A DNA stretch of 22,959 nucleotides, taken from Candidatus Heimdallarchaeota archaeon (GTDB lineage Archaea; Asgardarchaeota; Heimdallarchaeia; Hodarchaeales; Hodarchaeaceae). This document shows, one piece after another, positions 1 through 22,959 of this stretch. Made by a program: the position numbers and the translations under genes. The notes beneath the pieces were generated by a model. It had not been told where the DNA came from. It saw only the letters and a list, made by a program, of their open reading frames with translations, and did no database searches. The stretch is from positions 1 to 22,959 of the forward strand of contig DXJL01000102.1 in assembly GCA_019057635.1 (NCBI GenBank), given 5' to 3'. Within the stretch, counting starts at the first letter, position 1, and every line of letters begins with the position of its first letter.

Positions 1-1
1 A

Positions 2-193
2 TTTATTTCTTTTAGACAAGTGAGGAAAGCTGCAAACCGGGAAGATCTATGTAAATTATGCCCAGAGTACAAAAGCAATAGGATTTGTAATGGTTTACGA
101 TTAGAAGCAGAAGCGATGAGAAAATATTCAGATTATGCCTCAGATTTATTACACGCTGAACTGAAAGAAAAGTACAGTAGAAAACTCAACTGA
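2..193 (+). CDS. 3' end of an ORF entering from the left edge (partial, hypothetical; CxxC...C)
   Basis: Frame is open from position 2 to TGA at 191-193 (FISFRQVRKAANREDLCKLCPEYKSNRICNGLRLEAEAMRK...KYSRKLN*). It stops 13 nt before repeat copy 1. Confidence 0.5.
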   Translation, partial: FISFRQVRKAANREDLCKLCPEYKSNRICNGLRLEAEAMRKYSDYASDLLHAELKEKYSRKLN

Positions 194-206
194 AGCACTT
201 TTTCAC

Positions 207-304
207 GACTCCTTACGCTATAACTTCTAAATGTTTAGAAGGAAACGAGAGGACTGACCATTTCCACACTATCCTAATGATAGTAGCCCGTGTGCGATTA
301 GTGG
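207..304 (-). repeat. 23S-3'-end/trailer repeat, copy 1 (trailer plus extreme 3' end of 23S)
   Basis: GACTCCTTACGCTAT...AAACGAGAGGACTGACCATTTCCACA...TAGCCCGTGTGCGATTAGTGG aligns by eye to 21527-21613. Confidence 0.9.
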
Positions 305-648
305 AAGTGTGTAAGAAACACTAAACAATACTTTACCTGTGTTCGTAACGCGAGAGGGGTTGACATTCGGGATAAGAAAATGTGCAATCACCAAAGCTAA
401 ATATCCCCAAATTTAAGGCCTATCCAAAAGATCGAAGATCTCTATAGCAACTATATGCGTTAGAAAATCCTGTATGAAAACTTCAGTTCACGAAGGAGAA
501 TGTCAGCTCATGAGAAGACGATCAAGAGGGAGAAATGAATCTTTATAAATGGTGATCTGATGTTTATGACCAACTTTCCTCACCTGACTTTCAAAGGGAT
601 AAGTAATGCTAAAATTTCCATGAAAAAACCAGAGATGATGTAAAGAAG

Positions 649-2304
649 ATGGAACCTCTGAAAAATGCCACAAAATGGGGAGATCGTGAGTCTACTCATA
701 TTAAAGTAACCGACCCGCTTAAGAAATTCGTTTTTCAGCATTTAGGTATGGATCCAGATACCCTTTCCAAAAAATACCCGCAAAAGAAGACGTTAGATGC
801 TATCCTAGGTGATTCCCATCTTTCGGCTACCTTTCAATCTGAGTTAACACAACTAATCGATAAAACGCAAATAACTACTGATCCTTGGACTCGCATCACC
901 AACTCTTTAGGTCAAGGTTATGTGGAATCACTTCGCTCACGTTTTTCGGATATACCAGCCGTGGTTGAATTAGTAGTTTTTCCTCATAGTCATGAGGAGG
1001 TCGTTAAAGTTGTCCAATTAGCGAATAAACATAAAGTGCCCCTTTCAACTGTTGCTGGAGCTACATCTGTCACGCTGGGTATTGAACCTTCCCTCGGCAT
1101 CATCGCAGTAAATTTAACGCAGATGAATAAAATAATTGATGTGAATCCAGAAGCCCAATATATCACAGTTGAAAGCGGGATTTTGGGCCCTGACTTAGAA
1201 GCCCAGCTAAAAACCTATGGGTTGACTCTTGGGCATTTTCCTCAATCGTTTGAATATAGTACATTGGGGGGCTGGGCTGCCACACGGGGTGCAGGACAGA
1301 ATTCTACCCTTTACGGCAAAATTGAAGAAATGGTGATGGGGATGAAGTTTGTCACGGGTTTAGGAGAAACATTAATCACCAGAAAAGCCCCTGCACGAGC
1401 AACAGGACCCGATATCAATCATATACTGCTCGGTTCCGAAGGAACTTTTGGTATAATTACCGAAATGACCCTGCGTGTTTGGAAAACTCCTAGAAAGACA
1501 CGTTTGTCAGCTTTTTTCTTCAAAAGCTTTGAAGAAGGACTTTTGGCCTATAAGGAGATTCTACAGAACGGATATCGTCCTGCGGTGATGCGTATTTCAG
1601 ACAGCGAAGAGACCTATTACAATATTGTAGCTCAAGCGTTAATGCGTGACCCCCCCAAGATGCCTTTTTCATACCGAATGCTCTTGGGACTCTTAGAAAA
1701 AAAAGGCTATAAAGATGGAACACGGAGTATGGGTATTCTCTCGTTTGAAGGTGATCCCCCGCTTGTTGCCTTAACATTCAAACAGGCAAAAAAGTCTATT
1801 AACAGATATAAAGGAGTTTATATCGGATCAAGACCTGCAAAAAGCTGGTACAAAAGACGGTATGAACTTCCTTTTGTCCGTGATCCCCTCATTGATCATG
1901 GTATCCTCATTGACACATTTGAAACTAGTACCACTTGGGATAATATTATGAATTTATATCGTGTAACAAGAAAAATATTGAAACCCGAATGTCCGATTCT
2001 CTGGACGCATGGAAGCCATTTTTACCCAAATGGTGCCAATCTTTATTTTACACTAGTTGCACCACAGAAGGAGAAGGACGAATTCACCCAGTATTATCGT
2101 ATCAGGAAGAAGGTCTTAGATACATTCCAAGCTTATGGCGGAACTCTAAGTCATCATCATGGAATCGGCCGATCGTTTATCACTAATTATCTAGCTGAGA
2201 TCGGAGATGAAGGGTTAAAAACGCTTAGAAGTATTAAAAACACGCTTGATCCGAATAAGATCATGAATCCAGGTATTTTTGGATTAGACTCTAAATCTAG
2301 CTAG
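649..2304 (+). CDS. FAD-linked oxidase, alkyl-dihydroxyacetonephosphate synthase (AGPS)-like
   Basis: Family motifs GHFPQSFEYSTLGGWAATRGAGQ, GSEGTFGIITE, SHHHGIG and LDPNKIMNPG of the VAO/PCMH fold. The HHH motif is typical of the ADPS subgroup. Confidence 0.85.
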   Translation: MEPLKNATKWGDRESTHIKVTDPLKKFVFQHLGMDPDTLSKKYPQKKTLDAILGDSHLSATFQSELTQLIDKTQITTDPWTRITNSLGQGYVESLRSRFSDIPAVVELVVFPHSHEEVVKVVQLANKHKVPLSTVAGATSVTLGIEPSLGIIAVNLTQMNKIIDVNPEAQYITVESGILGPDLEAQLKTYGLTLGHFPQSFEYSTLGGWAATRGAGQNSTLYGKIEEMVMGMKFVTGLGETLITRKAPARATGPDINHILLGSEGTFGIITEMTLRVWKTPRKTRLSAFFFKSFEEGLLAYKEILQNGYRPAVMRISDSEETYYNIVAQALMRDPPKMPFSYRMLLGLLEKKGYKDGTRSMGILSFEGDPPLVALTFKQAKKSINRYKGVYIGSRPAKSWYKRRYELPFVRDPLIDHGILIDTFETSTTWDNIMNLYRVTRKILKPECPILWTHGSHFYPNGANLYFTLVAPQKEKDEFTQYYRIRKKVLDTFQAYGGTLSHHHGIGRSFITNYLAEIGDEGLKTLRSIKNTLDPNKIMNPGIFGLDSKSS

Positions 2305-2501
2305 AAAATACCCTTGCTCAAAATAGTGCTCGGAAATATTAGTTCACCCTTCCCATTTTTCTCTTCACCTCCCTATGACTCACAGACATTTCCAAGGACA
2401 GAAAATACCAAATTTTTTTCTTGAAATAGAAAAGAAAGAACCCGTGTGCAAGGAGTGGGAGTGAGTAAGAATTATGGTAAACGGATCCTTCTAAAGGAAT
2501 C

Positions 2502-3119
2502 TCATCTTAAACTAATTTTTGGGAACAACATAGGTACTTTCGCTCTATACTCTTCATAATCGGATCCAAATTCCCGAATTAATTCTTTTTCCTCCTTTCT
2601 TGCTATTATATAAAGATAAATAAACATAAGGGGTGTAAGGAGAAAGGAGTAAAGTGCTGATAGAAGAATAGATATTGCAAAATGGGCAAGTAGTGCTCCC
2701 ATGTATTGAGGGTGTCTAACTCGTCTATAAACTCCTGTACTAATAACTCTCTCTGGTCGATGGGTTTCGGCTACCTTAAAGGTCACCTCTTTAACACCCA
2801 TGAAAGAAAACCATAGTACTACAACAATAATGGGTAAGAAGATAAGAACATGGATGATTGGAGTATTTAAATTAACAACTGGGAGCATTAAGGATATCTC
2901 TGAGAAAAGAGGAATACTGAAACGTGGTTGAGGAGCAAACCATATTCCAAACATAAAAAGAAAATAACCCCAACCTGAAATGAGGCCAAGAATATCCCCA
3001 ATTCTTTTCCCCTTGGATTTCCCGAACTTCTTTTGTAACCTCTGATGTTCTAATGACCAAATATAGAGAGGAAAAATCATAGTTTCTCCTAATATGCTTA
3101 TCCAAAACATCAAACTCAT
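2502..3119 (-). CDS. Isoprenylcysteine carboxyl methyltransferase / PEMT-family membrane methyltransferase
   Basis: Several TM segments plus GVYRRVRHPQY and EEKELIREFGSDYEEYRAKVP. The ORF-track start at 3245 lies inside repeat copy 2, so ATG 3119 is the more likely start. Confidence 0.8.
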   Translation of the reverse strand: MSLMFWISILGETMIFPLYIWSLEHQRLQKKFGKSKGKRIGDILGLISGWGYFLFMFGIWFAPQPRFSIPLFSEISLMLPVVNLNTPIIHVLIFLPIIVVVLWFSFMGVKEVTFKVAETHRPERVISTGVYRRVRHPQYMGALLAHFAISILLSALYSFLLTPLMFIYLYIIARKEEKELIREFGSDYEEYRAKVPMLFPKISLR

Positions 3120-3204
3120 TTTAATCCAGATAAATATTGGTTCTAATATGAAAAATAAAGCTTCTCCATTTGTTACTTCTTTGGAAAAACTCACGAAAAA
3201 AGAG

Positions 3205-3339
3205 ACCACCAGACATAAGACCAGAAGACACAACAACACACTCATTTGGACTCCTTACGCTATAACTTCTAATTAATAAGAAGTAAACGAGAGGAGTGAC
3301 AATTTCCACATTTGTTCTTAGAAATAGTCCGTATGCGAT
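3205..3339 (-). repeat. 23S-3'-end/trailer repeat, copy 2
   Basis: ACCACCAGACATAAGACCAGAAG...CACTCATTTGGACTCCT...GTAAACGAGAGGAGTGACAATTTCCACATT...AATAGTCCGTATGCGAT matches 21475-21608. Confidence 0.92.
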
Positions 3340-3340
3340 T

Positions 3341-4192
3341 TCATACGAGGTGATCGGATTGTGAAAGATTATTTTGGCCCAAGAATTGTGATTTTTTAGT
3401 TGCCGCCTCTACAGCATCAATCAGAATTGAACGAAAACCACGAGCTTCCATTAATTGTAAAGCCGAAGCTGTAGTGCCTCCTGGAGACATGATAGCATCC
3501 CTTAGAATCCCTGGATGTACATTTTGTTCTAAAAGTAACTTAGCAGCACCCATAACGGTCTGTGCACTCAAAATAAGTGCTTCACGCCGGGGTAAACCTG
3601 CTAAAACACCTCCATCGGCTAATGCTTCGATAAACACAAATACATAAGCAGGACCTGTTCCAGAAAGACCTGTGACCGCATCTAGCAAGTATTCTGGGAA
3701 CTGAAAGACCTTTCCTAAGGAACCAAAGACGATTTCGACAATTTCTGAGTCTCGATTATCATTTCTGGTTCCAAGACTATAGCCAGCTGCCCCTTCTCCT
3801 ACTTGAAAAGGCATATTGGGCATTATCCTCACACAACGTGAATTTCCAGTTAATTCTTCGATAATCGATAAAGGTACACCAGCAGCGATTGATATTACTA
3901 AATGATCACTTGTGAAAGCAATTTGTAGTTTTTGGAGGGTTGTTAGAAATACTTGGGGTTTAACACAGATGAAAATAATGTCGCTTTGCTCAACTATTTG
4001 TTGATTATTTAAGGCTGCATTAATACCAGTTTCTTCAACTAGATCCATTAGCAGCTCGTTTATAATGTCATATGCAAGTATTTGATCAGGATTCACCAAT
4101 TTTTCTTTCAATAATCCTCTGATCAGGGCAGTTCCCATTATTCCTGTACCGATTACTCCTATGGATTCTGATAACCGTGGTTTATTACTCAT
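3341..4192 (-). CDS. proC: Pyrroline-5-carboxylate reductase
   Basis: Rossmann motif GVIGTGIMG, plus VKPQ, ISIAAG, RIMPN, DAVTGLSGTGPAY and SPGGTT. Confidence 0.95.
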   Translation of the reverse strand: MSNKPRLSESIGVIGTGIMGTALIRGLLKEKLVNPDQILAYDIINELLMDLVEETGINAALNNQQIVEQSDIIFICVKPQVFLTTLQKLQIAFTSDHLVISIAAGVPLSIIEELTGNSRCVRIMPNMPFQVGEGAAGYSLGTRNDNRDSEIVEIVFGSLGKVFQFPEYLLDAVTGLSGTGPAYVFVFIEALADGGVLAGLPRREALILSAQTVMGAAKLLLEQNVHPGILRDAIMSPGGTTASALQLMEARGFRSILIDAVEAATKKSQFLGQNNLSQSDHLV

Positions 4193-4321
4193 AGTCAGAA
4201 TTTCTCCTTTGGCACTCTATGTTAGGAATAAAGTAAATGATTTAATTTTATTCTCCAAAGTTTTTCTTTTTACTTTGATTTTCTAATTAAGAAATACAAT
4301 GGAAAAATGAAGTAAAACTTC

Positions 4322-4391
4322 GAAGTAAACATGAGAACTGAAAATATCCACATTCGGTAGTAAACAGTAGCACATGGGAGATGAGGAGTGG
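4322..4391 (-). repeat. 23S-3'-end/trailer repeat, copy 3 (highly degenerate)
   Basis: GAAGTAAACATGAGAACTGAAAATATCCACATT..GTAGTAAACAGTAGCACATGGGAGATGAG is collinear with the consensus AAGTAAACGAGAGGACT..CATTTCCACATT..TAGTAACAATAGCCCGTGTACGATGAG. Confidence 0.65.
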
Positions 4392-4557
4392 AATTTACTA
4401 CTACACTAATTTCTGATTGAAAAAAATCAATCTTCTTTAGCAATGAAGAATGAGATTATTCTTTTAAGCTTCTGCTATAGTAGGATCGTCACATCAGAAA
4501 ATAGTCTGCTTCTGAAAAACCACATATTAGACAGTATTCAAAAGAAGGAAAACCCTT

Positions 4558-4767
4558 ATGAAAAGTAAATTCAGGCGATTTAATGACCACTCACTGAACC
4601 GAATTGGATTATTGTTAATTATACTATTTTTATTAGCATCTTCTAGACCAATGCTGCAAGATAGTGGAGAAAAATTTCCAAATATTTATGCTATATCATC
4701 AAGAGTTGAGGTTATCGGAGTAGATACCAGTCCTCCGAGTATAGAATTAATTTCTCCAGAAAACTAA
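4558..4767 (+). pseudogene. Probable truncated secreted protein (signal peptide plus start of an Ig-like strand)
   Basis: Basic-hydrophobic N-terminus. It ends abruptly at DTSPPSIELISPEN, a D-x-x-PP-x-I-x-x-x-SP-x-N pattern that usually opens Ig-like repeats. Confidence 0.4.
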
Positions 4768-5188
4768 TGAGAAAGAAGTATCGAGAGCAAAGAAAAATTC
4801 ATCAGTCCCTAGAGATTTACTCTAATCCGCCTGAAAAACTATTAATTATTGATAAAGAACACAAAATACTAGTTACAATTTCAGCGAAGGGGTTATTAAC
4901 TATCGATAAGATTTATACTCAAATATAGACAATTATGGACTCTCAACCTCACGAGAAAAGAGGAAGTTAACGAAATTTACATGGGAGCTTATAAAGGGTC
5001 AGGTGGATTATAGGATGGAGTCACGCTTGAAATTCAACCACCGATTACCCCCTCATGCTGTGGTAGAAATCAACTCACGTGAACAATTAGGCGATCCGAA
5101 CTTAGACGACTTCTCGGAGAGGCATCCATCAACTCAGTGGTTCAATGAACCTATATTCACAGGCTTATGTCCTATATGGGTGTAAGTA

Positions 5189-5212
5189 TCCCGCCCGACT
5201 GTCCTGGCGGGG
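5189..5212. terminator. GC-rich hairpin just after the small ORF 5015-5185
   Basis: CCCGCC (5190-5195) pairs with GGCGGG (5206-5211) around a 10-nt loop. Function is not established. Confidence 0.3.
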
Positions 5213-5358
5213 AAACGGTTCACCTTCAATCATAATAAAGGTGACTAGATGGATTCATATTCGTTTCTTAGTATTCCTAAGAAAGGAATAAATGTCCATA
5301 AAGAAAGGAACGGTGGATACGCACATTTCCCCCACCTGAGTAATTTCAAGGGGTTTCT

Positions 5359-6894
5359 ATGAGCAAGCTAGACAATTTAAAGAGGTCTATCAAAACTATC
5401 TGCCAACAATTTCCCAAATTTATATTAAATTTTGATCTAGCAGAACGAGAGCTTATTAATGAATTTTTAACAGTTATTGGTCATTTTGAAGAAGCAGATA
5501 ATAAACGAGAGACACTATCCAAACGTTTTGATGAATATTCAGGTAGGGTTACAAAGAATGACCTCTATCTGAGAACTCCTTTTCTCTGGTTGACTGTATG
5601 CATTGCCGAAAATACGGTCTATCACCTCAGTATTTCACGATTTTATGCCACAGAATTTTATAAATTCTTATTATACCAGCTACGGAATCTTTATCCACTG
5701 ATAAAAAGAGGAGTGCAGCTTTCAGCATTCGATTATGAACAATTACAGATTAAATGTGATGAACCTAATTTTATATTATCATCTGATGAAATAGAAGTGT
5801 TAAAAACCACATATACCTCTCTTGAAAAATCAGGATTGGATTCTCTTGGTTCCAAAGCCATTAAAGATGAAATCAACAGAAATATGCTGATTCCACGAAA
5901 ATACAAGACTCATTCGGAATTATTACGGTTCTATACCCTCGTGGGAGGAAAATGGTGGCTCCAATTCCATCCTGCAGCGATTGGTTTGTCTCGTGTATTC
6001 TTTCATATTCATCTCTCAAAAAATATTGAACTGAACCAGATAATCGATTTTACTGATCCAGACAATATGGTACTTGGATTAAGTAACGTTCATCAAGTAG
6101 GAACCTCAAAAACCGAATATATCGGTACTTTACTCATCCCTACTCGTGATATAGATAACCTGTACACTTATTTTAAACTGTGCGAATATAAAAACAACTT
6201 AAAGATCAAAAAATTTGATTTACTTGATAAAATTCAGCGCAGTTCGGCATTCACTCTTTATAAACCTAATTTGGGATGGCAGAAATTACCTACAAAGGAA
6301 CGACACGCGATTGCTAGGATTTTCCATTCAGATAGTGTAGTAGAGGCACTCAATCATGATCTCTACTTTCAAAACCCACCATTGACCTCTAATCAGTGGT
6401 CATTTACTCAACATCCTCTTCCAGAGGAAATAATTGAATTAATCTGTAGAATTTCATTTCAGTTCTCTTTTTCTCACTTGCTCTATGATGATATCTTCAA
6501 AGAAAAGGATAAACATCATTCTTTAAGAGATATTGAACAGTTAAGAAAGTTGCATGATAAAAAAGTTTTGGAAATAGGATTTACTCCGTGGAGATTGATC
6601 TACAATCATTCTGTAAAGCGTTATTGTATTAAATTACCGAATGTCACCTTAGAGAAATTAAAATATCTGTTAAATATTCTTCCTTATGCAGAGACATATT
6701 TTTCCCAAGACCAGATCTATATTTGGACCCGATTGCGTGATGAAGATGTTGCTTGGATGAAAAATCAGTTTAAGGGGATCTTAGTCCCAGTGGTAAGAGT
6801 TCATTCTATATCTACACTTGATTTTGAGTGGTTTGATAGAGAAAATTTACAATGGATCAGTCCTAAAATCTTGCACAACCCACCCTCAGATTAG
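5359..6894 (+). CDS. Hypothetical cytoplasmic protein (511 aa)
   Basis: Long uninterrupted ORF with no motif I can assign confidently. Confidence 0.75.
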   Translation: MSKLDNLKRSIKTICQQFPKFILNFDLAERELINEFLTVIGHFEEADNKRETLSKRFDEYSGRVTKNDLYLRTPFLWLTVCIAENTVYHLSISRFYATEFYKFLLYQLRNLYPLIKRGVQLSAFDYEQLQIKCDEPNFILSSDEIEVLKTTYTSLEKSGLDSLGSKAIKDEINRNMLIPRKYKTHSELLRFYTLVGGKWWLQFHPAAIGLSRVFFHIHLSKNIELNQIIDFTDPDNMVLGLSNVHQVGTSKTEYIGTLLIPTRDIDNLYTYFKLCEYKNNLKIKKFDLLDKIQRSSAFTLYKPNLGWQKLPTKERHAIARIFHSDSVVEALNHDLYFQNPPLTSNQWSFTQHPLPEEIIELICRISFQFSFSHLLYDDIFKEKDKHHSLRDIEQLRKLHDKKVLEIGFTPWRLIYNHSVKRYCIKLPNVTLEKLKYLLNILPYAETYFSQDQIYIWTRLRDEDVAWMKNQFKGILVPVVRVHSISTLDFEWFDRENLQWISPKILHNPPSD

Positions 6895-7819
6895 AGGAAG
6901 AACCGTAATTAAGAAAAAAAAGAGGAGAAGGGAAATTGGGTTATTAGGAAGGTATTATGTCTTAAAGTCCGCTATCAGGACCATCTCTGGGGGGCATCAT
7001 GGGAGTTGACCTCAATATATGTCTTTGAAAGGACTTTTTAATCACACGAAAAAAGAAGAATTGGAGGAAGTGCGTTATCTTAAGAAATAGTTTACGTAGA
7101 TTATTTACCATCGTTTCCGTGATCATTTGGGGCCATCATTTGAGAACCTCAGACGTTGGTGACAAACCGTTCTTTTAGAAAACCTAGAAAAGATTCCCCG
7201 AGGAGGGGAGAAAGGGGAGAGAGAGCTGACTATGATTTAAATATTCAAAATCGATTTCAGCTCCTTTCAGAGGCTATCAATCGGGAACATTTTTCATTCT
7301 TTACTCAACTGGAAAAATGGGAAGACTATCTCCAAGAGAATGTGTCCTTTAATAAACGAATAGAATTGGCTCAATTAGAAAATCTAGTGTCGAAAATGCT
7401 CTATACATAAGCAGGAGAGATCCCACTTCAAACCCTCGCAGAATTGAATCAATATGAGGAATTTAAATCCTATTTGAACGATCGAAAATACTGCAGCCTG
7501 AAATAGAGAACATTTAATCAACAGAGGGAATAGATCCGAAAATGAAAATTGTGGAGTAGGACTGTATTCGCTTGAAAAGCACTTGGAAGTGTATTGACAG
7601 ACCCACTAGTCAAGATTAAATAAGCGTTTGAAGGAATGATTTTACCAGTTTTCGCATAGAAGGTGAAAGATAATGGGTAAAAGAATAGGTAGTAATCATA
7701 GACGAACGCAAAAAATCCAACGAATAGCCGTTATAAAGCCAACCGGAATAACAAAGCAAATCAACTGAATCCAACTCACAGGAAATCAAAACGATAAAAT
7801 GGAAAGGGAAGAGATTTAG

Positions 7820-8044
7820 ATGGTGAGGATTTTTAGGAATAAAAAAGGGGATAAACGGTTTGGAGACGCAGGAAAATCGGAACATCGACAGGTAGCAGAA
7901 AAAAAAATGGGAAGAAGGTTAAGACGGGGTGAAGTCGTCCATTATAAGAAGCGCAATAAAGGTGATAAACGACGAAAGAAGCTCAGTATGTTTCGCAGTA
8001 AAAAACAACATCCTCGAAGTAAAAAGCGCACAGGACGATGGTAG
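7820..8044 (+). pseudogene. Small HNH-endonuclease-like ORF with degenerate catalytic residues
   Basis: EHRQVAEKKMGRRLRRGEVVHYKKRNKGDKRRKKL matches the HNH_3 pattern HR-x-VAE-x-x-LGR-x-L-x-x-x-EVVHH-x-x-x-NK-x-DN-x-x-x-NL, but with H>Y and N>K changes. Confidence 0.6.
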
Positions 8045-8080
8045 AAGTAAAAAAAACTTTTATTAATAGAAAATTGAAAG

Positions 8081-8136
8081 ACCACCAGACAGAAGATCAG
8101 AAGTGGGTAAACGAGAGGACTGACCCTTTTCACATT
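8081..8136 (-). repeat. 23S-trailer repeat, copy 4 (internally deleted)
   Basis: ACCACCAGACAGAAGATCAGAAGT is joined almost directly to GTAAACGAGAGGACTGACCCTTTTCACATT. The middle ~50 nt of the consensus is missing. Confidence 0.85.
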
Positions 8137-8269
8137 ATTCTACGAAAATGTGACAGAAAAAATCAGGGAATCAGTCTGTTCCTACTCATTTACACTAATC
8201 TATCATTCAAGAAAAAATGAGGGAGAAAGAGGATGAGTTCCCCCTAATCCTCAATTGTCTTTCAATGAT

Positions 8270-8935
8270 TTAAGAGTCCTTCTTCCTGTGTTTTAACCCA
8301 ATGAGAATCAAGATTCCCAGATTTACAGGAAGAAGAAAACCTGGAAATCCTTTGGCTTTTGTTGTGGTTGTTGAAGTACTATCCAGGGGAATTACTTCTA
8401 TGGATTGTAAGTCAGGTAGAAATTCATTCAGGATTGGGTGAAAATCAACAGTGATTTGGTCGATAGTGCCAATCTCTAAGAGCTTCGCCAGAGCAATAAT
8501 ACTCAGACCGGGATCGTCCATATCTGGGCACTCAATGAATATCAAAGAAAGCTGGTTATAAACCGCTTGAAAATGCTCATCTTCACTTCCCGATTGCCAT
8601 AAGCCAACGCTGGCGTATGGGTCACCAAGCATCCAGAACAGTAAATTATTTCCAGTAGTAGTGCGGAAAAATAACAATGATCCAACATACTGATTAGTAT
8701 CACCTAACGGAAGCGTAAGTAAGATAAGAACCACCAATGATTCCGTTTCTTCTCTAGCTGGGGCAACAGAAAAATCGTAATCAAGAGTAATCCAGAAACT
8801 CGATCCGTTTTGAGTTACTTGCGAAATTGACACATCGGAATCGAGAAGAATCGCACCAGTAAGAGTAAGGAAGGAAAATGAACCAAATGATAGTAGGCCT
8901 AATAGAAATACTAATGACACATTCTTTGGTTTCAT
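8270..8935 (-). CDS. Secreted protein with Thr-rich linker and PGF-CTERM-like C-terminal anchor
   Basis: N-terminal signal peptide. The C-terminus STSTTTTKAKGFPGF-hydrophobic-KHRKK is a tripartite sorting signal. It starts 11 nt downstream of the hcp stop. Confidence 0.7.
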   Translation of the reverse strand: MKPKNVSLVFLLGLLSFGSFSFLTLTGAILLDSDVSISQVTQNGSSFWITLDYDFSVAPAREETESLVVLILLTLPLGDTNQYVGSLLFFRTTTGNNLLFWMLGDPYASVGLWQSGSEDEHFQAVYNQLSLIFIECPDMDDPGLSIIALAKLLEIGTIDQITVDFHPILNEFLPDLQSIEVIPLDSTSTTTTKAKGFPGFLLPVNLGILILIGLKHRKKDS

Positions 8936-8946
8936 ACTGCTTCACG

Positions 8947-9561
8947 TCAGCCAGATGCGTCGATCCAATCATCTTGAACTTCAATATTACCCTTGGCTTT
9001 TCCTTCCGCATCATATTCAGTGTAAGTCCATTTTATGGTTGCATAGGTGAAAGAAACGGTTTCTCTCGGGACTTCGTCGACACTTATGGTTCCATATCCT
9101 TGAACGGAAGTGATCTTTGCATTGATGAGCTCAATAGTATAAAAATTCTCCCCATTAGGTTCGAAATAAAATCGTAGGATGACCGAGGGAGCAATATCCC
9201 CTTTGACACATTTTTCATATAGTTTTGGAGTCGATTTGTCAATTAATTTCATTATTCGAAGGGGAGAATGCTGTTTACCAGTAAGATCTCCCGTAAGTCG
9301 GTCGTACGGATTACTGATACTATGGGAATAGCCAAGTACTGTTATTGAATTTTTACGATCATCTATTGTTGATTCACCATCGACACCCTCATAAAATAGA
9401 TTCATTGAGATTGAAGTGAAGCTAGGATATTGAGTTTCGAGTGTAGAGGCATTTACATGTTGACCAAAACCGATAATCAACATAGAGAGAGTGGTTATTC
9501 CAATAAGTACCCCTAGAAGAACAACCAAACGGGTATTATGTTTAATTTTCATTTTTATCAC
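8947..9561 (-). CDS. hcp: Hcp/TssD-family (type VI secretion tube) protein with N-terminal signal/TM segment
   Basis: GVDGES...ITVLGYSHSI...TGKQHSPLRIMKLIDKSTPKLY...G...FYTIELINAKITSV...ETVSFTYATIKWTY is the Hcp1 signature. The start may be ATG 9552. Confidence 0.88.
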   Translation of the reverse strand: MIKMKIKHNTRLVVLLGVLIGITTLSMLIIGFGQHVNASTLETQYPSFTSISMNLFYEGVDGESTIDDRKNSITVLGYSHSISNPYDRLTGDLTGKQHSPLRIMKLIDKSTPKLYEKCVKGDIAPSVILRFYFEPNGENFYTIELINAKITSVQGYGTISVDEVPRETVSFTYATIKWTYTEYDAEGKAKGNIEVQDDWIDASG

Positions 9562-9666
9562 TTTGTATTTTGATTAATATTATCTAGTGAACGAGCATCA
9601 TCAATGGATACTGGGATTCTTATGCTTATCGCTTTCTAATGGGTGTCCGTCTGACATGTTAAGTTT

Positions 9667-19211: not shown

Positions 19212-19613
19212 TTGGTGTCTAAGATGGGAATTAATTGGGATATGGAACGTGATTGGAAAGTATTAGCTCCTGTTTTTGCTATTCTTATAGCAGTGGTTAT
19301 TGCATTTCTACCAAATGTTGAAGACTTCATGGCTGTTGTTTTTCTCATTTGTACTGGATTAGTGGGAATTTATGGTGGAATAAAAGGAAAGGGTGTAAAA
19401 AAGAAAGATGTAAAATCAGATGATACATCCACACAGAACACTTTGAATATACCTGCTGGAATGGTTCGTTTACTTCTTGGAGTAATCTGTATAGTGATAG
19501 GCCTTATTGTAGCCTCTCTTGAACGTCCTGAAAGTGTCACAATGCTGTTCTTTGGGTTATCTGGTGAGTTATTAGGGATTAGTCTCCCAGCAGTTCAAAA
19601 CTATTACAAGTAA
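19212..19613 (+). CDS. Small hypothetical membrane protein (4 TM, two similar hairpins)
   Basis: Two pairs of hydrophobic helices separated by a Lys-rich loop. Confidence 0.7.
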   Translation: MVSKMGINWDMERDWKVLAPVFAILIAVVIAFLPNVEDFMAVVFLICTGLVGIYGGIKGKGVKKKDVKSDDTSTQNTLNIPAGMVRLLLGVICIVIGLIVASLERPESVTMLFFGLSGELLGISLPAVQNYYK

Positions 19614-19995
19614 CCTCGTTCACTAGTTTATAATCTACAAGTGAGAGTAGTTGAGTAACTGACATATTGCTTATTGAATAATTACAGGTAATGCTGCCGA
19701 TCTGGCAGAAATGACAGTCGATTCTCCATTTCCAATAAGTGAGCTAAAAAATGTAGGTCATATTGTACTAGTTCTCTTACCTATCCAATGATGAACGGAA
19801 AAGTACCAAAAAAGATCCTCACTAGTGATACTTCTAGCAACTTAAATATTCAAAAAAAGTCGAAAGGCAACGAAAAGAAGAAGAGGAGGAAATGAAAAAG
19901 AACACTGAAAGTAGTCCCTTGGGGAAAAAATCTTCCAGAAAAAGGAAAATTATCTGAAAGAAGTTAGGTCTCCCATCCAGAAAAAAGAGAAGTGA

Positions 19996-20289
19996 GAAGA
20001 AGGGGACGATCAAAGAAAAAAGAGAATACTAGTAGAAGGAATAGCGGGAATATTTTTCATAATCTATGGGATTCATGAAGCATTAAGCAACTGGATATTA
20101 ATTGGGGTTTCGGAACTCACATTTGAAGGAGTAAACCCAATAATATTTTTTTATGGTGTAGTCGTAATTATAGGTTCTGTGTTCCTCATTATAGCTGCAT
20201 ATGAGACAGAAAACCAGCAAATCTTCATAGCTTCTACAGGAGGATTCTTAGTAGTTTATCTACTCATTTTAATAGTGGCCTTTCTATAA
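19996..20289 (+). pseudogene. Startless open frame encoding a 3-TM membrane protein
   Basis: Open frame of 97 codons after TGA 19993-95 (EEGDDQRKKRILVEGIAGIFFIIYG...LLILIVAFL*) with no ATG/GTG/TTG near its 5' end. Confidence 0.45.
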
Positions 20290-20455
20290 GAAGAATACAA
20301 AGAATTATACTCCAAGCAGTGGATCGAATTATGCGCTGGACCCTGAGGGTAAACCCGAGGAAACGCACGAAAAATAATCACTGTAGCCTTTCTAGAAGGA
20401 GAAAAAAATAATTATTGTCAATGAAATATATGAAGAGGTTGGGATAGAACAATAG

Positions 20456-21136
20456 TTGGTGAAAAAAACAAAAATGAGTCCAAGAGTATCGACACGTCGA
20501 ATAAAACCTCTCTCAGGAACGAAAATACGGGCAAAAATCGTTCTGATTGGTGATGGAGGAGTGGGAAAAACAGCCTTTCGACGTACATGGTTAGGAGAAG
20601 GTTTTAAAACAGAGTATCTTATGACTATTGGTGCTGATTTTGCAATTCAAGAGGTTACGTACTATCATTCCCCTACAAAAGCCACTTATGAGATAAAATT
20701 TAAAGTGTGGGATTTAGCTGGCCAACCGAGATTTAAAGCGGTACGTGATCTATATTACCGTGGTGCTGTTGGAGCATTATGCTTTTTTGATGTGACTAAT
20801 CAGGAATCGTATAGGAATCTCGTTGAGTGGATTCAAACTTACTGGTCTCGAAACGGAATTGGTAAGAGTCCCTTACTTATTATCGGTTCCAAATGTGATC
20901 TACGAGATAATCCTGAGTTTCCAAATCAAGTCTCTACACATTATGGCAAAGAATATGCAGTAGAATTGTCCAAACTACTTAAAGATAAACTAGGTTTTTC
21001 TGTTCATTACCTAGAAACCTCAGCGAAAGACAGAATTAATGTTGATGAAGCATTCAAACTCTTAGCGAAGGAAATCGTCTCCTATTCCACTTTTCAAGAA
21101 AGCAAAGAAAGAAAAAATACACCAGAAAAATATTGA
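20456..21136 (+). CDS. Rab-like small GTPase (Ras superfamily)
   Basis: G1 GDGGVGKT, G2 TIGADF, G3 WDLAGQ, YYRGA, G4 variant SKCD and G5 ETSAK. No C-terminal Cys prenylation motif. The start is probably ATG 20474. Confidence 0.92.
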   Translation: MVKKTKMSPRVSTRRIKPLSGTKIRAKIVLIGDGGVGKTAFRRTWLGEGFKTEYLMTIGADFAIQEVTYYHSPTKATYEIKFKVWDLAGQPRFKAVRDLYYRGAVGALCFFDVTNQESYRNLVEWIQTYWSRNGIGKSPLLIIGSKCDLRDNPEFPNQVSTHYGKEYAVELSKLLKDKLGFSVHYLETSAKDRINVDEAFKLLAKEIVSYSTFQESKERKNTPEKY

Positions 21137-21474
21137 GAACTACTCCCTATATTTACGTATTTCCTTATCCTAAGCGTCCCCGGCAGCCAGTGCAGAGGCG
21201 CATCTCCTCCCGAAAGTGCTTCCTCCGGAAGAAGAACCCGAAGATACCCCGCTGAAGGAAAGTATTCCCTCCAAAAAACTTGAACGAGAAGAGTTGTAAG
21301 AGGAGAGGAAACATATGTCTCGAAAGGAGGAGGAGTTCTTACAACTGTAATCGCAGTAAATAAAGAGTGAAGATGGTGGTCATTTCTAAAAACAATAAAA
21401 TCAGAATATAAGAAATCTACATCAGAGAAAGTATCTCAAATATAAGAATAAACTGAGAAACAAAAGAAGAAAAA

Positions 21475-21909
21475 ACCACCAGACATAAGACCAGAAGCGT
21501 TTAAACAAACAACACACACTCATTTGGACTCCTGAAGGCTTTTGCTGCTAAGTAAACGAGAGGACTAACCATTTCCACATTGTTTAGTAACAATAGCCCG
21601 TGTACGATGAGTGGGAGCCAGCTGAACATGTTGGTCGAAACCTCCACGCGTACACTGCTCCTCTATCAACGGGATGTTCTATCCCAGCACTCGTTTACCA
21701 TCTCATGGTTATCGTCGCCAATCCCCATGGCTTTGCGCTGATGGCAAAATGGATTCGTCTTTTCGAGGTCCGTTTCGTGCTTAGATGCATTCAGCACTTA
21801 TCGGTTAGCGCGTGGCTGCCAGGCAGTACCCTTCTGGATAACCCGTACACTAGAGGCGCCCATACCCTGTTCCTCTCGTACTGAGGGCACGTTCCTCTCA
21901 CGAATCCAA
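21475..21909 (-). repeat. 23S-3'-end/trailer repeat, copy 11 (longest, best preserved)
   Basis: Contains every segment seen in the other copies: domain VI, the trailer and a T-rich end (minus strand ...TCTGGTGGTTTTTTCTTC). Confidence 0.95.
21592..21909 (-). rRNA. rrl: Partial 23S rRNA: domain VI (H94-H101) fragment, not a full gene
   Basis: SRL AGTACGAGAGGAAC at 21869-21882 (minus strand). H94 strands TGGATTCGT and ACGAATCCA pair perfectly. H97 motif GCTGAATGCATCTAAGC. Sequence beyond 21910 is AT-rich and not rRNA. Confidence 0.92.
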
Positions 21910-22220
21910 AAATACTTAGTACTCTTTTAATAACTAACCTAGTAATTTAAACAGGTAAATCAACTGAATTTCATTGAAGAGATTATTATATCGTCCAATC
22001 ATAATTCAAAGAAATATATTACTAAATTACATTTAAAAGAATGATTTAAATTAGATAATAACATTTCTAAATTATTGAAGACCTAGTTTAATATCATTTT
22101 TAGTATTTAAAATCAAAATACGGTTAGAATTGACTAATATGAATAATATAAACAAGCTAGGTAATGCACAGATAGCGAAAGATATTTATAAGTTTACATT
22201 TCTTGTAAACTTGGATAAGA

Positions 22221-22959
22221 ATGATAAGTCAATCTACATATAATACAAGTCAACTATTCAATAATGTAGCATTAGAGATACTATTTGATTTATTTCATTC
22301 AGAAAAAGCTTTAACAATATATGAGCTTAATAAGAGATACTCTTATCGACAATATCAGTATATGTTAAAAAAACTTGAATCTAATCTAATAATCAAATCA
22401 TATAAAGACAAAAAGAAGAAATATTACAAGTTAAATCATTTTTATAATAAACTGGTGAGATCCGTGTTAGAAATAAAAAGGTGGGAGGAATCAAATGACT
22501 ATAACAGTTATCCACGATCCCTGTCATATGATAAAAGGTTTCTTCGGATCATATCTGCTTTGAAAGGTATAGATGGATGGGTATTTACTGATACTACGGC
22601 ATTACTATTATGGGTACCTTTTCTTGATCTTCAATTACCATATTTTACTGTATGTGTTAGAAATCGATATTTAAAAAGCAAACTGGAAGAAAATTTTCCA
22701 CGTTCAGTTCTTAGAGTCCAGCTTCAGGCAAAGTTCTTTTCAAAGGAGTCAAATATCACAGCTGTAAAAGGCATACCATTATTAAAGCCAGAATTATTAG
22801 TTTTCAGACTTCTACGCAATGAAAATTCAAGAGTGAGCCTTTCTTCTCTATTTCTACTGCCCTTTTTGTCACCAAAAAAGGTACTAAGATACCTAGAAAA
22901 CAATAAAAAAGTATTTCCAACTATAATGTACTTTTTATTCGCATTAGAGAAATTTTTAA
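22221..22959 (+). CDS. Partial ORF (>245 aa) running off the right edge; winged-HTH-like N-terminus
   Basis: Manual translation from ATG 22221 (MISQSTYNTSQLFNNVALEILFDLFHSEKALTIYELNKRY...LKKLESNLIIKSYKDKKKKYYKLN...) shows no stop before the window end. It is absent from the ORF track. Confidence 0.7.
   Translation, partial: MISQSTYNTSQLFNNVALEILFDLFHSEKALTIYELNKRYSYRQYQYMLKKLESNLIIKSYKDKKKKYYKLNHFYNKLVRSVLEIKRWEESNDYNSYPRSLSYDKRFLRIISALKGIDGWVFTDTTALLLWVPFLDLQLPYFTVCVRNRYLKSKLEENFPRSVLRVQLQAKFFSKESNITAVKGIPLLKPELLVFRLLRNENSRVSLSSLFLLPFLSPKKVLRYLENNKKVFPTIMYFLFALEKFL

Follow-up and report, generated by a model that had tools for sequence, protein, structure and literature searches.

What kind of locus carries the end of a 23S rRNA gene again and again between unrelated genes? 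The question is raised by a 22,959-nt contig of a Candidatus Heimdallarchaeota archaeon, analysed over its whole length and here called the window, in which a preliminary description had noted 11 co-oriented copies of the 23S 3' end and its trailer. A profile iterated with nhmmer from the longest copy recovered 11 minus-strand units in the window and none on the plus strand. Run against the whole 3.19-Mb genome (214 contigs), it gave 11 matches, every one on the window's contig, C70. All 11 copies described earlier were found to be real, ten by the profile and the one at about 11047, which the profile misses, by the terminal motif that is all it has kept (CTTCTGGTCTTATGTCTca at 11063–11045). 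With an additional weak copy at 2489–2395, absent from that description, the window holds 12 units, every one on the minus strand, and there are none elsewhere in the metagenome-assembled genome (MAG). The units occupy gaps between ORFs, and where one reaches into the end of an ORF the overlap does not exceed about 50 nt. In addition, CAGTCCTCTCGT with up to two mismatches matched the window nine times, always on the minus strand (1.16 expected; 0 of 100 shuffles reached nine), and the terminal motif with up to three mismatches matched five times, again only on the minus strand (0.01 expected). The copies are thus clustered on one contig in one orientation, not dispersed. A MITE/SINE-like dispersed repeat was rejected on the 11/11 minus-strand profile matches on C70 and the single orientation of 25/25 unit-bearing sequences when relatives were included. 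The units, all on the minus strand, are listed from right to left:

21456–21917, minus: long unit; 23S domain VI (Rfam 21602–21909), trailer and perfect terminal motif (21497–21479).
18906–19059, minus: short unit (profile 295–445); last ~25 nt of 23S, trailer and terminal motif.
16394–16625, minus: mid-length unit (profile 206–457) with an internal replacement within the 23S part.
13334–13426, minus: short unit (profile 345–435), truncated on the 5' side.
12036–12132, minus: short unit (profile 299–413) without hairpin A, like the native trailer of the related genome G008.
11044–11063, minus: remnant, terminal motif only, between a toxin–antitoxin (TA) pair and a 325-aa gene.
9834–10270, minus: long unit; 23S domain VI (Rfam 9958–10264) and trailer, terminal motif degenerate.
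8077–8148, minus: fragmentary unit (profile 8148–8107 plus 8103–8077); the CAGTCCTCTCGT block and terminal motif, with the intervening stretch deleted.
4317–4389, minus: short unit (profile 302–373), truncated on the 3' side.
3197–3339, minus: short unit with a perfect terminal motif (3227–3209), overlapping the start of ORF 2502–3245.
2395–2489, minus: weak, decayed unit (profile 274–356, E 5.5e-9).
175–311, minus: most distal unit (profile 296–424).

Past this last unit the sequence overlaps with that of C10, a contig devoid of units.

All units stem from the native 3' region of 23S and align over their full length to the end of that gene and its trailer. The 5' boundary of long units lies some 30 nt 5' of the sarcin–ricin loop, and that of short units some 25 nt ahead of the 23S 3' end; both types continue through a trailer of about 130 nt to the terminal motif, CTTCTGGTCTTATGTCTGG, after which comes a T-rich run. 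The terminal motif also follows the native 23S genes of G008 and of a second relative, G005. As described earlier, the two longest copies consist of 23S domain VI followed by trailer: 9958–10264 matches Rfam LSU_rRNA_archaea model positions 2721–2973 (162 bits) and 21602–21909, which whole-window Rfam scans missed, matches positions 2723–2973 (199 bits). Model positions 2721–2973 match fragments in the window and in G002, G008 and G011. The shorter copies, held to be mostly trailer, indeed keep the last ~25 nt of 23S and the trailer. This trailer constitutes the 3' strand of the processing stem of 23S, and in G008 the 23S 5' leader cofolds with the trailer blocks at −59.4 kcal/mol, compared with −46.3 ± 4.1 for shuffles (n = 200; lowest −58.9). 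The best-kept part of the unit is a core of about 150 nt composed of fixed blocks and two variable palindromic stretches. RNAalifold predicted no consensus structure across 47 units (0 pairs), hairpin-B stretches fold in only 17 of 40 cases, and then weakly, and the window contains no inverted repeat pairs of 40 nt or longer. Long units from five genomes have 23S parts that are 86–96% alike and do not group by genome, and trailers are 67–92% alike among units.

The cargo between the units, again from right to left, is as follows:

22221–22958, plus: open-ended ORF; a 345-aa counterpart in L041 resembles HTH/AbiEi/DUF6577-type proteins (Atlas feature search).
20456–21136, plus: Ras-family small GTPase (PF00071, E 1.2e-39).
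19212–19613, plus: 133-aa ORF without a family match.
16702–18672, plus: S9 prolyl-oligopeptidase-type hydrolase; the cassette is 94% identical in G002, in another context.
13463–16348, minus: 961-aa beta-helix/NosD-repeat protein.
12381–13268, plus: Fic/DOC-domain protein.
11084–12061, plus: 325-aa ORF without a family match, its own cassette in other genomes.
10288–10972, minus: TA pair; PIN-domain toxin (10288–10692) and small antitoxin-like ORF (10730–10972).
8270–9561, minus: Hcp-like protein (8947–9561, PF05638) and a 221-aa ORF without a family match.
5359–6894, plus: 511-aa ORF with no match in Pfam, NCBIfam or PHROGs.
3341–4192, minus: pyrroline-5-carboxylate reductase (proC), with units on both sides.
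2502–3245, minus: PEMT/ICMT-like membrane methyltransferase.
649–2304, plus: FAD-linked oxidase.

Ras-like GTPases, TA/Abi modules, Fic and Hcp are thus among the array cargo. The distal 'cassettes' of the window are ordinary genes, and the proC copy is the only one found in the window's MAG (G000). Homologues of the Hcp, PEMT and FAD-oxidase genes were also seen in a unit-free stretch of contig C3 of G020, within which a terminal-motif-like sequence was noticed by eye. The G+C content of the cargo is 37.0% and that of the genome 36.2%. ORFs lie on both strands, split 7 versus 8 in the window and, for the 179 array ORFs with a length of 105 aa or more, 97 along the orientation of the units versus 82 opposite.

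Arrays of the same kind are present in at least six further genomes of the genus (G002, G004, G013, G018, G020 and G008), and the named public contigs with the unit belong to Hodarchaeota/Heimdallarchaeota MAGs. The window and 25 loci of relatives together yielded 107 units with a median spacing of 1995 nt; most intervals between units measure 0.5–3 kb and contain one or two unrelated genes each, and all 25 unit-bearing sequences are co-oriented internally. The array on contig C196 of G004 extends over at least 34 kb and reaches the contig end on the 23S side. In G008, contig C8 carries the 3' part of the true 23S gene at 53937–54756 (model positions 2545–2987), cut by the contig end. Downstream of it, in the same orientation, follow several short units and two long fragments, which share 96% and 93% identity with that gene; in one of the two fragments the sarcin–ricin loop is mutated. 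The minus-strand 23S gene predicted to the right of the array is therefore found in G008, at the proximal end of its array; in the window's own genome no rRNA gene, 23S included, is assembled and the right contig end is open. The true 23S gene of G005 has no unit within about 10 kb downstream. In an independent metagenome (X3), one contig joins the S9 cargo to the 325-aa cassette via the terminal motif alone (18918 to 11047), and on another a stretch that resembles the long unit by 92% or more runs on into genuine upstream 23S sequence.

Unit boundaries recur. Among untruncated 5' starts (n = 106), 15 fall at profile positions 1–10 and 37 at positions 291–310, while 54 of 105 3' ends fall at positions 441–450. 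The same edges adjoin different sequences, with 11 distinct upstream flanks for 14 long units, 34 for 37 short units, and 48 distinct downstream flanks for 55 ends. The short-unit 5' edge scatters over about 10–15 nt, and its peak may arise in part from the ends of local alignments. Comparison of G000 with G002 revealed four common blocks, 92–96% identical, whose order and content differ and whose breakpoints lie within units or at unit edges. This result supports the earlier reading. The crossover points are heterogeneous, however (profile ~275–290, 365–380 and 415), and such unfixed crossovers agree with homologous recombination at least as well as with a single fixed site. The 92–96% identity of shared cassettes shows that turnover is recent.

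The preliminary description had suggested searching the flanks for recombinase or reverse transcriptase genes. None of seven recombinase or mobility families was consistently present in arrays. PF00589, PF00239, PF14528, PF00078, PF01797 and PF01867 had no match on array contigs in the five genomes searched per family, so that no tyrosine or serine recombinase, reverse transcriptase, LAGLIDADG, Y1 or Cas1 protein was found on the searched array contigs, and TnpB (PF07282) occurred once in arrays, as cargo. The six-frame search for tyrosine recombinases (PF00589) in G000, G008, G002, G020 and G004, which took in C8 and C9 of G008 with the rRNA operon, gave 17 matches, 0 of them on array contigs, several arrays stopping at contig ends. 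Six-frame searches of five whole genomes detected no integrase remnant, and no recombinase family was common to two or more of 150 array ORFs. Furthermore, several other kinds of element were rejected. An R2-like retroelement or group II intron does not agree with the PF00078 matches, three in five genomes, all in G002 (C40, C13 and C2) and none on array contigs. The matches to PF14528, relevant to an archaeal rRNA intron with a homing endonuclease, were absent from arrays in five genomes; they lay on non-array contigs and mostly inside large ORFs, and one on C9 of G008 fell outside the arrays within a stretch inferred to be the 16S gene. A casposon was rejected with 0 matches to Cas1 (PF01867) in five genomes. 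A motif scan of IMG/VR returned no viral contig with a full unit, five single matches, and one profile match of about 30 nt (E 0.0066).

We favor, at somewhat better than an even chance, a model in which DNA was inserted time after time at a specific site, the 23S 3' end, with duplication of the target. A recombinase supplied in trans would have carried out these insertions, and shuffling among the repeats would have followed. The window would represent the distal ~23 kb of a hypervariable cassette array located immediately downstream of 23S in an Asgard archaeon of Hodarchaeales type. Its cassettes comprise one to three genes apiece, and each has as its border a non-functional copy of the 3' module native to the rRNA operon (23S 3' end, 3' strand of the processing stem, terminal motif and T-rich run). 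The array would grow by repeated site-specific insertion of DNA into this module, the incoming piece restoring the 23S 3' end and the old end being pushed downstream, as with elements that target tRNA genes. Insertion at one point about 30 nt 5' of the sarcin–ricin loop would give long units; insertion near the 23S 3' end or at the terminal motif of the trailer may also occur and give short units, which could alternatively have arisen by decay of all except the ~150-nt core. Because the cassettes carry no recombinase, the candidate enzyme is proposed to work in trans, like the recombinase of integrons. Cassettes would subsequently be shuffled, deleted and exchanged between related strains as units recombine or convert one another. 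The data establish the anatomy of the array, the rRNA origin of its units, their place at the true 23S gene in a relative, the recurring boundaries and the turnover between relatives; the insertion mechanism, the trans-acting enzyme and the direction of growth are what the model proposes beyond these. Weighing against the model are the lack of a recombinase on the array contigs, the unfixed crossover points, the scatter of the short-unit 5' edge, the ordinary genes in some cassettes, the unit-free ~10 kb downstream of the G005 23S gene and the unassembled 23S gene of the window's genome. The preliminary description held that each acquisition leaves one 23S duplicate, which we infer rather than observe because the 23S gene of the window's genome is unassembled and no recombinase was found on array contigs. 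More tentatively, and with the balance of our judgment against it, the locus may reflect a host-resident, integron-like capture system of independent origin in Hodarchaeales, with the 23S operon end as primary attachment site, the ~150-nt units as recombination sites and a recombinase of an unrecognised family. If so, the archaeal lineage placed closest to eukaryotes would possess a capture system that takes up, amplifies and reshuffles Ras-superfamily GTPases, LRR/Kelch/TPR proteins and toxin–antitoxin/defence modules.

The arrays without a recombinase would also be expected if homologous recombination alone had acted. Under this explanation, the 23S 3' end was duplicated once or a few times long ago, and cassettes have since been gained, lost and swapped only through homologous recombination or gene conversion that pairs the resulting repeats and the conserved 23S gene with DNA of related cells, no dedicated site-specific enzyme taking part. 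The differing positions of the G000/G002 junctions within units, mostly in conserved blocks, the similarity of long-unit 23S parts irrespective of genome, as expected under exchange or conversion, and the closeness of cargo and genome G+C are consistent with this explanation. However, the same edge recurs next to unrelated upstream flanks, and a junction between new cargo and a unit 5' edge is impossible by homologous recombination because there is no homology upstream of the edge. In addition, trailers with the divergence seen here are poor substrates, and junctions through the ~18-nt motif (11045–11063 and the X3 contig) leave scant homology. We therefore consider homologous recombination alone unlikely. 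Even less probable is a graveyard of integrative elements, in which plasmids or viruses with their own integrase and an attP like the 23S 3' end integrated serially and then lost integrase and backbone, leaving accessory genes between att remnants. Gene capture of this type is known from Sulfolobus tRNA sites. Addiction-type genes often adjoin long units, as seen for an AbiEi domain beside the G008 long fragment, an ORF related to it by blastp beside the G018 long unit, the AbiEi-like ORF 22221–22958 and the PIN gene next to 10270, and the long-unit spacings of 7 and 19 kb in G008 correspond to element size. Nevertheless, the missing integrase remnants, the IMG/VR result, the short intervals with one or two unrelated genes and the recent turnover all argue against it.

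The units might instead be a functional intergenic module (a terminator, an insulator or a small-RNA gene from the rRNA trailer) duplicated locally among resident genes, with no capture site. The conservation of the core, the T-rich run and the flanking of ordinary genes such as proC by units suit this explanation, but close relatives differ strongly in content and order, the rRNA sequence of long units is decaying and plainly useless, a consensus fold is lacking, and one strand-specific signal cannot serve all cargo when it lies on both strands; we regard this explanation as very improbable. An assembly or binning artefact, with chimeric contigs formed from repeats or foreign rRNA fragments joined in, has a negligible chance in our view. 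The MAG is fragmented, contigs break at units and the true 23S gene is missing, but the same architecture occurs in at least seven genomes, and a genome-contig scan placed multi-match loci on contigs of four differently named MAGs. Moreover, Logan contigs of run X1, which may be the source sample, span 14012–20135 and 4729–10054 across units, other Logan runs contain parts of the locus, and the units differ enough for unique assembly.

Serial site-specific insertion with target duplication, the reading we favor, has a close parallel in tandem tRNA/tmRNA genomic islands, where integrase-mediated integration leaves a second copy of the 3' part of the targeted RNA gene, as also in archaeal tRNA 'gene capture' and tycheposons. 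Common to both are repeats that represent the 3' part of a structural RNA gene in the orientation of that gene (matched to the true gene in G008) and a duplicate running from a fixed internal point past the gene's 3' end, so that the gene is restorable. Such islands have the intact target gene at one end, a place taken in the G008 array by the 3' part of the true 23S gene. In contrast to these islands, the target here is a 23S gene with its processing trailer, the duplicates measure 150–460 nt with two or three boundary classes, and dozens of small cassettes occur without an integrase or remnant at element ends. The eukaryotic rDNA-specific elements (R1/R2 retrotransposons, Pokey) and archaeal 23S LAGLIDADG introns insert site-specifically into conserved parts of large-subunit rRNA genes, and a similar insertion is proposed here; the long-unit breakpoint lies in domain V/VI, near the classical homing sites. 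Unlike those elements, the arrays carry no reverse transcriptase or LAGLIDADG gene, the inserted DNA would bring a replacement 3' end with no splicing-out or copy inactivation, and unrelated host-type genes are collected. Literature searches found no description of a 23S-end cassette array, in agreement with the preliminary description, which knew of no such system, and the platform appears to be undescribed so far.

Integrons have been reported in Archaea and are enriched in Asgard MAGs (PMC9668308), in a report whose main text does not contain the word 'rRNA'. Compared with integrons, the arrays share their length, unrelated one- or two-gene cassettes without a recombinase, co-oriented repeats with conserved ends and variable middles that are more alike within a lineage, TA modules, and content that varies strongly between relatives. 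They differ in that no intI adjoins the array on the contigs as assembled, the units are rRNA-derived without an attC-type inverted-repeat fold (R''–L''...L'–R'), cargo lies on both strands instead of mostly in one orientation under a common promoter, and the anchor is an rRNA gene instead of attI. The comparison drawn earlier from TA/Fic-rich cargo is thus useful as an analogy, and only as such, because the features that define integrons were not found here. Among Asgard mobile elements, HeimM2 and HeimV2 of Heimdallarchaeum adjoin rRNA genes, HeimM2 lying between a 16S gene and a tRNA gene with a homing-endonuclease homologue, and aloposons occupy tRNA sites and carry giant genes (PMC8813620). 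Although that account describes no array of rRNA-end duplicates, these elements resemble the present arrays in being mobile DNA of Heimdall-group Asgard archaea immediately beside an rRNA gene, with leucine-rich-repeat cargo (PMC8813620).

An iterative nhmmer profile, seeded with the longest copy, identified 11 units (copies of the 23S rRNA 3′ end with its trailer) in the window, and 11/11 lay on the minus strand. The same profile was run over the whole MAG (3.19 Mb, 214 contigs, 91.6% complete, 36% G+C), of which the window is one full contig, C70, of 22,959 bp, and returned these 11 units and none elsewhere; the copies are thus clustered, as the preliminary description had expected, and not dispersed. 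All 11 copies listed there proved real by profile or, for the one at ~11047, by the terminal motif, which is all that this remnant retains. A weak extra unit at 2489–2395 was absent from that list. In addition, two short unit motifs gave 9 and 5 matches in the window, all on the minus strand, compared with 1.16 and 0.01 expected from shuffled controls. The assignment of the longest copies to 23S domain VI was also confirmed, with matches to Rfam positions 2721/2723–2973 of 2987 (162 and 199 bits). Of these two near-identical fragments, that at 21602–21909 was missed by whole-window Rfam scans at both gathering and E-value thresholds and was found in a 900-nt slice. Relative to the archaeal LSU model, the 23S fragments carry an insertion of ~56 nt between positions 2882/2883 (window 10086–10031 in a long unit). 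We take this site to be the helix-98/ES39 region, in which expansions have been reported for Asgard rRNAs. The first 141 bases of the window are the reverse complement of positions 1–141 of a 41.7-kb contig of the same MAG (C10), with all 141 bases identical, indicating that the distal flank of the array (the side away from the 23S gene) runs on into C10. No partner contig for the right end was found in the MAG.

The anatomy of the unit was determined by aligning the fragments to the true 23S gene of a same-genus relative, G008. The starts of all long units cluster at ...TATCTATTGGACGTGTTGG, deviating from a single point by no more than ~15 nt; this point lies about 30 nt upstream of the sarcin-ricin motif AGUACGAGAGGAAC, presumably at about E. 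coli position 2620. From there each long unit covers the rest of the 23S gene and ~130 nt of trailer as far as CTTCTGGTCTTATGTCTGG(TGGTC), after which comes a T-rich run. Pairing in G008 joins the trailer blocks GCGGACCTATCGT...GCTTAAGGAGTC to GATCCTTAAGC...ATAGGACCGC of the 23S 5′ leader, with a cofolding energy of −59.4 kcal/mol vs. −46.3 ± 4.1 in 200 shuffles (lowest shuffle −58.9), which identifies the trailer as the 3′ strand of the stem used in pre-23S processing. Downstream of their true 23S genes, G008 and a second genome, G005, also have the terminal motif; no such motif was seen in this position in other families of the class. Taken together, the 23S 3′ end, the processing-stem strand and the terminal motif indicate that the unit is the rRNA operon's own 3′ module and not a foreign repeat. 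The trailer further contains two AT-rich palindromic stretches, which vary in sequence among units with the palindrome kept; they fold weakly (hairpin B), any stem being formed in 17/40, and RNAalifold gave no consensus structure for the units.

The array had been proposed to lie downstream of a 23S gene. This arrangement was found in G008, and the window's own 3.19-Mb MAG holds no assembled 16S or 23S gene. Contig C8 of G008 terminates within the 3′ part of a true 23S gene (model positions 2545–2987, the contig end cutting the gene), and this gene is followed downstream, in unchanged orientation, by a short unit, long fragments 7 kb and 26 kb away, and more short units. Identity to the true gene is 96% and 93% for the two long fragments, and mutation of the sarcin-ricin loop together with a 7-nt deletion in the nearer of them indicates that they are dead copies. 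Moreover, a contig from an independent cold-seep sequencing run (X3), at least 92% like the window's long unit, extends beyond 21909, and its continuation there, ...GACAGGTCGGACTTTATCTATTGGACGTG, is genuine 23S sequence from further upstream. No unit lies within ~10 kb downstream of the true 23S gene in G005; therefore, arrays are not universal in the genus. The DNA downstream of this gene showed no similarity to the window's MAG or to other loci, and G008 and G005 have no conserved gene in common after their true 23S genes.

A ~400-nt non-rRNA insertion also interrupts the true 23S gene of G008 (locus L024, C8:37001–54756, ~17300–17700, minus strand) between ...GGGAACGTGA and GCTGGGTTTAGACCGTCGTGAGAC. 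Flanked by the inverted repeat GACTTAGC...GCTAAGTC and just upstream of the long-unit breakpoint, it resembles an intron or else a large expansion segment. On another G008 contig (C9, locus L047), a 229-aa ORF with a LAGLIDADG_3 match (2452–3141, minus strand) lies upstream of the 16S 3′ end (~1700), in the part of the contig expected to hold the 16S gene. It probably encodes a homing endonuclease of an intron in that gene, which belongs to the same operon. By eye, a full-length 23S gene binned in another MAG of the genus (G001:C57 307–3242, L173) clearly differs from those of G008 and G005, and it was set aside as possible bin contamination.

A DNA search of 40 relatives revealed multi-copy unit matches in same-genus G002, G004, G013, G018, G020 and G008 and one to three matches each in several further genomes of the genus, and other families of the class gave single matches, those examined being true 23S genes. 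By profile, the window and 25 relatives' loci contain 107 units, with a median spacing of 1995 nt (range 83–6686), and unit orientation is uniform within each of 25 unit-carrying sequences. The array on contig C196 of G004 extends over at least 34 kb and reaches the contig end on the 23S side; a giant ORF of >3000 aa, open at the locus end, fills an ~11-kb unit-free stretch of it (10803–20000, minus strand, in L046, G004:C196:86001–106000). When one genome from each of 185,579 species was scanned for the motif, the matches listed included multi-match loci only on contigs titled Candidatus Hodarchaeota/Heimdallarchaeota, and bacterial matches that were scattered, single and at chance level. Furthermore, a class-wide Rfam search, in which two candidates were scored per genome, detected isolated 2721–2973 LSU fragments only in the window's genus. 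Five motif matches, all single, came from viral contigs, with a full unit in none. Metagenome contigs gave single matches, with the terminal motif at 0 loci and an LSU match at 0/9 picked loci among the matches listed.

The window's cargo comprises a Ras GTPase, an S9 hydrolase, a beta-helix protein, Fic, PIN with an antitoxin, an Hcp-like protein, an AbiEi-like ORF and several ORFs without a family match, with proC, a PEMT-like methyltransferase and an FAD oxidase on the distal side. The cargo genes referred to by position are as follows.

3341–4192: proC (pyrroline-5-carboxylate reductase)
5359–6894: 511-aa ORF
8947–9561: Hcp-like protein of a type VI secretion family (PF05638, E 8e-29), in an archaeal cassette
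10288–10972: TA pair
11084–12061: 325-aa ORF

The Hcp-like gene and an adjoining conserved 221-aa ORF at 8270–8935 without a family match also occur as a pair in G002, G004 and G020. The 325-aa and 511-aa ORFs and five further unit-adjoining ORFs of relatives had no informative match in Pfam, NCBIfam or PHROGs. A counterpart of 22221–22958 was considered as an integrase and rejected, being HTH/AbiEi-like instead.

The arrays are enriched for eukaryote-like signalling proteins. Among complete ORFs of ≥105 aa (n = 150) drawn from 20 array loci in relatives, a census counted Ras (23), Roc (17), Arf (6) and Gtr1/RagA (6), GTPase families that overlap on the same ORFs, as well as PIN (6), methyltransferase families (5), LRR (3), TPR (3) and Kelch (2). 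The Ras-like blastp cluster had 33 members among 512 ORFs. Array contigs, which make up ~1–1.5% of each genome, carry 3 of the 40 Ras genes in G002 and 4 of the 45 in G020, and the window's genome has 41 Ras-family genes at E ≤ 1e-10, in keeping with a presumed placement of its organism in the Hodarchaeota/Heimdallarchaeota. The G+C content of the cargo was 37.0%, vs. 36.2% for the genome.

The window and G002 have common blocks of 92–96% identity (window 528–4354, 7663–9935, 10151–12040 and 16435–19055), spread over three G002 contigs in other contexts. The interval from the S9 peptidase to Hcp is occupied by the beta-helix, Fic and 325-aa/TA cassettes in the window and by a Ras gene and an unrelated ORF in G002; in G004, G018 and G020, the 325-aa gene and the TA pair form two different cassettes. 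The preliminary description anticipated cassette changes exactly at the repeats, and the breakpoints between the window and G002 do lie in or at units, but at no single position. The Hcp breakpoint falls after hairpin B, those on the proximal (23S) side of S9 and at the junction distal to the FAD oxidase fall at the start of the terminal motif, and that on the distal side of S9 falls at about profile 275–290. At these junctions the terminal motif travels with the cargo distal to it, and on contig C3 of G020 a motif-like sequence precedes the PEMT homologue (by eye). In addition, positions 18918 and 11047 are joined on an X3 contig, so that the S9 cargo comes right after the 325-aa cassette via the motif alone, with 61 nt on the short side and 11 nt shared. 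This was the sole joint used; most of the others have 24–46-nt sides within units and may reflect ambiguous mapping between units.

We modestly favour an account in which DNA would insert site-specifically and serially into the 3′ module of the rRNA operon, each insertion restoring the module and displacing the old one. The inserting enzyme would act in trans, and homologous recombination and gene conversion among units would follow. Unit boundaries bear on this account and on homologous recombination alone. Among untruncated 5′ starts (n = 106), 15 fall at profile positions 1–10 and 37 at 291–310, with the others scattered, and 54 of the 3′ ends (n = 105) fall at 441–450. The neighbouring DNA is diverse, with 11 distinct upstream flanks for 14 long units, 34 for 37 short units and 48 distinct downstream flanks for 55 unit ends. 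Since homologous recombination between units cannot produce a new junction of cargo with a 5′ edge, such recurrent edges beside unrelated cargo argue for repeated events at defined points, and we regard recombination alone as unlikely. The short-unit 5′ edge is fuzzy over ~10–15 nt, and its peak may partly consist of local-alignment ends beside a variable helix; alternatively, every unit was once long and the ~150-nt core alone was retained. Against serial insertion stand the heterogeneous crossover points and proC, which lies between two units in the window as the sole copy found in its MAG, although its ~80%-identical counterparts in four other genomes have unit-free contexts, each different. 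Capture of proC from an ancestral locus was considered and dropped, because its neighbours differ in G012, G008 and G019 and no ancestral site is definable. The Hcp, PEMT and FAD-oxidase homologues on G020 contig C3 likewise count against serial insertion, as their stretch gave no profile match.

A graveyard of integrase-bearing elements seems to us a distinctly doubtful source of the arrays. A single genome can contain dozens of small integrase-free cassettes, which extend over at least 34 kb of one contig. In a six-frame search of five genomes per family, no Phage_integrase, Resolvase, LAGLIDADG_3, RVT_1, Y1_Tnp or Cas1 match was found on array contigs, and the tyrosine/serine recombinase or reverse transcriptase sought in the flanks was accordingly not found on these contigs. 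TnpB occurred once in the arrays, as cargo, and is not array-associated. PF00589 had only one strong match each in the window's MAG and G004; these proteins belong to similar matches of ~300–320 aa, one in each of five genomes, possibly the chromosomal Xer-type recombinase. We give little credence to a functional intergenic module spread by local duplication; the palindromes of the trailer fold weakly, and array ORFs are split between the strands, 97 vs. 82. An artefact is the least credible reading and seems to us extremely improbable; contigs from X1, a run possibly of the source sample, cross units at 14012–20135 and 4729–10054.

Hodarchaeales have been placed as the closest relatives of eukaryotes in a preprint (10.1101/2024.07.04.601786). 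If active, the platform would offer Asgard archaea a concrete, testable route for the expansion and movement of such eukaryote-like signalling families, and a new recombination system may lie behind it. The arrays also account for the poor assembly of rRNA operons and their flanks in Hodarchaeota/Heimdallarchaeota MAGs.

Elements that insert at the 3′ end of a structural RNA gene and duplicate that end are known in principle, as are cassette arrays without a recombinase. The preliminary description knew of no system like this one, and none was found in the literature on Asgard and archaeal integrons, 23S integration and mobile elements, whose supplements may hold loci. Aloposons use tRNA sites, and the HeimM2 element lies between a 16S gene and a tRNA gene (PMC8813620). 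Integrons of the attC type are enriched in Asgard MAGs, and the main text of that study does not mention rRNA (PMC9668308); PMC11529989 mentions neither 23S nor rRNA. The combination of a 23S rRNA anchor, rRNA-derived units of 150–460 nt and dozens of small integrase-free cassettes has no counterpart in the literature searched.
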